From assembly GCA_041499965.1 (NCBI GenBank), contig JBGQLG010000007.1:1647-65646 (forward strand): a stretch of 64,000 nucleotides of DNA, read 5' to 3'. This document shows positions 1 through 64,000 of the stretch, piece after piece. The notes beneath the pieces were generated by a model. That model was given only the letters and a program-made list of their open reading frames with translations, had not been told where the DNA came from and ran no database searches. Source of the DNA: Candidatus Methylomirabilia bacterium. Lineage in GTDB: Bacteria > Methylomirabilota > Methylomirabilia > Rokubacteriales > CSP1-6. The translations under genes were made by a program, and so were the position numbers. Positions within the stretch are counted from its first letter, which is position 1; each line of letters opens with the position of its first letter.

Positions 1-372
1 CTCGCCACGCACGACGAAGTCCACGCCCGAGGTGGGGTCGGTGTAGGCCTCGGCGGCCAGGCTGGGATCGTAGCCCCCCACCATGATCGGCACGCCCGGC
101 GCCAGCGTCCGCACGAGCTGGACGATGCGCAGCGCCGTCTTGCGCTGGAAGCTCATGACCGAGAGGCCGACGAGCTCGGGCCGCCACTCGCGCACGAGGC
201 GCTCGATCGTCGCCCGCACCGCGCGCTGCACGAGGACCAGGTCGGCGACGGCCACCCGGTGGTGGGCGTCGACGTTGCCGGCCAGCGAGGTCAGCGCGCC
301 GTTCGGCATCCGGATCCCGACGGTGGGCATGTGCTCGAACGAATCAGGCATCGAGAGCAGCAGGATGTTCAT
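1..372 (-). CDS. B12-binding-domain radical SAM protein, N-terminal part (C-terminal end outside window)
   Basis: My own minus-strand translation from ATG at 372 reads MNILLLSMPDSFEHMPTVGIRMPNGALTSLAGNVDAHH...ELVGLSVMSFQRKTALRIVQLVR...PIMVGGYDPS. This looks like the cobalamin-binding N-domain of class B radical SAM enzymes. It is absent from the ORF track because there is no stop in the window. Confidence 0.6.
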   Translation of the reverse strand, partial: MNILLLSMPDSFEHMPTVGIRMPNGALTSLAGNVDAHHRVAVADLVLVQRAVRATIERLVREWRPELVGLSVMSFQRKTALRIVQLVRTLAPGVPIMVGGYDPSLAAEAYTDPTSGVDFVVRGE

Positions 373-457
373 GCGGTGGCACCCCTGACGCAGCGAGCGT
401 AGCAGAAAAAACTTGGGCGAGCGCCCGGAGCCCCGTACCGTGGACAGTCAAGACGCG

Positions 458-1024
458 ATGAAGTGGCTGGGCAGTGCTCTCTCGGTCACCTCGCTGATCC
501 TGGCGCTGGTCTCCTTCTACCTCTCCGCCGCGGCCGGGAAGGAAGTGGCCCGGCTCGATACGATCAAGACGACCTACGGCCTGTTCACCGACCTGGGTCG
601 CGTCCAGCTCGAGCACCCCTTGATGGCTCACCTGTTCGCGCTGACCGGCCAGAGCTACGACGCGAACGCCGCCGAGGTCCGCACGGCCACCTCGACCCTG
701 TCCGACCCCGAACGGGCCCGGCTGCGACTGCAGGAGCGCGCCCTGGCGCACCACATCTTCACCGTGTACGAGGAAACGTACTATCTGTGGCGCGAGGCCC
801 AGACGAGTGAGCCACGCCGGCGGGAGATCCTGCTCGGCGACCTGACGTTCCTCAGCTCGCTGCTGTGCGACAACCCGCGGCTGTTCTGGTACTGGGGCAC
901 GAAGGGCGCCAAGCTGGGCCAGGGATTCGCCCGCGAGGTCCGCGACTACTACGGCGTGAACGTGCTGAAGGAATGTCCCACGCAGGGCGACGCGGATGGA
1001 CCCTTCCGTCCGAGGCGAGGGTAG
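458..1024 (+). CDS. hypothetical membrane-anchored protein
   Basis: The track ORF is 413..1024. The first ATG at 458 gives MKWLGSALSVTSLILALVSFYLS (one N-terminal TM helix). GC3-rich codon usage. I recognise no family. Confidence 0.5.
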   Translation: MKWLGSALSVTSLILALVSFYLSAAAGKEVARLDTIKTTYGLFTDLGRVQLEHPLMAHLFALTGQSYDANAAEVRTATSTLSDPERARLRLQERALAHHIFTVYEETYYLWREAQTSEPRRREILLGDLTFLSSLLCDNPRLFWYWGTKGAKLGQGFAREVRDYYGVNVLKECPTQGDADGPFRPRRG

Positions 1025-1028
1025 GCGA

Positions 1029-1391
1029 ATGAAGCGACCGCGGCACGTGCTCACCGGAGTGACCGCCTCGCTGTTCGTCGCCGGCCTGCTGTCGCCGGGT
1101 CCGGTTCCCGGCCAGCCGCCGGCGACACGGCCGGCGGAGGACACGGGCCAGGCGAAGGCCGCTCCCGCGGTCCTCGCGGCCGCCGACACGATGTACGCCT
1201 GGCTCGACGGGACGGTGTTCGAGCACGCAAAGACGCGGGAGGATGTCGTGAAGCAGTTCCCCGCCATGCCCCCGACCCTGATCGAGCAGGCGCTCGCCCG
1301 GCTGATCTACGACGGTCGAATCAGACAGCGGGGCGACGGGAGCGCCGCCAATCCGTACCGCTACTACGACAGGACCTCCAGCGGCGGCTGA
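1029..1391 (+). CDS. hypothetical secreted protein
   Basis: Track ORF 996..1391. The ATG at 1029 gives a signal-peptide-like MKRPRHVLTGVTASLFVAGLL. It starts 5 nt after the upstream stop. Confidence 0.45.
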   Translation: MKRPRHVLTGVTASLFVAGLLSPGPVPGQPPATRPAEDTGQAKAAPAVLAAADTMYAWLDGTVFEHAKTREDVVKQFPAMPPTLIEQALARLIYDGRIRQRGDGSAANPYRYYDRTSSGG

Positions 1392-1512
1392 GCGGCTCGG
1401 CGCGGGACCGACGCGCGCCTACCGGCGGGCGCGGGAGCGGTTCTTCGCGCGTCATGGCGCCCGGTGGCCCGGGACACTGGCCGACGCCTTCGACATCCTG
1501 CCGCCCCGCGCG

Positions 1513-2823
1513 ATGGCTCCGGAGGACATCGACGCCATCGTGACGGCCGCCTGCGCCGTCGCCGCCGTCTATCGGCGCGTCGCGTCGCTCCTGCGCCGAA
1601 CCTCCGACGAGGCGCTCCGCGGCCTGGGGGTGCCGGGGCACCTGCTGGCCGGCACGCGGACCATCATGCCGGGCCTGGCCGACTGTGTGCTCGGACGCTT
1701 CGATCTCGTCCGCACGCCGCAGGGCTACCGGATGCTGGAGCTCAACGCCGACAACCCGGGCTTGCTGGTCGAGACGTTCTCGGTCAACGCCGAGGTCTGC
1801 CGCGAGACCCAGGCCCGGGATCCCAACGAGGGCGGCGAGCGCATCCTGGCCCGGCGGCTCACCGCCGCCGTGGCCGCCGCGGCCCGTCACGTCGGCAAGC
1901 GGAGCCTCGACGAGGCCAGGGTCGTGACGGCCTCCCACGGCGCGTATCCGCGCGACCGGGGTATCGCGACGTACCTCGCGCAGCTCCTCGAGGGATGCCG
2001 GGCGCGCTACCATCCCCTCCAGTCGCTGCAGATCGATGCCGAGGGGCTCTACGACCCGGCCGGCGATCGGATCGACGTCCTGTATCGGGTGTTCCCGCTG
2101 CAGTTCGTGCGCAACGAGCTGTTCGCGCCCCGGGGCGCCAGGATCGACCCGGAAATGGGCGGGCTCCTGCTCCGGCTCGTCGCCGACGGCCGGCTGGCTC
2201 TGATCAATCCTCCGGCGGCGTTCCGGCTCGAGAGCAAGGCGCTGCAGGCGGTCATCTGGAACCTCTTCGAGACCCGCCAGTACTTCAGCGACGAGGAGCT
2301 CGAGGCGATCGGGCGTTACATGCTGCCGACGTACCTGGTCCGGCCGGCCGGCGGCACCGCGTACGTGACCAAGCCGGCCTACGGGGGGACGGGCGACACG
2401 GTGTCGATCACGGGCCCGCGGGGCAGGGTCATCGGCCGGCCGGCGGCCACGACGTACGCGGATCACGTCATGGTCTACCAGCAGTACGTGCCGGTGGCGG
2501 CCCAGCCCATGATGACCGAGTACGGGCGGCGGCGGCTGCATCCCGTGGCGTCGTGCTTCGTCGTCGACGGCGAGGCCATGGGGATCGGCCTGCGCGCGGG
2601 CGCGGCCATCACGGACGAATCGGCGTGGGTGGTTCCACTCGTGGTCGGCAGTTGCACCCCTGGTGCGGCTCACGTAGCATCCGGTTCACCGCCACCCGAG
2701 CGGCGTCAGAAGTCAGAAGGAGGACATGCATGCCGCCCACCAAGCTGGCCCACGTCGTCTATCAGACCAACCGGATGGCGGAGATGCGTGACTGGTACGC
2801 GACCGTCCTCGGCGGTCACGTGA
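1513..2823 (+). CDS. glutathionylspermidine synthase family (pre-ATP-grasp) protein
   Basis: 436-aa ORF. Motifs GRFDLVRTPQGYRMLELNADNPG, LINPPAAFRLESKALQAVIW and VTKPAYGGTGDTV are typical of GspS-like amidoligases. The last 94 nt overlap the next gene, and the 5' end may lie upstream (no canonical start found there). Confidence 0.7.
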   Translation: MAPEDIDAIVTAACAVAAVYRRVASLLRRTSDEALRGLGVPGHLLAGTRTIMPGLADCVLGRFDLVRTPQGYRMLELNADNPGLLVETFSVNAEVCRETQARDPNEGGERILARRLTAAVAAAARHVGKRSLDEARVVTASHGAYPRDRGIATYLAQLLEGCRARYHPLQSLQIDAEGLYDPAGDRIDVLYRVFPLQFVRNELFAPRGARIDPEMGGLLLRLVADGRLALINPPAAFRLESKALQAVIWNLFETRQYFSDEELEAIGRYMLPTYLVRPAGGTAYVTKPAYGGTGDTVSITGPRGRVIGRPAATTYADHVMVYQQYVPVAAQPMMTEYGRRRLHPVASCFVVDGEAMGIGLRAGAAITDESAWVVPLVVGSCTPGAAHVASGSPPPERRQKSEGGHACRPPSWPTSSIRPTGWRRCVTGTRPSSAVT

Positions 2824-3275
2824 TCTACGAGAACCCGCATCTCTGCTTCGTCACCTACGACGACGAGCATCACCGCGTGGCCTTCGTCGACTTCGGTCCA
2901 CTGGCGCCGCGCGACCCCGCGGCGGGGGGCGAGCTGGGCCCCAAGCCCGTGGAGCAGGCGGGCCTGCACCACGTCGCCTTCACGTTCGCCTCGATGGGCG
3001 AGCTCCTCGACAATTACGTCCGCCTCCGCGATCGGGGCATTCGCCCGTTCTTCTGCGTGAACCACGGCCCCACGACGTCGATGTACTACCGCGACCCCGA
3101 CGGCAACCGTGTCGAGCTGCAGATCGACAACTTCGCCACGGCCGAGGAGGGGCAGGCCTGGATGCACTCCCCGGCGTTCGACGACAACCCGATCGGCGTC
3201 GAGTACGATCCCGATCAGCTGGTGAGCCGGTTCCGCGCCGGTGTGCCGGTGGCCGAGCTGGTCATTCGCGGCTAG
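2730..3275 (+). CDS. VOC/glyoxalase-family protein (extradiol dioxygenase-like)
   Basis: ATG at 2730, preceded by GAAGGAGGA. The protein MPPTKLAHVVYQTNRMAEMRDWYATVLGG...HHVAFTF...MYYRDPDGNRVELQ fits the VOC fold. It is the real 3' part of track ORF 1464..3275. Confidence 0.75.
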   Translation: MPPTKLAHVVYQTNRMAEMRDWYATVLGGHVIYENPHLCFVTYDDEHHRVAFVDFGPLAPRDPAAGGELGPKPVEQAGLHHVAFTFASMGELLDNYVRLRDRGIRPFFCVNHGPTTSMYYRDPDGNRVELQIDNFATAEEGQAWMHSPAFDDNPIGVEYDPDQLVSRFRAGVPVAELVIRG

Positions 3276-3283
3276 CGGCGACC

Positions 3284-4462
3284 ATGCCGCCCGGCCTCCG
3301 ACTGCGACAGCGGGCCGCCGTCTCCGGGCGCGCCCGCGCCGCCGAGCTGCCGCCGAACCTGCAGCGCTACGCCGACACCGGCGAGGCGCTGATCGCCGAG
3401 CCCTTCCGCGGCGTCACCGCGAACGGCACCGCCGTCGCCGGCCTCTTCCCGCTCCAGCCGACCGGCATCTCCACGCGCCCCCTCCTGCACGCGGCCGAGG
3501 CCTTCCTGGCCGCGCTCGGCGATGCGCAGCGGGCGCGCGTGTGTTTCGAGCTCGAGGCCGACGCCTGGCGCCGCTGGAGCAACATCCATCCGTTCGTCAT
3601 GCGGCACGGCGTCGCCCTCGACGAGCTGACGCCCGCCCAGCGCGAGCCGGCGCTGGCGCTCCTGCGTGAGAGCCTGAGCGCGGCGGGCTGGCGGACCGCC
3701 CGCGACGTCATGCGCCTGAACGAGCTCGTGCGCACGCTCACCGGCAGCGATGCGGAGTACGGTGAGTGGCTCTACTGGCTCAGCGTGATGGGCACGCCGT
3801 CGCCCGACGCGCCGTGGGGCTGGCAGCTCGACGGCCACCACCTGATCGTCAACTGCTTCGTCCTCGGCGATCAGGTCGTCATGACGCCGATGTTCATGGG
3901 CTCGGAGCCGGTGGCGGCCGAGACCGGACCGTACGCCGGCACGCGGGTGTTCGAGGCGGAGGAGCGGCAGGGACTGGCGCTCGTGCGCGCGCTCACGACG
4001 GAGCAGCGGCGGCGGGCCATCCTGAGCGGCGAGCTGCCCGGCGAGGTCTTCACCGCGGCCTTCCGCGACAACGTCGAGCTGACGTACGAGGGCCTCCGCT
4101 TCGGGGACCTGTCGAGCGCCCAGCAGCGGCTGCTGCTCGAGGTCCTCGAGACCTACGTCGGCCGTATCCGCCCCGGCCACGCCGGGGTCAGGCTGGATGA
4201 GGCCAACACGCATCTGGCCGACACGTGCTTCGCGTGGATGGGCGGCCTCGACGAGGACAGCGCGTTCTACTACCGGCTGCATAGCCCGGTGATCCTGATC
4301 GAGTTCGATCACCAGCGCGGGATCGTCTTCGACAACGACGCGCCGTCGCGCCACCACATCCACACGGTCGTGCGCACGCCCAACGGCAACGACTACGGCC
4401 GCGACCTCCTCCGCCAGCACCACGCGCGCTTCGACCACACGCGCGCCGACCACCGCCACTGA
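3284..4462 (+). CDS. DUF3500 family protein
   Basis: 392-aa ORF. WGWQLDGHHLIVNCF and FYYRLHSPVILIEFDH are the characteristic DUF3500 motifs as I recall them. Confidence 0.7.
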   Translation: MPPGLRLRQRAAVSGRARAAELPPNLQRYADTGEALIAEPFRGVTANGTAVAGLFPLQPTGISTRPLLHAAEAFLAALGDAQRARVCFELEADAWRRWSNIHPFVMRHGVALDELTPAQREPALALLRESLSAAGWRTARDVMRLNELVRTLTGSDAEYGEWLYWLSVMGTPSPDAPWGWQLDGHHLIVNCFVLGDQVVMTPMFMGSEPVAAETGPYAGTRVFEAEERQGLALVRALTTEQRRRAILSGELPGEVFTAAFRDNVELTYEGLRFGDLSSAQQRLLLEVLETYVGRIRPGHAGVRLDEANTHLADTCFAWMGGLDEDSAFYYRLHSPVILIEFDHQRGIVFDNDAPSRHHIHTVVRTPNGNDYGRDLLRQHHARFDHTRADHRH

Positions 4463-4475
4463 CGGCGCGCCCGCT

Positions 4476-4724
4476 TCAGCTCGTCCCGCGGATCCGCTCG
4501 GCCAGGAAGGTCGTGAGACGGCGGCGCAGCTCGGCCGGCATCTCGCTACGGCCGGCCTGGCCGACCGTCGTCACCGTCCGCCGGTAGGTGGCCAGGTAGG
4601 CGCGGCACGGCTCGCACAACTCGAGATGGGCCTCGAGCCGGGCGACGATCTCGGCGTCGAGCGTGCGATCGACGTACTCCAGCAGCACGGTGATCACGTC
4701 CTGGCAGGTCATCGACGCGCTCAT
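4476..4724 (-). CDS. soluble ZAS-type anti-sigma factor-like protein (zf-HC2, RsrA-like)
   Basis: 82 aa with the H-x3-C-x2-C motif (EAHLELCEPC) plus an upstream Cys (MTCQD). No TM segment. It starts 4 nt after the stop of the upstream NDH-2 gene. Confidence 0.65.
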   Translation of the reverse strand: MSASMTCQDVITVLLEYVDRTLDAEIVARLEAHLELCEPCRAYLATYRRTVTTVGQAGRSEMPAELRRRLTTFLAERIRGTS

Positions 4725-4728
4725 CGCC

Positions 4729-6333
4729 TCACGCGTTCCTCGACGCGATGAGCTGCTCGACGAAGCCCTTCAGCGGCGGCAGCGTCGCGAACATCGCCTG
4801 GAAGGCCTCGCGGTCCACGGCCAGGACGTTGGTCGCCGAGATCGCCCGCACCGTGGCCGAGCGCGCCATGTCGCTGACCAGCGCGATCTCGCCGAAGCAC
4901 TCGCCCAGGCCGAGCCGGCGCACCGGCTGCTCGCCCCGGCCGGGGACGGTCTTGAGCACCTCGACCTCGCCCTCGGTGATCACGTAGAGCCAGTCGCCGC
5001 GGTCGCCCTCGCGGAAGATCACCTGGCCGGGCTCGAAGTACTCGCGGCGCACGCCCAGGGCCCGGTCGGTCTTGAGCTGCACGATGTCGGGCGGCAGGAT
5101 CAGGTCCAGCGTCCAGTCGGTCGCCACCCGGATCTTGCGGTCGAGGCCGGGCAGCTTCATGAGGTAGATCGTCCGCCACAGCCACCAGGCCAGGAAGCCG
5201 GAGAGCTTGATGCCGAAGATCTCCGCGACCGCCGAGCGGCGGCCGAGCGCGCCCATCTTGCCGAGCGCGGTGAACATGAACGCCTTCTTCTCCGTCCCCT
5301 TGAGCGCCGCGACGATGTTGCGGGCGGCACCGACCGCCTCCCGCGTCGCGTGCTGGGCCGTCGGCGGGCAGAAGTCGCCGGTCTTGGCGTCGCGAATCGC
5401 CGCGCAGTCGCCCACCGCCCACAGCCCCGGGTACTCCGCCACCTCGAGGTTGGCGTCGACCAGGATCCGCCCGCGCTCCTTCTTCACCGGCAGCATGGCG
5501 ACCAGCGGGTTGGGACCGGACGGCACCGTGCTCACCAGGGTCCGGGTGGCGATGCGGCCGCCGCCGTCCAGCAGCGCCATGTCCACCGTGGCGCCGGTCA
5601 GACGCGTATTGAACCGGATCTCCACGCCGCGCTTCATCAGCAGCGTCTGGGCGAACTCGGCCAGCGACTTCGGCAGCTCGGGCAGGATGAGGCCGCCGGC
5701 GTGCAGCAGCACGACGCGGATCTCGTCGGGGCGGACGTTGCGAAAGCTCCGGGCGGCGGCGCGCACGAAGTCGTTCAGCTCGGCCACCGCCTCCACGCCC
5801 GAGAAGCCGCCGCCGGCCACCACGAAGGTGAGCAGGGCGCGCCGCAGCTCGCGGTCCTGCTCGATGTCGGCCTCCTCCAGCGTGTGGATGATCCGGTTGC
5901 GCAGGGTCAACGCGTCGCCCAGGTACTTGAAGGGCAGCGCGTACTCGGCCAGGCCGGGGGAGCCGGCGAACGAGGTCACGTTGCCGAGCGCCACCACCAG
6001 GTGGTCGAAGTGCAGGTGGTGCGCGCGGCTGCCGAAGCCGGCCGTCGACTGCACGCTGCGGTGGTTGAGGTCGATCGACTCGATCGTGCGCGTGTAGAGG
6101 TTGGTGTTGGGGCACAGCCGGCGGATCGGCGTGATCACGTCGAGCATGCCGATGCTGCCCGAGATCACCTCGGGGAGCATCGGCTGGAAGACGATGTAGT
6201 TCTCGCGGCTGACCAGGCCCAGCTCCACCTCGCCCCGGCGGATCTCGGCCTTGAGCATCTTCTCGAGCGTGAGGGCCGTGTAGACCCCGCCGAAACCGCC
6301 GCCGAGAATGAGGATGCGCGTGGGCTGGCTCAT
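4729..6333 (-). CDS. ndh: type II NADH dehydrogenase (NDH-2) with C-terminal cyclic-nucleotide-binding domain
   Basis: ATG at 6333 with GGAGG upstream. Two dinucleotide folds (ILILGGGFGG, VVAGGGFSGVE). The C-terminus carries a CAP_ED-like FREGDRGDWLYVITEGEVEV...FGEIALVSDMARSATV. It is the real 3' part of track ORF 4729..8169. Confidence 0.85.
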   Translation of the reverse strand: MSQPTRILILGGGFGGVYTALTLEKMLKAEIRRGEVELGLVSRENYIVFQPMLPEVISGSIGMLDVITPIRRLCPNTNLYTRTIESIDLNHRSVQSTAGFGSRAHHLHFDHLVVALGNVTSFAGSPGLAEYALPFKYLGDALTLRNRIIHTLEEADIEQDRELRRALLTFVVAGGGFSGVEAVAELNDFVRAAARSFRNVRPDEIRVVLLHAGGLILPELPKSLAEFAQTLLMKRGVEIRFNTRLTGATVDMALLDGGGRIATRTLVSTVPSGPNPLVAMLPVKKERGRILVDANLEVAEYPGLWAVGDCAAIRDAKTGDFCPPTAQHATREAVGAARNIVAALKGTEKKAFMFTALGKMGALGRRSAVAEIFGIKLSGFLAWWLWRTIYLMKLPGLDRKIRVATDWTLDLILPPDIVQLKTDRALGVRREYFEPGQVIFREGDRGDWLYVITEGEVEVLKTVPGRGEQPVRRLGLGECFGEIALVSDMARSATVRAISATNVLAVDREAFQAMFATLPPLKGFVEQLIASRNA

Positions 6334-8207
6334 CGTGGTGCCTCCGAAGAATTGGACACCGCGGCCGGGCGGCCCGGTGCGGAGGCAGCCTCCCGGAGCT
6401 GGGCCAGGATGGCCTGATCCATCGCGTCCACCGACGTCAGGTGGATGCGGACCAGCCGCACCCCGTCCCGGGCGACCATCCCCGTGACCTTGCCGTACAC
6501 GTCGCCCGACTCGCGGGCCGGATCGGGATAGGTCAGGCGCAGGCGGACGTTGGCCAGCGCCGCCAGCTCCACGCTCACCGCCGCCTCCAGGGCGCGGCGC
6601 CCCAGGCGGCGGACGGCCCCGGTGAACGCGTCGGCGTGCACGCGCTTGTCCTCGATGATGGCGCCCACGATCGGCAGGTCGACCTCGACCCCGGCGTCGC
6701 CGTCGGCCTCGGTCAGCCGCTGGGCGAAGCGGCCGCGCAGCCCGCGCAATTCGTAGAGCGCGATCGGGGCGGTCAGGCCCTTCAGCTCCACCGTGATCGG
6801 CGGCGCCACCTCGGCCAGATCGGTGAGCCGCTCGGCGGTGGCGGCCGTCATGAGGATCTGGCCACCGACGGTGCAGCCCTCGACGCGGGCGGCCAGGTTG
6901 ACGGCGGCGCCGACCACCGCGTACTTGGTCCGCTGCTCCGAGCCGATGTTGCCCACGACGGCCTCGCCCGTGTGCAGGCCGATGCCCATCTCGAAGACCG
7001 GGCGGCCGTGCTCGGCGTTGGCGCGGTTCAGGTCGTCGTTGGCCCGCTGCATGGCCAGCGCGGTCGCGGCCGCCCGCTCGGCGTGGTCGGCGTGCTCCAC
7101 CGGCGCGCCGAACACCGCGAAGATGGCGTCGCCGATGAACTCGTTGATGGTGCCGCCGTGCGCGATCACGATATCGGCCATGTGGCCGAGGTAGTCGTTC
7201 AGCACCGCCATGACGCCGGCGGGGTCGCCGTGCTCGGCAAAGCGGGTGTAGCCGCGCAGGTCGGACATGAGCACGGTGATCTCGCGCTTGTGGCCGCCCA
7301 GCCGCAGCCCGTCGGGCGACTCCAGCAGCGTCTTGGCGACCTCGGGGGAGACGTAGCGGCCGAAGGCGTTCCGGATGAAGTCCCGCTGGCGCAGTCCCTC
7401 GACCATCTCGTTGAACGCGCGCGTCAGCACGCCCACCTCGTCGCGGGAGCGCACCGGCAGCACCTGCGAGAGGTCGCCGGCCGCCACCCGGGCCACCGCG
7501 CCGGTGAGCGCGCTGATCGGCCGGGTGAGCTGGCGGGCGAACAGCAGGCCCAGCAGCAGCGCGCAGACGGCGCCGGCCGCCGAGCCTTGCATGATCGTGA
7601 GGTCGAGCTCGTGCAGCCGGTCGAGGAAGACGTCGACCTGGTAGTCGACGCTCAGGATCGCCACCGGCCGCCCCTGGGCGTCGACGATCGGCGCCACCGC
7701 GCTGATCCACGTGCCCTTGGCGTTGCGGTAGGCGCCGGTGTAGCGGGCGACGGCGTCCTCCAGGCTCCACGAGATCGGATCGAGCAGCTCGGGAGCGAGT
7801 GGATACCAGGTGCCCGGCCGCTCGGCCTCCTCGCTGGCGACGACGACGCGCGCCCGACGCCCGGCCCGGTCGTAGTCGGTCAGGGTCCGGATGGGCGTGG
7901 CCAGCAGGACCTCCCGCTGGACGGCCGCGAGCTTGGCCCGCAGGCTCCGGTAGGCCGGGGTGTCCTCGCGCTGCGCCTGCTGCACCGCGGCGTGCTGGGC
8001 CGGATCGACCAGCAGGACGGCGACCCGCGCGATGTTCAGCAGCTGGGTGCCGACGGCGTCCTCCAGCTCGGCCTTCTGGCGCGCGCGCACGAGCACCCCG
8101 ACGATCGTGATGCTGAGGAAGGTCAGCAGCGCGAAGGCCACCGCCAGGCGCACGGCCAGGCGCCGCCACGCGGGCAGCGCCGGCCGTGTCGACGGCTGGT
8201 CCGTCAC
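6330..8207 (-). CDS. membrane adenylate/guanylate cyclase (periplasmic sensor - HAMP - class III cyclase - about 130-aa C-terminal extension)
   Basis: Track ORF 6330..8282. The HAMP segment is RPISALTGAVARVAAGDL. The cyclase core reads VLMSDLRGYT...GDAIFAVFG...GLHTGEAVVGNIG...VNLAARVE. The start is placed at GTG 8207, one nt after the doxX stop. Its stop overlaps the ndh start (ATGA). Confidence 0.8.
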   Translation of the reverse strand: MTDQPSTRPALPAWRRLAVRLAVAFALLTFLSITIVGVLVRARQKAELEDAVGTQLLNIARVAVLLVDPAQHAAVQQAQREDTPAYRSLRAKLAAVQREVLLATPIRTLTDYDRAGRRARVVVASEEAERPGTWYPLAPELLDPISWSLEDAVARYTGAYRNAKGTWISAVAPIVDAQGRPVAILSVDYQVDVFLDRLHELDLTIMQGSAAGAVCALLLGLLFARQLTRPISALTGAVARVAAGDLSQVLPVRSRDEVGVLTRAFNEMVEGLRQRDFIRNAFGRYVSPEVAKTLLESPDGLRLGGHKREITVLMSDLRGYTRFAEHGDPAGVMAVLNDYLGHMADIVIAHGGTINEFIGDAIFAVFGAPVEHADHAERAAATALAMQRANDDLNRANAEHGRPVFEMGIGLHTGEAVVGNIGSEQRTKYAVVGAAVNLAARVEGCTVGGQILMTAATAERLTDLAEVAPPITVELKGLTAPIALYELRGLRGRFAQRLTEADGDAGVEVDLPIVGAIIEDKRVHADAFTGAVRRLGRRALEAAVSVELAALANVRLRLTYPDPARESGDVYGKVTGMVARDGVRLVRIHLTSVDAMDQAILAQLREAASAPGRPAAVSNSSEAPR

Positions 8208-8208
8208 G

Positions 8209-8697
8209 TCAGCGGCCCGCGGGATCCGCGGGATCCGCGGGCTCCAGGCCGATGGCGCGGTCGACCGATAGCGGGCCGCCACCGCGGGTGAGCAGGAAGA
8301 TCAGGATCGACGCCCACGTCAGGTGCTCGGCGTAGGCGTTCGGGTAGACGAAGGTCTGGATGACCGCGATCATGCCGAGCAGCGGCAACGTGGCCAGGCG
8401 CGTGCCCAGGCCCAGGATCAGCAGCACCGAGCAGCCGATCTCGAAGGTGGTCGACATCGCCGCCGCGAAGTCGGGCGGCAGCACCGGCACCTTGTACTCG
8501 TCGGCGAAGAGCTGCACGGTCAGCTCCCAGCTCGCCAGCTTGTTCAGGCCGGCCTTGAGGAACACGCCGGCGATCGCGAAGCGGAACAGGACCTGGATCA
8601 CGGCCAGCGGGAAGCGGCCGAGGTAGCTCAGCGCTCCCGCAATCCGGGTGCGCGCGCCCGACATGGGCATCATCGTCGTCGTCATCATCGTCTGCAT
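8209..8697 (-). CDS. DoxX family membrane protein with Met-rich N-terminus
   Basis: 162-aa ORF, multi-TM, with the DoxX-like [17 protein letters not shown]. The N-terminus is [12 protein letters not shown]. Confidence 0.8.
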
Positions 8698-8721
8698 GGT
8701 GTCGTCTCCCTGGTGGTTGGC

Positions 8722-8753
8722 GGGGCGGGCGGCGGCCAGCGCCGGCCCGCCCC
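8722..8753 (-). promoter_or_regulatory. intercistronic GC hairpin between the precursor gene and doxX
   Basis: GGGGCGGGC (8722-8730) pairs with GCCCGCCCC (8745-8753), a 9-bp perfect stem. It lies 11 nt downstream of the bufA-like stop on the transcribed strand. Confidence 0.4.
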
Positions 8754-8763
8754 TCGCCGGAGG

Positions 8764-9033
8764 TCAGGCCTTCTTGGGGTCCTTGCTGCCGCCCACGAGC
8801 TTCTCGCAGGCGCCGGCCGGCATGTAGAGCCAGGCGTCGTTCTGGTTGTCGCGCTTGGAGGTGCCCGCGCACGACGAGTTGGCGGTCTGGCAGTCGTTCT
8901 TGCCGGCCTTCGATACGCCGTAGCACTTCTCGGACTCGAACTTCGGCTTTGGGGCCGGGCCGGCCTGCGAGACGATCGGCATCGTGAGCGCGGCGGCCAC
9001 CGCGGAGGCGACGAGCAGCTGGGACGTCTTCAC
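8764..9033 (-). CDS. bufA: DUF2282 signal-peptide protein, bufferin-type RiPP precursor
   Basis: 89 aa. A Sec signal peptide ([24 protein letters not shown]) is followed by a 4-Cys core (EKCYG, NDCQT, SSCAG, GACEK). It neighbours DUF692, DUF2063 and DoxX genes. Confidence 0.8.
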
Positions 9034-9122
9034 GTGAGGTCTCCTTCCCGTACGGGCCCGGTGAGTGGAACCGATCCGCGGCGGAGCCCGTCGTCGCCGC
9101 GAGCCGGGGTGCTCTCCTGCTC

Positions 9123-9180
9123 AGACACGGGCCGGGGCGCCAGCGGTGCGAGCGAATCTCGCGGCGGCCGGCCCGTGTCT
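9123..9180 (+). promoter_or_regulatory. 13-bp perfect inverted repeat in the divergent bufA/bufB intergenic region
   Basis: AGACACGGGCCGG (9123-9135) and CCGGCCCGTGTCT (9168-9180) are separated by 32 nt. The spacer contains an inner hairpin GCGAG-CGAAT-CTCGC. The repeat ends 13 nt before the DUF692 ATG. Confidence 0.4.
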
Positions 9181-9192
9181 CACAGCACTGCA

Positions 9193-10062
9193 ATGGACTC
9201 GCGGGTGTCCGGGCCGGGACCGAGGGGAAGCGGCATCGGTCTGCGCTCTCCACATGTTGACGAGATCCTGAACACCCGGCCGGACGTGGGCTGGCTCGAG
9301 GTGCACGCCGAGAACTACATGGGCGGGGGTCCGGCCATCCGGGCGCTGGAGCACATCCGCCGGGAGTATCCGGTGTCGATCCACGGCGTCGGCCTGTCGC
9401 TGGGGAGCGCGGAGGGGCTCGACGGCCACCACCTCGAGCGCCTGGCCGGGCTCGTCGAACGCCTGCAGCCGGCGCTCGTCTCCGAGCACCTCGCTTGGAG
9501 TCTCACCGGCGGCGCCTACCTGAATCACCTGCTCCCGCTGCCGTACACCCCGGAGACCCTGGCCCTCGTGAGCCGGCACGTCGATCGGGTGCAGCAGCGA
9601 CTGGGCCGCCGGCTGCTGGTCGAGAACCCGGCGAGCTACCTTCGCTTCGCCGACTCGCCGATTCCCGAGGCGGAGTTCCTGAACACCCTCGCCCGCCGGA
9701 CCGGCTGCGGCCTGCTCTGCGACGTGAACAACGTCTACGTGAGCTGCCGGAATCTGGGGGGCAACGCGGCCGCGTACCTCGACGCCGTCGATCCGGCGGC
9801 CGTCGGCGAGATCCATCTGGCCGGCCACGCCAGCAACGACGCCGACGGCCACACGGTCCTGATCGACGACCACGGCTCGCGCGTGGCCGAGGCCGTGTGG
9901 AATCTCTACGGCCAGGCGCTCGCGCGCTTCGGGCCGGTGCCGACGCTCGTGGAATGGGACACCAACGTGCCGGCGCTGGTGGTGCTGCTCGAGGAGGCGG
10001 CCAGGGCGGGCGCGATGCTGGGCGCCGCGGAGCGCGAGGGCGGCGATGCCCACGCTGCGTGA
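9193..10062 (+). CDS. bufB: DUF692 / MNIO (MbnB-like multinuclear non-heme iron oxidase) family protein
   Basis: This is the real 3' part of track ORF 8323..10062. [29 protein letters not shown] and VSEHLAW are typical DUF692 TIM-barrel motifs. The exact start is uncertain because there is no good SD before ATG 9193. Confidence 0.85.
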
Positions 10063-10795
10063 GCTGCAGTCCGGCTTCCGCGCCGCGATGCTGGGCGGCG
10101 ACGCGGCGGCGGCGCAGGCCGCGGTGCAACCGGATGGCCTCGCCGTCGAGGCCCGCCTGGCGATCTATCGTCATCACGTCTTCACGAGCCTGAGCGCCGC
10201 GCTGGAATCGACCTTCCCGGTCGTCGTCCGGCTGGTCGATCCGCGCTTTTTCCGCTACGCCGCCGACCGATTCGTGCGCGCGCATCCGCCCGCCAGCCCG
10301 TGCCTGTCGGAGTACGGTGCCACCCTGCCCGACTTCCTCGCCCGCTTCGAGCCCACCCGACACCTGGCCTATCTGCCGGACGTGGCGCGCCTGGAGTGGG
10401 CCATGAACGTCGCCCTGCACGCGCTCGACGCGGAACCCGTGCCGCCCGAGGCGCTGCGCGATCCGGCGCCCCTCGCGCTGCACCCGTCCGTCACGCTGCT
10501 GCAGTCGCCCTGGCCGATCGACACGATCTGGCGCGCCAACCAGCCCGCCGCCGGCGACGACACGGTCGATCTCGACACCGGCGGCGTGCACCTGCAAGTC
10601 TGGCGCTCGACCGACGACGTCGTGTTCCGCCGGCTCTCCGCCGCCGCGTTCGCCTTCCACCGGGCGCTGGCCCAGACCAGCCGCCTCGACGCCGCCGCCC
10701 ACGCGGCCGTGTCCATCACCCCCGGCGCCGACCTCCCCTGCCTGATCCGCGACCTCCTCGCCGACCAGATCCTGGTCCATCGAGCCCCGCCGTAA
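10046..10795 (+). CDS. bufC: DUF2063 protein (MNIO partner, BufC-like)
   Basis: 249 aa. It overlaps the bufB end by 17 nt. [16 protein letters not shown]...LAIYRHHVF is the characteristic DUF2063 N-domain. Confidence 0.8.
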
Positions 10796-10816
10796 CACGG
10801 TGCTAAACTGCCGCCC

Positions 10817-11302
10817 ATGAACGATCTGACCCCGCTCGCCTCGTCCCTGGCGGCCGTGTTGAAGGAGCGGAAAGAAACGCTGGCCGTCGCCGAGTCCTCG
10901 GCCGGCGGCCTGATCTCGGCGGCGCTGCTCGCCGTGCCCGGCGCCTCGGCGTACTTCCTCGGCGGCGCCGTCGTCTACACGCAGGCGGCGCGACGCGCAC
11001 TCCTGCGCGTGCCTGACGAATCGCTGGCCGGCATCCGCTCCAGCACCGAGGCCTACGCGGCGATCAAGGCCAGGACGATTCGCGAGCTGCTCGGCGCCAC
11101 CTGGGGCCTGGCCGAGACCGGCGCTACCGGGCCGACCGGCAACCGTTACGGCGACGCGGCGGGCCACGCTTGCATCGCCATCGCCGGCCCGATCGAGCGC
11201 ACGCTGACGATCGAGACGCGCAGCGGCGATCGCGAGGCGAACATGTGGGCGTTCGCGAAGGCGGCGCTCGACCTGCTGCAGACGTCGCTGCGGCGGGCGT
11301 AG
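10817..11302 (+). CDS. CinA C-terminal domain / nicotinamide-nucleotide amidohydrolase (PncC-like)
   Basis: 161 aa. LAVAESSAGGLISAAL and GATGPTG...GHACIAIAG match the CinA_C family. Confidence 0.75.
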   Translation: MNDLTPLASSLAAVLKERKETLAVAESSAGGLISAALLAVPGASAYFLGGAVVYTQAARRALLRVPDESLAGIRSSTEAYAAIKARTIRELLGATWGLAETGATGPTGNRYGDAAGHACIAIAGPIERTLTIETRSGDREANMWAFAKAALDLLQTSLRRA

Positions 11303-11307
11303 AGGAC

Positions 11308-11622
11308 ATGACCGCGCCCGATCCCGAGCGCGTCGTCGTCGTCGTTCCGCGCAAGGAGACGCGCCTGCACGAATACCTGAGCCGGTCGCTGGCCTCGATC
11401 AAGAACGTCGAGGTCGTGCTCGATCGCCGGGCGACCGCGGTGACGCCACCGGACGAGCGCCGCCGGCGGCCGTCGAAGGACTCGGAGCGCAGGATCCTGA
11501 TCTGCTCGCTGGTGCGCTGTCCGGCCGCTCCCCCCGTGATCCCGCCGGCGCAGACCCCCGCCGGAGCCGCCGAGCACCGCCGGACCCTGCTCTGGCCAGG
11601 CCTGCGCATCGAGCATCTCTGA
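11308..11622 (+). CDS. hypothetical small Arg-rich protein
   Basis: ATG at 11308 in the frame of track ORF 11170..11622. GC3-rich codons. MTAPDPERVVVVVPRKETRLHEYLSRSL...VEVVLDRR...ERRRR. No family assigned. Confidence 0.4.
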   Translation: MTAPDPERVVVVVPRKETRLHEYLSRSLASIKNVEVVLDRRATAVTPPDERRRRPSKDSERRILICSLVRCPAAPPVIPPAQTPAGAAEHRRTLLWPGLRIEHL

Positions 11623-11693
11623 GGGCGGCGACGTCCTGACCACCCGCGTGCCATCCTCGGCCGCCCGTGGTCGTGAATTCAATACGTTGGCGG

Positions 11694-11709
11694 TGGCATC
11701 GCTCTTGCG
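11694..11709 (+). promoter_or_regulatory. possible sigma54 (-24/-12) promoter
   Basis: TGGCAT-CGCTC-TTGCG has exact GG/GC spacing. It lies only about 17 nt before the response-regulator ATG, so the leader would be very short. Confidence 0.3.
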
Positions 11710-11725
11710 GATCTTCCAGCCCCTG

Positions 11726-12109
11726 ATGACGCCGAACAGATCCGCCCGATTGCTCGTGATCGACGACGAGGCCGTGCTACGCGGCCTGCTGCGCGAGATG
11801 CTCGCCGTGTGCGGCTACGAGGCCGACGTGGCCGAGAACGGCGCGGCCGGGGTGGCACGCTTCCAGGAGGGCCGCTACAGCGCGGTGATCACCGACTTCC
11901 TGATGCCAGGCATGAACGGCTTCGAGGTCGTGACCGCGCTGCGAACCCTGGATCCGACCATCAAGGTGATCCTGTTGACCGGCTCGGCGCCGGACCTGAC
12001 GGTGACACGGGCTCGGGAGATGGGTCTCACCCTGCTCCACAAGCCCGTCGCCCTCGTCGAGCTGAAGGCCGCGGTCGACGCGGCCTGCAAGGCCTCGCGC
12101 CCCGTCTAG
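11726..12109 (+). CDS. single-domain response regulator (REC only)
   Basis: ATG at 11726 within track ORF 11648..12109. LLVIDDE...VITDFLMPGMNG...LLTGS...HKP are the REC acidic pocket, T and K residues. Confidence 0.8.
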   Translation: MTPNRSARLLVIDDEAVLRGLLREMLAVCGYEADVAENGAAGVARFQEGRYSAVITDFLMPGMNGFEVVTALRTLDPTIKVILLTGSAPDLTVTRAREMGLTLLHKPVALVELKAAVDAACKASRPV

Positions 12110-12567
12110 GCGGCCTCGGAGGTCCGGCGGCGGAAGGCCTCGAACCGCTCGGCCATCTGCTCACCCAGCGCCTGCATCTCGTCCTTGCCGAGCTTCTGGG
12201 CGGTCTTGAACATCTCCTGCTCCTCCTCCTCGACGTGGTGCTCGATGAGCTCCGAGAGCACGGTCATCTTGGCCTCGAAGCGCTCGTCGTCGGGGTTCAT
12301 CCGCGGCAGCTCCGCGAGCACCAGCTTGACGACGTGGTGCTCCTCGTACGCCTCCAGGATCATCGCCTCGACCTTGTGGGTCTCGAGCCCACGCACGGCT
12401 GGGTAGAAGATCTCCTCCTCGATCAGGGTGTGCCCCTCGAGGCGACGGGAGATCTCGTCGAGCAGCTGACGCCGCTGGCGGGCGTTGTCAGTGCGCTCCA
12501 CCTTCTTGAACAGGGCCTTCACGTCCTTGTGCTGCTTCTTCAGCAGGTCGGTTGCCTTCATTCTCAC
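12106..12567 (-). CDS. hemerythrin domain-containing protein
   Basis: 153 aa. KKQHKDV...EEEIFYP...EEHHVV...IEHHVEEEE are the His/Glu diiron ligand pattern of hemerythrin-like proteins. Confidence 0.8.
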   Translation of the reverse strand: MRMKATDLLKKQHKDVKALFKKVERTDNARQRRQLLDEISRRLEGHTLIEEEIFYPAVRGLETHKVEAMILEAYEEHHVVKLVLAELPRMNPDDERFEAKMTVLSELIEHHVEEEEQEMFKTAQKLGKDEMQALGEQMAERFEAFRRRTSEAA

Positions 12568-12654
12568 GCACCTCCGGTCTCGGTCAGCGCAAGGTCGATG
12601 CCCGTGAGTTCCGGAGCGGTGAGACGACGCGTGGCGGGCGAGGGGGGCGGGCTC

Positions 12655-12691
12655 AAAAAAACTGGGGCCGCCGTCCTTCGACGGCGGCCCC
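12655..12691 (-). terminator. Rho-independent terminator of the pilin gene
   Basis: On the minus strand a perfect 12-bp stem, GGGGCCGCCGTC-GAAG-GACGGCGGCCCC, is followed by TTTTTTT. It begins 20 nt after the pilA stop. Confidence 0.75.
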
Positions 12692-12710
12692 AGCGGTCAT
12701 GCTGAGCGTA

Positions 12711-13191
12711 CTAGGGGCAGGTGGTGCCGGCGGCCGAGTTCGCGCCCGTGGCGTCACCGGTACCGCAGATCAAGAACGTGCCCACTGCCGTGCTGACGTA
12801 CTTGTACGTGGTGCCCGAGCCCACCCAGCCGGCCGGCAGCGTGGGCTGGCTGTTCAGGAACGGACCGCCGACCTGGTTCTGAGCGTTGGTCTGCTGCGTG
12901 AGCAGCACCGCCGGCAGCGCGCCGGACTGCGCCGCCGTGGACGACGGGCAGGTCGAGGCGGCGGACGTCTGGTCCGGCAGCCCACCGCAGTGCGCCGAGT
13001 AGATGCTCACGGCCGAGGCCACGGCCCGCGTGTCGGCCTGCGCCTTGGCGATGCGCGCCCGCGCCTGCACGTTGGCGTACAGCGGCACGGCGATCGCGGC
13101 CAGGATGCCGATGATGGCAACGACGATGAGGAGCTCGATCAGCGTGAAACCGCGCTGACCGCCCATCCGCTTCTGCATAAGTCGAAACATT
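12711..13191 (-). CDS. pilA: type IV major pilin
   Basis: ATG at 13191 with GGGGGAAGAG upstream. The prepilin leader and class III signal read MFRLMQKRMGGQRG|FTLIELLIVVAIIGILAAIAVP. The C-terminus has a Cys pair. It is the real part of track ORF 12711..13364. Confidence 0.85.
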
Positions 13192-13243
13192 GTTCTCTTC
13201 CCCCTGAAGTTTGAGACTGGCTTTGCTATCTGGCCGGGGTAAA

Positions 13244-13259
13244 AGCATGGGGGATGCCA
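13244..13259 (-). promoter_or_regulatory. sigma54-type promoter upstream of pilA
   Basis: The minus strand reads TGGCAT-CCCCC-ATGCT with canonical GG-N10-GC spacing, about 53 nt upstream of the pilA ATG. pilA is sigma54-dependent in Pseudomonas and Myxococcus. Confidence 0.5.
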
Positions 13260-13425
13260 AAGCCCACGAAAACGGCGCAAGGTGCCATCCGGCGGGTACT
13301 TGCAAGGGATTCCGCCCGGTGCGAGCCCCCACCGGAACGGGCCAAAACAGCCGCTTTTCGGCAACGATGCTGACGAAGATTGTCAGTGCCACCGGCGACA
13401 CCTTCATCACCGACGGCGGCTAGCG

Positions 13426-14220
13426 TTAGCGCCCGCGGAACACGGGCTCGCGCTTGTCGACGAAGGCCTTCGCGGCCTCGCGATGGTCGTCGGTGAAGCC
13501 GGTGCGCGTGTGGTGCCAGGCCTCGAGGTCGAGACAGTCCTTCAGCGAGCCGGTCTCGGCCGCGTTCATGTTGCGCTTCATGTAGCGCAGGGCCACGCGG
13601 GGGCCGCGGGCCAGGCGCGCGGCCAGGGCCTGCGTCTCCTCCTCGAGCTGCGCGTCCGGCACGAGGCGATTGACGATCCCCAGGGCGAGTGCCTCGGCGG
13701 CGTCGACGATGCGCGCGGTGTAGTACAGCTCGCGCGCCCGGGCGGTGCCGACGAGCTGGGTGAGGAACCAGCTCCCGCCGAAGTCGCCGGAATAGCCCAC
13801 GCGGGCGAAGGCGGTGGCAAAGCGCGCCGAGTCGGCGGCGATCCGCAGATCGCAGGCCAGGGCCAGCGAGAGCCCGGCGCCGGCCGCGGCGCCGCGCACC
13901 ATGGCGATCGTCGGCTTCGGCATCTCGTGCAGCCAGCGCGAGACTTCCATGCGCGAGCGCAGGGCCTGCGCCTTCTCCTCCAGGGTGGTGCCGCCGAATT
14001 CGCGTCCCTCGGCCATCGCCTTCACGTCGCCGCCCGCGCAGAAACCGCGGCCGCTGCCGGTCAGGATCACGACGCCGACCTCACCGTCCTCGGCCAGTCG
14101 CGGCAACGCCTCCAGCAGGGCGTCGAGCATCGCCCCCGACATCGCGTTGAGACGGTCGGGCCGGTTGAGCGTGAGCGTGGCGACGCCGTCCTGGATCGAC
14201 TCGAGCAGCTCCTGCGCCAT
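13426..14220 (-). CDS. enoyl-CoA hydratase/isomerase (crotonase) family protein
   Basis: ATG at 14220 with GGAGGAA upstream. LTLNRPDRLNA...GRGFCAGGDVK...ARFATAFARVG are crotonase-fold motifs. Confidence 0.85.
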   Translation of the reverse strand: MAQELLESIQDGVATLTLNRPDRLNAMSGAMLDALLEALPRLAEDGEVGVVILTGSGRGFCAGGDVKAMAEGREFGGTTLEEKAQALRSRMEVSRWLHEMPKPTIAMVRGAAAGAGLSLALACDLRIAADSARFATAFARVGYSGDFGGSWFLTQLVGTARARELYYTARIVDAAEALALGIVNRLVPDAQLEEETQALAARLARGPRVALRYMKRNMNAAETGSLKDCLDLEAWHHTRTGFTDDHREAAKAFVDKREPVFRGR

Positions 14221-14296
14221 GGCGTTCCTCCGAAGCCGGTGCGGAAATGGGCGCTTATGATACTCCTGAAGCCATGCCGAGACGGAGGGCCCGACC

Positions 14297-14959
14297 GTGA
14301 GCTTCACCGCCGAGCTGTGGACGGCCATGACGCCGGTCTACGACGCGATCCTGCGCCACCCATTCGTGGCGGGTCTCACCGACGGCTCGCTGCCGCGCGA
14401 CTGCTTCCGGTTCTACGCCGTGCAAGACGCCCTCTACCTGCGCGAGTTCGCCCGCGCCCTGTCGCTGGCCGCCGCCCGGGCGCCCGAGGACGACTGGATC
14501 GTCATGTTCAACGAGCACGCTGCCGGCGCGCTCCGGGTCGAGCGCGCGTTGCACGAGGGCTTCTTCAAGGCGTTCGGCCTCTCGCCGTCCGAGGTCGCCG
14601 CCACGCCGCTGGCGCCGACGAATCTTGCCTACACCAGCTACCTGCTGGCGGTGGCCTACGGCGCGCCGTACCACGAGGCGCTGGCCGCGTTGCTGCCCTG
14701 CTACTGGATTTACTGGGAGGTCGGCAAGCGGCTCGAGCTCGCCGGCTCGACCGATCCGCTCTACGCGCGGTGGATCGCCACGTACGCCGCGGACGAGTTC
14801 GGCGACGTGGTGCGTGCCGTCCTGGCCGCCACCGACGTGATCGCCGAACGGCTCCGGCCCGCCGAGCGCGAGGCCATGCGCCGGCACGTGCTCGTCACCG
14901 CCCGCTACGAGTGGATGTTCTGGGACATGGGGTGGCGTCGGGAGCCGTGGCCGCTGTAG
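14297..14959 (+). CDS. tenA: thiaminase II / aminopyrimidine aminohydrolase (TenA family)
   Basis: 220 aa with a GTG start. HPFVAGLTDGSLPRDCFRFYAVQDALYL and LLPCYWIYWEVG are typical TenA motifs. Confidence 0.85.
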   Translation: MSFTAELWTAMTPVYDAILRHPFVAGLTDGSLPRDCFRFYAVQDALYLREFARALSLAAARAPEDDWIVMFNEHAAGALRVERALHEGFFKAFGLSPSEVAATPLAPTNLAYTSYLLAVAYGAPYHEALAALLPCYWIYWEVGKRLELAGSTDPLYARWIATYAADEFGDVVRAVLAATDVIAERLRPAEREAMRRHVLVTARYEWMFWDMGWRREPWPL

Positions 14960-15081
14960 TGGCGCGCGGCCGACTGATTGGCACGACCTCCTGTCACGAC
15001 CCGGGAAAAGCTGACAGCCACTGGTAACCGGCCAGCCCCCCAACTAGCTGATTTATCGAGGTCACACCCCGTCCACAGGTC

Positions 15082-15097
15082 TGGCACTGGCCTTGCC
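15082..15097 (+). promoter_or_regulatory. sigma54-type promoter
   Basis: TGGCAC-TGGCC-TTGCC matches the TGGCAC-N5-TTGC consensus. It lies about 42 nt upstream of ATG 15139. Confidence 0.55.
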
Positions 15098-15138
15098 ATA
15101 GGCTAGCGTCCGCCAGGAACTTGAACCGGGAGGAGCCT

Positions 15139-15585
15139 ATGCGTTACGCCATCAGCCAATCGGGGCTGCGCCCGCACCAGTGGTTGATCCTGTTCGGCGC
15201 GCTGCTGTACGGCATCATCTACCTGGGTGTGTTGGAACCGCGCGGCATCGCCGCCTGGTTCGCGAACCAGCCCGAGGTCTCACGCGCGTTCAGCGACCCG
15301 AACTTCGGGCGCGCCGACGCACTGATCCTGCTCTTCTCCACGCTGTTCCTGGGACCGCTCGCCATGCTGCTCGGCGTGCTGGCCCTGATCTTCGTCCTCG
15401 CGATCTTCGGCGGCTTCCTGCTCCCCATCGTCCGGTGGTTCCGCATGCCCGACTGGGTGGCGACGGTGGCGGTGATGGCCGGCGTGGCGACCCTGGCGTG
15501 GGTGGAGACCGAGATGTGGCTGCCGCGCTCCCTCTGGTTCCTCGGTCTGCTGGCGCGAGCCTGCCGGATCGTCGTCAGCGTCTGA
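15139..15585 (+). CDS. hypothetical integral membrane protein
   Basis: ATG at 15139 preceded by GGGAGGAG. About four predicted TM helices (LILFGALLYGIIYLGV, LILLFSTLFLGPLAMLLGVLALIFVLAIFGGFLL, and others). Confidence 0.55.
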   Translation: MRYAISQSGLRPHQWLILFGALLYGIIYLGVLEPRGIAAWFANQPEVSRAFSDPNFGRADALILLFSTLFLGPLAMLLGVLALIFVLAIFGGFLLPIVRWFRMPDWVATVAVMAGVATLAWVETEMWLPRSLWFLGLLARACRIVVSV

Positions 15586-17143
15586 CGGACCGCCGCTCCC
15601 GCTCGAACCCCGGCAGGATGGCCTTGATGAAGGCGTTGCGCACGAGGCCGACGACCGTCTCCCACGTCTCGGCCTTCGGCTTGTCGAGCGGTCCCGCGAT
15701 CAGCGTCACCGTGGCCACCTCCGCGCGGGGCCGATTGCGCAACACCGTGCCGATGACGTCGACCGCGCGCTCCTTCAGCCGCTGACCGAGTGACTTGTCC
15801 TCGTCCTGCGCCGCGTCGTAGACGTCGAGGTCGCGGAACAGGGGCTTGACGTAGCCGTCGACCCGCCCGTTCTTCACGTGGAGCTCCGAGAACACCGAGA
15901 ACACGCCGGACACCACGTCGAACTTCGCGTGCGCGCGCAGCAGATCATTCATTGCCTTCATGTCGGTGTTCTCGATGCGGACGCTCAGGTCGAAGTCCGG
16001 CCCTTGCTGCTCCGGCCGGAACGTGGCGCTCACCGCGGTGACGCCGCTGCCCATGAAGCGGCCGCGTAGCCGGGCGGTGGCCGTTCCCTCGGTCCGCTGG
16101 TTGCTGAAATTCTCGACGAGGAGATCGGCGGCGGCGAGGAACACGCGGTAGCCCGGCTGAGCCTCCTCGTTGACAAAGCCTACCGTGGCGCCGCTGGCGC
16201 CGATCCGCCGCGCCTTGAGCAGCACGCCGGGCTTGTTGGCCACCTCGGCGGCGGCCGCCACCGTGGTCCGGGCCGCCTCCTTCACCGGCTGAACGGTGCG
16301 CTTGCGGTGCGCATAGTCGGCCTTGAGCCCGTCCACCCGCACCTCCTCGAGGTCGACGATCTTGACCTCGGGGGCGTACTCGACGTCGCCGTGGCCGCCG
16401 AAGGTGCCGGCGGCCAGCGTGACACCGTAGCGGGCCACGATCGGCCGGAAAAAATCGAGGGCGACGCGCTGCAGCGCGATGTGACCCTTGACCCCCGCGT
16501 ACGGCACGCGCAGGAAGTCGGCTCCGCCGTCGATCTGCAGCCGGCCGTCGTCGAAGACGACCGCCTCCAGGCGCACGGGGGAGGGGTACACGTCGGGCGC
16601 CGAGCGCACGTTACGGATGTCGTTCAGCACCGCCTCGATGTTTCGCACCACCAGTGGGCGGGCCTGGCCGGTGTCGACGTAGGTCAGCGAGCCGTTGCGA
16701 ATGACGAACTCGTTGATCTTGAGGGGATAGACGGCCTGGAGCGCCTCCTGCCAGCCGTGTTCCTTCACCGGGGTGGGGTCCTCGAGCTCGCGGGCCAGGT
16801 GGGTCCGGTCCACGTACACCCGGGGCTCGACGAGCTCGACGTCGGCCACCACGCGACGGTGGGCGAGTGCGCTCCACTGCACGCTGGCCGACAGGCGCCG
16901 CGCGACCAGGACGGGCGGATCGGGATGCGCGTCCTGGCGCAGCACCACGTCGCGCAGATCGATGCCAAAGCCGATCGGGTGGAAGTCGAGCCCTCCGATC
17001 CGCGCGGTGTAGCCCTTCATGCGCGCGTTCATCTCGCCCTCGATCGTGCGACGCAGCGGCTCGTCGATCAGGAACGAGACGGCGACGGCGAGAACGAGGA
17101 ACACCGCGAGGGCGACGACGGCCCATGTCCAGCGGGTGCGCAC
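15575..17143 (-). CDS. DUF748 domain-containing (AsmA-like) membrane-anchored protein
   Basis: 522 aa with an N-terminal TM anchor (WAVVALAVFLVLAVAVSFLI). The long beta-rich body is repetitive, as in DUF748/AsmA-like proteins. The family assignment is from recall. Confidence 0.65.
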   Translation of the reverse strand: MRTRWTWAVVALAVFLVLAVAVSFLIDEPLRRTIEGEMNARMKGYTARIGGLDFHPIGFGIDLRDVVLRQDAHPDPPVLVARRLSASVQWSALAHRRVVADVELVEPRVYVDRTHLARELEDPTPVKEHGWQEALQAVYPLKINEFVIRNGSLTYVDTGQARPLVVRNIEAVLNDIRNVRSAPDVYPSPVRLEAVVFDDGRLQIDGGADFLRVPYAGVKGHIALQRVALDFFRPIVARYGVTLAAGTFGGHGDVEYAPEVKIVDLEEVRVDGLKADYAHRKRTVQPVKEAARTTVAAAAEVANKPGVLLKARRIGASGATVGFVNEEAQPGYRVFLAAADLLVENFSNQRTEGTATARLRGRFMGSGVTAVSATFRPEQQGPDFDLSVRIENTDMKAMNDLLRAHAKFDVVSGVFSVFSELHVKNGRVDGYVKPLFRDLDVYDAAQDEDKSLGQRLKERAVDVIGTVLRNRPRAEVATVTLIAGPLDKPKAETWETVVGLVRNAFIKAILPGFERERRSVRR

Positions 17144-17201
17144 ATCATCCTCCGGTGAACGACCGGAGCAAGGCCGGTGCCAGCGATGAGACGTCGACGG
17201 C

Positions 17202-18395
17202 TCAGCGTGATGGCGCGGTGCCGCGCGGTCGGAGCACGAGCGCGAGGCCGACGAGCGACAGGATCACGAGCATCACACCCGGCAGCACGCCGGCGTGGCG
17301 GGCGGCGAGCAGGCCGGAGACGAACGGCCCGGCGAACATGCCGCCGTCCACGGACACGCGGTAGAGGGCGGTCCGCCATGCGACGCGCGCGGGCGGCGTG
17401 ACCGAGCGCAGGATGCTCACCGGCAACATCCATCCCGCCATGCTGACGCCGTACAGCACGCAGCCGACGCTCAGCAGCGGCAGCGAGCCGAAGCCGATCA
17501 GCGCCAGTGCCGCAGCGAACACGAGCAGGACGCTGCCGAGCACCACCGGCGGCCCGCGACGATCGGCCAGCGCGCCCAGCGGCAGCAGCGTGGCGACGTC
17601 GACGACCTGGGCCAGCATGAGCAGGCGCGCGATGCCCGCGCGGTCCAGGCCGAACTCCCGACTGCCGCGCAGCGGGATGGCGAACTGCTCGACGGTCGAG
17701 TAGCTGACCGCGATCGCGGCGCCGGCCGCGACCGCCAGCACGGCCAGCCAGCCGCCTCGTCGCGCCGGCGGATCGGCGGACTCGGAAGCGCCGGCGGCCG
17801 CCTGGCTGCGCGCGAAGAACGGGCGCGGTCCCTCGCTGGCCGGCGACGGCAGCGCGCGCCGGAGTGCCGGCAGCAGGAAGAGGTTCGCCACCATCGGCGC
17901 GCAGGCCAGCAGCAGCGCCGCGTTCCAGGGCACCGCGCGCGGCAGCAGGCTGAGCAGGGCGGCGCCGCTGAGCACGCCGAGCATCGCCGAGAACTCCACC
18001 GCGTTGAGCGAGGAGGCGAGGCCGGGTCCCGCGCGGTAACGGAGGACGGCGGTGAGGTTGCCGAGCATGCAGAGCGTGTGGCCCAGGCCCATGAGCGCGC
18101 GGCCGAGCACGAGCACCCCGAAGCCCCCACCGCTGGCCAGCAATAGCGCGCCGACCAGCATGAGGCCCGGCGACAGCACGAGCGCGCGCGTCAGGTGATG
18201 CGTGATGAACAATCCCGCCGGCACGTTGGCGAGCATCCGGGCCAACCCGAACGCACCGGCCACGGCGCCCAGCTGCCAGTCGGCCAGCGCGGCGGCGGCG
18301 CCGATCTCCGGCAGCAGCGCGGGAAACGCGCCGATCGACACCGTCGTCGTGGCGCCGGTGAGGCAGAGCAGGACGATCAGTCGTTGCGCTGGCAT
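17202..18395 (-). CDS. MFS transporter
   Basis: 397 aa with about 12 hydrophobic segments and MFS-like loop motifs. Confidence 0.8.
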   Translation of the reverse strand: MPAQRLIVLLCLTGATTTVSIGAFPALLPEIGAAAALADWQLGAVAGAFGLARMLANVPAGLFITHHLTRALVLSPGLMLVGALLLASGGGFGVLVLGRALMGLGHTLCMLGNLTAVLRYRAGPGLASSLNAVEFSAMLGVLSGAALLSLLPRAVPWNAALLLACAPMVANLFLLPALRRALPSPASEGPRPFFARSQAAAGASESADPPARRGGWLAVLAVAAGAAIAVSYSTVEQFAIPLRGSREFGLDRAGIARLLMLAQVVDVATLLPLGALADRRGPPVVLGSVLLVFAAALALIGFGSLPLLSVGCVLYGVSMAGWMLPVSILRSVTPPARVAWRTALYRVSVDGGMFAGPFVSGLLAARHAGVLPGVMLVILSLVGLALVLRPRGTAPSR

Positions 18396-18455
18396 GCCGC
18401 GTGGAGAGCATGAGGACGATCGTCAGACGAACGATTCCACGACGAGGAGACGGCG

Positions 18456-18605
18456 ATGCCGCCGAAAGGCGTGAAGAGCCGCAAGCGTGGGCCTCAGTAC
18501 GGGAAAGTCATGAGGTCGATCAAGCGCGAGGGGCGCTACCAGGAACGCCAGAAGGAAGTCGCCGCGCGCATCGTCAACACGACGCGCCGGCGGAAGGGCG
18601 CCTGA
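18456..18605 (+). CDS. small basic protein (49 aa), hypothetical
   Basis: Below the track's size cutoff. GAGGAGA sits 5 nt before ATG 18456. My translation is MPPKGVKSRKRGPQYGKVMRSIKREGRYQERQKEVAARIVNTTRRRKGA, ending at TGA 18603-18605. Confidence 0.45.
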   Translation: MPPKGVKSRKRGPQYGKVMRSIKREGRYQERQKEVAARIVNTTRRRKGA

Positions 18606-18614
18606 GCGGCATCC

Positions 18615-19685
18615 TCACGCGCCGGCGACCGCGCGGGCGCGACCGTGAGCGGGCTGGTCGGCGCGCATCGTGTCGGGATTGGCGCCGGCCTTGATGGCCA
18701 GGTGGTACGTGAGGAGCTGCAGCGGCACGATCGACACGATCGGCGAGAGCAGCTCCGCGACCGTCGGCAGCGCGATGGTCTCGGCGGCGAGGGGTCCGAT
18801 CTCGCGGTCGTCCTCGGCGACGAGGGCGATCAGCGGCGCGCCGATCTCGGCCGCGACCCGCGCGACGTCGCGGCAGCGCGCGTGCGAGGGTCCGGGCGGC
18901 GCGACGAGGATCACGAGATCGTCCGGCTCCAGCGCGGCCCACGGTCCGTGCAGGAACTGCTCGCAGCCGAAGCCGACCGCGGGCAGCCACGCCGCCTCGT
19001 TCAGCTTGAGCGCGGCCTCGTAGGCCGTCGCCGCGTTGGGGCCGCCGCCCACGACCCAGTAGCGGCGGCGTCCGCCGAAGCGCGCGGCCAACTCCTCCCA
19101 CGCCTCCTGCCCGAGCAGCATCGCGAGCTGATCCGGCATGGCGTCGAGCTGGTGCGCGATGTCGTCGTCGTGCCCGACGGCGGCGGCCAGCGCCGCCAGC
19201 ATGGCCACCGCCGTCGTGTAGCTGACGGTGTGGCACGACGACGCCTCCTGCTCGACCGTGCGCAGCACGTGCTCGGCGCCCGCCGGACCCTCGGTGCCCT
19301 TGCCGGCGATCGCCACGGTGGCGGCGCCGGCCGCCCGGCCTCGCGCCAGCGCCGTCGTCGCGTAGTGGTTCGTCCCGCGATGGGTGACCGCCACGACGGC
19401 GCCGTCCGCGTCGGGCCAGTACTCGACGAGGTCGAAGGCGTGGATCGCGCGGGCGCGCGGGCCCAGGCCGCCCACGCGCGCGAACAGCAGCTCGCCGACC
19501 AGCGCCGCGTGCCACGACGAGCCGACGCCGGCCAGCCACACCGCCGAGGCCTCGCGCAGCCGGGCCGCGGCCGTGGCGAGCGTCGGGCCCTGGCCGCGCG
19601 TGAGCAGGCGCAGCGCCCCCGGCTGCGCGTAGATCGCGTCGTGCATGTGATAGGGATGACCGGGGCGGACCGGGCTGGACGACAT
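18615..19685 (-). CDS. SIS-domain sugar-phosphate isomerase/aminotransferase-like protein (GlmS C-terminal / FrlB-like)
   Basis: ATG at 19685 (MSSSPVRPGHPYHMHDAIYAQPGAL). Two SIS repeats (LAGVGSSWHAA and VVGGGPNAATAYEAALKLNE). It is the real 3' part of track ORF 18615..20306. Confidence 0.8.
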   Translation of the reverse strand: MSSSPVRPGHPYHMHDAIYAQPGALRLLTRGQGPTLATAAARLREASAVWLAGVGSSWHAALVGELLFARVGGLGPRARAIHAFDLVEYWPDADGAVVAVTHRGTNHYATTALARGRAAGAATVAIAGKGTEGPAGAEHVLRTVEQEASSCHTVSYTTAVAMLAALAAAVGHDDDIAHQLDAMPDQLAMLLGQEAWEELAARFGGRRRYWVVGGGPNAATAYEAALKLNEAAWLPAVGFGCEQFLHGPWAALEPDDLVILVAPPGPSHARCRDVARVAAEIGAPLIALVAEDDREIGPLAAETIALPTVAELLSPIVSIVPLQLLTYHLAIKAGANPDTMRADQPAHGRARAVAGA

Positions 19686-19771
19686 CGGGCGCTCTCTCCT
19701 GGCGTGCGTTTCTCCCGACGATAACACCGCCGGGCCGCGCCGCCGCGGAGTTCCGCGCGCGCGAGGCGTCC

Positions 19772-20134
19772 TCAGGCCCCGGCACGGCCGCGGGCGTCGG
19801 CGCCCGGCGCGGCCTCGTAGACGAACAGCTCGTCTCGGGGCAGGCCCGTCACCAGCGAGGCTTCGAGTGCTGCGCCGACGGCGGCACCGCCGACGCCCAG
19901 CAGCGCCGCGCCGATCACGCCCGCCACGATCACGGCGGCCACGCCGGGAACGAGCAGCGTCACCACGGCACCAAGCGTCGCGCCGATCCCCGGCCGCTCG
20001 CCCTCGTGGGTGGGAACCTGACGCGCCTCGAGGCCCGGCGCCAGCAGCGTGATGCGATCGCGCGGGATCCCGATCTCGACGAGCCCGGCGGCGGCGCGCT
20101 CGGCATCGCCCCGCCGTGCGAACTCTCCGGCCAC
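19772..20134 (-). CDS. hypothetical membrane protein with Gly-rich TM segment (general-stress-like)
   Basis: Track ORF 19772..20224. A plausible GTG start at 20134 gives VAGEFARRGDAERAAAGLVEIGIPRDRITLL, followed by the Gly/Ala/Val-rich hydrophobic stretch GIGATLGAVVTLLVPGVAAVIVAGVIGAALLGVGGAAVGA. The start is uncertain. Confidence 0.35.
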   Translation of the reverse strand: MAGEFARRGDAERAAAGLVEIGIPRDRITLLAPGLEARQVPTHEGERPGIGATLGAVVTLLVPGVAAVIVAGVIGAALLGVGGAAVGAALEASLVTGLPRDELFVYEAAPGADARGRAGA

Positions 20135-20253
20135 GGTGTGCTGACGCCCCCCTTGTTTCGAAGACGGGAGCAAGGCGGCTGCCAGCCACCAGGCCTTGCA
20201 CGCGGCACGACGGCATGCCACCATCCGCGCACCACGCAGAGGAGGATCTCGTG

Positions 20254-21834
20254 ATGAGCCTCAGCCGCCGCCGCTTCATCGCCGGGACTGCCGCCGTCGC
20301 CGCCACCGCCGTCGCCGCGCCCTACGTGCACGCGCAGAAGCGCGGAGGCACGCTCAGGTTCGTCCCTCACGCCGATCTCAAGATCCTCGACCCGATCTGG
20401 ACGACGGCGTACATCACGCGCAATCACGGCTACATGATCTTCGACACGCTCTTCGCGCTCGACGGCAACCTCAAGCTACAGCCGCAGATGGTGGACAAGT
20501 ACACGGTGAGCAAGGACGCGATGAAGTACTCGTTCACCCTGCGCGACGGGCTCAAGTTCCACGACGGCGCGCCGGTGACGGCGGAGGATTGCGTGGCCTC
20601 CATCAAGCGGTGGGGGGCCAGGGACGCGGTCGGGCGCCTCATGATGGCCTCGCTGTCGAAGATGGCGCCAGTCGACAAGAAGACGTTCACGATCGATCTG
20701 GAGACGCCGTTCGGCCTGGTCCTCGACGCGCTCGGCAAGCCCTCGGCCAGCCCCTCGTTCATCATGCCGGCCCGGCTGGCCGCCACCGACCCCAACGACC
20801 AGGTCAAGGACGTCATCGGCTCGGGGCCGTTCACGTTCTCCAAGGACGAGTGGCAGCCGGGCAACCGCGTCGTCTACATCAAGAACGCCGACTACGTCCC
20901 CCGCAAGGAGAACCCGAGCGGGGCCGCCGGCGCCAAGCGCCCGCTGGTCGACCGCGTGGAGTGGCGCTACATCCCCGACGCGGCCACCGCCGGCGCCGCG
21001 CTCGAGGCCGGCGAGGTCGACTACTGGGAGAACATCCCCCTCGACTTCGCGGCGCGCCTGGAGAAGAACGCCGCCCTCAGCGTCTTCATCACCGATCCCA
21101 AGGGCAGCCAGGGCATCCTGCGGCCCAACCACCTGCACCCGCCCTTCAACAACAAGAAAGCCCGGCAGGCGCTGCTGCTGGCCGTCGATCAGAAGAACTA
21201 CTTGCAGGCTGTCATCGGCCACGAGAAGTACTACAAGACCTGCCCGTCGGTCTTCATGTGCGGTGGCCTACCCTACGAATCCGCGGCCGGCGCGCCCAAG
21301 CCCGACCTGGAGCGCGCGCGACAGCTCTTCAAGGAATCCGGTTACGACGGCCGGCCCGTCGTCGTCCTCGATCCGACCGACTCGCCCTACGCCCACGCCC
21401 CGGCGCTGGTGACGGTGGAGGTGCTCAAGTCGCTCGGCGCCAACCCGGATCTGCAATCGATGGACTGGTCGACGATGGTCGCCCGGCGCGCCAAGAAGGA
21501 CGCGCCGGCCGCGGGCGGCTGGAACGTCTTCCACACGTGGTCGACGTCGTTCGACACGATGACGCCGGCCGTGTCCTCGGTGCTGGGCGGCGGCGGCGAC
21601 AAGGCGTGGTTCGGCTGGCCCACCAGCGAGCCGATGGAGAAGCTGCGGGCGGACTTCGCCCGGGAGCCCGACGCCGTCAAGCGCAAGGCCATCGCCGAGA
21701 AGGTCCAGGTCCTGGCCTACGACGAGGTGCCGTACGTGCCGTGGGGCCAGTTCGTGGTGCCGGGCGCGTTTCGCAAGAACGTCCAGGGCGTGCTGCAGTT
21801 CGGGGCCACCCTGTTGTGGAACATCCAGGTGTGA
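20254..21834 (+). CDS. ABC transporter substrate-binding protein, family 5 (peptide/nickel type), Tat signal
   Basis: ATG at 20254 after GGAGGA. The twin-arginine leader is MSLSRRRFIAGTAAVAA. SBP_bac_5 motifs include TLRFVPHADLKILDP and GSGPFTF. Confidence 0.85.
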   Translation: MSLSRRRFIAGTAAVAATAVAAPYVHAQKRGGTLRFVPHADLKILDPIWTTAYITRNHGYMIFDTLFALDGNLKLQPQMVDKYTVSKDAMKYSFTLRDGLKFHDGAPVTAEDCVASIKRWGARDAVGRLMMASLSKMAPVDKKTFTIDLETPFGLVLDALGKPSASPSFIMPARLAATDPNDQVKDVIGSGPFTFSKDEWQPGNRVVYIKNADYVPRKENPSGAAGAKRPLVDRVEWRYIPDAATAGAALEAGEVDYWENIPLDFAARLEKNAALSVFITDPKGSQGILRPNHLHPPFNNKKARQALLLAVDQKNYLQAVIGHEKYYKTCPSVFMCGGLPYESAAGAPKPDLERARQLFKESGYDGRPVVVLDPTDSPYAHAPALVTVEVLKSLGANPDLQSMDWSTMVARRAKKDAPAAGGWNVFHTWSTSFDTMTPAVSSVLGGGGDKAWFGWPTSEPMEKLRADFAREPDAVKRKAIAEKVQVLAYDEVPYVPWGQFVVPGAFRKNVQGVLQFGATLLWNIQV

Positions 21835-22250
21835 GTCTCATCACGGTCGGCGCCGCCCAGCTGGGGCCGATCGCCCGCAGCGACGGGCGCGGCACCGTCG
21901 TCAAGCGCCTCGTCGCCCACCTGCACGAGGCGAAGGCGCGGGGCCTCGCCAACTTCCACAACCAGCTCGTCATGCAGGCCGGCGCCTACCAGAACGGCAC
22001 CTGGGTGGTCGGCGTGGCCAAGGCCGGCCGCGAGGAGGGCGTCGATCAGATCGGCCAGAGCCAGATCATCGCGCCCTCGGGCGAGACGGTGGCGATGGCC
22101 ACGACGCTCGGCGACGAGCTGATCGTCGCCCGCTGCGATCTCGGGCTCGGCCGCGCCTACACGAGCACCGTCTTCGACTTCGCCCGTCACCGCCGGCCCG
22201 AGCACTACCGGCTCATCGTCGAGCGGACCGGCGCGACCCCGCCGGCGTGA
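21831..22250 (+). pseudogene. internally deleted N-carbamoyl-D-amino-acid hydrolase / nitrilase-superfamily remnant
   Basis: 138 codons starting at GTG 21831. The N-terminal about 40 aa (GAAQLGPIARSDGRGTVVKRLVAHLHEAKARGLANF) join directly to the C-terminal about 95 aa (HNQLVMQAGAYQNGTWVV...IIAPSGETVA...HRRPEHYRLIVE). The central about 170 aa that carry the Glu-Lys-Cys triad are missing. Confidence 0.6.
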
Positions 22251-23017
22251 GCGACGATCCCTACCGGGAGTTCGCCGACGCCTACGACGTCTATCTCGGC
22301 GCCGGGCCCGACGACCTGCCGCTCTATCTCGACCACGCCCGCAAGCTCGGCGGCCCCGTCCTCGAGGTCGGCGCCGGCGCCGGGCGGATCACCCTGCCGC
22401 TGGCCCGCGCCGGCACCGCGGTGGTCGCCGTCGATCTCTCGGGGGCGATGCTGGCGCGGCTGGGCGCGCGGCTCGCCCAGGAGCCGCCCGAGGTGCGCCG
22501 GCGCGTGCGAGTCATCCGCGCCGACGCCAGCCGGCTGCCCCTGCGCGACCGGTTCCGGCTGATCCTCGTACCGTCCGGCACGCTCACCTGCCTGCTCACC
22601 GTCGAGGCCCAGCGCCGCGCGCTGGCCAACCTCGCGGGCCTGCTCACCGTCGACGGCGTGGCCCTGGTGGACGTCTTCGTGCCCTTCGCGCGGCTGGCCC
22701 ACTGCCCGCCCGAGCCGCTGCTCCACCGTGACACGCTGCACGGCGACGGCCGCCGCGTCCGCGCCTGGATCGGCTACGCGCTGGACCCGGCCACGCAGAT
22801 CGAGCGGCGCCGCCACATCGTCGAGGCGACCGCACCCGACGGCCACGTGGACCGCCGCGAGTTCAGCACCGCGCGCCGCTGGATCACGCGCGACGAGATG
22901 ACGCGGCTGGCCGGCGCGGCCGGGCTCACCGTCGAGCGCGCCATCGCCGGGTACGGCGACGTGCCGGCCGGCCCGAGGGCCGAGCAGGTGCTCTACACGC
23001 TGCGCCCGGCTACCTGA
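22247..23017 (+). CDS. class I SAM-dependent methyltransferase
   Basis: 256 aa with the SAM-binding motif I, VLEVGAGAGRITLPLA. Confidence 0.8.
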   Translation: MSDDPYREFADAYDVYLGAGPDDLPLYLDHARKLGGPVLEVGAGAGRITLPLARAGTAVVAVDLSGAMLARLGARLAQEPPEVRRRVRVIRADASRLPLRDRFRLILVPSGTLTCLLTVEAQRRALANLAGLLTVDGVALVDVFVPFARLAHCPPEPLLHRDTLHGDGRRVRAWIGYALDPATQIERRRHIVEATAPDGHVDRREFSTARRWITRDEMTRLAGAAGLTVERAIAGYGDVPAGPRAEQVLYTLRPAT

Positions 23018-23183
23018 GCGTCGCCTGGTGGAGCGGTAGCCACTGGTCCGCGCGCGGCGTCCACGTGAGCCACTCGCGGGTGGCATAGATGTCGACCTGC
23101 TTTCAGCAGGAAGACCGCCGTGGCCCCGCCCCTTCGAGGAGACGAGGTTGTCGATCATGCGCGGATCGTAACACCGGGACGTA

Positions 23184-24182
23184 TTGAACCGCGCCGCGCG
23201 ACGTTGTACCACGGTGGGCGTGGACGCGGGCCTGCGCGGGTACGTGCTGAGGCGCCTGGGGTTTGCCCTGCTCATGCTCGTCTGCGTGTCGCTCATCCTC
23301 TTCACGCTCATGCGGCTGGCGCCAGGCGGCCCCGAGGCGGTGCTCATCGGCGGCGAGTTCTCGCCGGACGCCGCCGCCCAGATCCGCGAGCGCCTGGGGC
23401 TGGATCGCCCGCTCCCGCTGCAGTACCTCACGTGGGCGGCCGCGGCCTTGCGCGGCGATCTCGGCCGGTCGTTCAAGACCGGCGACCCGGTGGCGACGCT
23501 GATCCTGGACCGGATCGGGCCGACGCTGCAGCTGACGGCAGGCGCGCTGGTGCTGGCCCTCGGCGCCGCCATTCCGCTCGGTGTGCTGGCGGCGGTCCGG
23601 CGCGGCACCATCTGGGACACCCTGGGCTCGGCGATCTCCCTCTTCGGGGTGTCGTTCCCCAGCTTCTGGCTGGGGATCATGCTGATCCTGCTCTTCTCCG
23701 AGGTCTTCCGGCTGCTGCCGCCGTCGGGACTCAGCGAGTACGGGCGGGAGGCCGACCCGGTCTCGCGCCTGCGTCACGCCATCCTGCCGACGCTGACGCT
23801 CGGGTCGATCCAGATGGCCGCGTTCATGCGCTTCACACGTTCGAGCCTGCTGGAGGCGCTCCGCCAGGACTACGTCCGGACGGCCCGGGCCAAGGGTCTC
23901 GCCGGCGGCGCCGTCGTCTGGCGCCACGCGCTCCGCAACGCGCTGATCCCGGTGGTGACCGTGGTCGGGCTGTCACTGCCCACGCTGGTCGGCGGGGCCG
24001 TGCTGACCGAGACGGTGTTCGCCTGGCCCGGCATCGGCCGCCTCGCGGTGGGCGCCGTGTTCGAGCGCGACTATCCGGTCATCATGGGCGTCAACATGAT
24101 CGTGGCCGCCGTCGTCATCACCGCCAACCTCGTGACCGACGTCGCGTACTGCTTCATCGATCCGCGGATCTCGTACCGGTGA
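23184..24182 (+). CDS. ABC peptide-type transporter permease (DppB/OppB-like)
   Basis: 332 aa. YVLRRLGFALLMLV is the N-terminal motif, and DYVRTARAKGL is the EAA-loop region. Confidence 0.85.
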   Translation: MNRAARRCTTVGVDAGLRGYVLRRLGFALLMLVCVSLILFTLMRLAPGGPEAVLIGGEFSPDAAAQIRERLGLDRPLPLQYLTWAAAALRGDLGRSFKTGDPVATLILDRIGPTLQLTAGALVLALGAAIPLGVLAAVRRGTIWDTLGSAISLFGVSFPSFWLGIMLILLFSEVFRLLPPSGLSEYGREADPVSRLRHAILPTLTLGSIQMAAFMRFTRSSLLEALRQDYVRTARAKGLAGGAVVWRHALRNALIPVVTVVGLSLPTLVGGAVLTETVFAWPGIGRLAVGAVFERDYPVIMGVNMIVAAVVITANLVTDVAYCFIDPRISYR

Positions 24183-25018
24183 GCGCCGGCCCGCTGGCCC
24201 GCCTGGTGCGCCATCGGCGCGGCCTCATCGGCGGGGCCGCCGTGGCGCTCATGCTGCTCACCGGCGTGCTGGCGCCTCTCATCGCGCCTCACGGCTACTC
24301 CAACCAGTCGCTGCTCCAGCGACTGCAGCCGCCCAGTGCTGCGCACTGGCTCGGCACCGACGGGTTCGGCCGTGACGTGCTCAGCCGTGTCATCTGGGGC
24401 AGCCGCGTGTCGCTGGAGATCGGCTTCCTCGCCACCGGGCTGGCCCTCGTGGTCGGCACGGCCCTGGGCAGCGCGGCCGGCTACTTCGGCGCCGCGGCCG
24501 ACACCGTGATCATGCGGGCGGCCGACGCGTTCATGTCGATCCCCGCACTGTTCCTGATCCTCGTCGTGGTCGCGCTGTTCGGGGCCAGCCTGCTCAACAC
24601 CGCGCTGGTGATCTCGCTGGTCACCTGGGCCCAGGTGGCGCGGATCGTCCGCGCCGAGTGCCTGAGCCTGCGGGGCCGCGAGTTCGTCGACGCCGCCCAC
24701 GCCCTGGGCGCCGGCCACACCCGGATCCTGGGGCGCCACCTGCTGCTCAACGCGCTGCCGGTCATCATCGTGCAGGCCACGCTGCTGCTCGGCCAGACGA
24801 TCCTGATCGAATCCGCGCTGAGCTATCTCGGGCTCGGCGCCCAGCCGCCGCTGCCGAGCTGGGGCAACATGGTCGTGGAGGGGCGGCAGTTCCTGGCCTC
24901 CGCCTGGTGGATCGCCGCCTGCCCCGGCCTGGCGATCTTCCTCACCGTGCTCGGGTTCAACCTGTGCGGCGACGGGCTGCGGGACGCCCTCGACCCCACG
25001 CTGCGCGGCTCCTCGTGA
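24179..25018 (+). CDS. ABC peptide-type transporter permease (DppC/OppC-like)
   Basis: GTG at 24179 overlaps the upstream stop (GTGA). LGTDGFGRDVLSRVIWG and EFVDAAHALGAG are DppC hallmarks. Confidence 0.85.
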   Translation: MSAGPLARLVRHRRGLIGGAAVALMLLTGVLAPLIAPHGYSNQSLLQRLQPPSAAHWLGTDGFGRDVLSRVIWGSRVSLEIGFLATGLALVVGTALGSAAGYFGAAADTVIMRAADAFMSIPALFLILVVVALFGASLLNTALVISLVTWAQVARIVRAECLSLRGREFVDAAHALGAGHTRILGRHLLLNALPVIIVQATLLLGQTILIESALSYLGLGAQPPLPSWGNMVVEGRQFLASAWWIAACPGLAIFLTVLGFNLCGDGLRDALDPTLRGSS

Positions 25019-25047
25019 CGTACGTCAACCGAAAGGAAGGCTCCTCC

Positions 25048-26676
25048 GTGATCCACACGCTGGTCGTCACCGTCCTCGTGGTGCTCTCCGTCCTCGGCGC
25101 CGCCGCGCCCGGCTTCGCGGCCGGCCGCGACCTGGTCCTCGGCCTCAGCGGCGACGCGACGTCGCTCAACCCCGTGCTGGCCACCGACAGCATGTCCTAC
25201 ATCGTCGAGTGGCCGCTGTTCGACAGTCTCCTCGAGCTGGACCCGAGCCTCAACGTGCGCCCGCTGCTGGCGGAGTCGTGGGAGGTGTCGAAGGACGGCC
25301 TCACCTATACCTTCAAGCTGAAGAAGGGCGTGAAGTGGCACGACGGCAAGCCGTTCACGGCGCGCGACGTCGCCTTCACCTTCTATTCGGTGCTCGACCC
25401 CAAGGTGACGACGCCGCATCGCGCCTACTTCGACGCGCTGGTGGGCTTTCCGGAGCTCACCGCCAAGGACAATCCCAAGCGCCCCGAGGAGCTGGCGGTC
25501 CGGCCGATCGAGGTCGTCGACGACCACACCGTGCGCTTCCGCCTGCGCTATCCGAGCGGCTCGTTCCTGGCTGTCCTCGTCAACCCGCGCGCGGGCATCG
25601 TCCCCGAGCACCTGCTCAAGGGCGTCGATCTGAATACCGCCGACTTCAACCGCAAGCCCGTCGGCACCGGGCCCTTCAAGTTCGTCGAGTGGCGCCGGGG
25701 CGAACGTCTCGTGATGGAGGCCAACGAGCAGTATCACGGCGGCCGGCCGGCCCTGAACCGCCTGATCTTCCGGATCATCCCCGACGCCGTCGTCCTGCTG
25801 CAGGAGCTCAAGGCGGGCGGCGTCGACTTCATCGAGAACCCGCCGCTGACCGAGGTCGCGCGGCTGAAGCAGACGGCCGGGCTCAAGGTGTTGGTCGCCG
25901 ACAACACCTCGTACACCTACGTCGGCTGGCGCCAGGATCTCGCCCCGTTCAACGATCTGCGCGTGCGCCGGGCCCTCAACCACGCGGTCGACGTGCCGAG
26001 CATCGTCCGGGAAGTCCTGCAGGGCTACGCCGCCATCTCCACCGGCCAGTTCCCGCCGGCGAGCTGGGCCTTCGATCCCGGCGTGAAGCCGTACGCGTAC
26101 GACCCGAATCGCGCCAAGGCGCTGCTGGCCGAGGCCGGCTTCAAGCCGGGCCCCGACGGCATCCTGGTGAAGGACGGCAAGCGCTTCAGCTTCTCGATCC
26201 GTCACGACCAGGCCAACCAGAGCGTGAAGGACACCGCGGTGATCGTGCAGGAGTACCTCAAGCGCGTCGGGGTGGAGGCTACGCTGGAGGCGCTCGACTG
26301 GCCGACGTTCGTCAAGAAGCTCTTCGCCTCCGACTTCGAGGGCATCGTGGTGGGCTGGACGAACCACCACGACCCCGATCCCTTCGCCTACACCATCTGG
26401 CACTCGAGCCAGTGGAAGGGTCGCAACTTCGCGCACTACAAGAACCCGCGCGTGGACGAGCTGCTCGAGCAGGCGCGACGCACCGCCGTCGTCGCCGAGC
26501 GCAAGCGCGCCTATGCGGAGTTCTCGCGCGTCCTCATGGAGGACGCGCCGTACGTCTTCCTCTACTTCCAGCAGCAGGTCTACGTCACCCGGCAGGGCTA
26601 CGAGGGCTTCGTCCCCATCCCGACCTACGCCGGCCTCTACCAGTCGCTGAAGGCCGTGCGCTGGACAGGCAAGTGA
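25048..26676 (+). CDS. ABC transporter substrate-binding protein, family 5
   Basis: GTG at 25048 after GAAAGGAAGG, followed by a signal peptide. ESWEVSKDGLTYTFKLKKGVKWHDG and GTGPFKFVEW are SBP_bac_5 motifs. Confidence 0.85.
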   Translation: MIHTLVVTVLVVLSVLGAAAPGFAAGRDLVLGLSGDATSLNPVLATDSMSYIVEWPLFDSLLELDPSLNVRPLLAESWEVSKDGLTYTFKLKKGVKWHDGKPFTARDVAFTFYSVLDPKVTTPHRAYFDALVGFPELTAKDNPKRPEELAVRPIEVVDDHTVRFRLRYPSGSFLAVLVNPRAGIVPEHLLKGVDLNTADFNRKPVGTGPFKFVEWRRGERLVMEANEQYHGGRPALNRLIFRIIPDAVVLLQELKAGGVDFIENPPLTEVARLKQTAGLKVLVADNTSYTYVGWRQDLAPFNDLRVRRALNHAVDVPSIVREVLQGYAAISTGQFPPASWAFDPGVKPYAYDPNRAKALLAEAGFKPGPDGILVKDGKRFSFSIRHDQANQSVKDTAVIVQEYLKRVGVEATLEALDWPTFVKKLFASDFEGIVVGWTNHHDPDPFAYTIWHSSQWKGRNFAHYKNPRVDELLEQARRTAVVAERKRAYAEFSRVLMEDAPYVFLYFQQQVYVTRQGYEGFVPIPTYAGLYQSLKAVRWTGK

Positions 26677-27516
26677 GTGCCAGGGGGCGTGGGCCAGCAG
26701 CTCGCCGAGGGTCTCCGTGAACGCCTCGCGCTCTTCCACCTGCGGGGCGTGGCCGCTTCGCTCGAACACGGCCAGCGTCGAGGCGGGGACCAGCCGGTGG
26801 ATCTCCTCGGCCTGGTCGACGGGACAGATCCAGTCGTGCCGTCCCACCGCGACCAGGGTCGGACCGGCGATGCCGGGTAGCTCGCCTCGGCAGTCGTAGC
26901 GCGCGTACTCGTGCTCGATGACGAACCGGCGGACGGCCAGCCGGTAGCGCGTGTCGCTGCGCGCGGCCACGCTGTCGGCGGCCAGCCGCTTGTCGAAGAA
27001 GTAGAGCGGCCGGATCGTGTCGAAGGCGCGCCGGAAGCTCTCGTCGTCGGTGAGCGAGCCGTCCCACAGCGCCTGGTAGGCCGTCCACTGCGGGGGCGTT
27101 GCCTCACGCCGGGCGTTGTCCTCGGCCCGGCGCATGAAGTCGCCGCTGGCCGCCGCACCCACCACGGCGAGCGAGCGCACCGAGGCCGGGTGACGGGCGG
27201 CGTACATGAGCGCGAGGAAGCCGCCCCAGGAGATCCCCAGGACGTGGACGCGGCCCAGGCCCAGCGCCTGCCGCACGCCCTCGACGTCGGCGACGAGCTG
27301 ATCCTGGGTGCACTGCTCGACGGGCACCCACTCGGAGCGGCCATGGCCGCGGTGATCGTAGAACACGAGTCGGAGGCCGAGCGCCTCGGCCAGCGGCGCC
27401 AGGCTCCGGCGCGGCCCCGAGGAGTCCGTGCCCGGCCCGCCGTGCAGGCAGAGGCACGGCGCGCCCTCACCGAGGGTCTCGCAGAACAGCGTCGTGCCGT
27501 TGACGCGCAGCTGCAT
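26677..27516 (-). CDS. alpha/beta hydrolase (proline iminopeptidase-like); 3' end undefined
   Basis: ATG at 27516. HGGPG oxyanion motif and GISWGG nucleophile elbow. The recognisable domain is about 280 aa and ends at about 26677. The frame has no stop until 24823 and runs antisense through the whole SBP gene. Confidence 0.65.
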
Positions 27517-27522
27517 GCCCGC

Positions 27523-28428
27523 TCAGCCGGCCCGCGTGCGCGGATCGAGCACGTCGCGCAGGGCGTCGCCGACCACGTTGAGCGCCAGGACGATCACGAA
27601 GATGGCCAGCCCTGGCAGGAGCGCGACGTGCGGGCTCAGGATGACGAACTGCCGCCCGGTCGCCAGCATGCTCCCCCAGTCGGCCGTCGGCGGCTGGGTG
27701 CCGAGGCCCAGGAACGACAACCCGGCGGTGACCAGGATCTTCGCGCCCACGTCCAGGCTGAAGGCCACGACGATCGGCGAGACGAGGTGGGGCAGCACGT
27801 GGCGGCCCAGGATGACGGCGTCGCCGGCGCCGAGCGCGCGCGCCGCCTCCACGAACTCGCGCTCGCGCAGCGAGAGCACCACGCTGCGCACGAGCCGCGT
27901 GTAGAACGGAAAGCCGACGATCGCGATGGCGATCATGGCGTTGCGCAGCCCGGGCCCGAGCCCGGCCACCAGGGCGATGGCCAGCAGGACGTAGGGGAAC
28001 GCCATCAGGATATCGGTCAGGCGCATGACCACGGTCTCGATCCAGCCCGTGTAGAAGCCGCCGAGGACTCCCAGCGTGACGCCGATCACCATCGCGGCGA
28101 GCGCGGTGACCACGCCGGCCAGCAGCGATACCCGCGCGCCCCACACGAGGCGGGCGAGGAGGTCGCGCCCGAACTCGTCGGTGCCGAGCAGATGGCCGGG
28201 CGTGAGGGGCGGCTGCAGGCGCTTCACGGTGTCGACCAGGTCGGGATCGAACAGCGGCAGCCACGGCGCCAGCGCGGCGAGGAAGAGCACCGCGACCAGG
28301 CCGATCGCGGTCGCCACCGCCAGCCGGTTGCGACGAGCGGTGCGGGCCAGCGCGCGCCCGACTGCCCGCGGCGCGCGGTCGGGCGCGATCGCGCGCTCGT
28401 CGCCGGCGTCCTGGACGCGGACGCTCAC
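27523..28428 (-). CDS. ABC peptide-type transporter permease (DppC-like)
   Basis: 301 aa, with LGTDEFGRDLLARLVWG and [12 protein letters not shown]. Confidence 0.85.
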   Translation of the reverse strand: MSVRVQDAGDERAIAPDRAPRAVGRALARTARRNRLAVATAIGLVAVLFLAALAPWLPLFDPDLVDTVKRLQPPLTPGHLLGTDEFGRDLLARLVWGARVSLLAGVVTALAAMVIGVTLGVLGGFYTGWIETVVMRLTDILMAFPYVLLAIALVAGLGPGLRNAMIAIAIVGFPFYTRLVRSVVLSLREREFVEAARALGAGDAVILGRHVLPHLVSPIVVAFSLDVGAKILVTAGLSFLGLGTQPPTADWGSMLATGRQFVILSPHVALLPGLAIFVIVLALNVVGDALRDVLDPRTRAG

Positions 28429-28432
28429 GCCG

Positions 28433-29383
28433 TCACTCGTAGCGGATGCGCGGATCGAGCCACGCGTAGAGCAGATCGACCGCCAGGTTGACGAGCACGA
28501 AGCTGAGCGCGACGACCAGCACGCAGCCCTGCACGAGCGGAAAGTCGCGGGCCAGGATGCCCTGCACCATCAGCGTGCCGACCCCCGGCCAGGCGAAGAC
28601 CGTCTCGGTGAGGACGGCACCGCCCAGCAGGTACCCGGCCTGCACGCCGACCACGGTGACGATGGGGATCAGCGCGTTCGTGAGCCCGTGGCGCAGCACG
28701 ACCAGGCGCTCGACCACGCCCTTGGCCCGGGCGGTGCGGATGTAGTCCTGGCCGAGCGTCTCCAGCATGGCGGCGCGCGTGAGCCGCGCGATGATCGTCA
28801 CCGAGGCGGCGGCCAACGTGACCGCCGGCAGCACGAGATGGGCGAGGAGATCGCGCAGGTCGCCGCCGTCGTAGGGCGCGTACATCCCCGAGGCCGGCAG
28901 CCAGCCCAGCCGCAGCGCGAACAGCACCATGAGCACGATGCCCAGCCAGAACGACGGCATGCTGGCCCCGAACAGCGAGGCCACCGTGCTCGTCCGGTCG
29001 AGGAGGGAGTGCGGCCGGCTGGCCGAGGCCACGCCGAGCGCGATGCCGGCGGTGGTCGACAGCAGGAGCGCGGTGCCGGTGAGGATGAGCGTGGCCTGGA
29101 AGCGGCCGAGCACCTCGGCCAGCACCGGACGCTTCATCCAGAGCGAGCGGCCGAGGTCGCCACGGGCGACGTGGCCCACCCAGCGCGCGTACTGCACGGG
29201 CAGCGGCTGGTCCAGGCCGAGGTCGGCGCGCAGGCGGGCGCGGTCCTCCTGCGTAGCCTGGGAGCCGAGCATGATCTCCACCGGATCGCCGGGGGAGAGG
29301 TGCAGCACCATGAAGATGACGATCGACACGCCCGCCAGGACCGGCACCAGCAGCAGGAGCCGGCGGGCGAGGTAGCGCCTCAC
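28433..29383 (-). CDS. ABC peptide-type transporter permease (DppB-like)
   Basis: GTG at 29383 overlaps the SBP stop (GTGA). It contains RRYLARRLLLLVPVLAGVSIVIF and DYIRTARAKGV. Confidence 0.85.
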   Translation of the reverse strand: MRRYLARRLLLLVPVLAGVSIVIFMVLHLSPGDPVEIMLGSQATQEDRARLRADLGLDQPLPVQYARWVGHVARGDLGRSLWMKRPVLAEVLGRFQATLILTGTALLLSTTAGIALGVASASRPHSLLDRTSTVASLFGASMPSFWLGIVLMVLFALRLGWLPASGMYAPYDGGDLRDLLAHLVLPAVTLAAASVTIIARLTRAAMLETLGQDYIRTARAKGVVERLVVLRHGLTNALIPIVTVVGVQAGYLLGGAVLTETVFAWPGVGTLMVQGILARDFPLVQGCVLVVALSFVLVNLAVDLLYAWLDPRIRYE

Positions 29384-30939
29384 CTCAGCGAGATCGTCTC
29401 GACGCGCAGGTCGAAGCTCGGGTGGAGCTTGAACCCCTGCACGCGCTTGACGTGGGCGGCGGTCTGGATCTCGTGGTCGACGAAGATCCACGGCGCGTCG
29501 TCGACCAGGATGCGCTGGGCCTGGCGATAGAGGTCGGCCCGCTTCTTCTCGTCGGTCGTCAGCCGGGCCTGGTGCAGCAGCTCGTCGAACGTGTCGTTCT
29601 TGTAGAGCGCGCGATTGGGGCCGTTGGGCGTCCACTGGCTGGAGTGCAGCAGCGGGTACATCACCAGGTCGGGGTCCTCGTTGCCGGCCATCCAGGACAG
29701 CGCGAACAGCTCCTGCTCCTTGCTGCGCAGCTTGGCCAGGTACGCGCCCCACTCCATGGTCTGCAGCGTGACGTTGACGCCGACCGCCTTCAGATTCGAC
29801 TGGATGACGGTGGACATCGCCACCGGCGACTGCATGCCCGAGCCGGACTCCGGGACCCACAGTGTCGTCGTGAAGCCGCTCGGGTAGCCGGCCTCGGCCA
29901 GCAGCTTCTTGGCGCGCTCCGGATCGTACGGGTACGGCTTGAGCCCGCCGTCGGCGCCCCACGTCTTGGGCAGCACGGGGCCGACCGAGAGCGAGCCGGT
30001 GCCTTTCAGGACGTCGCGGACGATGGCGTCCTTGTTGACGGCGTAGTTGAGCGCCTGGCGCACGCGCTTGTCGTCGAGCGGCTTCTTCTGGTTGTTGATG
30101 CCGAGGTACCAGACGTGGGCGCCCACCTGCCTGAGCAGCGTGATCTTCGGATTGCTCTCGAGCTGGCTGACGTAGTCGGGCGGCGTGCCCACGATGAGGT
30201 CGAGGGCGCCGGTGAGCAGCTCGGTGAGCCGCGCCTGGTCCTCGACGATCGGGCGATAGACGACGCGGTCGATCTTCACCGGGAACCGCCAGTAGGCCGG
30301 GTTCTTCTCCAGCACCACGCGCTGGCCACGGTCCCACGTGGCGAACTTGAACGGCCCGGTGCCCACCGGCGACAGCGCGTAGTCGGCGCCGAGCTTGCGC
30401 ATGGCGGTCGGGCTGGCGATCGACGCGGCGCCGGCGGTGAGCACGGCCAGGAACGAGGCGCGCGGCTCCTTCAGGACGAACTCGACGGTCGCGGGGTCGA
30501 CCACCTCCACCGCCTTCACGTTCCCGAAGAAATAGTTGGCGAACGGATACTTGCCGAGCTTGTTGAGGGGATGCTCGGGGTTGATCTGGCGCTCGATGGA
30601 GTCCTTCACCGCCTCGGCGTTGAACGGCGTGCCGTCGTGGAAGCTGACGCCCCGGCGGAGCTTGAACGTGTAGCGTAGCCCGTCCTTCGACACCGTCCAT
30701 GACTCGGCCAGGCCCGGCACGATCTGGGTGCTCTCGTCGGGGAAGGTGACGAGCGTTTCGGCGATGCGCCGGCCGACACGATTGGAGTTGAGGTCGGTCA
30801 CCTGGGCCGGATCGAGGTTCACCGGCTCGGCGACCAAGCCGACCACGAGCGTCCCGGCCGGCTGGGCCCCCGCCGCCGGCGCCAGGCCGAGCCCCACGAG
30901 CACCGCCAGCACCACGCACCCCACGGTTCTCACGTTCAT
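29380..30939 (-). CDS. ABC transporter substrate-binding protein, family 5
   Basis: ATG at 30939 after GGGAGG, with signal peptide MNVRTVGCVVLAVLVGLGLAPAAGA. It contains ESWTVSKDGLRYTFKLRRGVSFHDG and GTGPFKFATW. Confidence 0.85.
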   Translation of the reverse strand: MNVRTVGCVVLAVLVGLGLAPAAGAQPAGTLVVGLVAEPVNLDPAQVTDLNSNRVGRRIAETLVTFPDESTQIVPGLAESWTVSKDGLRYTFKLRRGVSFHDGTPFNAEAVKDSIERQINPEHPLNKLGKYPFANYFFGNVKAVEVVDPATVEFVLKEPRASFLAVLTAGAASIASPTAMRKLGADYALSPVGTGPFKFATWDRGQRVVLEKNPAYWRFPVKIDRVVYRPIVEDQARLTELLTGALDLIVGTPPDYVSQLESNPKITLLRQVGAHVWYLGINNQKKPLDDKRVRQALNYAVNKDAIVRDVLKGTGSLSVGPVLPKTWGADGGLKPYPYDPERAKKLLAEAGYPSGFTTTLWVPESGSGMQSPVAMSTVIQSNLKAVGVNVTLQTMEWGAYLAKLRSKEQELFALSWMAGNEDPDLVMYPLLHSSQWTPNGPNRALYKNDTFDELLHQARLTTDEKKRADLYRQAQRILVDDAPWIFVDHEIQTAAHVKRVQGFKLHPSFDLRVETISLR

Positions 30940-31025
30940 CACGGCCTCCCTGGCGCTCGCGGGTCCGAAAAACAGCGCCACCGTAGCCGATTGGGCAGGA
31001 CGGCGCAAGCCAGCGGGCGGCGCGC

Positions 31026-32186
31026 TCAGCGCCAGAGTCGCCGGCTGGCCAGCGCGGCGCCGTCGGCCAGCGCGCGCAGCTTGGCCCACACGACGCTGGG
31101 CGCGACCATCTCGGAGCCGGCGAACGTCCCGAAGCCGCAGTCCGTCGAGGCGATGACGCGCTCGCGGGCACCGACCGCCGCGACGACGGCCTCGAGGCGG
31201 TCGGCCACGACCTCCGGATGCTCGACGTAGTTGGTGGTCGTGTCGATCACGCCAGGCAGGATCAGCATGGACGGCGGCGGCGGCAGGCGCCTGAGCGCCT
31301 TCACCTCGTGCTGGTGGCGCGGGTTGGCCAGCGGCAGCGAGAGCGCGCCGACCCGGGCCCGATAGAGCAGCGGCAGCACCGGCTCCAGCGGGACGTCGTG
31401 CGTGTGGGGACCGTCGTAGTTGCCCCAGCAGAAGTGCAGCCGGACCCGCTCGGGCGGAATCCCCGCGATGGCCAGGTTGATCGCGTCCACGTGCAGCTCG
31501 ACGGCCTTCAGGAAGCCGTCCAGGGATTCCTTCTGGAAGAAGCGCCCGCGCTCCATCGCCAGGTCGGGGCAATCGAGCTGGAGCACAAAGCCGCGGGCGT
31601 GGATCAGCTCGTACTCCTTCTTCATCTCCCGGGCCAGGGCGGCGATGTAGCGCTCGTGGGAGTCGTAGTAGGCATTGAGCAGGATGGTCGCGGCGGTCCC
31701 CGGCGAAACGGCCGTCATGAACGGCTCGGCGAATTGCTGCGGGATCGCCGCGGCGCACCGTGTGAACAGGTCGCACTCGGCGGCGGCCTCGCCGAGGTCG
31801 GCGTACTCGATCTCGGCCACCGCCTGCGGCGCATTGGCAATGCGGGCGGCCGAGCGGCGGCGGAACGCGAGCATCTCCGCGTAGTCGGGATGCTCGAGCA
31901 GGTCGAGGGCCAGCGGCCGCCGGCTCTCGCCGCCGAAGCCGCGCATCCGCCGGGCCACGTAGGTCGAGAACCCCGCCCGGGGCTGCTCGCCGTCGTTGCC
32001 GACATCAATGCCGGCCGCGAGCTGCCGCGTGATGACGTCGCGCACGGCCGCCTCGGCCTGGCGCGCCAGCTCGGCGGCGTCGATCGGCTCGCCGGCGTCC
32101 TGGCGCACGAGCAGGTCCCGCAGGGCCGGATTGCGCGGGATGCTGCCGACGTGGGTGGTCAGGATCCGGTCGTCGCTGCGTCGCAT
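31026..32186 (-). CDS. cobalamin-independent methionine synthase II (MetE C-terminal-like, UROD/MetE fold) family protein
   Basis: 386 aa. TTHVGSIPR, the GNDGE motif and the HFCWGNY...STDCGFG Zn-ligand pattern fit MetE-like enzymes. Confidence 0.75.
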   Translation of the reverse strand: MRRSDDRILTTHVGSIPRNPALRDLLVRQDAGEPIDAAELARQAEAAVRDVITRQLAAGIDVGNDGEQPRAGFSTYVARRMRGFGGESRRPLALDLLEHPDYAEMLAFRRRSAARIANAPQAVAEIEYADLGEAAAECDLFTRCAAAIPQQFAEPFMTAVSPGTAATILLNAYYDSHERYIAALAREMKKEYELIHARGFVLQLDCPDLAMERGRFFQKESLDGFLKAVELHVDAINLAIAGIPPERVRLHFCWGNYDGPHTHDVPLEPVLPLLYRARVGALSLPLANPRHQHEVKALRRLPPPPSMLILPGVIDTTTNYVEHPEVVADRLEAVVAAVGARERVIASTDCGFGTFAGSEMVAPSVVWAKLRALADGAALASRRLWR

Positions 32187-32187
32187 C

Positions 32188-33471
32188 TCAGCGCACCATC
32201 CCCGCGCGGCGCGGCAGGAAGAGGGTGATCTCGGGGAACAGGATCAGGATGATCAGCCCCACGAACAACGAGACCAGGTAGGGCCAGTAGACGCGGAAGT
32301 GGCGGCCCACGCTGATGTCGGCGAAGCGCAGCGCCATCAGCAGGCCGACGCCGATCGGCGGCAGGAACAGGCCGATGCCGACGGCGGCGGTGAGGACGAT
32401 GTTGAAGTGGATCGGGTGGATGCCGATCTGCTTGGCCACGGGGAAGACGACCGGGACGAGGACGACCGCGGCCGGCAGCCCCTCCAGCACCATGCCGAAG
32501 GCGATGACGATGACCGACACCGCGAGCAGGAAGAGCGACGGCGTCGTCTGCAGCGGCCGCAGCACCTCGCCCAGCAGCGCGGGCACGCCCAGCATGCCCA
32601 TCAGGAACTGGTAGACGCTGGCCACGGCGAGGAGGAAGACCACCGCCGCCGTCAGCAGCGCGCTGTCGTGGACGAGCACCAGCATCTCGCGCGGCCGGAC
32701 GTTCTTGTAGTAGAGCAGCGCGGCCGCCACCGCGTAGGCGGCCACCAGGGCGCCGGCCTCGGTCGCGGTGAAGGCGCCGAAGAAGAACCCGGCCACGATG
32801 AGGACCGGCACCACCATCGGCACCAGCGACGCCCGGACGGCCACGTTGAACTCCGCGGCGGTCGGCCGCTCGTCCTTGGGCCACTGCAGGCGATGGGCCT
32901 GGACGAAGACCACGACCATGAGGCAGGCGGCGGTGACGGCGGCCGGGATGAAGCCGGCCAGGAAGATGGCGACGACCGAGGTGTCGGTCACCTGCCCGAG
33001 CACGATCATGAAGATCGCCGGGGGCACCAAGATGCCCATGGCCGTCGCCGAGGCCACCAGCGAGGCGGCGTGCTCGCGGGAGTAGCCGGCCCGCAGCATC
33101 GGCGGCGTGAGCATGGCGCCGATGGCCGAGACATCCGCGATGGTGGAGCCGGAGATGCCGGAGAAGAAGTACTCGGCCAGCACCACCGACAGCCCGAGGC
33201 CGCCGCGCACCCAGCCGATGAGCGCCCGGGCCAGGTTCACGAGCGCGTACGACATCCCACAGCGCTCCATGAGGCTGCCGGCGAAGACGAAGGTGGGAAT
33301 GGCCAGCAGGACCCAGCTCTGCGAGCCGGCCACCAGGCTGGAGGGCAGCTTCTGCAGCGAGAAGCCGCCGGCCAGCAACCCGGCGAACCCGGCCAGCCCC
33401 AGCGCGAACACGATCGGCAGCGACAGTGCGGTGAGGACCAGGAACGTGACGATGACGATCGCGACGAGCAC
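32188..33471 (-). CDS. dctM: TRAP transporter large permease
   Basis: 427-aa polytopic protein with typical DctM sequence, including the LVHDSALLTAAVVFLL region. Confidence 0.9.
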   Translation of the reverse strand: MLVAIVIVTFLVLTALSLPIVFALGLAGFAGLLAGGFSLQKLPSSLVAGSQSWVLLAIPTFVFAGSLMERCGMSYALVNLARALIGWVRGGLGLSVVLAEYFFSGISGSTIADVSAIGAMLTPPMLRAGYSREHAASLVASATAMGILVPPAIFMIVLGQVTDTSVVAIFLAGFIPAAVTAACLMVVVFVQAHRLQWPKDERPTAAEFNVAVRASLVPMVVPVLIVAGFFFGAFTATEAGALVAAYAVAAALLYYKNVRPREMLVLVHDSALLTAAVVFLLAVASVYQFLMGMLGVPALLGEVLRPLQTTPSLFLLAVSVIVIAFGMVLEGLPAAVVLVPVVFPVAKQIGIHPIHFNIVLTAAVGIGLFLPPIGVGLLMALRFADISVGRHFRVYWPYLVSLFVGLIILILFPEITLFLPRRAGMVR

Positions 33472-33474
33472 GGC

Positions 33475-33993
33475 TCAGTGCCCCTCGGCCGGGCCCGGCA
33501 CCTTGCCGCGCCGGACGTCGTTCAGCGAGGCCAGGCTATAGACGACGATCAGGATGCCCCCCACCACGGAGGCCAGGTACAGCCAGCGCAGGTTGAGGTC
33601 GAGCGCGGGCGAGAACGACTGGCTGTTGAGCTCGCTCACGTTCCAGCCGAACACGGCGACCAGCGCGCCGAAGGTGGCCAGCAGCACGTACTGGCCGGCG
33701 AAGACGGCGCGTCGCACTGGCGGCGGGAAGCGGTCGATCACGATGGCGACCGCGAAGTGGGTGCCGCGGCGGATCCCGATGGCCGCACCGATGAAGGTCA
33801 GCCAAGCCAGCGCGTACTCGCCGATCTCCTCGACCCAGAAGAAGCGGACGGAGGGCAGGTCGAAGGTGGCGGAGAGCCAGGTGACGATGTAGCGCAGGAA
33901 CACCCCGGCCAGCATGTCGACCATGGCGACCAGCATCAGCGCGGTGAGCACGATGTGGGGAACCCACGCGACCGCACGGCCGAGGGCTTTCAC
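33475..33993 (-). CDS. dctQ: TRAP transporter small permease
   Basis: Track ORF 33475..34065. I prefer GTG 33993 (VKALGRAVAWVPHIVLTALMLVAMVDMLAGVFLRY) because it leaves a divergent promoter region before dctP. About 4 TM helices. Confidence 0.75.
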   Translation of the reverse strand: MKALGRAVAWVPHIVLTALMLVAMVDMLAGVFLRYIVTWLSATFDLPSVRFFWVEEIGEYALAWLTFIGAAIGIRRGTHFAVAIVIDRFPPPVRRAVFAGQYVLLATFGALVAVFGWNVSELNSQSFSPALDLNLRWLYLASVVGGILIVVYSLASLNDVRRGKVPGPAEGH

Positions 33994-34124
33994 GCGCGCG
34001 GATCGTAGACCGCCGGGCCGAGGCTTGTCAACGCCGCGGGGCGACGCGGGGCGGCTTGACAACACGCCGGCGATACCGCGCTATGGGGGCGCCGTCAACG
34101 CCGCCCGCTCGGAGGACAGCGCAC

Positions 34125-35129
34125 ATGAGGACGTTCACCCGCTACGCGACCGCCGCGGCCCTGCTGCTCGGCCTGGTCCTGGCCGGCTCGGCCGGCCCGA
34201 CGCCCACCCAGGCGCAGTCGCCGCGCAAGCTCGACCTGGCCCACATCATCGCGCCGCCCGAGTCGGGGGCGATCGGGTTCAAGTACCTGGCCGAGGAGGT
34301 CACCAAGCGCTCCAAGGGCACGCTCAACGTGGTCTTCCACGGCGGCACGCTCCTCGGCAAGGAGCTGGAGATCATGGACGCGGTGAAGTCCGGCAACATC
34401 GCGCTCGGCACTCCGGTCGGCGCCGCCTGCACGGTGTTCCCCGAGATGTGCGTGTTCCTCACGCCCTACCTCGTGCGCGACTACAACCACGCCTACGCGA
34501 TGTTCAACGGCGAGATCGGCCGCCAGCTCGACGAGACCTTCCAGAAGAAGTACAAGGTCAAGATCATCTACTTCTACGACTACGGGTTCCGCCATTTCTG
34601 GAACAACCGCAAGCCGATCGCCACGCCGGCCGACCTCAAGGGCCTCAAGCTGCGCGTGCAGCAGGGGCGCGTCTTCGCCGACACCGTCAACGGGCTGGGG
34701 GCCAGCGCGGTGCCGATGGCGTGGGGCGAGGTGATCCCGGCCGCTCAGCAGGGTGTGATCGACGGGGCCGACCTGCCGATCTACAACATCTACGCGCTGA
34801 AGGTCTACGAGGTGTCCAAGTACGTCTCGATGACCTTTCACAACTACGGGCCCACGCTGCTGGTGATGAACCTCGACGTCTGGAAGAGCCTGACGCCCGA
34901 GCAGCAGCAGCTCTTCATGGAGGTCGGCCGCGAGGCGCAGAAGAAGGTCCGCGAGCTGACCGAGAGCGTCGACAACATCGCCAAGGCCAAGGAGATCCTC
35001 GAGGCCAAGGGCATGAAGGTCAACGCCGCCGACGTCGCCTCCTTCCGCAAGGTCGCCGAGGACAAGATCTGGCCGTCGTACAGGCAGCAGTACGCGGAGT
35101 GGTGGGACCGGGTGGCGAACGCGAAGTAG
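34125..35129 (+). CDS. dctP: TRAP transporter substrate-binding protein
   Basis: ATG at 34125 after GGAGGA, followed by a signal peptide. The sequence is DctP-family (LKLRVQQGRVFADTVNGLGASAVPMAWGEV). Confidence 0.85.
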   Translation: MRTFTRYATAAALLLGLVLAGSAGPTPTQAQSPRKLDLAHIIAPPESGAIGFKYLAEEVTKRSKGTLNVVFHGGTLLGKELEIMDAVKSGNIALGTPVGAACTVFPEMCVFLTPYLVRDYNHAYAMFNGEIGRQLDETFQKKYKVKIIYFYDYGFRHFWNNRKPIATPADLKGLKLRVQQGRVFADTVNGLGASAVPMAWGEVIPAAQQGVIDGADLPIYNIYALKVYEVSKYVSMTFHNYGPTLLVMNLDVWKSLTPEQQQLFMEVGREAQKKVRELTESVDNIAKAKEILEAKGMKVNAADVASFRKVAEDKIWPSYRQQYAEWWDRVANAK

Positions 35130-35190
35130 CGAGCCCGGCCGGCGCCGTGGCCTGAGCTCACCGGCGTCGGCCCGGGTCCGCTGCGCCTAT

Positions 35191-35219
35191 TTGACTATAT
35201 AACTATATGGTCATATAGT
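35191..35219 (+). promoter_or_regulatory. sigma70-type promoter overlapped by a palindromic operator (BigR/SqrR-type box)
   Basis: TTGACT (35191-35196), 17 nt, then TATAGT (35214-35219). The heptamer ACTATAT occurs at 35194 and 35202, with its inverse ATATAGT at 35213. A 20-bp imperfect palindrome GACTATATAACTATATGGTC spans 35193-35212. This is the only strongly AT-rich island I noticed in the window. Confidence 0.6.
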
Positions 35220-35243
35220 GTGTTCGGGAGGAGCCGGGCACTC

Positions 35244-36539
35244 ATGGACACATTCACGGCGTCAGCGGGGACCTTGTCCGTCGACACCTTCCGGGCCGAG
35301 CCGGACGGCTGCCTGGGCTACTTGGTGGTGGACGAGCACAGCCGCACGGCGATGGCGATCGATCCCCGCCTGGACCAGGTCGACCGCTACCTGGAGACAC
35401 TCGGCGCACGCGGCCTGCGCCTGGCCTACGCGCTCGACACCCACACGCACGCCGACCACCTCTCCGGCGTTCGCCGGCTCGCCCAGCGCACCGGTGCCTC
35501 GATGCTCGCCCATGCGGCATCCAAGGTGACGGGCCCCGCCCGGCGACTCCCGGGCGGCGCCCGCCTCGAGCTCGGCGGCGTCCGCGTCGACGTCATGGAC
35601 GCGCCCGGCCACACGCCGGATTCGCTGGCGCTGCTGGTCGAGGGACACCTCTTCACGGGCGACGCGCTCTTTGCCGGCGGCGCCGGCCGGACCGACTTCA
35701 TGGGGGGCAGCGCGTCGGCGCTGTTCGACACGCTGCGCACGTTCGAGGCGCTGCCGGCCGACACCGTGGTCCACCCGGGCCACGACTACGTCGGACGTCC
35801 GGTGACGACGATCGGGGAGGAGCAAGCGGGCAACTCCCTGCTGCGCGAGCGCGATCGGACGGCCTTCGTGGCCCGGCTGTCGACCAGGGCCGAGCCACCC
35901 GCCAACATGGCGGCGATCCTCCGTCACAACCTCGAGGAGGTCGACGCGGCGACCGTGGCACCGGCGGAGCTGCAGGCGTTGCGGGCCCAGGCCCCGGGTC
36001 CGTCGATCCTCGACGTCCGCACGCCGCTGGAATTCGAGAGCGAGCACATCGAGGGCGCGCTCAACATCCCCCTGGGCCAGCTGGACAGCCGCCTCGAGGA
36101 TCTCGCCGAGCAGCAGGACGTGGTGATCGTGTGTCGGACCGGCGTCCGGGCGACGATCGCGGCAGAGTCGCTGGCCCGGGCGGGGGGCCGGGCGCGGGTG
36201 CTCGACGGCGGCATGCTGGCTTGGCGCCGCGCGCGGCTGCCGGTCCGAGAGGGGCGCAAGCGGCTGGCCGTCGATCGCCAGGTGCAACTCATCGCGGGCT
36301 CGATGGTCCTCACCGGCGTGGTCCTGGGGACCTTCCTCAACCCCTGGTTCCTCGCGCTGGCCGCATTCTTCGGGGCCGGCCTCACGTTCGCGGGCGCCAC
36401 GGGCACGTGCGGTCTGGCGCTGATCCTCATGAAGCTGCCCTGGAACCGGACGACACCGGCGCCGGCCGCGGGGGGCGCCGCGTGTGCGGCGGGCGGGGCG
36501 GCGGCGACGTGCGCGGCCCCGGCGGAGCCGCACCGGTGA
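35244..36539 (+). CDS. persulfide dioxygenase (MBL fold, ETHE1/Blh-like) - rhodanese - DUF2892 membrane-domain fusion
   Basis: ATG at 35244 after GGGAGGAG. The metallo-beta-lactamase motif is THTHADH. The rhodanese active-site loop is VIVCRTGVRA. The C-terminal YgaP-like DUF2892 has 2 TM helices (GTCGLA). Confidence 0.8.
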   Translation: MDTFTASAGTLSVDTFRAEPDGCLGYLVVDEHSRTAMAIDPRLDQVDRYLETLGARGLRLAYALDTHTHADHLSGVRRLAQRTGASMLAHAASKVTGPARRLPGGARLELGGVRVDVMDAPGHTPDSLALLVEGHLFTGDALFAGGAGRTDFMGGSASALFDTLRTFEALPADTVVHPGHDYVGRPVTTIGEEQAGNSLLRERDRTAFVARLSTRAEPPANMAAILRHNLEEVDAATVAPAELQALRAQAPGPSILDVRTPLEFESEHIEGALNIPLGQLDSRLEDLAEQQDVVIVCRTGVRATIAAESLARAGGRARVLDGGMLAWRRARLPVREGRKRLAVDRQVQLIAGSMVLTGVVLGTFLNPWFLALAAFFGAGLTFAGATGTCGLALILMKLPWNRTTPAPAAGGAACAAGGAAATCAAPAEPHR

Positions 36540-36883
36540 GCCCAACCCAGCGGAGCCGGAGCAAGCCCGTGCTGTCGCGCGAGGCCCTCGAGCTGCTCGC
36601 CACTCGCTTCCGCGCTCTCGCGGACGCGACGCGGCTGTCGCTCTTGCAGGCGCTGTTCGAAGAGGAGCGGACCGTCCAGGATCTGTGCGCCCTCACCGGG
36701 GCATCGCCGGCGAACGCCAGCAAACACCTGGCCCTGCTGTTCGAGCAGGGCCTCGTGGCGCGCCGCCGCGAGGGCCTGTTCACCTACTACAGGATCGCCG
36801 ACGCGACGCTCGAGCGGCTGTGCCGGCTCGTGTGCGGCTCGCTCGCGGAGCGCCACGAGTCGCTGCGAGCCCATCTGGTTTGA
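36536..36883 (+). CDS. ArsR/SmtB-family repressor, BigR/SqrR-like persulfide sensor
   Basis: GTG at 36536 overlaps the upstream stop (GTGA). The wHTH region reads [41 protein letters not shown]. Cys residues occur in helix 2 (DLC) and the C-terminal helix (RLCRLVCG), as in BigR/SqrR. Confidence 0.8.
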
Positions 36884-36955
36884 CGTCGGCCCCGAGGCCC
36901 GGGACGCGTCGGGAATCCCCGACCTGCAGGCGGCCGTCTCAAGAGCGCGGAGGAG

Positions 36956-37294
36956 ATGACGATGACGTCCGAGACAGCGACGATCGCGTTGACCGAGGTC
37001 GGATTCGACGAGGCGGTGGTGGCCCACCCGCAACTCGTCGTCGATTTTTGGGCTCCGTGGTGCGGGCCGTGCCGTGCCCTGGGTCCGGTGCTCGACGAGG
37101 TGGCGCGCGAGGAGGCCGGCCGGGTGGTGGTCGGCAAGGTCAACGTGGACGAGCAGCCGGGGCTGGCGGCGCGTTTTGGTGTCCGGTCCATCCCGACGCT
37201 GGTCTTCTTCAAGGACGGCCGGATCGTCGATACGGTGGTCGGCGCGGTCCCCAAGGCGGAGATCGCCAAGCGGATCGAGGCATTGCGGGACTGA
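36956..37294 (+). CDS. trxA: thioredoxin
   Basis: WCGPC active site in [13 protein letters not shown]...[22 protein letters not shown]. The ATG at 36962 has better spacing to GGAGGAG and may be the real start. Confidence 0.9.
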
Positions 37295-37300
37295 GCGTCC

Positions 37301-38230
37301 TCAGCCGCGGACGTCGAGCAGGTCGCGCAGGCCGTCGCCGACCAAGTTGATCGCCAGCACCGTCAGCGCCAGGAACATCCCCGGGAACAGGATGATCCAG
37401 AACGCCAGCTGCACGTAGGTCTTGCCCTCGGCCATGATGTTGCCCCACGACGGGATGTGGGGCGGCGTCCCCGCCCCCAGGAACGACAGGTAGGCCTCGA
37501 ACAGGATGGCCGACGCCCCCATGTAGGTGGCCTGTACGACCAGGGGCGCCACCAGCGCCGGCAGGATGTAGCGCACCAGGATCCGCGGCGTGCCGACGCC
37601 CAGCGCCCGCGCCGCCTCCACCATGGTGTGCTCGCGCAGCGAGAGCACGGAGGCGCGCACCACCCGGATCACCCGGGGGATCTCGGGGATCACCAGCGCG
37701 ATGACCACGTTGCGCACGCTGCCCCGCATCATCGCCATCAGCGCCAGCGCCAGGAGGATGGCTGGGATTGCCATGAGGCCGTCCATCACGCGCATCATCA
37801 CCGTGTCGAGCCGCCGGTAGAAGCCGATCACCAGTCCCAGCGCGGTGCCCAGGGCCAGGCTCACCACCGAGACGCAGGCGCCGACCACGAGCGACACGCG
37901 GGCGCCGTACAGCGTGCGCGTGTACACGTCGCGGCCGAAGTGGTCGGAACCGAACCAGTGCGCCGCCGACGGCGGCTGCAGCCGCTGGATCGGCCGCATC
38001 TGCTGAGGATCACCCGTCCACCACAGCGGCGCGAGCACGCCGCTGGCGAAGATCAGCAGCAGCACGACGAGGCCGGCGACGAACGTCGGCTGGCGCGCCA
38101 GGAACCGGCGGGCGCGCGACGCGTCAGCCCCCGGCGATCGACCTGAGCGATCGCCAACCGTTGGCGCGTCAGCGAGGAGCGCCCCGGCTTCGCCGGGGCG
38201 GAACGAAGGTTGGGGGGTGCTGGGGGCCAT
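37301..38230 (-). CDS. ABC peptide-type transporter permease (DppC-like)
   Basis: Track ORF 37301..38491. It contains [17 protein letters not shown] and [11 protein letters not shown]. The only canonical in-frame start upstream of the first TM is ATG 38230, which lies inside repeat copy A1. Confidence 0.75.
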
Positions 38231-38329
38231 GTCGGGGCCCCTGCCCGAGCCCGTCATCGAGGAGCGCCCCGGCTCCGCCGGGGCGTGACGAGCACATGGG
38301 GGGTGTGGGGGGCCATGTCGGGGCCCCCC
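38174..38329. repeat. two tandem copies (A1 38174-38241, A2 38259-38329) of a structured about 70-nt intergenic repeat
   Basis: The unit is GAGGAGCGCCCCGGC-TYC-GCCGGGGCG, then a G-rich spacer, then GGGGGCC-ATGTCGG-GGCCCC. The same unit recurs at 43634-43773. Confidence 0.65.
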
Positions 38330-38330
38330 A

Positions 38331-39272
38331 CTAGTACCGAATCCTGGGGTCGAGGACCACGTAGAGGACGTCGACGACCAGGTTGATGAGCACGTAGACG
38401 CCGGAGACGACGAGCAGCACGCCCTGGATGACCGGATAGTCGCGCCGCACGATGGCGTCGACCGTGAGGCGGCCCAGCCCCGGCAGCGCAAAGACGCTCT
38501 CGGTCACGACGGCGCCGCCGATGAGCAGGGCGAAGCCCAGCCCGATGATCGTCACCACCGGGAGCGAGGCGTTCTTGAGCGCGTGGCGCACGAGCACGTG
38601 GCGCGGCGCCAGCCCCTTGGCGAAGGCCGTGCGAATGTAGTCCTCGTCGAGCACGCCGAGCATGCTGGCCCGGGTCATCCGCGCGATCAGCGCCATGTAG
38701 ACGACCGACAGCGTCAGGGCGGGCAGGATCAGATGGCTCAGGAACGGCCCCAGCCCGGCGGCGAGCGGAGAGTAGCCCTGCACCGGCAGCCAGCCGGCGG
38801 TGATGGCGAAGACGTAGACGAGAATGAAGCCGAGCCAGAAGGTGGGCATCGAGAAGCCGGAGACGGCGAACACCATCACCGCGCGGTCGAGCCAGGAGCC
38901 CTGGCGCCACGCCGCCACGACCCCGATCGGCACGCCGGCGCCCACGCTGATCAGCATGGCGAAGAGCGTGAGCCAGATGGTGGTGGCGGCCCGCTGGCCG
39001 ATGAGCGTGGACACCGGCAGCCCGGAGAAGATCGAGGTGCCGAGGTCGCCGTGCACGATGCGCCCGAGCCAGATGGCCACCTGGGTGTGGAAGGGCTGGT
39101 CGAGGCCCAGGCGCGCGCGGATGCGCGCGATGTCCTCGGTGGTCGCGTAGTCGCCGGCGATGATGACGGCCGGATCGCCGGGGGTGACGTGCAAGAGCGC
39201 GAAGACCGCGATCGCCACCACGCCCATGACGGGGACGGTGGCCACCAGGCGCCGAAGGACCTCTGCGAACAC
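38331..39272 (-). CDS. ABC peptide-type transporter permease (DppB-like)
   Basis: 313 aa, with EVLRRLVATVPVMGVVAIAVF and DYIRTAFAKGL. Confidence 0.85.
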   Translation of the reverse strand: MFAEVLRRLVATVPVMGVVAIAVFALLHVTPGDPAVIIAGDYATTEDIARIRARLGLDQPFHTQVAIWLGRIVHGDLGTSIFSGLPVSTLIGQRAATTIWLTLFAMLISVGAGVPIGVVAAWRQGSWLDRAVMVFAVSGFSMPTFWLGFILVYVFAITAGWLPVQGYSPLAAGLGPFLSHLILPALTLSVVYMALIARMTRASMLGVLDEDYIRTAFAKGLAPRHVLVRHALKNASLPVVTIIGLGFALLIGGAVVTESVFALPGLGRLTVDAIVRRDYPVIQGVLLVVSGVYVLINLVVDVLYVVLDPRIRY

Positions 39273-39499
39273 TCAGCTCCTCCCTGCGACCGCTCCGAGG
39301 TCCTCCACGGCGAGGCCGAGGGGGGATAGTAGCACGCGCTCGGGGTGGCGGCCGCCCCGGGGCAGGAGTACACTCCGGTTGTCTGGTCGATCGGCCCATC
39401 GGGGCTCAATCAGCTATCAGACCGCGTCACCGGTAGGGTCTTCCGCGTGCTGGGACGTTGCTTAGGGAAGCGGAAGGTCTGCTGCAAGGAGACGTGTTC

Positions 39500-39826
39500 A
39501 TGGCTCAGAAACTCTTCGTCGGTGGTTTGCCGTTCGCCACGTCCAACGAACAACTCCGCAACCTGTTCGCCGAGTGCGGCGAGGTGGCCTCGGCCACCGT
39601 GGTGACGGATCGCGATACCGGCCGCTCGCGAGGCTTCGGCTTCGTCGAGATGGCGACGCCGGAGGCGGCCGACGAGGCCATCAATCGGTTCAACGGACGC
39701 GACTACGAGGGTCGGCGGCTGCAGGTGGAGAAGGCCAAGTCGCCGTCCGCCGGTGGCGGCGGCGGCGGGCGCCCGGCCCGCGCGGCTGGCGGTGGCGGTC
39801 GCGGCGGCGGCGGCGGGCGCTGGTAG
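39500..39826 (+). CDS. RNA-binding protein (RRM/RNP-1) with Gly/Arg-rich tail
   Basis: ATG at 39500 after AAGGAGA. RNP-2 is LFVGGL and RNP-1 is RGFGFVEM. The tail reads GGGGGGRPARAAGGGGRGGGGGRW. Confidence 0.85.
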   Translation: MAQKLFVGGLPFATSNEQLRNLFAECGEVASATVVTDRDTGRSRGFGFVEMATPEAADEAINRFNGRDYEGRRLQVEKAKSPSAGGGGGGRPARAAGGGGRGGGGGRW

Positions 39827-39842
39827 TCCACCGCGCCTGATC

Positions 39843-39874
39843 GCGGCGGCGCGGCCTTCAGGCCGCGCCGCCGC
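39843..39874. terminator. GC-rich hairpin between convergent genes (possible bidirectional terminator)
   Basis: GCGGCGGCGCGGCC-TTCA-GGCCGCGCCGCCGC forms a perfect 14-bp stem. There is no U-tract. Confidence 0.45.
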
Positions 39875-39881
39875 ACGTTCG

Positions 39882-40076
39882 CTACTGAGCCTGGAAGCCC
39901 ACCTTGTTGTGCGTGCCGTCGCAGAACGGCTTCTGCGCCGAGGCGCCGCAGCGGCAGAGTGCGATCTTCGGGCGTCCCGTCGTGTCGACCTTGTTGCCCT
40001 GCGGATCCAGGACCTCGACGTCGTCACCTTCGACCAGGTACGGACCGTTGGGCCTGATGCTGATCTTGACGGCCAT
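39882..40076 (-). CDS. CDGSH iron-sulfur domain-containing protein
   Basis: ATG at 40076 after GAGGAGG. MAVKISIRPNGPYLVEG...ALCRCGASAQKPFCDGTH carries the C-x-C-x2-(S/A)-x8-C-D-G-(S/T)-H signature. Confidence 0.8.
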   Translation of the reverse strand: MAVKISIRPNGPYLVEGDDVEVLDPQGNKVDTTGRPKIALCRCGASAQKPFCDGTHNKVGFQAQ

Positions 40077-40140
40077 CCACGTGCCTCCTCGGAGGGATTG
40101 GAAACCGCCCCACCATAGCACGGCGTTACACTGAGGCCCG

Positions 40141-41640
40141 ATGCGCGAGCCGGGTCGGATCCTCCTCGTCGCTTGCTACGAGCTGGGGCACCAGCCGCTC
40201 GCCGTCGCCTGGCCAGCCGCGTTCCTCGAGCGTGCCGGCTACGCTCCCGCCGTGCTCGACCTCTCGGTCGAGCCGTTTGACGCCGAGAAGATCACGCGCG
40301 CCACCTTCGTCGCCATCTCCGTCCCCATGCACACCGCCCTGCGCCTCGGCGTCATCGCCGCCCAGCGCATCCGCCAGCTCAACCCGATCGCCCACATCTG
40401 CGCCTACGGCCTCTACGCCGCCCTGAATGCGAGCGAGTTGCTCGCCGATGCTTGCGTCGACAGCGTGCTGGCCGGAGAGCTGGAAGATGAGCTGGTCGAG
40501 CTCGTCCGCACAGTGGAGGCCGGGGCGGCGGGCGAGGCGGGGGAGGCTCGCAGAGCGAATGCTGTACTGAGCGAACGAGCCTCGCCCGCCGCCCCGGCCG
40601 TCACTTCGCGCACCGTGCTGGGCAAGCTGAACTTCCCCGTGCCGTCACGCCACGCGCTCCCTGCGCTCAAGCAGTACGCGCACGTCGAGCGCGACGGCCG
40701 GCGCGATCTCGTCGCCTACGCCGAGGCCAGCCGGGGCTGCAAGCACCTGTGCCGTCACTGTCCGATCCCGCCCGTCTACGGCGGCCGCTTCTTCGTCGTG
40801 CCCGTGGAGACCGTGCTGGCCGACGTGCGGCAACAGATTCAGGCCGGCGCGGCCCACGTGACGTTCGGCGATCCAGACTTCCTCAACGGTCCGCGCCACG
40901 CGCTGGCGGTGGCCCGCGCGCTGCACGCCGAGTTCCCGCGGGTGACGTTCGACTTCACCGCGAAGATCGACCATCTGCTGGCCCAGCGCGCACACCTGGC
41001 CGAGCTGGCCGGGCTGGGCGGTGTGTTCGTGGTCTCCGCGGCGGAGTCGCTCGACGACGGCGTGCTCGCGCACCTGGCCAAGGGCCACACGCGCGCGGAC
41101 ATCGTCGAGGCGCTGCGCGTGACCCGCGCGGCCGGTATCGCGCTGCGGCCCACCTGGGTGGCGTTCACGCCGTGGACGACGCTTGGGAGCTACCGGGAGT
41201 GGCTCGATTTCCTGGCCGCCGAGGGGCTGGTGGACCACGTCGACCCCGTGCAGTACGGCATCCGGCTGCTGGTGCCGCCCGGCTCGCTGCTGCTCGACCT
41301 GCCCGCGATGACGCCGCACCTCGGCGGGCTGGTGCCCGGCGGCTTCCACCACCGCTGGACGCACCCCGACCCGCGCGTCGATCGCCTGGCCGAGGAGGTC
41401 GCCGCCGCGGTGGCGGCCGCCGCCGAGCGCGACGAGGACGCCGGCCTGACGTTCGACCGCGTGCGCGGCCTCGCCGCGGCCGCCGCCGGGTCTGTGGCAC
41501 CGCCCTCCGTGGCCCTGGCCAAGGGCCGCCCGCGGCCGCCCCGGCTCACCGAGCCGTGGTTCTGCTGAGCGGAGCCGACCCAGGGCCAGTTGGCCCTGTC
41601 CTTGGCCGGCGATGAATCTATGAGTACACTACCGGTCTGA
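40141..41640 (+). CDS. B12-binding-like/radical SAM protein with CUAEP tail; putative selenoprotein (UGA 41566-41568 read as Sec)
   Basis: 475-aa track ORF with a CxxxCxxC motif (CKHLCRHCP). In-frame read-through of TGA gives ...EPWFC-U-AEP-TQGQLALSLAGDESMSTLPV, ending at TGA 41638-41640. A SECIS-like hairpin lies directly downstream of the UGA. If the TGA is a true stop, the CDS ends at 41568. Confidence 0.65.
41574..41610 (+). promoter_or_regulatory. candidate bacterial SECIS element
   Basis: The lower stem pairs GCCG (41574-41577) with CGGC (41607-41610). The upper 7-bp stem pairs CAGGGCC (41581-41587) with GGCCCTG (41592-41598). The apical loop is AGUU. The loop G-U lies 24-25 nt from the U of UGA. 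Confidence 0.5.
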
Positions 41641-41651
41641 GAGGTGACGCC

Positions 41652-41933
41652 ATGAGCGACGATCTCAAGACGAAGGTACAGGACCTGATCGACACGATGA
41701 TCAACCCGGCCGTCGCCGGTCACGGTGGCTTCGTCGAGCTGATCGACGTGCAGGACAACCGGGTCTACCTGCAGATGGGCGGAGGCTGCCAGGGCTGCGG
41801 CGCCGCCGACGTCACGCTGAAGTCGGGGATCGAGCGCCTCATCAAGGAAGAGCTCCCCGAGGTGGCCGAGGTGCTGGACACCACCGACCACTCCTCCGGC
41901 ACCAACCCCTACTACAGCGCCGGCAAGGCGTAG
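41652..41933 (+). CDS. NifU-like (Nfu C-terminal domain) Fe-S cluster carrier protein
   Basis: 93 aa after GAGAGGTGA. HGGFVELIDV...LQMGGGCQGCGAADVTLK carries the CxxC Nfu motif. Confidence 0.85.
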   Translation: MSDDLKTKVQDLIDTMINPAVAGHGGFVELIDVQDNRVYLQMGGGCQGCGAADVTLKSGIERLIKEELPEVAEVLDTTDHSSGTNPYYSAGKA

Positions 41934-41961
41934 CCCTCCGCCGTCGTCGGCAGGTCCACCC

Positions 41962-43191
41962 ATGGACCGGCTGCTCCTCCTCCTGCCGACGACGACGTAC
42001 CGGACCGAGGACTTCCTCGCCGCCGCGCGCACGCTCGGCGTCGACATCGTCTGCGCCTCCGAGAAGCCCAGCACGTTCGAGGCCCACGCGCCCGATCATC
42101 TCCTGACGCTCGACTTCACCGATCCCGACGCGGCCGCGGCCAAGGTGGCCGAGCTGGCCGGCCGGCGCCCCCTGAACGCGGTGGTCGGCGTCGACGACCT
42201 GACCACCGTCGCGGCCGCCGCCATCGCCGAGCGCCTCGGCCTGCGCAGCAGCGCCCTGGCCGCGGTGACGGCCGCGCGTGACAAGTACCAGATGCGCCAG
42301 TGCCTGGCCGCCGCCGGCGTGCCGATCCCGCGCTTCCGTCGCATCGCGCTGAAGGACGATCCGTTCCTGGCCGCGCGCGGCGTCGCCTTCCCCTGCGTGC
42401 TCAAGCCGCTGGCGCTCTCGGCCAGCCGCGGCGTGATCCGCGCCAACAACGTCGATCAGTTCATCGCCGCCTTCCGCCGCATCGCCGCGCTCCTGCAGCG
42501 CGACGACGTGGAGGTGAGCGGCGACGCCGCCCAGTTCCTGCTCGCCGAGCAATACCTGCCCGGCGTCGAGGTAGCGCTCGAGGGCCTGCTGGTCGGCAAC
42601 ACGCTGCACACGCTGGCGCTGTTCGACAAGCCCGATCCGCTCGAGGGGCCCTTCTTCGAGGAGACGATCTACATCACACCCTGCCGCCTGCCCGCCGACG
42701 TGCAGCAGGCGATCGAGCGGGTGACGGCCACGGCCTGCGCCGGGCTCGGCCTCGGCGAGGGGCCCGTGCACGCCGAGCTGCGCGTGAACGACGCGGGCCC
42801 GTGGGTGCTGGAAGTCGCCGCGCGCTCGATCGGCGGGCTCTGCTCGCGCACGCTGCGCTTCGGCACCGGGATGACGCTCGAGGAGATCATCCTCCGGCAC
42901 GCGCTGGGCTGGCCGATCGCCTCGCTGGCGCGCGAGCGCCGGCCGGCCGGGGTGATGATGATCCCGATCCCGCGGGCCGGACGGTTGCAGGCGGTGCACG
43001 GCACCGAGGCGGCCGCCGCCGTGACCGGCATCGAGGAAGTCGCGATCACCGCCCACGTCGGCCAGGAGCTCGTCCCGCTTCCCGAGGGTTGGCAGTATCT
43101 CGGCTTCGTCTTCGCCCGCGCCGACACGCCCGACGCTGTCGAGGCGGCCCTGCGCGACGCCCACGCCCGCCTCACCTTCGAGATCCGGTAG
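41962..43191 (+). CDS. ATP-grasp domain protein (L-amino-acid/carboxylate-amine ligase-like)
   Basis: 409 aa. DKYQMRQCLAAAGVPIPRF, FPCVLKPLALSASRGV, LAEQYLPGVEVALEGL and GPVHAELRV are ATP-grasp_4-type motifs. Confidence 0.8.
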   Translation: MDRLLLLLPTTTYRTEDFLAAARTLGVDIVCASEKPSTFEAHAPDHLLTLDFTDPDAAAAKVAELAGRRPLNAVVGVDDLTTVAAAAIAERLGLRSSALAAVTAARDKYQMRQCLAAAGVPIPRFRRIALKDDPFLAARGVAFPCVLKPLALSASRGVIRANNVDQFIAAFRRIAALLQRDDVEVSGDAAQFLLAEQYLPGVEVALEGLLVGNTLHTLALFDKPDPLEGPFFEETIYITPCRLPADVQQAIERVTATACAGLGLGEGPVHAELRVNDAGPWVLEVAARSIGGLCSRTLRFGTGMTLEEIILRHALGWPIASLARERRPAGVMMIPIPRAGRLQAVHGTEAAAAVTGIEEVAITAHVGQELVPLPEGWQYLGFVFARADTPDAVEAALRDAHARLTFEIR

Positions 43192-43300
43192 CCCACCCAC
43201 GACCCGTTCCGGCCCAGAGTCGAGGGCCTGGATATTGCTCCCATGAGATGGAACCCCGGGCAGCCGCCCGAGGGTAACTCCGACAACGGGAGGACGTGAC

Positions 43301-43621
43301 ATGCAGAAGCTGATGTTCGCGCTGTTGGTCGGGATCATTGCGCTGACACCGGCGATCGTCGCGGCCCAGACGGGCAGCGGCGGCGCGGGAGCACCGAGTG
43401 GCTCCAGCTCGAGCCCGTCGGGGACGTCGGGCAGCCCCGGCACCAGCGCTCCGTCGAGCGGTGGCGCCACCACGGCGCCGGGCGCGGGCGGGTCGACCTC
43501 GCCGTCGGCGAGCCCGTCGGGGAGCAGCACCAAGGACTTCACGACGTTTCACACCAAGGCCGACTGCGAGAAGGCGGGCGGCATGTGGCAGACCGCTTCC
43601 AGCAGCTGCCTGGGCAAGTAG
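43301..43621 (+). CDS. small secreted Ser/Gly/Pro-rich protein with C-terminal two-Cys module
   Basis: 106 aa. A signal peptide (MQKLMFALLVGIIALTPAIVAAQ) is followed by about 55 aa of low complexity, then FHTKADCEKAGGMWQTASSSCLGK. Confidence 0.55.
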   Translation: MQKLMFALLVGIIALTPAIVAAQTGSGGAGAPSGSSSSPSGTSGSPGTSAPSSGGATTAPGAGGSTSPSASPSGSSTKDFTTFHTKADCEKAGGMWQTASSSCLGK

Positions 43622-43633
43622 GCAACTGATGTC

Positions 43634-43773
43634 GAGGGGCGCCACGGCTCGGCCGTGGCGCCCCGAGCGGGGGGCCATGCCGGGGCCACACCAGCGTCGC
43701 AGAGGAGCGCCGCGGCGTGGCCGCGGCGTGACGAACGTCGGGGGGGGGGTGGGGGGCCATGTCGGGGCCCCCC
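43634..43773. repeat. two tandem copies (B0 43634-43688 degenerate, B 43702-43773) of the structured repeat also found at 38174-38329
   Basis: Copy B reads GAGGAGCGCCGCGGC-GTG-GCCGCGGCGTGACGAACGTCGGGGGGGGGTGGGGGGCCATGTCGGGGCCCCCC. It fills the gap between convergent genes. Confidence 0.65.
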
Positions 43774-43779
43774 ATGTTG

Positions 43780-44973
43780 CTAATCCAGCAGCGGGCAGTT
43801 GGGCGGCGACGCCGCCAGCTTCTTCTCGATGATCCCGGCGGCGTAGCGTTCCAGGTAGTGCGCGATCGTCTCCACCCGGATCTTCACCGAGCCGGCCGGC
43901 TTGGTGGAATCGAGGTCCTGGAAGGAGAAGAACAGCGTGCCGGAGCGCTCGATGATCTGCTGCACCGGCGTGTAGGTCGGCTGGTCCATCCCACACTCGT
44001 AGGAGGACATCCGCACCACGCAGGCGATCCACGGGATGCGCGCAGCCACCTTGGCGCCCCACAGGATCTCATTGGTGTTCGACGAGTAGGACGACTGCCA
44101 GACGTCGTGGATGTCGAACGGCGACTTGATGTGGCCGGCCCGGATGTCGTCGCCGAACGCCCACTGCATCAGGTCGTCGTCGATGGGGAAGTACTGCATC
44201 CACAAGATGGGATAGCCGTAGGCCTGCAGGTCGACCTCGATCTCGTGGCCGATGCCGGGATCCATGTGGTACGGCCGGGCCACCACCATGAGGCAGGGCT
44301 TGCTCTCCCGCGCGCACCACTCCAGTACCTCACGCGACTTTTTGCGCAGCTTCTCGTTGAACGTCCGGAGCGCCTGGTAACCTTCGTCCACCGCGCGGGC
44401 CATCTCCTCGCGCGTGAGCCCCGGGACCGCCTCGTGCATCCCCTCGTAGAGCTGCTTGGGGACCAGCCGCGGCTCGTCGAGCGAGACGAACGGTGTGACG
44501 TACTGGATGCCGTTGTCGGCGAAGACGTCGCCTTCCTTGAGGAAGCCGGCCTTGATGTTCTCGGGGGCCGCCATGACGCGCGGACAGGTCAGGGCCTTGG
44601 CCACGTGCCCCGACAGGAAGGAGGGCAGGTTGTAGATCATCGGCGACAGGATGATGTCGAGCTTCTGCCGCTGGCCGAACACCAGCTCGCCGTAGTGGCC
44701 GGACATGCACTTGACCGGGTAGCAGCAGTCGACGGTGCCGCGGCCCTTGCCGAACTGCCGCCCCTGCTCTTCCGAGGTGTCCGAGGAAAAGATGATGTTG
44801 CGCTGGTCGAAGCCCAGACTGCCGAGCAGGCCCACCCAGAACTGATGGGTGTTCCAGAGGTTCAGGACGCGCGGGATGCCGACCCGGAGCTTACTCCTCG
44901 AGGACGGCGGCGGTGTCCCGGGCCCGGCGGAACGCGTCCTTGCGAACCATTTCGGCAACGTTAGGGTAGTCAC
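43780..44973 (-). CDS. acyl-CoA dehydratase activase-related protein (DUF2229)
   Basis: 397 aa. RVGIPRVLNLWNTHQFW and VDCCYPVK are typical of DUF2229 domains, which are usually fused to BcrAD/BadFG activases. Confidence 0.8.
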   Translation of the reverse strand: MTTLTLPKWFARTRSAGPGTPPPSSRSKLRVGIPRVLNLWNTHQFWVGLLGSLGFDQRNIIFSSDTSEEQGRQFGKGRGTVDCCYPVKCMSGHYGELVFGQRQKLDIILSPMIYNLPSFLSGHVAKALTCPRVMAAPENIKAGFLKEGDVFADNGIQYVTPFVSLDEPRLVPKQLYEGMHEAVPGLTREEMARAVDEGYQALRTFNEKLRKKSREVLEWCARESKPCLMVVARPYHMDPGIGHEIEVDLQAYGYPILWMQYFPIDDDLMQWAFGDDIRAGHIKSPFDIHDVWQSSYSSNTNEILWGAKVAARIPWIACVVRMSSYECGMDQPTYTPVQQIIERSGTLFFSFQDLDSTKPAGSVKIRVETIAHYLERYAAGIIEKKLAASPPNCPLLD

Positions 44974-47065
44974 GCTTGACCTCCTCGAGCTTGGCCTTCA
45001 CCACGCGCATCTCGTTGACGTCCTCGACGAGGCCCTTGGGACACGAGTTGCCGCTGATCACGCGCTCCCACCCCTCGGCCAGCGGCAGCTTGCTCCACGC
45101 CCGCCCCTTGGCCCCGGGGAGCTGCACGTCGATGAACGTGCGGGTGCAGTTGATCGGGCACCACTTGCAGACGGTCTCGGCGGCGGTCGTGCTCGTGTAG
45201 GTCAGCGCCGCGATCGCGTCGAAGCCGCGGAAGCGCGAGGCCGGGTTGTTCTTGCGCCAGTCGCCCGCGCACAGCGCCGCCCCGATGGCGCCGGCCTCGC
45301 CCGAGTACGGATGGACCACCACCTCGGCGTCCGGCACCTTGCTGCGGATGAAGTCGACCTGGGCCTTGACCACCGCCATGTTGCGATGGGTGCCGCCCTG
45401 CAGGACGAACTTGCGCCCGGCCGACCTGAGATTCTGGAGCTGGCCGGCGTAGATCCACACGTTGACCGGCAGCACCGCGGCCAGCGCGGCCATGATCTCC
45501 TCGGCCGACCAGCCCTTGCGCTGCTGGTTGACGATGTCGGACTGCAAGAAGACGCCGCAGCCCATGGCCAGGCTCGGCATCGACTTGGCCTCGAACGCGC
45601 GGTCGGCGTAGTGCTCCAGCGGGATGTTGTAGCGTTCGGCCACGCCCTGCAGGAAGGCGCCGTTGCCCGAGGAGCACTGGCTGTTGAGCCGGAAGTCGGC
45701 CACCGTGCCCTGGCGCAGGATCATGATCTTGACGTCGGTGCCGCCCACGTCGCAGATCACATCGGCGTCGGCGTAGAAGTGCAGCGCGGCGGTGGCGTGG
45801 GCCACGGTCTCGACCACGCCGACATCCGCGCCCAGCACGTCCTTGAGCAGGTCCTTGCCGTAGCCGGTCAGCGCCAGGCCGCCGACGTCGGTGAAGCCGG
45901 CCTCGTGCACCTGGCGGAACAGCGACTGGGCATCCTCGATCGGGTTGCCCTTGGACAGCGCGTAGCAGGAGAAGAGCAGCTCGCGGTCGTCGGAGAGGAC
46001 GACCGCCTTGGCGGTGGTGCTGCCGAAGTCGCAGCCGAGCAGCACCGAGCCGACGTGGGCCTCGCGCGCCGGGCACACCGGCGCCGGCCGCACGTACTCG
46101 CTCACGAAGGTGGCGAGATCGCCCTGGCCGCTGATGAGGCCCTTGGCGCCCTCCTTGGCCTTCGCCTCGTGCTGGCCCTCCTTCACCCACCACTCGAGCT
46201 TCTCGCGGCCCTGGTAGACGGCGACCTCGGGCTTCTCGCCCTTGCCGATCTCGACGCAGCCCAGGCAGGCGTAGTAGAGCGCCTCGGTGGGCACGACGAT
46301 GAGGGAGGCCACGTCGCGCCCCTCGGGCAGCTCGACCTTGCGCTGGCTCCACAGCTTGCCCAGGTGGTAGCGCCAGGCCTCCTGCAGTCCCTTGAAGAAC
46401 AGGTTGGGGCCGCCGAGCAGCAGCACCTCCGGCAGCGGCGTGTTGCCCTTGGTCAGCGTGGCCAGGTTCTGGTAGACGACCGCCTCGAACAGGCTGGCGA
46501 TGATCTCCTCGACCGGCACGCCCGTCTTCACCAGCGTGTTGGCGTCGGTCTCGGCGAAGATCCCGCACTTGCTCGAGATCTTGTGCAGGCTCATGTCGGC
46601 GTAGGCCATCTCGGCCAGCCGCTCGGTCGGCACCTGCAGCTTGCGGGCGGTCTTCTCGATGAAGGTGCCGGTGCCGCCGCTGCAGGCCGACTGCATGAAG
46701 ACCTGCTTGGACTTGCCGGTGCCGCTGGCGGTAAAGAAGATGGTCTTCATGTCCTCGCCGCCGATCTCGGACACGAAGCGCACGTCGGGGTGGAGCTGCT
46801 CGACGCAGGCGGCGACCGCCACCACCTCCTGGATCAGCTTGCCCCCCACCTGCGGAGCGATGAAGCCGGCGCCGGAGCCGGTGAAGAACACGCGGTCCGT
46901 CCCGGCCGTGAGGCCGACCTCGGTCTCCATCCGCCCCAGGAACTCGACGACCTTCTCGGCCTGCTTGGTGTTGTGCCGCTGGTAGTCCTGCCAGGTGACC
47001 TTGCCGTTCTCGACGACGGCGGCCTTGACGGTGGTCGAACCGACGTCGACGCCGACGAGCTTCAC
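44891..47065 (-). CDS. double BcrA/BcrD/BadF/BadG/HgdC-type ATPase (CoA-substrate-specific enzyme activase)
   Basis: GTG at 47065 overlaps the upstream stop (GTGA). There are two ASKHA ATPase repeats (VGVDVGSTTVKAAV and LGCDFGSTTAKAVV), each with cluster-bridging Cys regions. It is the real 3' part of track ORF 44891..48361. Confidence 0.85.
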   Translation of the reverse strand: MKLVGVDVGSTTVKAAVVENGKVTWQDYQRHNTKQAEKVVEFLGRMETEVGLTAGTDRVFFTGSGAGFIAPQVGGKLIQEVVAVAACVEQLHPDVRFVSEIGGEDMKTIFFTASGTGKSKQVFMQSACSGGTGTFIEKTARKLQVPTERLAEMAYADMSLHKISSKCGIFAETDANTLVKTGVPVEEIIASLFEAVVYQNLATLTKGNTPLPEVLLLGGPNLFFKGLQEAWRYHLGKLWSQRKVELPEGRDVASLIVVPTEALYYACLGCVEIGKGEKPEVAVYQGREKLEWWVKEGQHEAKAKEGAKGLISGQGDLATFVSEYVRPAPVCPAREAHVGSVLLGCDFGSTTAKAVVLSDDRELLFSCYALSKGNPIEDAQSLFRQVHEAGFTDVGGLALTGYGKDLLKDVLGADVGVVETVAHATAALHFYADADVICDVGGTDVKIMILRQGTVADFRLNSQCSSGNGAFLQGVAERYNIPLEHYADRAFEAKSMPSLAMGCGVFLQSDIVNQQRKGWSAEEIMAALAAVLPVNVWIYAGQLQNLRSAGRKFVLQGGTHRNMAVVKAQVDFIRSKVPDAEVVVHPYSGEAGAIGAALCAGDWRKNNPASRFRGFDAIAALTYTSTTAAETVCKWCPINCTRTFIDVQLPGAKGRAWSKLPLAEGWERVISGNSCPKGLVEDVNEMRVVKAKLEEVKRDYPNVAEMVRKDAFRRARDTAAVLEE

Positions 47066-48600
47066 GAGATCCGCCGGCCCATCTTCTGGGCGACGTGGAG
47101 GACGACCTTGGCCGCGGTCCCGCACGTGGTGTTGTCGTGCGGGATCTTGTAGGTGGCCTTCTTCATCTCGGGATGGGCGTGCAGGTAGGCGCGGACCTCG
47201 TCGAGCGTGAGGCCGGTCCGGGCCAGCACGTCGTCGAACTCGCGCTGGGCGCGCTTCTTGGCCTCGGTGAGGATCATCTGGCAGCGCGAGAGCGCGTGGA
47301 CCTCGGCGTCGCCCTTGATCTCCAGCGGCGCGTAGAGGATCTCCGGGTACTTGCCGAGCACGCCCGACATGGCGCCGATCGACATCGTGTTCGGCATGCA
47401 GGAGTACGGCGACAGCTCGCAGATCATGTGGGCCTTCTTCTTCTGGTAGGCCCAGATCGCCTTGCCGACCAGCATGTCGCCCTCGCCCCCGTCCAGGCGG
47501 CTGTGGAAGTACGGCGCGGCCAGCCGCCGCAGCTCGAGCTGGTGCGGCATCTCGTGCGGCACGTTGCCCATCGCCCGGCGCAGCCGGTTGACGGTGAGGC
47601 GGAGGATGCCCTGACCGAGGCGGCCGAGGCCCAGCTTGAGCCGCGCGCCCTTCTCGATGCCGCTGTAGTCCTCGAAGCGCTGCAGGCCCAGGCGCAGCAG
47701 GTAGTCCATCCAGATGGTGATGCCGGCCGGGTAGACCTCGCCGCCCTCGGCCTCGAGCCAGCGGTGGATGTTGTAGTTCGGGTCGCCCTCGACCGTCTGC
47801 AGATAGAACTCGCCGGTGATCTTTACCTTCGGCTTCACCCGCAGCCGATCGACCTCGATCTCCGAGAACTTCCGGTACACCTCGCGCATGGCCCGCGTGA
47901 AATACGGCGTGGTGAGGTGCCACAGCACCGATGTCTTCGGCGACATCGTGGGCCGGTTGCGGAAGACCTCGGAGAGGTAGTCCACGCACTCCTTGACGAC
48001 GGCCTCGGTCTGGCCGGGCAGCACCTCGTAGGGCCGCACCTGGTACTCGAGGTCCTGCACGAGGTCGGTGCAGAAGATGCCCCACAGGCAGCCGAGCGTC
48101 ATCGGCAGGTTCAAGTCCAGGCCGTCGCCCATGTTCTGGTCCAGGTTGTCTTGGGCCATGAGGAACATGCGGAAGGCGCCGAGCCCGCTGTTGCGCAGCG
48201 CCAGCTCGTAGCTCTGGTGGTACTGGCCGAACCGGCAGGCGCCGCAGGAGCCGGCGGTGAGGTAGACGAACTTCTTGTTCACCTCCTCGACGCTCGACTG
48301 CTTCGATTCCTTCTTCAGGAAGTTGACGAGGTTGCCCGTGGTGAAGCTCGTCGGGCAGCATTGCCCGATGTCGGCGACCTCGCGGCCGGTCAGGAGGTCT
48401 TCCTTGGTGGCCACCGGGAGGATCTGAGCCTTGTAGCCCGTGCCCTCCAGCACGGCCTGGATGACCCGCTCGATGCGCCAGTGCAGGCCGCCGAACAGGA
48501 TGGTGGTCGCGTCGCGCTCGGCGCGGGTGAACGGCTTGGGGGTGTACGCGCGGTAGTGCTCAGTTGAGAGCGTCGCCATTGCGTCCTCCGTGTAGCCCAT
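47062..48600 (-). CDS. 2-hydroxyacyl-CoA dehydratase-like / activase-associated Cys-rich protein
   Basis: 512 aa. DIGQCCPTSF and AGSCGACRFGQY are Cys motifs consistent with Fe-S binding. I recall the family as the partner domain of activase fusions. Confidence 0.75.
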   Translation of the reverse strand: MGYTEDAMATLSTEHYRAYTPKPFTRAERDATTILFGGLHWRIERVIQAVLEGTGYKAQILPVATKEDLLTGREVADIGQCCPTSFTTGNLVNFLKKESKQSSVEEVNKKFVYLTAGSCGACRFGQYHQSYELALRNSGLGAFRMFLMAQDNLDQNMGDGLDLNLPMTLGCLWGIFCTDLVQDLEYQVRPYEVLPGQTEAVVKECVDYLSEVFRNRPTMSPKTSVLWHLTTPYFTRAMREVYRKFSEIEVDRLRVKPKVKITGEFYLQTVEGDPNYNIHRWLEAEGGEVYPAGITIWMDYLLRLGLQRFEDYSGIEKGARLKLGLGRLGQGILRLTVNRLRRAMGNVPHEMPHQLELRRLAAPYFHSRLDGGEGDMLVGKAIWAYQKKKAHMICELSPYSCMPNTMSIGAMSGVLGKYPEILYAPLEIKGDAEVHALSRCQMILTEAKKRAQREFDDVLARTGLTLDEVRAYLHAHPEMKKATYKIPHDNTTCGTAAKVVLHVAQKMGRRIS

Positions 48601-49384
48601 CGACGGGCCGGACGTGCCGATCCATCCACGCCTCGAGAAGTTGCGCTCGCTCGAATCCAGGTAGCTTGCGAATAGTCTCGTCGACCTTGCGGGCCGCCGC
48701 GCGGCCCTCGTCGCCGGCGAAGAGATAGCGGGCCATGAACGCCAGCTCGGACTGAGGGGCGACTCCGCTGCCCACCGGCGCCCAGAAGCGATCGACCAGG
48801 GCGCGGGCGACCCAGGCCGCTCCCCGGCCGCGCAGCCGGAGCTCGGCCTGACGGTAGTAGAAGAAGAAGTGGCGCGACTCGTCGACCATGATCCGCTCGA
48901 GGAGCTCGGAGAGGACCGGATGGCCGGCCACGGCCTTGAGCCGCAAGTAACCGGTCAGCGTCGTGAGCTCGTTGATCGCCCCCCAGGTCATGTGCACCGC
49001 GCAGAAGTCGGCCCACATCTTCGACACCGTGGCCGTGGCCCAGCCCTCCAGGCGCTTGGTCAGCGGCTCCTGACCGCGCGGCGTCGCGCGCGGCGGCACC
49101 GGATGCCCCGCGGCCTCCAGGAACCGGGTGATGGCGATGCCGTGGAAGGTCTCCTCGTGAACCCAGCACGCCAGGAACGTGGCGACCTCGGGATCGTCGA
49201 TGGCGCGGGTGGCCAGCAGCGAGCGCAGGTAGATGATCGTGTGGCTCTCGATGTCCTGCATGTAGGTCAGCGTGCGAACGACGGCCGGTGACACCGGATA
49301 CTTCCCCACGTCGGCCCAGGCGATCGCGTCCAGGTCCAGCGCACCGGAGCGTGCCACCCAGGCGTCGAGGTCAAACGCAGGCAT
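48560..49384 (-). CDS. ferritin-like diiron-carboxylate protein (acyl-ACP desaturase-like)
   Basis: 274 aa with an E...ExxH...E...ExxH ligand pattern (DIESH, VHEETFH, INELT, VDESRHF). It overlaps the next gene by 41 nt. Confidence 0.7.
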   Translation of the reverse strand: MPAFDLDAWVARSGALDLDAIAWADVGKYPVSPAVVRTLTYMQDIESHTIIYLRSLLATRAIDDPEVATFLACWVHEETFHGIAITRFLEAAGHPVPPRATPRGQEPLTKRLEGWATATVSKMWADFCAVHMTWGAINELTTLTGYLRLKAVAGHPVLSELLERIMVDESRHFFFYYRQAELRLRGRGAAWVARALVDRFWAPVGSGVAPQSELAFMARYLFAGDEGRAAARKVDETIRKLPGFERAQLLEAWMDRHVRPVDGLHGGRNGDALN

Positions 49385-49588
49385 AGCAGTGGGGAAAAGG
49401 TACTATCCCCGGCTCGATCACTCCAGGGAAAAGCATGGGGGTCCGGGCCATCACCCGATCCTACGGTGGGGCCTGCCATATGGATGAGCAGAAAAGCGAT
49501 TCCCGGCCCGTGGCGACCGGTCGGCCAGCGGTCAGACCGTGCCTGGAGCGGGCGCGGCGCTCCAGAGCCCCGCGGGTCCGCGGCCCGA

Positions 49589-49975
49589 TCAGGCCGGGCG
49601 GGGCTTGAGCTCGATCAGGTAGCCGTCGGGATCGCGGAGGTAGACCGAGGGACCGGTGCCGTAGGCGCCACGGCGCTGCACGACCTCGCCCTCCAGCCGC
49701 ACACCGCGCCCTCGCAGCGCCTCGGCGGCCTTCGCCAGGTCGTCGCAGCGGATCGACAGGCACACGTGGTCGACGCCGCCGGGGCCCGCGGCCGGCGCCT
49801 CCGCCGTCGCCGGCAGCAGATCGAGGTAATGCTCGCCAAACCGGAGGTGCACGAGCGAGATCCGCTCGTTGACGTGATCGACCGTGCAGCCCAGGACGTC
49901 GACGTAGAACCGGGTCGACGCCTCCTGGTCCTTCACGCGCAACACGACGTGGTCGAGCCCGAGCGGTGTGAACAT
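49589..49975 (-). CDS. VOC/glyoxalase family protein
   Basis: 128 aa with LDHVVLRV...FYVDVLG...VDHVCL...VYLRDPDGYLIEL. Confidence 0.8.
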   Translation of the reverse strand: MFTPLGLDHVVLRVKDQEASTRFYVDVLGCTVDHVNERISLVHLRFGEHYLDLLPATAEAPAAGPGGVDHVCLSIRCDDLAKAAEALRGRGVRLEGEVVQRRGAYGTGPSVYLRDPDGYLIELKPRPA

Positions 49976-50012
49976 GACGCCTCCTTGCCGCCGCGGGCGG
50001 ACGCGGCCGGCG

Positions 50013-52535
50013 TTAGTCCCGGCGCAGGACGGGCAGCGGCTTCTGCCCCAGTAGCCGGAATGTTGTCAGAAATCCGACCGCCAGCGCCAGGGCCACCGTG
50101 GCCCCCACGCCGACGACGACGGGGGCGGCGTCGAACGTCCAGGGCGCCTCGAGGACCCAGCGCGCGACGACCCACGCCAGCACGGTGGCCAGCAGCCCAC
50201 CCCCGGCGCCGGCGGCGGCGCCCAGCAACCCGTACTCCACGGCGAAGGCGCGCGCCACCACACTGCGCGTCGCGCCGAGCGTGCGCAGCACGACCGACTC
50301 GTAGAGGCGCTGCGAACGGGTGGCGGCCAGCGCGCCGATCATCACCACCAGCCCGGTGCCGAGCGTGAACAGCGCCACCAGGCGAACGGCCACCGCGATG
50401 TCGCTCAGCACCGCCCCCACGCGCTCGAGCACGTCGCGGACGGGGACGGCGGTCACGTTGGGAAACGCCGCCACCACCGCGTTCTGCAGCGCGGCCTCGG
50501 CCGAGGGGGGGACGCGGGCGGTCGCCACCCAGGTCGCCGGAGCGCCGTCCAGGGCACCGGCCGAGAGGATCACGAAGAAGTTGGTCGTCAGGCTCTGCCA
50601 GTCCACACGCCGGATGCTGGTGACCTCCGTCTCGACGGCGACGCCCTGCACGTCGAAGGTCATCCGCGAGCCGACGTCGACGCCGAGATGGCGGGCGGCG
50701 GCTTCCTCCACCGACGCCCGCGGCCCGGCCGCCGCTTCGGCTGCCGTCCACCAGCGGCCATGCGTCAGCACGTTGCCGGCCGGCGGCGCGTCGGTCCACG
50801 TGAGCACATACTCGCGAGTGAAGTACCAGGCGCCCTCCTCGCCGCGCGCCTTCCGGCGGTCCACCACCGCGCGCGTGAGCCGCTCGCCATCGATCGCCAC
50901 CAGGCGGCCGCGCACGACCGGCGTGAGCACGGGCGGGATGCCGGCGGTGCGCTCGACCAGCCGCGCGAACGGCTCGCGCTGGTCCGGCTGGACGTCGAGA
51001 AAGAAGAAGGACGGGGCCTGGCGATGCTGCTCGTGATCGATCTGGCGGCCGAGCACGCCCTGCAGCAGCGCGATCGCGACCAGCAGCATCACCGCCATGC
51101 CGAGGGCGACCACCACCCGCGGCGCGTGACCGCCGGGCCGCTGCAGCGCCGTGAGGCCGTGCCGCCAGGCCAGACCGCGGCGGCGCGGCAGCCGGCGGGC
51201 GACGAGCGCGAGGCCTCGCGCCAGACCGAGCAGGCCGAGCAACGCGGCGGCGGTCGCTCCCACGAAGATGGCCCCCGTCTTGAGCGAGCCGGCCTGCCAG
51301 AGCGCCAGCGCCGCCAGGCCGAGCGCCACCGGGACAAGCGTCCACCGGGCGCGCGGGCGCCAGACGGCGGGCTCGACGTCCATCCTGAGGATGAGCCAGG
51401 CGGGAACCGCGCGCACCGAGGCCAGCGGCGCCCACGTGCACAGCAGCGTCACCCCGAGCCCCATGACGATCGCGCGGGCCAGCATCCAGGGCTCCGGGTG
51501 CAGCTCCAGCGCGAACGGGACGAGGCCCGCCAGCGCCGCCCCCAGCAACGGCTGGATCGCCACCCCGAGCGCGGCGCCGACCAGCCCGGCACCGAGCGCA
51601 ACGACCTGGGTCTGGATGACGTAGGTGACGATCAACGTGCGCGTCTCGGCGCCGAGCGCCTTCAGCGCGGCGATCGTCGGCACCTGGCGGGCGACGAACG
51701 CCGACACCGAAGCGGCAACACCGATGCCGCCCACCAGCAGGCTCGCCAGGCCGACGAGGCCGAGATAGCTGGTGAGCTGCGTGAAGAACCGGCGCAAGCC
51801 GGGCTGGGCCTCGTCGTAGGCGGCGATCCGCACGCCCGGATCGGTCACGGCGCGCGCCAGCGACGCGCGTATCTCGCCGGCGCCGGCCTCCGGGGGCAAG
51901 CCCACGAGGACGCGATACCGCACGCGGCTGCCGAGGGTGATGAGGCCACTGTGGTCCAGCGCCTCCGGCGACACGAACACGCGCGGTCCCAGCGTGACCA
52001 GGCTGGCCGTGCGATCGGGCTCGGCCTCCACGACACCCCGGATGGTCAGCGTCACCGCGCCGACCACGAGCCGGTCGCCGACCGCCAGGCCGAGCCGGTC
52101 GAGCAGCTCGCGCTGGACGACGGCACCGTCGTCCGCCAGCAGCGACGCCAGCGGTGCCGCCGGCGCCGTGGCGAGGCGTCCATAGAGCGGATAGCCCGGG
52201 CCCGGCGCCTTCAGCTCGACGAGGAGGCTGTCGCCGCGGGCGCCGCCACGGGCCATGCCGACCAGCTCGCGCACGCGCACCACGCGGGCGGCGGCGAGCT
52301 CCGCCACCGCGGCGTCAGCCTCGGCCGGCAGCGGCCGCGCGGCTCGCAGCTCGACGTCGCCGCCGAGCAGCGCCTTGGCCTCGCGCGCGAGCGTGGCCGC
52401 CAGGCCGGCCCCCAGCGTCCCGACCGCCACCAGCGCGCCGACGCCCAGGGCCACGCACGCGAACACCGCGGCGAGGTGCCGTCGGCCCCCGCGGGCCTGC
52501 CGCCACGCCAATCGCATCGCGACGCGATTCATCAC
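50013..52535 (-). CDS. ybbP: FtsX-family ABC transporter permease (YbbP-like, 10 TM)
   Basis: 840 aa with duplicated FtsX-like permease domains. Its start overlaps the ATPase stop (ATGA). Confidence 0.85.
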   Translation of the reverse strand: MMNRVAMRLAWRQARGGRRHLAAVFACVALGVGALVAVGTLGAGLAATLAREAKALLGGDVELRAARPLPAEADAAVAELAAARVVRVRELVGMARGGARGDSLLVELKAPGPGYPLYGRLATAPAAPLASLLADDGAVVQRELLDRLGLAVGDRLVVGAVTLTIRGVVEAEPDRTASLVTLGPRVFVSPEALDHSGLITLGSRVRYRVLVGLPPEAGAGEIRASLARAVTDPGVRIAAYDEAQPGLRRFFTQLTSYLGLVGLASLLVGGIGVAASVSAFVARQVPTIAALKALGAETRTLIVTYVIQTQVVALGAGLVGAALGVAIQPLLGAALAGLVPFALELHPEPWMLARAIVMGLGVTLLCTWAPLASVRAVPAWLILRMDVEPAVWRPRARWTLVPVALGLAALALWQAGSLKTGAIFVGATAAALLGLLGLARGLALVARRLPRRRGLAWRHGLTALQRPGGHAPRVVVALGMAVMLLVAIALLQGVLGRQIDHEQHRQAPSFFFLDVQPDQREPFARLVERTAGIPPVLTPVVRGRLVAIDGERLTRAVVDRRKARGEEGAWYFTREYVLTWTDAPPAGNVLTHGRWWTAAEAAAGPRASVEEAAARHLGVDVGSRMTFDVQGVAVETEVTSIRRVDWQSLTTNFFVILSAGALDGAPATWVATARVPPSAEAALQNAVVAAFPNVTAVPVRDVLERVGAVLSDIAVAVRLVALFTLGTGLVVMIGALAATRSQRLYESVVLRTLGATRSVVARAFAVEYGLLGAAAGAGGGLLATVLAWVVARWVLEAPWTFDAAPVVVGVGATVALALAVGFLTTFRLLGQKPLPVLRRD

Positions 52536-53215
52536 GCCGCCTGGCCGTTCACGACGCGGCCGTCGCGCAGCGCGATGGCCCGGCCGGCGCGGGAGGCCAG
52601 GGTCACGTCGTGCGTGACGAGCACCAGCGTCGAGCCGCGCTCGCGATTGAGCCCGAGCAGCAGGTCGACGATCTGCGCGCCGGTCGCCGAGTCGAGATTG
52701 CCGGTCGGCTCGTCGGCGAGCAGGAGCGGCGGTGCCAGCGCCACCGCCCGCGCAATGGCCACGCGCTGCTGCTCGCCGCCGGAGAGCTGGGCCGGATAGT
52801 GATCCGCCCGCTCGGCCAGGCCGACCTCCGCCAGCCGGCTCCGCGCGGCCGCCAGCGGCCTGGACGCGCCCGCCAGCTCCAGCGGCACCGCCACGTTCTC
52901 GACGGCGGTCAGCGTGGGAATCAGATGGTAGGACTGGAATACAAAGCCCAGCGTGCGCCGGCGGAAGCGCGCCAGCGCGGTCTCGCCGAGCCCGGTCACC
53001 TCGATGCCGCCGACGGTGATCGAGCCGGCGCTCGGCGTATCGAGTCCGGCGATGAGGCCGAGCAGCGTGGACTTGCCGCTGCCCGACGGCCCCATGACCG
53101 CGACGACCTCGCCCGCCGCCACGTCGAGGCTGACACCGTCGAGGATCGTCACCGTCCGACCACCGCTGGCCAGACGCATCACCAGATCGCGCACGCGAAT
53201 CATCACGAGGGCCAT
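52532..53215 (-). CDS. ybbA: ABC transporter ATP-binding protein (YbbA/LolD-like)
   Basis: Walker A is GPSGSGKST, the signature is LSGGEQQR and Walker B is LLLADEPT. The start is ATG 53215 or 53203. Confidence 0.85.
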   Translation of the reverse strand: MALVMIRVRDLVMRLASGGRTVTILDGVSLDVAAGEVVAVMGPSGSGKSTLLGLIAGLDTPSAGSITVGGIEVTGLGETALARFRRRTLGFVFQSYHLIPTLTAVENVAVPLELAGASRPLAAARSRLAEVGLAERADHYPAQLSGGEQQRVAIARAVALAPPLLLADEPTGNLDSATGAQIVDLLLGLNRERGSTLVLVTHDVTLASRAGRAIALRDGRVVNGQAA

Positions 53216-53229
53216 ACTACACTTCGAGC

Positions 53230-53853
53230 GTGAGCCCGCCCGGCGCCGTCCGCCGCCTCCTCGTCGCGCTGCTGCTGCTCGGCGCCGCACCGGCGCTGGC
53301 CGACGAGCGCGTGATCGTCGCCCTCGGCGACAGCCTCACCGCCGGGCTCGGCGTCGCCGCCGACGAGGCGTATCCGGCCCTGCTGGAGGCCCGGCTGCGC
53401 CGGGCCGGCTTCGCCTATCGCGTGGTGAACGCCGGCGTCAGCGGCGATACCAGCGCCGGCGGCCGGCGCCGGATCGATTGGGTGCTGCGCGCGCGGCCGG
53501 AGGTCGTGATCGTCGCGCTCGGCGCCAACGACGGGCTGCGCGGCTTGCCGGTCGCCGCCCTGCGCGACAATCTCACGGCGATCGTCACGCGGCTGCGCGA
53601 GGCGGGCGCCCGCGTGCTGCTGGTCGGCATGCGCCTACCGCCCAACTACGGTGAGGCGTACGCCGCCGACTTCGCCGCCGCCTTCCACGACGTCGCCCGG
53701 CAGACGTCCGTGACGTTCCTGCCGTTTCTGCTCGAGGGCGTCGCCGGGCAGCCGAGCCTGAACCAGGCGGACGGCATCCATCCCAACGCGGCCGGGCAGC
53801 GCGCCGTGGCGGCGCACGTGTGGCCCTCGCTGCAGCCGCTCGTGCGCCGCTAG
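53230..53853 (+). CDS. tesA: SGNH/GDSL arylesterase / acyl-CoA thioesterase I
   Basis: Signal peptide followed by GDSLTAG (block I), GANDGL (block III) and DGIHPN (block V). It is divergent from ybbA-ybbP, the same arrangement as in E. coli. Confidence 0.85.
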   Translation: MSPPGAVRRLLVALLLLGAAPALADERVIVALGDSLTAGLGVAADEAYPALLEARLRRAGFAYRVVNAGVSGDTSAGGRRRIDWVLRARPEVVIVALGANDGLRGLPVAALRDNLTAIVTRLREAGARVLLVGMRLPPNYGEAYAADFAAAFHDVARQTSVTFLPFLLEGVAGQPSLNQADGIHPNAAGQRAVAAHVWPSLQPLVRR

Positions 53854-54162
53854 TCCCCTTTCTGCCGCCTGCCCGGACGTTTTTTCCGAAAGTTTGCTGG
53901 GCGGCGGCGGAGCCCATGCTACGGTCGTGATCGATTCACGTCAGTTGTGGATGCCATCCTGTCGGCGGGCCGGTCAATCGGTGACGGATTGGTGGCGACA
54001 CTGGACAGTTTCATAACACCTCCGGAGGGGTTCTCGACGGCTCCTCTGGAATGCCCCGCCCCCGTCGACTGCCGTTGAGGTCGTCGATCTCGCTCACTTT
54101 GCGCCCACCGGGCCCGCGCCGTCGGCACGCCAGGAGACCGGCCTGATCGTCGTTCACCGGTT

Positions 54163-54178
54163 TGGCGCACCCGTTGCA
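54163..54178 (+). promoter_or_regulatory. sigma54-type promoter upstream of the minor-pilin operon
   Basis: TGGCGC-ACCCG-TTGCA has correct GG-N10-GC spacing. It lies about 31-37 nt upstream of the first pseudopilin start. Confidence 0.45.
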
Positions 54179-54208
54179 CCTACGCCTCGCCCGCTGGAGC
54201 CCCTACAG

Positions 54209-54688
54209 GTGACTATGCCCAAGACAATGTCGAACGATCGCGGCTTTTCGCTCACGGAGTTGCTCGTCGTCGTCGGCCTCATCGGCGTGCTGAGCCTGGT
54301 TGCGGCGCCGAGCTTGCTGACGTACTGGCGGACCTCGTCGCTGACGGCCGGCGCCGAGCAGCTCGCGTCCGTGATGAACCGCGCGCGCCAGCTCGCGATC
54401 AACCAGAACCGATCGGTGTGCGTCGAGCGGACCGGCACGAGCGTGCGCCTGCGCCCGACGAGCGCCTCCCCGGCGGACTGCGCGGGCGCCGTGTGGACCG
54501 GCATCGGCACCGACAGCGCTGGGCTGATCCAGATCGCGAACAGCCTGCAAGTCAGCGGGGCGGCGAGCGCCATCTTCACGAACGTGGGCGGGGCCAGCAC
54601 GACTGCGACCTACACCTTGACCGATCCCAAGACGGGTCAGTCGCGCAGCGTGGTGGTCTCCTCCACGGGACGGGTGATCATCCAATGA
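54209..54688 (+). CDS. GspH/FimT-family minor pilin (pseudopilin)
   Basis: The prepilin signal is ...SNDRG|FSLTELLVVVGLIGVL. The start could be GTG 54209, ATG 54215 or ATG 54227. Confidence 0.75.
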   Translation: MTMPKTMSNDRGFSLTELLVVVGLIGVLSLVAAPSLLTYWRTSSLTAGAEQLASVMNRARQLAINQNRSVCVERTGTSVRLRPTSASPADCAGAVWTGIGTDSAGLIQIANSLQVSGAASAIFTNVGGASTTATYTLTDPKTGQSRSVVVSSTGRVIIQ

Positions 54689-55227
54689 CGCGGATGCTGA
54701 CGCAGCAGCGCGGATTCACGCTGGCCGAAGTGCTCGTCGCGGTATTCGTCATCATGGTCGGTCTGGTCGCCGTCGCGACCGGATTCCAGTACGCGACCAG
54801 CGGCGTGGCCACCGGCCGGGGCGAGACCATCGCCACGTTCCTGGCCGAGCAGCGGATCGAGCAGCTCAAGACAGTGGCCATGACCAACTATTTCGGTGCT
54901 CCTACCGGTCCGGCCTGGGCCGCCGGCGCATCGCTCCTGGGCGGCCCCCTGGCCACCCCGGTCACCTTCACCGAGTACTGTCAGTCGAGCAACATCGGCG
55001 CGACCGGAGCGAACTGCCAGGCCACCGCCATCACCGGCACGGCGTCCTACACACGCGTGACGTCGATCGTCGACAACCCGGGAGGCACTGGGTGCGACAA
55101 CTCGGCGCCGGCCCTGGTCTGCAAGCGGATCCGCGTCACCGTGACCTATCGGCCGGTGACGACACGGGGCGACGTGAGCCAGACCCGCACGGTTGACGTC
55201 TATGCCGTCGTGGCTCCGAGGAGCTGA
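54685..55227 (+). CDS. pilV: PilV-like minor pilin
   Basis: ATG at 54685 overlaps the upstream stop (ATGA). The leader is MTRMLTQQRG|FTLAEVLVAVFVIMVGL. Confidence 0.7.
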   Translation: MTRMLTQQRGFTLAEVLVAVFVIMVGLVAVATGFQYATSGVATGRGETIATFLAEQRIEQLKTVAMTNYFGAPTGPAWAAGASLLGGPLATPVTFTEYCQSSNIGATGANCQATAITGTASYTRVTSIVDNPGGTGCDNSAPALVCKRIRVTVTYRPVTTRGDVSQTRTVDVYAVVAPRS

Positions 55228-55228
55228 C

Positions 55229-55906
55229 ATGAGGACGCGAATATTCAGCAACCAGGGCGGCTTCACCCTGACCGAGCTCCTCGTGGCCTGCGCCATGATC
55301 GGCGTCGTGATGGCCGGGCTGTTCTCGATCCTCCAGACCGGGCAGGAGAGCTATCTGACGGGCACCAACCAGGTCGAGGCGCAGCAAGCACTCCGCCTGG
55401 CCCTGCTGCGGGTGACCAACGAGATCCGCGAGGCCGGCTATTGCCCGACGTGCGCGAACCTCGGGGCAGCGGCCGCCGACTTCCCGGCCGTCATCAGTCC
55501 GACCGCGACTGGGTTCATTCTGCAAAACGACTGGAACGGCAACTGGGACGGCACCACGGGTATCGCGACCAGCGGCACCGTCACGCAGACCGTGATGTCG
55601 GGCACCAGCAGCCTCACCACCACCGTCAACCGCGGTGAGCAGATCACCTACTCGGTCGTTGGCGGCAATCTCCGGCGGCAGGAGACCGGAATCGACGGCG
55701 CCCCCGTCGTGGTGGTCTCGAACCTCGCCTCCATCACGTTCACCTACCTGGATGCGAACGGTGTCGTCACGGCGACCCCGGCCAACATCCGGACCATCGT
55801 GATCAGCGCAGTCGGACAGCCTCTGGTGCAGCCCACGGCCTATGCGGCCGGTCGCGTCCAAGTGGCGATGACAGACTCGGTGCGCCTGCGCAACCGAGCG
55901 CAGTAG
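55229..55906 (+). CDS. pilW: PilW-like minor pilin
   Basis: ATG at 55229 after GAGGAG. The leader is MRTRIFSNQGG|FTLTELLVACAMIGVVM. Confidence 0.7.
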   Translation: MRTRIFSNQGGFTLTELLVACAMIGVVMAGLFSILQTGQESYLTGTNQVEAQQALRLALLRVTNEIREAGYCPTCANLGAAAADFPAVISPTATGFILQNDWNGNWDGTTGIATSGTVTQTVMSGTSSLTTTVNRGEQITYSVVGGNLRRQETGIDGAPVVVVSNLASITFTYLDANGVVTATPANIRTIVISAVGQPLVQPTAYAAGRVQVAMTDSVRLRNRAQ

Positions 55907-55919
55907 CGGAGGACGATCA

Positions 55920-57374
55920 ATGCGAAACTGGCGAACACTTCTCGGCAATGAACGCGGCGTGGCCCTGGTGCTGTCGCTGATGATGCTACTGGCCCTGACG
56001 GGACTGCTGCTCGCGTTCCTCTCCGTCAGCGCGCTGGAACCGCAGATCTCGAAGAACATCGCCGACACGTCGCGGGCCCGGTACCTGGCCGAGGCCGGCA
56101 TCGAGGTCGGATTCAATACGCTGGTCAACAACCCCGCGCTCAGCACCGCCGTCAGCAGCGCCAACTCCAGCGTCCCCTGGGTCGCGCTGATCGCCAATGC
56201 CACGCTCAACGGCGTGACGTCGGGCGGCTCGTCGGCCGAGGCGACCTTCGCCGGCACCTACAACGTCGTCGTCCGCAACGACTATCTGGCCTCTGACCAG
56301 GCGCTGACTGGCGTGAACCCGGCGTCGCTGGGGCCGTGCTCGCCGCCCGCCGCCGAAACGGTCACGGCCGACTGCAACGGGATCCTGATCATGCGCTCGA
56401 CCGGGACGTTCAACGGTGCCACCAAGACGATCGAGGTGGTCGTGCGCCGCGCGCAGCTGCCGCCGTTCCCCGGCGCGGTGAACCTGCCGGGCGCGCAGTC
56501 GGACACGTTCATCAACACCGGGACCTTCGACATCGACGGGCGTGACTACGGCTGCGCCAGCAACTGTGACACGGCGGGCAACTGGAGCCTCACCGGAGCC
56601 AACGCGGCGCACCCCAACAAGTTCGGCATCGCCTCGCACAGTGGCACCCAGACCAATATCAACACGGCCTTCGAGACCAACATCGAGAACGCGGTGAGCG
56701 GTGACGCGACGAAGCTTGCGGATATCAAGGGGCGCCAGCAGGGCGGCAGCATCACCTCGTACAGCACGGGGACCCAGACCATCGCTCCCGATGACTCGCT
56801 GGACTCCACGAAGCTGGCCTCGTATCTCAACTCGGTCAGGAACTATGCCGGTACGACGATTCTGCAATCGACCCAGGCCTGCCCGATGCAGATCACGGGC
56901 ACCTCGACCCCGACCAACCAGGTCACGGTGAGCAACGGCTGCAGCGGCGCGAACGCCCCGCCCGTGACCACGCTCGATCTCGGCACCCGCACCAATCCCA
57001 AGCTCGTCTACTTCAAGGGTGACCCCGACCCCACCTCGCTGTTCACGGGCCTGCAGATGAACAGCGGTATCAAGGGCGCCGGCATCCTGGTCATCGAGGA
57101 CGGCGACCTCAAGAACCTGGGCAACTTCACCTGGGACGGCGTCGTCATCGTCACCGGCAGCTACGTGGGTGCCGGCTTCATGTCGGGCAGCAGTACGACC
57201 ATCCGGGGCGCGATGGTGGCGAACGAGACGCAGCCGGGCGAATCCAACGGCTACTTCGAGTTCTACCTGCACGGCTCGGCGCTCGGGCTCACGATCCACA
57301 ACAGCAAGCAAAATCTCGACATGGTCCAGCTCGCCAAGGGCACCCACACGATCACCAACTGGCGGGAGCTGTAG
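55920..57374 (+). CDS. pilX: PilX-like pilus assembly protein (PilX N-terminal domain)
   Basis: 484 aa. The N-terminus NERGVALVLSLMMLLALTGLLLAF is the PilX_N-type hydrophobic segment without a Gly-Phe cleavage motif. Confidence 0.65.
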   Translation: MRNWRTLLGNERGVALVLSLMMLLALTGLLLAFLSVSALEPQISKNIADTSRARYLAEAGIEVGFNTLVNNPALSTAVSSANSSVPWVALIANATLNGVTSGGSSAEATFAGTYNVVVRNDYLASDQALTGVNPASLGPCSPPAAETVTADCNGILIMRSTGTFNGATKTIEVVVRRAQLPPFPGAVNLPGAQSDTFINTGTFDIDGRDYGCASNCDTAGNWSLTGANAAHPNKFGIASHSGTQTNINTAFETNIENAVSGDATKLADIKGRQQGGSITSYSTGTQTIAPDDSLDSTKLASYLNSVRNYAGTTILQSTQACPMQITGTSTPTNQVTVSNGCSGANAPPVTTLDLGTRTNPKLVYFKGDPDPTSLFTGLQMNSGIKGAGILVIEDGDLKNLGNFTWDGVVIVTGSYVGAGFMSGSSTTIRGAMVANETQPGESNGYFEFYLHGSALGLTIHNSKQNLDMVQLAKGTHTITNWREL

Positions 57375-57377
57375 TCG

Positions 57378-58118
57378 GTGCGATTCCTCCTCCTCGCCGG
57401 ATTGCTCGGTGTCACCCTCGCCGGCTGCCAGCGCGCCCCCGCGCTGGCACCGGCGGCTTCGGTCGAGATCGTCGGCTCGCTGACCTCCAGGCTCAAGGCT
57501 GAAGGTGACGAGCTGCTCAAGCAGCGGCAGTACGAGCAGGCCGCGGTCAAGTACCAGGCCGCGCTCAACCAGTCGCCCAACGACGTCCCGATCCGATTCG
57601 GGCTGGCCGTGGCGCTGTCCAACACGAACCGCCGCGAGGAAACCGTCGACCATTTCCGATTCGTCCTGCAGCACGGCACGCCCGGCTCGGCCGAGGTCAA
57701 CGCCGCGCGGGAGTGGCTGGCCGGCGCCCGGGAGCTGGAGGGCGCCGAACCGTCGGCGACCGCTGCCGCGCCCTCGGCGACGACGCCGCTCGCACCGGAT
57801 CCCAAGAAGGGGCACGTGCTCGGCAAGATCGCGTGGGGCGACATCGAGCCGCGCACCAAGATGGTCCGCGTCAACGTGAGCCTCATCGGCGACGAGGTCG
57901 AGACGCGCGAGGTCCGGATGGCGCGCCCGGACTTCAAGATCGGCAAGGGTTACGAGTTCACGAACGTTCCCCCGGGTGCGTACCGGCTGCTGGCCGAGGT
58001 TGGCGGCACCGCGATGTGGGACCTGAAGGTCGTCGTGCCGGCCGAGAAGGACACCACACTCGATCTGACCGATGGCAACGCCTCGGTCGCCAGGGACTTC
58101 ACCCCTCCCGGAGACTAG
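57378..58118 (+). CDS. lipoprotein with TPR-like N-domain and CarboxypepD_reg-like beta domain
   Basis: GTG start. The lipobox is LLGVTLAGC. A TPR-like segment (QYEQAAVKYQAALNQSPND) precedes a C-terminal beta-sandwich-like region (GKGYEFTNVPPGAYRLLAEV). Confidence 0.6.
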   Translation: MRFLLLAGLLGVTLAGCQRAPALAPAASVEIVGSLTSRLKAEGDELLKQRQYEQAAVKYQAALNQSPNDVPIRFGLAVALSNTNRREETVDHFRFVLQHGTPGSAEVNAAREWLAGARELEGAEPSATAAAPSATTPLAPDPKKGHVLGKIAWGDIEPRTKMVRVNVSLIGDEVETREVRMARPDFKIGKGYEFTNVPPGAYRLLAEVGGTAMWDLKVVVPAEKDTTLDLTDGNASVARDFTPPGD

Positions 58119-58217
58119 ATCCACCGCGAGGGCAGCCTGCCCTGCCGGGTAGGCAGCCCTCGCACCCCTTCGTCGCGCAACTACCCGCCCCAGTACGCTT
58201 CGCATCCGGCATCCCGG

Positions 58218-59465
58218 ATGCTCACCTCGTTTGCCACGATGTCGAGCCCGGGGCTCCTCGACCAGCGCGGCGTGGCCTTGCCGATGGCGCTCTTCACGCT
58301 GGCGCTGCTCACCACGCTGATGCTGGCCTTCGCCTCGCTGTCCCAGACCGAGCCCATCATCGCCGCCAATCACCTGCGCGGCAGCCAGGCGCGTACCCTG
58401 GCCGAAAGCGGGCTCGAGCTCGCGCTCTGGGCGCTGGCGAATCCAGCCGGCCCCGGAGGTGTGCCCGCACCCCTGCCCGGCGATACGGCGGCCGCGCCGT
58501 TCGACGGCCGGACGTTCGTTTCGCTGGCGGCGGGCGGCTTCACGGTCAAGATCACGAATCCCTCCGGAGGCGATCCGAACCGGCGCACGATCGTCGCGGT
58601 GGGCTGGGTGCCCACCAACAGCCCGACCGACGCACGGCCGAGGGCTCACCGGCAGGTCAGCGTGGACGTCGTCGTCATCCCGCGGCTCGCCCTGCGCACC
58701 CCCTGTGCGCTGTGCGTACGGGGTGCGCTGGACGTCATCGGTCCCGTCGCCGTCGAGGGGCGCAACCCCGATCCGAACTGCGGCGACGACACCAAGTACG
58801 GAGCCTTCAGTCGCGACGCCACCACCCTCACCGGCCCGGTGACGCTGTCCGGTGGCGCCGGTCCCAGCGCTCAGCACCAGCCGGCCGCAGGCTTCGAGGG
58901 CGTGACGCTGTCTCAGGCCGCCCTCGATGCGTTGAAGACGCTCGCCTGGCGGAACGGGACGTACTACGGACCCGGCTTCCCCCGCGGCGGTACGACGTCC
59001 GACGGCAGCAGGACGTGGGGTGGCCGCATCGTGTTCGACGCCGCGACTCCCCTGCCCGACGGCGTCGTCTTCGTCGACACCAGCGATGGCGTGAACGTCG
59101 CCGACGACGGCCCACCGGTCACCACCCTGGCCGGGGCCCGGCTCGACGCCGGCGCGCTCATCGCGCGGGGCGGAGTGTTCCGCGGATGGATCGTCGTCAA
59201 CGGATCACTCGACATCACGGGAGGCGTCAACGTCCAGGGCGTGCTCTATGCAGTCGGCGGCCTCACCTACACGGCCACCGGCGAGAGTCGCCTCGATGGG
59301 CTGGCGGTGGCGCTCAACGTGCGGGACGCGGCGGCGACCCGAATCGAGGCAGCTGGGGGCGGCAGTCTCGCCATCACCTTCGACTGCACGCACGCCAGCG
59401 CCGCCGGCAGCGTCCCCCGCGCCTTCACGCCGATCCCCGGCACGTACCGGGAGGACGCCGACTAA
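58218..59465 (+). CDS. second PilX-like protein
   Basis: 415 aa. DQRGVALPMALFTLALLTTLMLAF resembles the PilX N-domain. ATG 58239 is an alternative start, because the first ATG lies inside a hairpin (58202-58221). Confidence 0.55.
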   Translation: MLTSFATMSSPGLLDQRGVALPMALFTLALLTTLMLAFASLSQTEPIIAANHLRGSQARTLAESGLELALWALANPAGPGGVPAPLPGDTAAAPFDGRTFVSLAAGGFTVKITNPSGGDPNRRTIVAVGWVPTNSPTDARPRAHRQVSVDVVVIPRLALRTPCALCVRGALDVIGPVAVEGRNPDPNCGDDTKYGAFSRDATTLTGPVTLSGGAGPSAQHQPAAGFEGVTLSQAALDALKTLAWRNGTYYGPGFPRGGTTSDGSRTWGGRIVFDAATPLPDGVVFVDTSDGVNVADDGPPVTTLAGARLDAGALIARGGVFRGWIVVNGSLDITGGVNVQGVLYAVGGLTYTATGESRLDGLAVALNVRDAAATRIEAAGGGSLAITFDCTHASAAGSVPRAFTPIPGTYREDAD

Positions 59466-59467
59466 GC

Positions 59468-62134
59468 CTAGTCGGTCGCCGGCCGCGTCGTACCGACGCT
59501 GGCGCTCTCCGGCCCGCCCCCGTACACGCGCCGGTACTCCTCCCACGAGAACATCACGCGCTTGACGTACTGGCGCGTCTCGTCGAACGGGATCTGCTCG
59601 ACCCACGCCTCGAGATCGCTGGTGCGCCGCGCCTGCCACCATTGCCGCACCCGGGACGGGCCGGCGTTGTACGCGGCCACCGCCAGCCGCGGATCCTTGA
59701 ACTCCTGCACGAGGCCGGCGAGGAACGCGGTGCCGATCTCGAGGTTGGCGCCCGGATCGTCGAGCAGCTCGCCGCCCGCAAAGGCCAGGCCGCGGTGCTC
59801 GGCCATCGGCCGCGCGGTGGCCGGCATGAGCTGCATGAGGCCGCGGGCGCCGGCCCGCGAGAGCGCGCGCGGATAGTACGACGACTCCTCGCGCACCACG
59901 GCGGCGACCAGGTAGGGATCGAGACCGGCCCGCTGGGCAGCCGCCACCAGGTCGCTGCGCCAGCCGAACGGGTAGAGCATCTCCCAGAACGCTCGGGGCA
60001 GGGCCGGGTCGCCGCTGACGGCCAGGGCGCTGAAGTGGCGGCGGAAGATCCGCAGGGCCATGTGGTACCGCTCGTCGCGCACGTACGCGCTCGAGAAGCC
60101 GTACAGCCGGACCGTGTCGCCGGTGGCCCGCTCGACCACGTCCTCCAGCTCCTCCAGCGCGCTCTCGACGAGCCCGATGCGCCGCAGCAGGTCGACGCGG
60201 GCGAAGCCCGGATCGTTGGCCACGGCGTCGGTCGGATCGGCCGGCAGCGTGATCGCCGAGGACGGCGCGGCGCCGACGGGGGCGCCGCCTGCCCGCGCCA
60301 GCGCCAGCAGCCCGTAGTAGCTGCGTGGCGCCTCGCTGATGACTTGCGCGTAGAGCGCCGCCGCCGCCGCCCGGGTGCGCCCCTCGTCGGTGGCCCGCGC
60401 GCGCCAGTAGAGCGCGGGCAGCCGGTACGCGCGGTTGCCGGTGTCCATCAGCCGCCCCCAGTGCTGGGCCGCCTCGCGCGGATCGCCCTTCAGATACGCG
60501 CCCCAGCCGAGCCGCCACAGCGCGGCGCCCGCGACCTCGCGCTTGGGATAGCGCGTGGCCAGCGTGCGATAGACCACGGTCGCCTCGGCCGGACGCTGGG
60601 CGTCCTCCAGCGCGCGCGCCCGGATCCACAGCGCCTCGGCCGCGTCGGCGTCGGCGCCGGAGGCGGCGACGCGGGCCAGGAGCTCGAACGCGCGGTCTCG
60701 CTGGCCGGCGCGCAGCAGCAGCCGCGCCTCCTCCAGCCGCAGCGCCGCCTGCCGCTCCGGAGCGACCCGCGTGGCCGCCAGACCGAGCGCCTTCGCCGCC
60801 GCCTCGTAGCGGCCCAGACGCTGCGCTCCGTCGGCGACGACGCGCAACGCGCGCACGATGATGGAGGGATCTCGCGCCTCGCCGACGATCCGCTCGGCCT
60901 CGTCGGCGGCGGTCTTGGGCACGCCGCCGCGGAGCAGGCGCTCCGCGCGGTCGACCCGCTGGGCGAGCGTCAGCGCCGGGACCGTCACACCGGAGGCCGC
61001 CAACACCGCGAGCCGGTCGGTCGCGCCCTCGGCCCAGCCCGTGGTCGGCGCCAGCACCATCAGCTCGCGATAGGCGTGGGCAGCGTCGTCGCGCTGGCCG
61101 CGCGCCTCGGCCGACTGGCCCAGCAGGTACAGCGCCTCCGGCACCTCGCGCGCCTCTGGATAGCCGTCGATCAGCCGCGCGAGCGCGGCTTGCACGCCCG
61201 CTTCTTCCCCGGCCCGGGCGGCCAACGTGGCGCCCATCAGCAGGGCCCGCGGCGCCAGCCGGCTGTCGGCGTGACGCTCGGCCAGGCCCATCGCCGTCGC
61301 CCGGGCCGCGGCGAGGTCGCCGCGGCGCGCCTGCGCGTCGGCCAGGATCAGCCGGAGGTGATCGCCGATGGGGCTGCGCAGCGCGGCCTCGCCCAACTCG
61401 ACGACGACCGGGGCCGGGTCGCCCTGCTGGAACGCCGCGATCGCCCGCGCCCACGCCCACTCGGTCTCGGGCGCGGGCAACCGGAGGGGCCGCGCCGGCT
61501 CGTCGGCGCCCGCCGAGACCGGCAGCAGCAGCAGCGCCAGCAGCCCCGCTCGTAGAATGCCGGACTCGATCACCCGGCGCGTGAACACGATGCGCTGCAG
61601 CGCGGTGAGGTTGGACAGGACCGCCAGCACCCACAGCGCCGGCTCCAGCAGGCCGAGGACGGCGCCGGCCACCAGGCAGATCATCCGCTCGGGCCGCTCC
61701 ATGAAGCCGACGTTACAGTCGACGCCGATCGACTCCGCGCGGGCCTTCGTGTAGCTGACCATCACCGAGCCCACCAGCCCCGCCATCGCCACCAGGACGC
61801 CCCGCACGTGGGGCGTGCGCGCGAAGAGCACGACGATGCCGAGCAGCACGATGAGGTCGGAGTAGCGGTCGATGACCGAGTCGAGGAACGCCCCGAATGC
61901 CGTCGCCTGTCCCGAGACCCGGGCCAGCGCGCCGTCCAGCAGGTCGCACAGCCCGGCCAGCGCCAGCAGGCAGCCGGCCCAGCGGACCTGGCCGGTGATG
62001 AACCCGGCCGCGGCGAAGAAGCTGACGACCAGACCGATGACCGTGAGGTGGTTGGGGCGCAGCTTGAGCCGGAACAGCCCGCGACCCACCGGATCGCTCC
62101 ACAGCCGAACGGTCTCGCGATACCGGCCCAGCAT
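59468..62134 (-). CDS. in-frame fusion of a CDP-alcohol phosphatidyltransferase domain (about 62134-61574) and an Slt70-like soluble lytic transglycosylase (about 61573-59468)
   Basis: ATG at 62134 overlaps the glnD stop (TGATG). The transferase motif is DLLDGALAR-x8-G-x3-DSVIDRYSD. A signal-peptide-like ILRAGLLALLLLPVSAGA follows, then superhelical repeats and the SLT motifs REESSYYP...GLMQLMP...AAYNAG. There is no stop between the two parts. An internal GTG at 61573 could start a separate Slt. Confidence 0.7.
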   Translation of the reverse strand: MLGRYRETVRLWSDPVGRGLFRLKLRPNHLTVIGLVVSFFAAAGFITGQVRWAGCLLALAGLCDLLDGALARVSGQATAFGAFLDSVIDRYSDLIVLLGIVVLFARTPHVRGVLVAMAGLVGSVMVSYTKARAESIGVDCNVGFMERPERMICLVAGAVLGLLEPALWVLAVLSNLTALQRIVFTRRVIESGILRAGLLALLLLPVSAGADEPARPLRLPAPETEWAWARAIAAFQQGDPAPVVVELGEAALRSPIGDHLRLILADAQARRGDLAAARATAMGLAERHADSRLAPRALLMGATLAARAGEEAGVQAALARLIDGYPEAREVPEALYLLGQSAEARGQRDDAAHAYRELMVLAPTTGWAEGATDRLAVLAASGVTVPALTLAQRVDRAERLLRGGVPKTAADEAERIVGEARDPSIIVRALRVVADGAQRLGRYEAAAKALGLAATRVAPERQAALRLEEARLLLRAGQRDRAFELLARVAASGADADAAEALWIRARALEDAQRPAEATVVYRTLATRYPKREVAGAALWRLGWGAYLKGDPREAAQHWGRLMDTGNRAYRLPALYWRARATDEGRTRAAAAALYAQVISEAPRSYYGLLALARAGGAPVGAAPSSAITLPADPTDAVANDPGFARVDLLRRIGLVESALEELEDVVERATGDTVRLYGFSSAYVRDERYHMALRIFRRHFSALAVSGDPALPRAFWEMLYPFGWRSDLVAAAQRAGLDPYLVAAVVREESSYYPRALSRAGARGLMQLMPATARPMAEHRGLAFAGGELLDDPGANLEIGTAFLAGLVQEFKDPRLAVAAYNAGPSRVRQWWQARRTSDLEAWVEQIPFDETRQYVKRVMFSWEEYRRVYGGGPESASVGTTRPATD

Positions 62135-64000
62135 CAGGTCCGCTGCGTCAGCGCCGTCTCGAGGGCCTCGCGGAGGCGCTCGGTCGCCGCCGGCTCGTCG
62201 AGCTTGCGGCCCTCGCGGTCGTGTACGTAAAAGGTGTCGAGCGCCTGATCGATCTCGGTGGCGATGCGGGCACTGGCGATGTCGAGGCCCTGGGCCGAGA
62301 GCGTCCGGGTGATGAGGTAGAGCAGGCCCAGGCGGTCGGGACACTTGACCTCGACGACGGTGTCGGTGTCGGACAGGCGGTTGTCGATCGCGATCTTCGG
62401 TCGCACGAGCCCATCGGCGCCGGCCCGCACCGCCCGCTGCCTCCGCTCGAGCAGCGCTTCCACCGATTGCTCGCGCACCAGGACCGAGCGCAGCGCGTCG
62501 AGCAGCCGGTTCCACTGGGTGGCCGAGGTGACGGCCTCGCCGGCCGGATCGTTGACCTGGAAGGTGTCGATGGCCACGCCGTCGGCGCGCGTGGCGATCT
62601 GAGCCGAGATGATGTTCACGCCGTGCGCCGCCAGCGTGCCGGCGATGAGCGCGAACAACCCGGGCACGTCGCGGGTCACCACCACCAGCGCCGAGGAGCC
62701 GAGGTCGGGATGGTGGAACAGCTCGGTGGCGACGGGTGTCGAGTCGAGCTGGGCGATGAGCCGCAGGTGCGCGGCCATGCGCTGCACGCTGGTGTTGGTC
62801 AGGTAGCGGTCACCCACCATCGCCACGTGCGCCTTCACCGCCTGCAGGGGGACGTCGTCCCCGACGATGGCCTGCAGCCGCTCGGCGAACCGCGTGCGGT
62901 TGGGCTTCTCCTCGTGGCCGCCGGTCAGGCGGGCCAGCGTGCGCGTGTACAGCTCGTGCAGGATGGCCGCCTGCCAGCCGGTCAGCACGCCGGGCCCGAC
63001 CGCGCGCATGTCGGCGAAGGTTAATAGATATAGCATGCGCAGCCGTTGGGGATCGCCCACGGTGGTCGCGAAGTCGCCGATCGTCCGGGGATCGTCGATG
63101 TCCCGGCGCTGGGCGATGTGCGACATGGTCAGGTGGTGGGCGACCAGGAACTCCACCAGCGCGCCGTCCTCCGGCGCCAGGCCCAGCCGCCGCGTGAGGC
63201 CCTGGATGAGCGGGATGCCCTTGGCCACGTGGCCGTGGCCCTTGGCCTTGCCGATGTCGTGCAGCAGCATGCCCAGCATCAGGAGGCCCGGCTTCTCCAC
63301 CTCGTTGAACACCTGGGCGGCGCCCTCGGAATCGGCCGACTGGCCGGGAGCCAGCGCCTCCAGGTGCTCGACGGCCAGTAGCGAGTGCTGGTCGGCCGAG
63401 AACTTGTGATAGACGTCGTACTGCACCAGGCAGGTCAGCGCGCCGAACTCCGGCAGGTAGCGGCCCAGCACGCCCAGCTCGTGCATCTCCGACAGCGTCA
63501 GCGCCACCCGCCCCCACGAGCGGCAGATGTCGAGAAAGACGTCCCGCACCGACGACGCCGCCCGCACCCCGTCGTCGATCACGTCGATCGAGTCCTCGAG
63601 GGCGCGCTCCAGGTCGGGCGCGAGGTCGCAGCCGAGCCGGTGCAGGTGCCAGAAGACCCGCATGAGGCGCACCGGGTCGCCGCGCAGCGCGTCGGGGTTG
63701 CGGTCGGCCAGGTGCAGGCGTCCGTCGTAGAACACGAGGCCGTCGGCCAGGGCCTGCTGGCGCTGGCGGCGCTCGGCCGAGCCCCGGCGCGACAGCGTCT
63801 CCTGGCAGCGCGCGATCAGCCGGCGGCTCATGCGGTGGATCCGGCGGGCGTGCAGGTAGTACTCGCGCATGAAGCGCTCGACGCCGAGGGTGTCACCGTC
63901 GTCCGTGTAGCCGAGGTTCTGGGCGATCTTCGGCTGCAGGTCGCGCGTCAGCACGTCGTTCTTGTGGCCGGAGAAGAAGTGCAGCTCGTTGCGCGTGCGC
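62134..64000 (-). CDS. glnD: [protein-PII] uridylyltransferase/uridylyl-removing enzyme, C-terminal about 620 aa (5' end outside window)
   Basis: HD domain (LLHDIGK) and two C-terminal ACT domains (VVVTRDVPGLFALIAGTLAAHGVNI and VEVKCPDRLGLLYLITRTLSAQGLDI). The frame stays open to position 64000. Confidence 0.85.
   Translation of the reverse strand, partial: RTRNELHFFSGHKNDVLTRDLQPKIAQNLGYTDDGDTLGVERFMREYYLHARRIHRMSRRLIARCQETLSRRGSAERRQRQQALADGLVFYDGRLHLADRNPDALRGDPVRLMRVFWHLHRLGCDLAPDLERALEDSIDVIDDGVRAASSVRDVFLDICRSWGRVALTLSEMHELGVLGRYLPEFGALTCLVQYDVYHKFSADQHSLLAVEHLEALAPGQSADSEGAAQVFNEVEKPGLLMLGMLLHDIGKAKGHGHVAKGIPLIQGLTRRLGLAPEDGALVEFLVAHHLTMSHIAQRRDIDDPRTIGDFATTVGDPQRLRMLYLLTFADMRAVGPGVLTGWQAAILHELYTRTLARLTGGHEEKPNRTRFAERLQAIVGDDVPLQAVKAHVAMVGDRYLTNTSVQRMAAHLRLIAQLDSTPVATELFHHPDLGSSALVVVTRDVPGLFALIAGTLAAHGVNIISAQIATRADGVAIDTFQVNDPAGEAVTSATQWNRLLDALRSVLVREQSVEALLERRQRAVRAGADGLVRPKIAIDNRLSDTDTVVEVKCPDRLGLLYLITRTLSAQGLDIASARIATEIDQALDTFYVHDREGRKLDEPAATERLREALETALTQRT

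Follow-up and report, generated by a model that had tools for sequence, protein, structure and literature searches.

A bufferin locus of Methylomirabilota pairs a predicted cGMP-type sensor cyclase with an NDH-2 that carries a cyclic-nucleotide-binding domain

The locus described here raises the question of whether a membrane cyclase and an NDH-2 with a cyclic-nucleotide-binding (CNB) domain, encoded side by side among stress genes, form a second-messenger pair, and which nucleotide would pass between them. The first-pass annotation had proposed a self-contained circuit in which an adenylate cyclase could control a respiratory NDH-2 within a metal-stress RiPP locus. The genes lie within a 64-kb stretch of DNA that was analyzed as a whole (the window), and their order on the minus strand is bufA, a 66-nt hairpin-containing spacer, doxX, the cyclase gene, the NDH-2+CNB gene (ndh) and an 82-aa ZAS gene, with bufB and bufC on the opposite strand:

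8764..9033, minus strand: bufA, bufferin-1-type precursor (DUF2282; Pfam DUF2282 E 1e-22)
8698-8763, minus strand: bufA-doxX spacer, 66 nt
8718..8758, minus strand: G+C-rich hairpin in the bufA-doxX spacer (RNA fold -38.9 kcal/mol, z -1.7 versus shuffles)
8209..8697, minus strand: doxX, bufD-like membrane DoxX protein (Pfam DoxX E 3e-16)
6330..8207, minus strand: sensor nucleotidyl cyclase, 625 aa (Pfam HAMP and Guanylate_cyc; 121 orthologs aligned)
4729-6333, minus strand: ndh, fusion gene, 534 aa (Pfam Pyr_redox_2, NDH2_C and cNMP_binding)
4476..4724, minus strand: ZAS (zf-HC2) protein, 82 aa, cytoplasmic, RsrA-like (Pfam zf-HC2 E 3e-8, 33.9 bits, cutoff 22.2)
9193..10062, plus strand: bufB, MNIO bufferin maturase, divergent from bufA (NCBIfam MNIO_BufB 377 bits, cutoff 310; start adopted from the gene call in the near-identical contig L001)
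10046..10795, plus strand: bufC, DUF2063/HvfC-type partner protein (Pfam DUF2063 E 1e-22)

The sequence bears out the five-gene minus-strand array as first annotated, with its coordinates, its hairpin spacer and its junctions: the cyclase stop and ndh start overlap as ATGA (6330-6333), which couples the two genes in translation, and 4 nt separate the ndh stop from the ATG of the ZAS gene, with Shine-Dalgarno-like GGAGG and GAGG preceding the ndh and ZAS starts, respectively. Pfam searches recovered the proposed Pyr_redox_2, NDH2_C and cNMP_binding fusion, together with DoxX, HAMP plus Guanylate_cyc, and zf-HC2. The string TGAcGTG between doxX and the cyclase gene is likewise present (doxX stop TGA, c, cyclase GTG at 8207), but the cyclase start is uncertain, with an NCBI gene call of 607 aa in contig L001 and orthologs called at 609-625 aa, so that the gap may be anything from 1 to about 55 nt; inspection of the sequence upstream of the GTG revealed no Shine-Dalgarno-like motif. 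The bufA-doxX hairpin is not a canonical terminator, because no U-tract follows it and its z value is only -1.7, and a promoter/terminator scan, which is uninformative in DNA of 71% G+C, found no terminator-like site in the spacer. Overlapping gene junctions are frequent in bacterial operons, and tight spacing alone is therefore unremarkable. Two features are above chance, as judged by sequence comparison: orthologs conserve the junctions, and the cyclase/NDH-2 pairing turns up again elsewhere.

The metal-stress RiPP setting proposed earlier proved to be a bufferin locus, in which all components of a Buf1 cluster are present by Pfam and NCBIfam matches (DUF2282 precursor, MNIO BufB, DUF2063 BufC and DoxX). 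The bufA product has a signal-peptide-like N-terminus and four cysteines (37, 48, 55, 76), and the four genes resemble bufABCD of Caulobacter vibrioides in their DUF2282 four-Cys precursor, MNIO BufB, DUF2063 BufC and DoxX (PMC11626156, PMC12452194). The doxX product scored 52.6 bits against the NCBIfam HvfX family, under the cutoff of 80. At its 3' end, doxX carries a 9-nt tandem repeat (Pro-Ala-Asp), and the L001 copy is 3 codons shorter. Association of Buf1 clusters with ECF sigma/anti-sigma regulation has been reported (PMC11626156, PMC12452194), and in Caulobacter DoxX is dispensable both for bufferin modification and for copper protection (PMC11626156). Unlike known bufferin clusters, this one has bufA-doxX divergent from bufBC, a ZAS protein instead of an NrsF anti-sigma factor, and the cyclase and NDH-2+CNB genes as additions; NADH dehydrogenases have 0 occurrences in the MNIO landscape paper. 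The order bufA-doxX-(cyclase)-ndh-ZAS recurs in four other loci (L005, L088, L090 and the cyclase-less P0114), while other arrangements place ndh directly after bufB-bufC (L073), or place an ndh-CNB gene at the end of a series of EGKCG-type precursor, bufB, bufC, doxX and a small ORF (L074). Members of this NDH-2 clade, both plain ones and ones with a CNB domain, occur in or beside bufB/bufC/doxX loci of lineages that carry the labels Methylomirabilota, Binatus/'delta proteobacterium', Tepidisphaeraceae and Gammaproteobacteria. It is plausible that the genes studied here form the distal portion of an operon for bufferins (copper/redox stress) in a Methylomirabilota (Rokubacteria-type) soil bacterium, with a cNMP-gated NDH-2 module.

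The fusion protein consists of two parts:

5101..6333, minus strand: NDH-2 module (residues 1-411; Pfam Pyr_redox_2 E 8e-34; NDH2_C 33.1 bits, cutoff 27.7)
4786..5043, minus strand: CNB domain (residues 431-516; Pfam cNMP_binding, PF00027, E 5e-23, 81.2 bits, cutoff 27.5)

The first module is homologous over its full length to solved NDH-2s (E 1e-45 to 1e-23; best match 9mqy, E 1e-45 over residues 5-411; 4nwz, E 6e-38), and shares two dinucleotide folds, GDCA and NDH2_C with the canonical enzymes (Caldalkalibacillus thermarum 4nwz; 9mqy; S. aureus 5na1; yeast Ndi1 4g6g). Its two GxGxxG motifs, GGGFGG at 11 and GGGFSG at 174, and its FAD motif GDCA at 308 are conserved in 137 clade members. It differs from canonical NDH-2 in the CNB domain of about 120 aa added at its C-terminus, in a genomic setting that is a stress locus and not a respiratory operon, and at two functional sites. 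The quinone-site motif AQxAxQ reads AQHATR, the final Gln being Arg in most clade members, and His211, located where the second beta-strand of the NAD(H) fold ends, aligns with Glu in 4nwz and Asp in 9mqy. Most clade members have His or Gln at this position, which suggests use of NADPH or of both cofactors and is compatible with membership in NDH-2. The respiratory role initially assigned to it is unproven, given the His at the NADH-specifying Glu/Asp position and the recurrence of the clade beside doxX and bufferin genes; the enzyme may instead be a dedicated quinone reductase of the stress locus.

The CAP-type CNB domain that had been recognized at the NDH-2 C-terminus is well supported, at 81 bits against Pfam cNMP_binding and with the conserved Glu and Arg in place. 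The phosphate-binding cassette, F480-GEIALVSDMARSATV, includes G481, E482, R491, S492 and A493, and the pattern FGE-x-A-L...R-[ST]-A-T-V is kept in 119 of 120 orthologs. Across 26 diverse fusions (33-60% identity) the Gly-Glu of the cassette is invariant and its Arg and Ala are at least 90% conserved, although some fusion representatives, such as L074, have degenerate cassettes. The domain matches the CNB domains of PKA and PKG (E 1e-20 to 1e-24), as well as the NCBIfam Pat model (E 3e-11) and 6hq2-6hq7 (E about 5e-11). A CAP-type CNB domain likewise acts as an allosteric switch on the catalytic domain to which it is fused in mycobacterial Pat, a cAMP-activated acetyltransferase, and in Bd1971, an EAL phosphodiesterase of Bdellovibrio; in the present protein the catalytic partner is a membrane-bound flavoenzyme that acts on the quinone pool, and the CNB domain sits at the C-terminus, directly after the membrane anchor. 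Plant and fungal mitochondrial external NAD(P)H dehydrogenases (NDB/NDE) are NDH-2 enzymes with an inserted EF-hand and are controlled by Ca2+. They share with the fusion the principle of an NDH-2 with a built-in messenger domain, but are eukaryotic, respond to Ca2+ through the EF-hand, and have regulatory domains that are not homologous to the one found here. For this predicted CNB domain, we infer both the identity of the ligand and the effect of binding on catalysis.

The domains of the cyclase follow the order TM, sCache-like domain, TM, HAMP, FGRY transducer element, class III catalytic domain and PilZ-like barrel:

7593..8075, minus strand: periplasmic sensor domain, single-Cache/PDC fold (residues 45-205; AF2 pLDDT 89.8)
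7386..7544, minus strand: HAMP domain (residues 222-274; Pfam HAMP E 4e-17)
6777..7286, minus strand: class III catalytic domain (residues 308-477; alignment to 2w01 and 6fht)
6372..6743, minus strand: C-terminal extension, PilZ-like beta-barrel (residues 489-612; AF2 pLDDT 80.6)

The class III hallmarks are complete, and the metal-binding Asp316 and Asp360 and the transition-state Asn437 and Arg441 are invariant in 121 orthologs, as are the specificity residues Glu356 and Ala430. The top solved match is Cya2 of Synechocystis PCC 6803 (PDB 2w01, E 2e-50, about 55% identity over the catalytic domain), which likewise has the FGRY element, begins with a membrane sensor and extends C-terminally beyond the catalytic domain. 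The sensor of Cya2 is CHASE2, versus sCache plus HAMP here, and the extension here is PilZ-like by predicted fold. INEFIGD aligns with IDEFMGD of Cya2, so that the first of the two specificity residues is Glu in both. In Cya2, a guanylate cyclase, the pair is Glu-Gly, and the exchange E488K converts the enzyme to an adenylate cyclase (PMC5995499, PMC4215837). The Lys and Asp (or Thr) found at the adenine-specifying positions of adenylate cyclases are not present, and the first-pass label of adenylate cyclase is therefore not supported, the Glu/Ala pair being nearer to Cya2 Glu/Gly than to Lys/Asp. By these residues the enzyme is not a canonical adenylate cyclase. The Gly of Cya2 at the second position and its activity-enhancing Tyr before the catalytic Arg are also absent, replaced by Ala430 and Ala440, which leaves the product specificity uncertain; judging from these residues, the product is probably cGMP rather than cAMP, or possibly both.

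The periplasmic sensor and HAMP domain were correctly recognized in the first-pass annotation, as indicated by the Pfam HAMP match and a Cache-type fold in the AF2 model. The top Foldseek matches of the sensor model were the sensor domains of DcuS, CitA, DctB and KinD (E about 2e-5), and Pfam dCache_1 and sCache_3_2 gave weak, sub-threshold matches; as modeled, the periplasmic domain is a single-Cache sensor between two transmembrane helices. The C-terminal extension is, again as modeled, a PilZ-like barrel of six to seven strands, for which about 29 top Foldseek matches were PilZ domains (best E 2e-4, target-normalised TM-score up to 0.67). Like the PilZ c-di-GMP receptors BcsA, YcgR, Alg44 and MotI, it has a predicted barrel with a C-terminal helix and an RxxxR motif N-terminal of the barrel (R493-FAQ-R497; R493 invariant, R497 at least 90% conserved). 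Unlike them, it lacks the [D/N]xSxxG motif and has no match to Pfam PilZ at E up to 10, and the joining of such a barrel to a nucleotidyl cyclase is itself unusual. The sequence DKRVHA lies roughly at the expected DxSxxG position, which we place by motif spacing and not by residue-level alignment.

The small ZAS protein has the HxxxCxxC motif and upstream Cys (Cys7, His33, Cys37, Cys40) of the small, soluble RsrA-type ZAS anti-sigma factors, with a Cys-to-His spacing of 26 residues that we take to equal that of RsrA (Cys11/His37), and it scored 39 bits against NCBIfam RsrA, below the cutoff of 62.5. Unlike RsrA-type proteins, it has no cognate ECF sigma gene adjacent to it. The absence of a sigma factor from the window, already stated in the first-pass annotation, was confirmed across all 64 kb, in which no second cyclase, second CNB protein or STAS protein was detectable either. 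ZAS homologs adjoin ECF sigma genes in four other loci (L010, L060, L063, L071), and lie directly downstream of them in the last three.

The NDH-2+CNB fusion is not confined to this locus: among the best 150 cluster representatives, 74 carry it, and these span about 11 phyla. Consistent with the first-pass annotation, to which no described cNMP-regulated NDH-2 was known, our literature search found neither a publication on an NDH-2+CNB enzyme nor any report of nucleotide second-messenger control of an NDH-2; the fusion is common, but no description of it was found. Its link to cyclases is supported in part. The ATGA overlap is conserved in Methylomirabilota (L001-L005, L088-L091, L010), even in L010, where the pair is oriented differently relative to the buf genes, and in two Acidobacteriota MAGs (L013, L017) the gene immediately upstream of NDH-2+CNB encodes an unrelated cyclase, which has a different sensor module and adenylate-type residues (Lys/Asp or Lys/Thr). 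Within 5 kb, 14 of 55 fusion loci have a cyclase gene or an additional CNB gene, compared with 0 of 28 plain NDH-2 loci (Fisher p = 0.0019, a statistic that ignores shared ancestry). However, the close relative P0114 has the bufA-doxX-ndh-ZAS chain without a cyclase, L006/L007 and L009 have none within reach, and in other phyla the majority of fusion genes lack one within 10 kb. The cyclase is therefore not obligatory, and the notion of a self-contained circuit is not supported.

We consider it somewhat probable that this bufferin/DoxX stress operon carries a cGMP-type cyclase and a cNMP-gated NDH-2 as a dedicated second-messenger pair. A periplasmic small-molecule signal would switch on the cyclase, which would most likely make cGMP, possibly both cNMPs. 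Binding of the product to the CNB domain would change how active the NDH-2 is, how it dimerizes or how it engages the membrane, and so tune NAD(P)H-to-quinone electron input. The quinol would probably serve DoxX/bufferin envelope redox or copper defense and not bulk respiration, because the NDH-2 clade recurs right beside doxX and bufferin genes, and the RsrA-like protein would hold an ECF sigma factor encoded elsewhere. The most specific version, in which a periplasm-sensing guanylate cyclase gates NDH-2 by cGMP, couples an envelope signal to DoxX/bufferin defense, and receives c-di-GMP or product-feedback control through its PilZ-like barrel, is offered tentatively. Arg-Ser/Thr occurs in the cassettes of cAMP and cGMP receptors alike, that of CRP being Arg-Ser, and we give similarly limited credence to the same circuit running on cAMP, with an adenylate-type or promiscuous cyclase. 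The adenylate-type residues of the fusion-adjacent cyclases outside Methylomirabilota and Ala440 in place of the Tyr that boosts Cya2 activity are in keeping with cAMP, while the likeness to Cya2, in which a single position decides between GTP and ATP, and the invariant replacement of the ATP-specifying Lys by Glu356 argue against it.

It seems unlikely that the NDH-2-like protein is mainly an accessory reductase of the bufferin/DoxX system, passing quinol to DoxX or reducing Cu(II), with a loosely linked cyclase whose main targets lie elsewhere and a minor or vestigial CNB domain. The cyclase-less chain, the several lineages with plain and CNB-bearing members at bufB/bufC/doxX loci, the His/Gln at position 211 and the listing of E. 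coli NDH-2 as a quinol-dependent Cu(II) reductase (PMC7558416) would fit such a role, but the CNB cassette is strongly conserved and the cyclase/ndh overlap is kept even where the position of the pair with respect to the buf genes has changed; this reading also overlaps our preferred one and does not exclude it. In the CRP/FNR superfamily, many domains of the CNB fold have a different ligand or no ligand at all, and the domain here might serve in dimerization, membrane docking or binding of another ligand beside a coincidental cyclase, as the fusions lacking a recognizable cassette and the absence of a nearby cyclase from most fusion loci could indicate. We regard this as quite improbable, in view of the full canonical cassette in this protein and nearly all orthologs, the strong Pfam and PKA/PKG matches, and the independent recurrence of cyclase adjacency in two phyla.

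NDH-2 is one of the main routes by which electrons enter the respiratory chains of bacteria, and it is also a drug target; to our knowledge, only a handful of effectors of bacterial cGMP signalling are known. If the version with cGMP as the gating nucleotide is right, it would be the first case of cyclic-nucleotide-controlled electron entry into the quinone pool of a bacterium, and would add to the very few cGMP effectors known in bacteria. The conserved pair of Cya2-like cyclase and CNB-bearing NDH-2 is a directly testable case, with one enzyme and two nucleotides, and since about 11 phyla have the fusion, the conclusions from a positive result would extend beyond this locus; control of NDH-2 by second messengers would then be a widespread level of respiratory and redox regulation that has been overlooked. 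The locus also points to a connection, so far undescribed, of bufferin/DoxX stress loci with the quinone pool, which may help to explain the role of DoxX.

The minus strand of the window (71% G+C) carries a chain of five genes, bufA-doxX-cyclase-ndh-ZAS, and coordinates and sequence bore out exactly the layout and junctions described in the first-pass annotation. Genes for BufB, the MNIO maturase, and BufC (DUF2063), both assigned by Pfam/NCBIfam, lie divergently upstream, and BufB scores above its curated cutoff.

Genes and spacer of the five-gene chain
8764-9033, minus strand: bufA, the bufferin precursor gene, DUF2282 by Pfam/NCBIfam
66 nt, minus strand: bufA-doxX spacer, containing a G+C-rich hairpin
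8209-8697, minus strand: doxX, DoxX by Pfam/NCBIfam
6330-8207, minus strand: cyclase gene, HAMP and Guanylate_cyc domains, GTG start 1 base past the doxX stop
4729-6333, minus strand: ndh, the NDH-2 fusion gene, Pyr_redox_2, NDH2_C and cNMP_binding domains, ATG within the ATGA shared with the cyclase stop
4476-4724, minus strand: gene for ZAS, an 82-aa zf-HC2 protein with an HxxxCxxC motif, start 4 nt past the ndh stop

The cyclase start may be off by as many as 18 codons, with gene callers giving 607-625 aa. We infer that the chain is co-transcribed. Promoter, terminator and Rfam scans gave no match within the genes or in the gaps separating them; at 71% G+C, models for sigma-70 promoters and U-tracts are weakly informative. 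The spacer hairpin (-38.9 kcal/mol, without a U-tract) was set aside as evidence of attenuation; it is real, yet at 1.7 sd better than shuffles (z -1.7) it is not unusual for such base composition. At the 3' end of doxX (8212-8240, minus strand), a 9-nt tandem repeat (gcggatccc x2, Pro-Ala-Asp repeats) lies just before the stop. Since doxX on L001, a contig nearly identical to the window, is one copy shorter (159 vs 162 aa), this repeat at the doxX/cyclase junction is a length polymorphism.

Domain searches with Pfam/NCBIfam confirmed that ndh encodes an NDH-2-type flavoprotein, a predicted NAD(P)H:quinone oxidoreductase, fused to a C-terminal cyclic-nucleotide-binding (CNB) domain. Solved NDH-2 structures (9mqy, E 1e-45; 4nwz, E 6e-38) can be aligned over the full length of residues 1-411, residues 431-516 match the CNB domains of PKA and PKG, and the phosphate-binding cassette, FGEIALVSDMARSATV, has the textbook form and is kept in 119 of the 120 orthologs. 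Loss of the cNMP-contacting Arg/Glu, named in the first-pass annotation as a finding that would speak against its proposal, was not observed: across 26 fusions with 33-60% identity, the cassette Gly-Glu is invariant, and conservation of its Arg and its Ala is 90% or more. Identification as an SQR or another flavoprotein disulfide reductase was rejected, as the best matches are to NDH-2, an NDH2_C domain is present, and the SQR model covers only residues 6-130 (28 bits vs a cutoff of 525). Dinucleotide motifs are conserved throughout the NDH-2 clade. Position 211 is His in the window (codon 5701-5703) and Gln in relatives, whereas NADH-specific NDH-2 enzymes have Glu/Asp; this trait, common to fusions and to plain NDH-2 relatives that lack the CNB domain, hints at NADPH or dual cofactor use.

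The architecture is far from rare. In a library that keeps a single sequence for each 50%-identity cluster, 74 of the best 150 matches have a CNB domain after the NDH-2 module. Among species-representative genomes, full-length matches occurred in MAGs labelled Methylomirabilota/Rokubacteria, Acidobacteriota, Planctomycetota, Myxococcota, Chlamydiota, Verrucomicrobiota, Chloroflexota, Ignavibacteriae, Armatimonadota, Solirubrobacteraceae and Gammaproteobacteria, and a cluster look-up over 10 representatives named one taxon, Elusimicrobiota. Our scan for related loci used an 8-sequence alignment. None of the NCBIfam models covers the fusion, and full-text literature searches on NDH-2 or NADH dehydrogenase with cyclic-nucleotide binding yielded no description of it. 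The first-pass annotation had allowed that the fusion might prove common and already characterised; it is common, but as far as we can tell uncharacterised.

The cyclase had been called an adenylate cyclase, and it is not a typical one. The closest solved structure to its catalytic domain is that of Synechocystis Cya2 (PDB 2w01, E 2e-50), a guanylate cyclase whose specificity pair is Glu-Gly and which E488K converts to an adenylate cyclase (PMC5995499, PMC4215837). Alignment of INEFIGD and TKYAVVGAAVN in the window with IDEFMGD and TKYGVVGAQVN in Cya2 places the specificity pair at Glu356/Ala430. This pair, the metal-binding Asp316/Asp360, and Asn437/Arg441 are invariant among 121 orthologs (62-96% identity), and the FGRY transducer element was also found. 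We therefore predict an active enzyme that either prefers GTP or is promiscuous, with limited certainty as to its product because the second specificity residue is Ala, unlike the Gly of Cya2, and Ala440 replaces a Cya2 Tyr. Between two transmembrane segments, residues 45-205 gave a predicted model (pLDDT 89.8) that matches the single-Cache/PDC sensors of DcuS, CitA, DctB and KinD (E about 2e-5), in agreement with sub-threshold Pfam Cache matches. The C-terminal extension of about 130 aa is predicted to form a beta-barrel plus helix (pLDDT 80.6), and PilZ domains, including BcsA, MotI, Alg44 and YcgR, account for about 29 of the top Foldseek matches. A conserved R493-x-x-x-R497 lies N-terminal of the barrel. 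The extension lacks DxSxxG, the second c-di-GMP motif, and has a conserved DKRVHA at roughly the position expected for it, as placed by motif spacing and not residue alignment. We call the extension PilZ-like on the strength of its predicted fold, since sequence searches returned no PilZ match, even in Pfam at relaxed thresholds.

Whether the cyclase and the fusion belong together was judged from their neighborhoods. Methylomirabilota loci at 80-82% identity (L005, L088, L090/L091) repeat the order bufA-doxX-cyclase-ndh-ZAS, again with stop codons that overlap the next start. Another Methylomirabilota MAG, L010, has its complete bufABC-doxX operon on the opposite strand; the cyclase and ndh, still joined by an ATGA overlap, have genes for an ECF sigma and a ZAS protein as neighbors. 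In two Acidobacteriota MAGs the gene immediately before the fusion, in the same orientation, encodes an unrelated cyclase, one with an FHA domain and specificity residues Lys/Thr (L017), the other with a Cys-rich N-terminal domain and Lys/Asp (L013). A cyclase domain or further CNB gene occurred within 5 kb of 14 of 55 fusion genes vs none of 28 closely related plain NDH-2 genes (Fisher p = 0.0019, a statistic that ignores shared ancestry). Six-frame ORF clustering of neighbors was noisy, and was used solely for families confirmed by targeted searches. Other loci speak against an obligatory pairing: a relative with 79% identity shows the order bufA-doxX-ndh-ZAS without a cyclase, L006/L007 has STAS, ECF sigma and small ORF genes in its place, and at most fusion loci of other phyla a cyclase is missing within 10 kb. 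The orthologous cyclase of L008 is convergent with ndh. The cyclase is therefore not an obligatory partner; effector genes located away from the cyclase are the usual pattern for second-messenger effectors.

Further signaling genes occur at several fusion loci. The 77%-identical relative L006/L007 has its STAS-domain gene, ECF sigma gene and 50-57-aa ORF at 8892-9945; on the same contig, 9 kb upstream, a DoxD/DoxX gene precedes a zf-HC2 gene. A gene for a CNB-FHA fusion protein flanks NDH-2+CNB, about 0.6-1.3 kb away, in Bryobacterales/Acidoferrum-type Acidobacteriota and one Chloroflexia MAG (L026, L027, L035, L037, L038, L049), and a small c-type cytochrome (CxxCH) gene also adjoins the fusion in most of them. 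L010 encodes a second class III cyclase of >1100 aa (11633-12193), 3.8 kb downstream of the fusion gene, with Gln at the first specificity position (VNQVMGD).

The ZAS protein has Cys7, His33, Cys37 and Cys40, with a Cys-to-His spacing like that of RsrA, and scores below the RsrA model cutoff. In Acidobacteriota (L060, L063, L071), ECF sigma genes that neighbor plain NDH-2 relatives are immediately followed by a homolog of ZAS, an arrangement that supports a role as an anti-sigma factor whose partner would be encoded elsewhere in the genome; a candidate partner would be the ortholog of the STAS-linked ECF sigma located ahead of ndh in L006/L007. As the first-pass annotation had stated, no ECF sigma gene was detected in the whole 64-kb window, here with E. 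coli RpoE and the L006 ECF sigma as queries. Three plus-strand genes are convergent with the ZAS gene: a DUF3500 gene (3284-4462) and, from L001 gene calls, a glyoxalase-family gene (about 2784-3275) and a glutathionylspermidine-synthase-like (GSP_synth) gene (about 1513-2823). Genes of thiol metabolism are therefore neighbors of the redox-sensing ZAS gene.

Bufferin genes are recurrent neighbors of the NDH-2 clade, whether or not its members have the CNB domain: the order is bufB-bufC-ndh in a Tepidisphaeraceae genome (L073), and ndh is convergent with bufCB in L072, L075 and L084. In a Gammaproteobacteria MAG (L074), one strand carries an oxazolin-type (EGKCG-repeat) precursor, bufB, bufC, doxX, a 159-aa membrane ORF and NDH-2 (783-1127 and 3657-6199); this NDH-2 has a degenerate CNB-like domain without the cassette Arg, plus a CBS-like C-terminal extension. 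In published surveys, the genes listed for bufferin clusters include those for DoxX, sigma factors and NrsF anti-sigma factors, not NADH dehydrogenases (PMC11626156, PMC12452194), Caulobacter DoxX is dispensable for bufferin modification and copper protection (PMC11626156), and a published list of quinol-dependent Cu(II) reductases includes E. coli NDH-2 (PMC7558416). From this recurrence and literature we infer that NDH-2 is a putative quinol supplier to a DoxX-linked envelope redox or copper function.

Orthologous loci (L005 5223-7250; L088 2377-4386; L090 1901-3943) have a gene for a glycogen-debranching-enzyme-like glycoside hydrolase (GDE_N/GDE_C) between bufB and bufA; the window's bufB-bufA gap is without it. 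This gene also occurs at L006 4178-6157 and at the Acidobacteriota loci L056, L062, L064, L065 and L080, and is found again near the NDH-2 clade in other phyla. Directly past bufC is a CinA-family gene (10817-11302, plus strand), followed, per L001 gene calls, by a small ORF, a response-regulator gene and a hemerythrin gene, all of which may also belong to the stress locus.

The second-messenger circuit proposed in the first-pass annotation is partly supported. The domain architecture, the conserved residues, the synteny and the recurrence are shown; the pairing is not obligatory, and the cyclase is not a typical adenylate cyclase. Our best reading, held with moderate confidence, is that a periplasm-sensing, probably cGMP-forming cyclase would set the state of a cyclic-nucleotide-binding NDH-2, presumably by an allosteric effect, and that this NDH-2 would feed the quinone pool within a bufferin/DoxX stress operon. 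CNB-fused enzymes and NDH-2 are both kinds of protein already known, and their combination here is widespread.

Follow-up and report, generated by a model that had tools for sequence, protein, structure and literature searches.

ArsL, the RCCLKC-tail radical SAM enzyme (NCBIfam NF040542), forms the C-As bond of arsinothricin in the arsQML pathway. It cleaves SAM to methylthioadenosine (MTA) and a 3-amino-3-carboxypropyl (ACP) unit. The C-terminal cysteines of ArsL bind As(III), and product formation depends on them; a variant with just two tail cysteines performs best on methylarsenite. Judged by sequence comparison, ArsL is by far the nearest characterised relative of a sister family, NF040546 ("CUAEP/CCAEP-tail radical SAM (seleno)protein"), which is termed uncharacterised in the only paper that we found to mention it. 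We describe here a member of NF040546 and its neighbours in a window of 64,000 nucleotides of DNA from a Candidatus Methylomirabilia bacterium.

Other described systems resemble parts of this locus. MerA (...CCAG) and thioredoxin reductase (...GCUG) likewise end in a flexible arm on which two Cys, or a Cys and a Sec, stand side by side, and this arm brings Hg(II) or reducing equivalents to an active site that is buried; theirs is a flavoprotein disulfide reductase fold, whereas the protein here is a radical SAM enzyme. NfuA re-supplies the clusters consumed by LipA, and ligases of the BacD (bacilysin), DdaF (dapdiamide) and BL00235 type join a proteinogenic amino acid to an unusual one. The rare CU dipeptide motif and associations with MerB-like proteins are shared with the selenocysteine-assisted organometallic (SAO) locus and HgcA; the SAO locus is confined to anaerobes (Haft and Gwadz, 2022 preprint). 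Its proteins and gene sets are different ones, and no SAO genes were found in the window. NF040546, unlike the SAO locus, is common in lineages that are usually taken to be aerobic soil bacteria.

Layout of the locus and the radical SAM selenoprotein

Three plus-strand genes are packed with gaps of 11 nt (radical SAM to NifU-like) and 28 nt (NifU-like to ATP-grasp), as the first-pass annotation had reported; an ORF check agreed with its coordinates and placed the radical SAM stop codon at 41638-41640, in the same frame as the start at 40141 (Table 1). The stretch from 40141 to 43191 is best explained as a compact operon for a conserved, uncharacterised small-molecule pathway. No regulator or exporter forms part of it. 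Close Rokubacteria keep synteny over the entire 20-kb region, an observation that is uninformative when taken alone. Pfam domains at the locus are Radical_SAM, NifU, ATPgrasp_N with ATP-grasp_4 and LAL_C2, and zf-CDGSH.

Table 1. Features of the radical SAM locus, in window positions
Feature	Position	Strand	Remarks
CDGSH [2Fe-2S]-type protein, divergent	39882..40076	-	Pfam zf-CDGSH; ATG start
Radical SAM selenoprotein gene	40141..41640	+	499 aa; ORF read through in-frame TGA
In-frame UGA = selenocysteine U476	41566..41568	+	TGA position kept among related loci
SECIS-like hairpin	41582..41598	+	Covariation in 22-sequence alignment A2; single-sequence fold
Nfu/NfuA C-terminal-domain Fe-S carrier, stand-alone	41652..41933	+	93 aa; Pfam NifU
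ATP-grasp ligase, LAL architecture	41962..43191	+	409 aa; ATPgrasp_N + ATP-grasp_4 + LAL_C2
106-aa secreted-type Cys peptide ORF	43301..43621	+	Signal-peptide-like N-terminus

The radical SAM protein is a selenoprotein of NF040546, against which it scored 651 bits (cut-off 500). The runner-up family, ArsL, scored 301.5 bits (cut-off 450), with 46 bits for the next one down. The first-pass annotation could place the locus in no known pathway; the radical SAM family is nonetheless a named, if uncharacterised, one and a sister of ArsL, both of which it had missed. The protein consists of an N-terminal Rossmann/B12-binding-like domain, a radical SAM core with C200-x3-C204-x2-C207, and a C-terminal Cys-Sec arm. 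Its earlier description as B12-like/radical SAM holds for the Radical_SAM domain, the B12-like part being a sub-threshold match (29.3 bits against a Pfam cut-off of 32.1) in the Rossmann-like domain. The only invariant cysteines in the family alignment are C200, C204, C207 and those of the tail, and the alignment contained no auxiliary-cluster cysteines.

In the window the protein ends ...TEPWFC-U-AEPTQGQLALSLAGDESMSTLPV, the arm residues being E471-P-W-F-C475-U476-A-E-P-T. This is a form of the strongly conserved tail motif E-x-W-[FY]-C-[U/C]-A-E-P-T, with its vicinal Cys-Sec pair. In 60 of 83 related loci from many phyla, a TGA occupies this position and the frame continues with AEPT.xQ[LF]; other family members have Cys (TGY) in place of the Sec codon. 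CCAEP members named from Actinomycetota also exist. About 14 nt 3' of the UGA lies the hairpin GGGCC-AGUU-GGCCC (41583-41596). Across alignment A2 (22 sequences), 83% of its cells are paired and 24 cells hold compensatory changes; it scores 0.499 for covariation, whereas shuffles gave 0.254 and none of the 500 reached the observed value, and the true register scores above every slid one. Because the TGA and the AEPT frame are kept and the hairpin covaries, the in-frame UGA encodes selenocysteine and is not a chance stop, and the Cys-Sec tail proposed at first reading is borne out. An AlphaFold2 model of a CC variant is of high confidence (mean pLDDT 93.5), and its tail values of approximately 80-87 suggest that the arm is ordered and docked.

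Comparison with ArsL

The window protein and ArsL share an N-terminal Rossmann/B12-like domain, a single CxxxCxxC cluster and an arm at the C-terminus that is rich in cysteine, and are 34-35% identical across approximately 420 residues. Most family-conserved motifs are common to both, among them PTxxxFxPW, Q...RL..GS.LL and W.HPD..D; about 45 of 58 family-conserved positions, spread over all domains, are identical in the ArsL-like sequences P0351 and P0373.

The two families also differ. Where ArsL has a CCxxC tail, that of NF040546 has C-U or C-C within ExW[FY]C[UC]AEPT, and the third cysteine is missing. ArsL-like sequences have F, Y and M/L in place of H64, H206 and H316, which are invariant in NF040546; the two substrate pockets are therefore different, and SAM could also be cleaved with another regiochemistry. 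The partners of ArsL are ArsM and ArsQ, whereas here they are an L-amino acid ligase (LAL) and Fe or Fe-S carriers. Most arsQML loci are in Proteobacteria, whereas NF040546 is distributed far more broadly, its best 80 genome loci spanning 14 named phylum-level groups. We considered assigning the window protein to ArsL itself and rejected this: it falls below the ArsL cut-off, lacks the third tail cysteine, and no arsM or other ars genes were found within the window.

Carrier, ligase and their linkage across genomes

The NifU-like protein matches Pfam NifU at 84.5 bits, carries the CxxC motif GGCQGCG, and is matched by NfuA models in their C-terminal domain alone. Its position beside the radical SAM gene recalls the NfuA-dependent rebuilding of LipA and MiaB, although the window radical SAM protein lacks auxiliary-cluster cysteines. 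ATPgrasp_N, ATP-grasp_4 and LAL_C2 were each above threshold in the ATP-grasp protein, and among solved structures the closest are BL00235, an L-amino acid ligase (3vot, 4e-36), and BacD. From this domain set and these structures, we assign it to the L-amino-acid-ligase type. It falls in no named primary-metabolism family, a possibility that had been raised against the proposal, and lies outside every named equivalog, all NCBIfam matches being far under their cut-offs (BacD 73 against 850, DdaF 45 against 840). The ligase is widespread and highly conserved, whereas BacD, DdaF and BL00235 are sporadic.

The suggested check of gene neighbourhoods supports both partners. Among the best 80 loci from species-level genomes, an ATP-grasp orthologue lies within 3 kb of the radical SAM gene in 35, on either side and either strand, which extends beyond local synteny. 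These 35 genomes belong to seven named phylum-level groups and one unassigned MAG: Methylomirabilota (11 of 12), Acidobacteriota (8 of 10), Myxococcota (2 of 3), Planctomycetota (4 of 8), Nitrospirota (3 of 9), Chloroflexota (5 of 18) and one possible proteobacterium. At least eight gene orders occur among the linked loci. About half of the well-flanked radical SAM loci have the ATP-grasp gene (20 of 39) and about half are without it. By our own estimate, one specific gene family would fall by chance in 6-8 kb of a genome of about 5 Mb in approximately 0.1-0.2% of cases, and the linkage frequency is orders of magnitude above this figure. In the reverse search, 23 of 80 metagenome loci have a radical SAM gene adjoining the ATP-grasp gene; of the 29 loci flanked by 2.5 kb or more on each side, 11 do. 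The ATP-grasp gene retains Nfu or YggX and Fmt-like neighbours even without a radical SAM gene within 8 kb. A fusion of an LAL ATP-grasp with a CCA-tail radical SAM protein (P0379) is a single sequence on one contig.

An Fe or Fe-S carrier (Nfu, NfuA, IscA or YggX) is found within 3 kb of the radical SAM gene in 52 of the 80 genomes, and Nfu, NfuA or IscA-type genes in 33. In many Chloroflexota loci the radical SAM start is overlapped or abutted by the YggX stop, and translational coupling or overlap occurs in several lineages. The radical SAM protein, carrier and ATP-grasp ligase very probably form a real functional module.

The core of the earlier interpretation stands; the two flanking genes, both lineage-restricted, are not part of the system. 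The CDGSH gene (zf-CDGSH, 70 bits) is divergent at 64 bp, as claimed, when the ATG start is used, which is also the start in the public gene call for the same contig; use of an upstream GTG extends the ORF to 40121. CDGSH was seen in Methylomirabilota-type loci only (L001-L009, with exceptions, L011-L014, L132-L134, L147, L152, L154 and L159), and in L001 a MEDS gene lies between it and the radical SAM gene. It lies outside the conserved set and could be no more than an accessory of this lineage, for instance an electron donor. The 106-aa ORF was correctly described as a signal-peptide-type protein 109 nt 3' of the ATP-grasp gene with a Ser/Gly/Pro-rich middle, and its C-terminus is ...KADCEKAGGMWQTASSSCLGK. 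Counterparts, 60% identical over part of the length, are confined to the closest relatives (L002-L005).

Possible chemistry and alternative readings

In the best explanation that we can offer, the radical SAM protein would bind SAM on a single [4Fe-4S] cluster and cleave its C-gamma-S bond, as ArsL does, to give MTA and an ACP unit. By analogy with ArsL, we give this mode of cleavage nearly an even chance. The flexible Cys-Sec arm would take the role of the ArsL CCxxC tail, holding a soft heteroatom (chalcogen, metalloid or metal) and swinging it into the active site; that the arm presents the acceptor atom is a tentative proposal. Joining of ACP to the arm-held atom would yield a gamma-substituted 2-aminobutyrate-type amino acid. 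Nfu here, and NfuA, IscA or YggX elsewhere, might load or repair a turnover-labile or oxygen-labile cluster. The ATP-grasp enzyme could then form an acyl phosphate from a carboxylate and join the newly made amino acid to another, which would give a dipeptide; action of the ligase on the radical SAM product is possible, and we favour it cautiously. The full sequence, from ACP transfer to ligation, is likewise a provisional reading, against which stand the failed ArsL membership, the three differing histidines, the looseness of the linkage, the carrier and Fmt-like neighbours kept by ATP-grasp genes that have no radical SAM gene nearby, the low scores of the MerB-like proteins and their absence from the window and the 80 genome loci, and the single-sequence nature of fusion P0379.

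Associations with soft atoms come from other genomes. The radical SAM protein is elsewhere fused to or beside MerB-like proteins, DUF169 and MerR/ArsR regulators; MerB-like fusions occur in five separate 90% clusters, and MerB-like, MerR/ArsR and DUF169 genes adjoin CCAEP radical SAM genes in Catenulispora rubra, a Nonomuraea strain and a 7.3-Mb contig. The MerB-like proteins score far under MerB cut-offs, and none was found near the radical SAM gene in the window or the 80 genome loci. CU motifs are rare and concentrated in metal-handling selenoproteins (Haft and Gwadz). With the ArsL precedent, the MFS or ABC exporters at actinobacterial loci, and an ArsM-like methyltransferase 2 kb from the radical SAM gene in one Chloroflexota MAG, these observations could also point to detoxification or trafficking instead of biosynthesis: the arm would capture a toxic soft element such as As(III), methylarsenite, Sb, Hg, Te or Se, the radical SAM protein would turn it into an amino-acid conjugate, and ligase and transporters would process this for export. 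We consider this distinctly unlikely, because ars or mer genes are absent from the window and most of the 80 loci, the window operon is without regulator or exporter, Rokubacteria keep the trio like a housekeeping operon (the ATP-grasp proteins are 87-100% identical among the best 120 matches), and operons in actinobacteria encode a dioxygenase and a methyltransferase/aminotransferase pair for beta-methylation, tailoring enzymes of the kind usual in natural-product pathways. Alternatively, the radical SAM protein might make a 5'-deoxyadenosyl radical and modify a small amino acid or dipeptide by C-H abstraction (rearrangement, dehydration as in AprD4, or alkylation), before or after the ATP-grasp step, with the arm as a redox tail, as in GCUG, from which an electron or hydrogen atom quenches the product radical. 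The fold and its best structural matches, the class-B-like AprD4, OxsB, MiaB and MgmA, use this chemistry, the three family-specific histidines suggest an active site different from that of ArsL-like sequences, and vicinal Cys-Sec is a classic redox couple, as in thioredoxin reductase. This reading is nevertheless unlikely, given that similarity to ArsL (301 bits) far exceeds that to any 5'-deoxyadenosyl-type family (46 bits or less), that the arm occupies the position of the ArsL substrate-binding cysteines, and that a purely redox tail leaves the MerB-like, MerR and ArsR associations unexplained.

Two further readings are disfavoured. The three genes might share no pathway, a radical SAM enzyme, a general Fe-S carrier and an unrelated ligase being neighbours by inherited synteny; the syntenic 20-kb region, the half of genomes without linkage and the ATP-grasp genes without a nearby radical SAM gene would fit. 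Recurrence in seven named phylum-level groups with varied orders and orientations, the P0379 fusion, translational coupling or overlap, and the excess over chance make this very improbable. The peptide-modification idea of the first-pass annotation, in which the radical SAM and ATP-grasp enzymes would modify the 106-aa Cys peptide in a RiPP-type pathway with CDGSH as electron donor, draws on the same-strand peptide gene downstream and on the occurrence of both enzyme types in RiPP pathways. It is without support because the peptide is restricted to L002-L005: L001, with an 82% identical radical SAM protein, lacks it, as does every one of the 80 genome loci. The Pfam search turned up no SPASM or RRE domain, the RiPP methyltransferase model reached just 30.7 bits, the ligase has L-amino-acid-ligase architecture unlike that of a RiPP macrocyclase, and a protein with a Sec signal peptide is an unlikely substrate for cytoplasmic enzymes. 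We regard it as exceedingly improbable.

Under our preferred reading, ACP transfer followed by ligation, the trio probably makes a small amino-acid-derived compound, and the sister relation of NF040546 to ArsL provides a concrete mechanistic lead.

A selenocysteine-containing sister of ArsL

Read-through of the in-frame TGA of the radical SAM (rSAM) gene gives ...TEPWFC-U-AEPTQGQ... in translation of the window. Of 83 related loci, drawn from many phyla, 60 have a TGA at the same position, followed by in-frame AEPT.xQ[LF]; other members have Cys there. About 14 nt 3' of the TGA lies a hairpin with a conserved AGUU-type loop and compensatory changes among 22 diverse sequences. In that alignment 83% of the cells are paired and the register outscores all slid registers; the covariation score is 0.499, versus 0.254 in shuffles, none of which (0/500) equals it. 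The conserved TGA, the AEPT read-through and the covarying hairpin therefore establish the gene as one for a 499-aa selenoprotein with a conserved Cys-Sec arm (C475-U476). The Sec form of the family is found in most lineages sampled. Gene callers read the Sec codon as a stop, which for the window gene leaves 40141-41568, and all 120 of the nearest database proteins (P0001-P0120) end at ...WFC; they are 9-25 residues short at the C terminus and so have no AEPT motif. Entries of this type carry the JGI label "YgiQ (UPF0313 family)", a misleading name.

The protein scores 651.4 bits against NF040546 (cut-off 500), covering model positions 1-467 of 468, and has the tail that defines the family, a C-U/C-A-E-P motif with Sec encoded by an in-frame UGA and a SECIS element. 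C200, C204 and C207 (CxxxCxxC) are invariant in 60 sequences, and the Pfam Radical_SAM score is 44.7 bits. The family to which the rSAM belongs is catalogued but has no assigned function. The only paper that we found to mention the family describes its structure and function as "not well known", and the literature searched contained no functional study of enzymes with CUAEP or CCAEP tails. The NF040546-type family comprises 473 cluster representatives (50% identity) at E<=1e-30, and species-representative genomes contain at least 592 stretches that code for a relative.

ArsL, which forms the C-As bond of arsinothricin, is the sister group. Its model, NF040542, is the second best for the window protein, and the next family reaches 46 bits. 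ArsL-like sequences with KRCCIKC tails align with the rSAM over their full length at 34-35% identity and have about 45 of 58 family-conserved positions in common with it. H64, H206 (within CxHxCRHCP) and H316 are invariant in NF040546-type members, and the ArsL-like sequences have F, Y and M/L there. By all three ArsL membership criteria tested, the window enzyme lies outside that family. It scores 301.5 bits against the ArsL cut-off of 450; its C-U-A-E-P tail offers two chalcogen ligands only, whereas the RCCLKC tail of ArsL has three As(III)-binding cysteines; and ArsL is associated with arsM and ars operons, whereas the window has no ArsM-like gene. A general arsenic context was rejected, as only one of 80 loci (L040) has an ArsM-like methyltransferase near the rSAM. 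That gene, in a Chloroflexota MAG, lies some 2 kb upstream of an Fmt-like/YggX/rSAM/ATP-grasp set, an arrangement that echoes the pairing of arsL with arsM; its product, a SAM methyltransferase, has an N-terminal CC..C..C motif.

ArsL cuts SAM at the C-gamma-S bond to give methylthioadenosine (MTA) and an aminocarboxypropyl unit, and its C-terminal cysteines bind the As(III) acceptor. An Fe-C intermediate forms on the unique iron, and the variant with a two-cysteine tail is the one most active on methylarsenite. Among radical SAM enzymes of canonical fold, ArsL has been described as the only one known to transfer SAM's aminocarboxypropyl group.

Linkage to an amino acid ligase and iron carriers

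The two genes that follow the rSAM gene encode an ATP-grasp protein and a NifU-like carrier. The former has ATPgrasp_N (44.8 bits), ATP-grasp_4 (101.3 bits) and LAL_C2 (71.8 bits) domains, each above its gathering score, and its nearest characterised or solved relatives are L-amino-acid ligases (LALs), namely BL00235 (3vot, 4.1e-36) and BacD (about 5e-17). By its architecture it is a predicted LAL, outside every named equivalog. The NifU-like protein matches PF01106 (84.5 bits) and has the CxxC motif GGCQGCG. At 93 aa it is without the full-length NfuA layout of an N-terminal A-type domain plus Nfu, and its match to TIGR03341 (92.8 bits, cut-off 269) covers model positions 106-190 only. Two-domain NfuA forms are present in other loci.

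Close Rokubacteria have the entire 20 kb around the rSAM in common. Synteny of this kind says nothing on function, so we scanned one genome per species with the family alignment and analysed the best 80 loci, which represent 14 named phylum-level groups; a partner was counted when within 3 kb of the rSAM. The first-pass annotation had proposed that the rSAM, NifU-like and ATP-grasp genes belong together, and this co-conservation was borne out. An orthologous LAL-type ATP-grasp gene (47-90% identity) was found in 35 of the 80 loci and a carrier of iron or Fe-S clusters in 52, with Nfu, NfuA or IscA-type carriers in 33 and YggX, an Fe(II)-trafficking and oxidative-damage protection protein, in 19. 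An Fmt-like formyltransferase scoring below the fmt cut-off (14 loci) and DUF169 (12 loci) also recurred. The ligase gene was close to the rSAM in Acidobacteriota (8/10), Methylomirabilota (11/12), Planctomycetota (4/8), Nitrospirota (3/9), Chloroflexota (5/18), Myxococcota (2/3), one possible proteobacterium (1/1) and unassigned MAGs (1/6). It lay upstream, downstream or convergent, or with Nfu or DUF169 between, in at least eight architectures; this variety argues for selection for linkage and is a pattern unexpected from inherited synteny. One protein among 150 family representatives, the 850-aa singleton P0379, is a fusion of an LAL ATP-grasp, 34% identical to that of the window, to an rSAM with a CCA tail.

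In the reverse direction, metagenomes were scanned with an ATP-grasp alignment, the first sequence of which was from Chloroflexota. An rSAM was present in 23 of the 80 loci returned, and in 11 of the 29 that have 2.5 kb or more of flanking sequence on each side. Clustering of orthologues within 4 kb of the ATP-grasp gene in the 80 loci gave Nfu in 24, YggX in 15 and Fmt-like in 11. At four loci (L103, L113, L136 and L138) the ligase retains an Nfu, or a YggX and Fmt-like, neighbour with no rSAM within 8 kb, so the iron carrier may belong with the ligase no less than with the rSAM. The linkage of rSAM and ATP-grasp is real but loose, a neighbourhood and not an obligate operon.

Surrounding genes and the operons of the cysteine variants

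The window has a G+C content of about 71%, and its closest protein relatives carry the names Rokubacteria or Methylomirabilota. Rfam and tRNA scans of the window gave no match, and a scan for promoters and terminators added no information. All of the gene coordinates and gaps in the first-pass annotation were correct when recomputed on the window. Its two flanking members did not hold: the secreted Cys peptide is restricted to four loci (L002-L005), and the CDGSH protein was rejected as a component because only Methylomirabilota-type loci have it and a MEDS-domain gene can lie between it and the rSAM. Such an insertion is seen in L001, a locus of close Rokubacteria whose rSAM is 82% identical to that of the window, and the divergent layout is therefore not fixed.

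Features in the window and in related loci
Feature	Position	Strand	Remark
MBL-fold hydrolase/rhodanese/YgaP-like membrane fusion, ArsR/SmtB-family (BigR-like) regulator, thioredoxin	35220-37294	+	consecutive genes
RRM-type RNA-binding protein, Gly/Arg-rich tail	39458-39826	+	between peptide ABC permease genes and CDGSH; kept in close Rokubacteria
CDGSH protein	39882-40076	-	64 bp from rSAM with ATG start; same start in a public gene call
rSAM selenoprotein	40141-41640	+	in-frame TGA at 41566-41568
NifU-like carrier	41652-41933	+	11 nt after rSAM
LAL-type ATP-grasp	41962-43191	+	28 nt after NifU-like gene
Signal-peptide ORF, 106 aa	43301-43621	+	109 nt after ATP-grasp
DUF2229 protein, double BcrAD/BadFG acyl-CoA-dehydratase-type activase, two proteins without family match	43780-49384	-	
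MEDS-domain gene	L001:9094-9888	-	between CDGSH and rSAM
ArsM-like methyltransferase	L040:7327-8136	-	
CCAEP rSAM operons, actinomycete-type genomes	L168:8001-14573; L170:6512-17158; L169:1079-12146		
ATP-grasp with NfuA-like, or with YggX/Fmt-like	L136:3549-5493; L138:7965-10001; L103:7998-11222; L113:7989-10732		no CUAEP rSAM within 8 kb

The RNA-binding protein scores 94 bits against NF058537 ("RNA-binding regulator"), slightly below the cut-off of 100. The trio that contains the ArsR/SmtB-family regulator resembles a module for detoxifying persulfide or sulfite, and its fusion protein is Blh-like with a score below the Blh cut-off. In the window contig this trio is some 3 kb upstream of the rSAM; it is missing from L001 and L002. 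On the other side, the activase of the DUF2229 set reaches 227 bits against TIGR00241. A 1156-aa ORF in this set (44891-48361) has a spurious Arg/Pro-rich N-terminal extension, which overlaps the real 512-aa gene at 47062-48600. Covariation with selenium traits has been reported for activase and dehydratase-like genes (PMC5322559; Haft 2022). The position of the set beside the rSAM is Rokubacteria synteny only, and a link to the double-cubane family (NF040772) was rejected because the genes are DUF2229 and an acyl-CoA-dehydratase-type activase, syntenic in Rokubacteria only.

Some family members with Cys in place of Sec are associated with MerB-like proteins. In P0253 a CCAEPT-tail rSAM is joined through a Pro-rich linker to a MerB-like domain, and four more 90% clusters (60-73% identity) have the same fusion. 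The MerB-like domain of P0253 keeps WCAWD and FCS motifs, presumably resembling the catalytic Cys-Asp-Cys of MerB. In Catenulispora rubra (GCA_015356825.1), MerR, MerB-like and ArsR-type genes are followed by rSAM - DUF169 - ArsR-type - LAL ATP-grasp - PLP decarboxylase - C39 ABC exporter. In Nonomuraea sp. NPDC050783 (GCA_040802095.1) the order is rSAM - methyltransferase - aminotransferase - dioxygenase-like - MerB-like - DUF169 - MerB-like, and a divergent TetR regulator comes next. The stretch from rSAM to the first MerB-like gene recurs on a 7.3-Mb contig, where two LAL-type ligases on either side of an MFS pump come after it and a divergent DUF169-MerB-like pair is upstream.

The methyltransferase of the actinomycete-type operons resembles 2-ketoarginine methyltransferase and, with a class I/II aminotransferase, makes up the usual beta-methyl-amino-acid pair. 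The three operons for which coordinates are tabulated also encode a HilA-like dioxygenase, two MerB-like proteins, DUF169, one or two LAL ligases, a PLP decarboxylase, MFS or C39-ABC exporters, and MerR, ArsR or TetR regulators. These CCAEP operons look like small-peptide gene clusters. Their MerB-like proteins score far below the MerB cut-offs, and a MerB-like domain search of the window and 160 loci gave no match. The extra genes of the actinomycete operons are absent from the window. DUF169 has also been noted beside HgcA-like genes in Nitrospina.

Possible chemistry of the rSAM-ligase system

By analogy, our best guess is that the rSAM works like ArsL. It would cleave SAM in the ArsL manner to yield an aminocarboxypropyl unit, the Cys-Sec arm would present a soft acceptor atom, and the ligase would couple the newly formed amino acid. 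Nfu might load or repair the rSAM cluster; the Fe-C intermediate of ArsL makes this plausible, as does the fact that many bacteria with an NF040546-type rSAM come from lineages generally regarded as aerobic. The CU motif, the associations with MerB-like, MerR and ArsR proteins, and DUF169 point towards a soft metal, metalloid or chalcogen as the acceptor and are not decisive. We tentatively suggest that this selenoenzyme may join the 3-amino-3-carboxypropyl group of SAM to a soft element that its Cys-Sec arm carries, in a C-Se, C-S, C-As, C-Sb, C-Te or C-Hg bond, and feed the LAL to give a new organo-element amino acid or dipeptide. The Fe and Fe-S carriers would then repair the cluster that forms the Fe-C intermediate, the MerB-like partners would serve that carbon-element bond as lyases or chaperones, and the system would extend to hundreds of species in at least 14 phylum-level groups. 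No publication linking NF040546 to ArsL, LAL ligases, Fe carriers or MerB-like proteins was found in the literature searched.

The rSAM could also be a canonical 5'-dA enzyme whose Cys-Sec tail is redox-active, an explanation that we hold to be possible but doubtful. The structure modelled with AlphaFold2 was that of P0245, a natural homologue with a Cys-Cys tail (pLDDT 93.5 overall and about 80-87 in the tail), and Foldseek matched this model with generic class-B radical SAM folds only, resembling AprD4, OxsB, TsrM and MiaB. A PDB sequence search with the rSAM found no ArsL structure, the top match being AprD4 (2.6e-10). Of the leading structural matches, AprD4 and MiaB are not known to use cobalamin. 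The B12-binding model PF02310 scores 29.3 bits on the rSAM, versus a gathering score of 32.1, and no cobalamin requirement is reported in the ArsL literature consulted.

A role in detoxification, as opposed to biosynthesis, would fit the MerB-like proteins and the MerR and ArsR regulators, and we think it rather unlikely. That the genes share no pathway at all appears improbable, with loci of the ligase and carrier that have no nearby rSAM on one side and the recurrent linkage and the fusion on the other. A RiPP pathway acting on the secreted peptide is very improbable and was rejected for lack of conservation of that peptide; a domain search detected no RRE or SPASM domains on the window proteins, and the RiPP-related model TIGR03975 scored 30.7 bits against a cut-off of 281.85.

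For annotation, the finding means that public gene calls end the rSAM protein early, at the Sec codon. The ArsL-like hypothesis is testable with the Cys-Cys versions in the cultured actinomycetes Catenulispora rubra and Nonomuraea sp. NPDC050783. ArsL has so far been studied as a rare, arsenic-specific curiosity, and a much larger sister family is set out here. If the chemistry is common to both, it would be a second and widespread case of non-canonical SAM cleavage, and would point to gamma-substituted amino acids or dipeptides not yet known in hard-to-culture soil and groundwater phyla such as the Rokubacteria, Acidobacteriota, Nitrospirota, Chloroflexota and Planctomycetota.

What the first reader, a model, noticed from the sequence alone, without database searches (positions are those of the whole stretch)
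40141..41640. Probable selenoprotein: radical SAM enzyme with an in-frame UGA giving a Cys-Sec-Ala-Glu-Pro tail, plus a SECIS-like hairpin
- Seen in sequence: the ORF track ends this radical SAM ORF at TGA 41566-41568, right after ...PRLTEPWFC.
- Continuing in the same frame gives U-A-E-P-T-Q-G-Q-L-A-L-S-L-A-G-D-E-S-M-S-T-L-P-V. The next stop is at 41638-41640, 11 nt before the nifU-like start.
- Immediately 3' of the UGA is an interrupted stem-loop. Its lower stem is 41574-41577/41607-41610, its upper 7-bp stem is 41581-41587/41592-41598, and its apical loop is AGUU.
- The loop G and U lie 24-25 nt from the U of UGA. This is essentially the geometry of the E. coli fdhF SECIS, where G23/U24 contact SelB.
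- Established knowledge (from recall): a protein family named 'CUAEP/CCAEP-tail radical SAM (seleno)protein' exists, in which the residue after the tail Cys is Sec or Cys.
- Inference: the gene is mis-truncated by standard ORF calling, and the redox-active Cys-Sec pair is part of the enzyme.
Basis: partly seen in the sequence, partly recalled or inferred. Interest (0 to 1): 0.85.

Follow-up and report, generated by a model that had tools for sequence, protein, structure and literature searches.

The report
Known radical SAM selenoprotein, mis-truncated
This gene encodes a radical SAM enzyme whose apparent stop codon almost certainly encodes selenocysteine, but it belongs to a selenoprotein family that NCBI has already named, so it is a correct and unsurprising finding.

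Summary
ORF 40141-41568 ends ...EPWFC at TGA 41566-68. The same frame continues U-AEPTQGQL... to TGA 41638-40. A 7-bp hairpin with loop AGUU lies 15 nt after the UGA.

- The protein scores 651 bits (cut-off 500) against NCBIfam NF040546, "CUAEP/CCAEP-tail radical SAM (seleno)protein". The match runs through the tail.
- In 74 orthologous loci from about ten phyla, the codon after ...WFC is TGA in 55 and TGC/TGT in 19. AEPTxxQ[LF] is conserved in frame in both groups.
- The hairpin sits at a fixed offset in 50 of 55 TGA loci and in 1 of 19 Cys loci. Compensatory changes support its stem.
- Its geometry is within 1 nt of the E. coli fdhF SECIS.

Not tested: selA/B/C/D in this genome (none lie in the window) and actual selenium incorporation.

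Novelty is low. The family is already named as a selenoprotein (Haft & Gwadz), though its function is unknown.

New here:
- The closest characterised relative is ArsL (35% identity), whose Cys-rich tail holds As(III).
- The gene travels across phyla with an Nfu or YggX gene and an L-amino-acid-ligase-like ATP-grasp gene.

This suggests, but does not show, an ArsL-like 3-amino-3-carboxypropyl transfer onto something held by the Cys-Sec tail.

The parts
40141..41640 (+). Full coding sequence of the CUAEP-tail radical SAM selenoprotein: 499 codons including Sec476, with the true stop at TGA 41638-41640.
   Evidence: ORF and read-through frame. NF040546 scores 651 bits with the tail included. Close Rokubacteria orthologues keep the same frame and end at a similar second stop, for example L018 *AEPTQGQLALSLAGGESVGTLPV*.
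40738..40761 (+). Radical SAM CxxxCxxC motif (C200-K-H-L-C204-R-H-C207), the ligands of the SAM-cleaving [4Fe-4S] cluster.
   Evidence: Pfam PF04055 hit. C200, C204 and C207 are invariant in family alignments.
41539..41592 (+). Conserved C-terminal tail motif P-R-L-T-E-P-W-F-C-U-A-E-P-T-Q-G-Q-L. It lies at the end of the C-terminal extension that ArsL lacks (residues about 431-466).
   Evidence: Position-by-position conservation in 56 Sec and 19 Cys forms. The tail is modelled with pLDDT of about 81-87 in the AF2 model of Cys-form homologue P0125.
41563..41565 (+). Codon TGC for Cys475, the invariant partner of the Sec residue.
   Evidence: Cys in 75 of 75 forms examined. Invariant in alignments.
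41566..41568 (+). In-frame UGA, read as selenocysteine (Sec476).
   Evidence: The aligned codon is TGA in 55 loci and TGC/TGT in 19. The downstream frame is conserved. The SECIS-like hairpin follows.
41581..41598 (+). SECIS-like hairpin: 7-bp stem 41581-87 / 41592-98 and apical loop AGUU 41588-91 (G24 and U25 counted from the U of UGA).
   Evidence: MFE fold. Same offset in 50 of 55 TGA orthologues against 1 of 19 Cys forms. Compensatory changes in 4 of 7 pairs and 6 of 7 pairs. Geometry within 1 nt of E. coli fdhF.
41574..41606 (+). Possible lower stem around the hairpin (41574-78 / 41602-06 in the MFE fold). It is specific to this lineage and not conserved.
   Evidence: for this sequence. 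Orthologue folds differ here.
41652..41933 (+). Nfu-type Fe-S carrier gene (93 aa, CQGC motif). It is probably co-transcribed with the radical SAM gene.
   Evidence: [quoted passage not shown] A homologue lies next to the radical SAM gene in 33 of 80 loci. No terminator-like site lies between the genes.
41962..43191 (+). ATP-grasp enzyme of the L-amino-acid-ligase type (409 aa), a conserved partner gene.
   Evidence: PF13535, PF18603 (LAL_C2) and PF18130. Best solved relative is 3vot, L-amino acid ligase BL00235, at 4e-36. It lies within 4 kb of the radical SAM gene in 33 of 80 loci, and in 20 of the 39 loci with full flanks, across several phyla and in varying order.
39882..40121 (-). CDGSH iron-sulfur protein gene, divergently transcribed. 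It is a neighbour only within the Rokubacteria lineage.
   Evidence: PF09360 at 1.6e-19. It sits upstream in 9 Rokubacteria/Methylomirabilota loci only.

Best explanation
The gene at 40141-41640 encodes a 499-residue radical SAM enzyme of the CUAEP/CCAEP-tail family (NCBIfam NF040546). Standard gene callers cut it at UGA 41566.

Decoding (inferred from comparative evidence):
- The UGA is read as selenocysteine.
- The hairpin 41581-41598 lies inside the remaining coding sequence and puts an AGUU loop 23-26 nt from the UGA.
- It acts as a bacterial SECIS. It recruits SelB with Sec-tRNA(Sec) to the paused ribosome.
- Translation then continues for 23 more codons to UGA 41638.
- The product carries a vicinal Cys475-Sec476 pair inside the invariant motif W-F-C-U-A-E-P-T-x-x-Q. 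This motif ends a C-terminal extension that ArsL lacks (residues about 431-466).

Enzymology (inferred from homology, not shown):
- The enzyme is the sister family of ArsL.
- In ArsL the CxxxCxxC-bound [4Fe-4S] cluster cleaves SAM to give a 3-amino-3-carboxypropyl (ACP) radical or organometallic species.
- In ArsL the C-terminal CCxxC tail holds the As(III) acceptor.
- By analogy, I propose that the Cys-Sec tail is an arm that holds a soft acceptor atom, or is itself the acceptor, and presents it to the SAM-derived radical.
- The Nfu (or, in other phyla, YggX) partner would supply or repair the Fe-S cluster.
- The L-amino-acid-ligase-type ATP-grasp partner would then condense the amino-acid product with another amino acid.

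My probabilities: about 0.9 for Sec decoding, and about 0.35 for the ArsL-like ACP-transfer and binding-tail mechanism.
For: Decoding:
- NF040546 scores 651.4 bits (cut-off 500) through the tail, and 631.3 bits without it.
- All 120 closest database proteins stop at ...EPWFC.
- More distant homologues read ...W[FY]CCAEPTxxQ.
- In 74 genomic loci the codon is TGA in 55, TGC in 14 and TGT in 5, with AEPTxxQ[LF] in frame after it. The tail is never shorter than 10 residues.
- The hairpin is at a fixed offset in 50 of 55 Sec loci and 1 of 19 Cys loci (p = 8e-12).
- Local folding energy averages -11.7 kcal/mol in Sec loci against -5.3 in Cys loci (p = 1.6e-8).
- In the 33-sequence group, 87.4% of cells pair. 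Shuffles give 71.3 +/- 1.6% and slid registers at most 54.5%. Six of 7 pairs carry compensatory changes.
- In the window's own group, 92.9% of cells pair and 4 of 7 pairs carry compensatory changes.
- The fdhF loop has G23 and U24; this loop has G24 and U25.
- 27 of 55 likely genes in the window end in TGA, so UGA is an ordinary stop in this organism.
- Sec use is documented in Methylomirabilota and in the other phyla that carry TGA forms (PMC13188914; PMC13582414).
- Haft & Gwadz list this family as a CU-motif selenoprotein (bioRxiv 10.1101/2022.07.06.499078).

Enzymology:
- The second-best model is ArsL, NF040542, at 301 bits.
- The protein is 35% identical over about 430 residues to P0253, which passes the ArsL cut-off and ends KRCCIKC.
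- The ArsL tail binds As(III) and is needed for C-As bond formation but not for SAM cleavage (10.1101/2024.02.01.577332; 10.64898/2026.04.29.721666).
- The only invariant cysteines are the three cluster ligands and C475, so no auxiliary-cluster motif is present.
- The Nfu, YggX and ATP-grasp partners are conserved across phyla.
- No terminator-like site lies within the rSAM-nfu-ATP-grasp stretch.
- In the AF2 model of a Cys-form homologue, the tail has pLDDT of about 81-87, so it is predicted as ordered rather than floppy.
Against: - No selA, selB, selD or tRNA-Sec lies in the 64-kb window, and the rest of the genome could not be examined.
- No Rfam family matches the hairpin.
- The hairpin lacks the bulged U of the fdhF SECIS.
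- The loop sequence CAG-UUG is also constrained by the conserved Gln-Leu/Phe of the protein. Conservation of the loop bases alone therefore proves nothing.
- For the mechanism, the protein fails the ArsL model cut-off (301 bits against 450).
- The tail has two, not three, thiol or selenol ligands.
- No arsM-like methyltransferase or arsenic-resistance gene is among the conserved neighbours.
- The family's wide distribution, and its pairing with Fe-S housekeeping genes, could mean a quite different substrate.
- No biochemical data exist for any member.
Confidence: 0.85

Rival explanations
1. The UGA is decoded as Sec, but the Cys-Sec pair is a redox centre rather than a substrate holder. It would form a selenenylsulfide on a mobile C-terminal arm, like the Gly-Cys-Sec-Gly tail of mammalian thioredoxin reductase. 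It would either deliver electrons to the active site or resolve a radical or oxidised intermediate.
For: - A vicinal Cys-Sec pair near the C-terminus sits at the end of a C-terminal extension.
- Sec/Cys interchange is typical of redox-active sites (stated in PMC13582414).
- The neighbours are Fe-S or redox-type proteins: CDGSH, Nfu and YggX.
- The thioredoxin reductase analogy is from established knowledge.
Against: - The closest characterised homologue uses its Cys-rich tail to bind substrate, not for redox.
- Haft & Gwadz note that the CU dipeptide is rare and is otherwise found in proteins of organometallic chemistry: MerB-like, HgcA and MerT.
- No thioredoxin-like or reductase partner is conserved next to the gene.
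Confidence: 0.3
2. The UGA is a true stop. The enzyme would end at Cys475, and the downstream hairpin and conserved bases would serve something else, such as mRNA stability or translational coupling to the nfu gene.
For: - Gene callers and databases annotate all close homologues as ending at ...WFC.
- The hairpin lies in front of the nfu gene.
- Sec machinery was not demonstrated for this genome.
Against: - The residues after the UGA (AEPTxxQ[LF]) match, in frame, the residues that follow Cys-Cys in homologues with no stop there.
- The extension keeps its frame in 55 TGA loci from many phyla, whether or not nfu follows.
- The tail adds 20 bits to the family score.
- The hairpin is absent from the Cys forms.
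- There is no U-tract terminator.
Confidence: 0.04
3. The UGA is recoded through SelB and the hairpin, but as cysteine rather than selenocysteine. The carrier would be a tRNA of the 'ReC' (selC*) type, so the product would be a CCAEP protein made from a TGA gene.
For: - Such tRNAs are discussed for phyla that overlap this family's range (PMC13582414).
- The Cys and Sec forms are evidently interchangeable in evolution.
Against: - No such tRNA is in the window.
- This is a rare mechanism.
- Nothing here argues for it over ordinary Sec insertion.
- Methylomirabilota are reported to have large selenoproteomes (PMC13188914).
Confidence: 0.04

Closest known systems
NCBIfam NF040546, 'CUAEP/CCAEP-tail radical SAM (seleno)protein'. 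It is mentioned as an uncharacterised CU-motif selenoprotein by Haft & Gwadz (bioRxiv 10.1101/2022.07.06.499078; J Bacteriol 2023).
   Same: - Full-length match above the curated cut-off.
- CxxxCxxC motif present.
- C-terminal W-F-C-U-A-E-P motif present.
- UGA aligns with Cys of other members.
- Close homologues in NCBI already carry this name in Methylomirabilota.
   Different: - Nothing essential differs.
- This copy has a lineage-specific 13-residue extension after the conserved tail.
- It also has a variable palindrome-encoded insert at residues about 128-150.
- This exact protein (P0001) is named in the databases only as a truncated 'YgiQ-family radical SAM enzyme'.
ArsL (NF040542, RCCLKC-tail radical SAM protein), the C-As bond-forming enzyme of arsinothricin biosynthesis.
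   Same: - 35% identity over about 430 residues.
- Same domain order: B12-binding-like N-domain, then the radical SAM core with CxxxCxxC.
- A vicinal Cys-Cys(Sec) pair on a C-terminal tail.
   Different: - It scores below the ArsL cut-off (301 bits against 450).
- The tail is C-U/C-A-E-P-T..Q rather than R-C-C-L-K-C, so it offers two ligands instead of three.
- The tail follows a much longer C-terminal stretch than in ArsL.
- There are no arsM or arsQ neighbours. The partners are Nfu or YggX and an ATP-grasp ligase.
- The substrate is unknown.
E. coli fdhF SECIS, the archetypal bacterial selenocysteine insertion element.
   Same: - A hairpin lies inside the coding sequence directly 3' of the UGA.
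- The apical loop has 4 nt with G-U at nt 24-25, against nt 23-24 in fdhF.
   Different: - The stem is a perfect 7-bp G+C-rich helix without the bulged U.
- The loop is AGUU, not GGUC.
- No Rfam model matches.
- SelB binding was not tested.
C-terminal Gly-Cys-Sec-Gly redox tail of mammalian thioredoxin reductase (established knowledge).
   Same: An adjacent Cys-Sec pair sits near the C-terminus on what may be a mobile arm.
   Different: - The fold is unrelated (a flavoprotein).
- That Sec is penultimate, and its SECIS is a eukaryotic 3'-UTR element.
- Here the tail continues with a strictly conserved AEPTxxQ motif.
Other CU-dipeptide selenoproteins: MerB-like SAO-locus proteins, HgcA and MerT variants (Haft & Gwadz).
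   Same: They share the rare Cys-Sec dipeptide, which the literature links to organometallic or soft-metal chemistry.
   Different: The protein folds are unrelated, and no shared gene neighbourhood was seen here.

Membership tests
NF040546 CUAEP/CCAEP-tail radical SAM (seleno)protein | Whole-protein HMM score at or above the curated cut-off (500 bits) | tested here: met
   651.4 bits with the tail, covering profile positions 1-467 of 468. 631.3 bits for the truncated ORF.
NF040546 CUAEP/CCAEP-tail radical SAM (seleno)protein | Radical SAM CxxxCxxC cluster motif | tested here: met
   C200-x3-C204-x2-C207 at 40738-40761. PF04055 hit. Invariant in alignments.
NF040546 CUAEP/CCAEP-tail radical SAM (seleno)protein | C-terminal tail motif C-[U/C]-A-E-P | tested here: met
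   ...W-F-C-U-A-E-P-T at 41557-41580. The same motif occurs in 56 Sec and 19 Cys forms.
Bacterial selenoprotein (general criteria) | In-frame UGA aligned with Cys in homologues, with the downstream frame conserved | tested here: met
   55 TGA, 14 TGC and 5 TGT. AEPTxxQ[LF] is in frame in all of them.
Bacterial selenoprotein (general criteria) | SECIS hairpin just 3' of the UGA, conserved and supported by covariation | tested here: met
   Present in 50 of 55 Sec loci against 1 of 19 Cys loci. Compensatory changes occur in 6 of 7 and 4 of 7 stem pairs.
Bacterial selenoprotein (general criteria) | Genome encodes selA, selB, selC (tRNA-Sec) and selD | not testable with these tools
   None lie in the 64-kb window, and the rest of the genome is not available. 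The only support is indirect: Sec use is reported in Methylomirabilota (PMC13188914, PMC13582414).
Bacterial selenoprotein (general criteria) | Selenium is actually incorporated at the UGA position | not testable with these tools
   This needs 75Se labelling or mass spectrometry.
fdhF-type SECIS | Apical loop presents G-U about 23-24 nt from the U of UGA | tested here: met
   G24 and U25 here, against G23 and U24 in E. coli fdhF read from NC_000913.3.
fdhF-type SECIS | Bulged U in the upper stem (established knowledge of the fdhF element) | tested here: not met
   The stem 41581-87 / 41592-98 is a perfect 7-bp helix.
ArsL (NF040542) | HMM score at or above the curated cut-off (450 bits) | tested here: not met
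   301.5 bits. True ArsL-type proteins P0253 and P0231 score 516 and 477 bits.
ArsL (NF040542) | C-terminal R-C-C-L-K-C tail (three Cys) | tested here: not met
   The tail is W-F-C-U-A-E-P, and no third Cys is conserved.
ArsL (NF040542) | Gene context with arsM or arsQ | tested here: not met
   The conserved neighbour families are Nfu, ATP-grasp, YggX, a formyltransferase-like protein, DUF169, an ABC ATPase and an MFS transporter. None of the neighbour families annotated with Pfam is a methyltransferase.
ArsL (NF040542) | SAM cleaved at the C(gamma)-S bond to give an ACP radical plus MTA | not testable with these tools
   This needs an enzyme assay.

The most novel reading that the evidence does not exclude
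The CUAEP family would be a second, much more widespread branch of ArsL-type 'non-canonical' radical SAM enzymes.
- It would transfer the 3-amino-3-carboxypropyl group of SAM onto a soft atom held by, or belonging to, the Cys-Sec tail. Candidates are a metalloid or a chalcogen such as Se or S.
- This would make a methionine- or glutamate-like non-proteinogenic amino acid.
- The conserved L-amino-acid-ligase partner would then turn this product into a dipeptide.

That would be a new carbon-heteroatom bond-forming pathway, present in Rokubacteria, Acidobacteriota, Chloroflexota, Planctomycetota, Nitrospirota and others. Sec would serve as a substrate-handling residue rather than a redox residue.
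Probability: 0.2. Interest if true: 0.7.

Novelty: already known. Interest (0 to 1): 0.3.

Why it matters
For annotation:
- This gene, and all 120 nearest database entries examined, are recorded as proteins that stop at Cys475.
- They therefore lose the residue most likely to matter for catalysis.
- The conserved hairpin described here gives a simple rule for calling the full-length product.

For biology:
- The family is widespread in uncultured soil and groundwater phyla and has no known function.
- Three observations narrow the experiments that would reveal what it makes. They are its sister relationship to ArsL, its conserved L-amino-acid-ligase partner, and its Nfu or YggX partner.
- None of this changes the fact that its status as a selenoprotein is already on record.

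Tried and rejected
- Rfam at gathering thresholds on the whole window, and at permissive E-values on 41450-41750, found no SECIS or other RNA family. It returned only chance-level hits.
- ARAGORN found no tRNA in the window and no tRNA-Sec in the 80 related loci.
- tblastn with E. coli SelA, SelB and SelD found nothing in the window. In the related loci it found only selD, in two Blastocatellia loci.
- I scanned the window for other in-frame TGA codons flanked by coding-like GC3 on both sides. It found only ordinary adjacent genes and no second selenoprotein candidate.
- A terminator or attenuator reading of the hairpin was rejected. There is no U-tract and no terminator-like site, the hairpin is absent from Cys forms, and the frame downstream is conserved.
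- Genome-wide UGA reassignment was rejected, because about half of the likely genes end in TGA.
I modelled a Cys-form homologue instead.
- The PDB holds no ArsL-like structure. The nearest folds are AprD4, OxsB and TsrM, which say nothing about the tail.
- The paper PMC12013261 (Haft & Tolstoy 2025) is not in the library.
- I could not identify the source organism beyond a JGI metagenome contig.
Full report
**1. What is in the sequence**

- ATG 40141 opens a 475-codon ORF with strong coding-type composition (GC3 = 0.92).
- The ORF ends ...P-R-L-T-E-P-W-F-C at TGA 41566-41568.
- The same frame continues A-E-P-T-Q-G-Q-L-A-L-S-L-A-G-D-E-S-M-S-T-L-P-V to TGA 41638-41640.
- That second stop is 11 nt before the ATG of a 93-residue NifU-domain ORF.
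- The RNA from the UGA folds into a 7-bp stem (41581-87 / 41592-98) with loop AGUU. The MFE is -25.2 kcal/mol, z = -2.15 against dinucleotide shuffles.
No lower stem recurs in orthologues.
- I read the E. coli fdhF SECIS from the K-12 genome for comparison. Its loop GGUC occupies nt 22-25 from the U of UGA. The loop here occupies nt 23-26, so G-U sits at 24-25 instead of 23-24.

**2. Family membership**

- With Sec written as Cys, the protein scores 651.4 bits against NCBIfam NF040546, 'CUAEP/CCAEP-tail radical SAM (seleno)protein' (curated cut-off 500).
- The alignment covers profile positions 1-467 of 468, so it runs through the tail.
- The truncated ORF scores 631.3 bits and stops at profile position 457.
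- Pfam finds the radical SAM domain and a sub-threshold B12-binding-like N-domain.

**3. Is the UGA read through?**

Protein databases:
- All 120 closest proteins (69-100% identity) end in ...EPWFC.
- At the 50%-identity level, many homologues end at ...W[FY]C. Many others continue ...W[FY]C-C-A-E-P-T-x-x-Q.

DNA of 80 genomic loci from GTDB species representatives:
- The loci come from Methylomirabilota/Rokubacteria, Gemmatimonadales, Blastocatellia, Planctomycetota, Chloroflexota, Nitrospirota, Poribacteria, Myxococcota and others.
- 74 of the loci reach the site.
- The codon after ...WFC is TGA in 55, TGC in 14 and TGT in 5.
- In every case the next residues in frame are A/S-E-P-T-x-x-Q-[LFIV].
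- The tail after Sec is never shorter than 10 residues.
- Within Rokubacteria the extension keeps its frame to a second stop about 20 codons later. The closest relative L018 reads *AEPTQGQLALSLAGGESVGTLPV*.

Conclusions:
- Conservation of an amino-acid motif across a stop codon, with Cys in its place in a quarter of the family, is the standard comparative signature of a selenoprotein.
- About half of the likely genes in the window end in TGA. UGA is therefore an ordinary stop here, and the recoding is local.

**4. The hairpin**

- Nearly all the TGA loci fold a hairpin at the same offset.
- It occurs in two registers: loop AGUU pairing nt 16-22 with 27-33, or loop AGUUN pairing nt 16-22 with 28-34.
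- Five or more contiguous pairs at that site occur in 50 of 55 Sec loci and 1 of 19 Cys loci (Fisher p = 8e-12).
- Local folding energy averages -11.7 kcal/mol in Sec loci against -5.3 in Cys loci (Mann-Whitney p = 1.6e-8).

| Group | Cells paired | Shuffled letters | Best slid register | Pairs with compensatory change |
|---|---|---|---|---|
| 33 sequences, 5-nt loop | 87.4% | 71.3 +/- 1.6% | 54.5% | 6 of 7 |
| 18 sequences, 4-nt loop (includes the window) | 92.9% | 85.4 +/- 1.9% | 58.7% | 4 of 7 |

- In the 33-sequence group, 45 cells are changed on both sides, against 15.9 +/- 3.3 in shuffles.
- Arm variants include GGGCC/GGCCC, GGGAC/GGUCC, GAGCC/GGCUC, GGGUC/GACCC and CUGGUC/GACCGG.
- These changes alter the encoded residues: E-G...A-L, R-D...G-P, E-S...G-S, E-G...D-P. 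The protein sequence in this stretch therefore bends to keep the RNA paired.
- In Cys forms the same positions vary freely.
- The loop bases are also fixed by the conserved Gln-Leu/Phe, so they carry no independent weight.
- No Rfam model matches. The stem lacks the bulged U of fdhF.
- I conclude that the hairpin is a SECIS. SelB binding was not tested.

**5. What could not be tested**

- The window has no tRNA and no selA, selB or selD homologue.
- The source is a JGI metagenome contig, and the rest of the genome is out of reach.
- Indirect support comes from the literature. A Methylomirabilota MAG is predicted to hold 63 selenoprotein genes (PMC13188914). Sec-type hydrogenases are reported from Methylomirabilota, Acidobacteriota, Chloroflexota and Poribacteria (PMC13582414). 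These are the same phyla that carry TGA forms here.

**6. What the enzyme may do**

Relationship to ArsL:
- The second-best family model is ArsL (NF040542) at 301 bits, below its cut-off.
- The protein is 35% identical over about 430 residues to P0253. P0253 passes the ArsL cut-off and ends KRCCIKC.
- ArsL has a canonical CxxxCxxC motif but cleaves SAM to an ACP radical. Its C-terminal CCxxC tail binds As(III) and is required for C-As bond formation, not for SAM cleavage.

Features of this family:
- The only invariant cysteines are the three cluster ligands and Cys475. An auxiliary cluster is therefore unlikely.
- The Cys-Sec pair sits in an invariant 17-residue motif at the end of a C-terminal extension that ArsL lacks.
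- An AlphaFold model of a Cys-form homologue has mean pLDDT 92.8. It places the tail with pLDDT of about 81-87, so the tail is predicted as ordered.
- The nearest solved folds are AprD4, OxsB and TsrM. No ArsL structure exists for comparison.

Gene context across phyla:

| Neighbour gene | Loci (of 80) | Note |
|---|---|---|
| Nfu-type carrier | 33 | next to the radical SAM gene, usually just downstream |
| YggX iron-trafficking (PF04362) | 21 | immediately upstream in Chloroflexota and Myxococcota |
| ATP-grasp, L-amino-acid-ligase type | 33 | 20 of the 39 loci with full flanks; order and orientation vary |

- The ATP-grasp's best solved relative is BL00235, 3vot, at 4e-36.
- No terminator-like site separates the three genes in the window.
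- No methyltransferase or arsenic gene is among the conserved neighbours.

Working model, at about 0.35 probability:
- The enzyme performs ArsL-like ACP transfer onto something held by the Cys-Sec tail.
- Nfu or YggX maintains the Fe-S cluster.
- The ligase processes the amino-acid product.

**7. Comparison with what is known, and verdict**

- The family is in NCBIfam under a name that states the Sec/Cys alternation.
- NCBI already labels Methylomirabilota homologues with that name.
- Haft & Gwadz cite it as an uncharacterised CU-motif selenoprotein.
- A full-text search for 'CUAEP' found no other relevant paper.
- The selenoprotein call is therefore correct but already known.
- Added here are the SECIS description with covariation, the Sec-versus-Cys contrast, the ArsL relationship and the conserved partner genes. 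These are hypotheses for function, not discoveries of a new kind of system.
- Interest is about 0.3.

Noticed in passing
window 38164-38330 and 43624-43774: An intergenic repeat of about 85 nt occurs as a tandem pair at each of two sites. Each unit has a G+C-rich palindrome (GCGCCCCGGC...GCCGGGGCG) followed by a G-run motif (GGGGGGTG.GGGGGCCATGTCGGGGCCCC). blastn finds the same family in Rokubacteria loci L004, L006, L009 and L010, so it is a lineage-wide REP- or MITE-like element.
   Followed up: partly
window 40504-40613 (inside the radical SAM gene): An inverted repeat with 35-nt arms (86% complementary, 40 nt apart) encodes the insert ...GEAGEARRANAVLSERASP... between the B12-like and radical SAM domains. 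The insert is present in some close orthologues (P0002, P0005) and absent from others (P0004, P0010, P0013). It looks like an in-frame palindromic insertion in a tolerant linker.
   Followed up: partly
L048 1966-2991 (-) and L030 3995-4912 (-): In two Blastocatellia genomes a selD (selenophosphate synthetase) homologue lies directly upstream of, and divergent from, the ATP-grasp and radical SAM gene pair. L030 is a Cys (TGC) form. This may be coincidence or may hint at a selenium link beyond Sec insertion.
   Followed up: partly
L003-L082 (flanks of the radical SAM gene): The radical SAM gene has either an Nfu-type gene or a YggX gene beside it, depending on phylum. The Nfu-type gene is seen in Methylomirabilota, Acidobacteriota, Planctomycetota and Gemmatimonadota. 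The YggX gene (PF04362) is seen in Chloroflexota and Myxococcota. A formyltransferase-like gene (16 loci), DUF169 (9 loci) and an ATG22-like MFS transporter (6 loci) also recur.
   Followed up: partly
L016 3957-4000 and L072 11366-11410: Two Cys-form loci still show the hairpin. L016 (TGT) has it with one mismatch. L072 (TGC) has an 11-bp helix at the same offset. They are candidates for recent Sec-to-Cys switches.
   Followed up: no
L079 (Ktedonosporobacter rubrisoli SCAWS-G2, complete genome) and L074 (Dictyobacter arantiisoli): Cultured Ktedonobacteria carry the family. K. rubrisoli has the TGA form, with a weakened hairpin and a tail ending *AEPTADQLAP*. D. arantiisoli has the TGC form. 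These strains would allow direct experiments.
   Followed up: no
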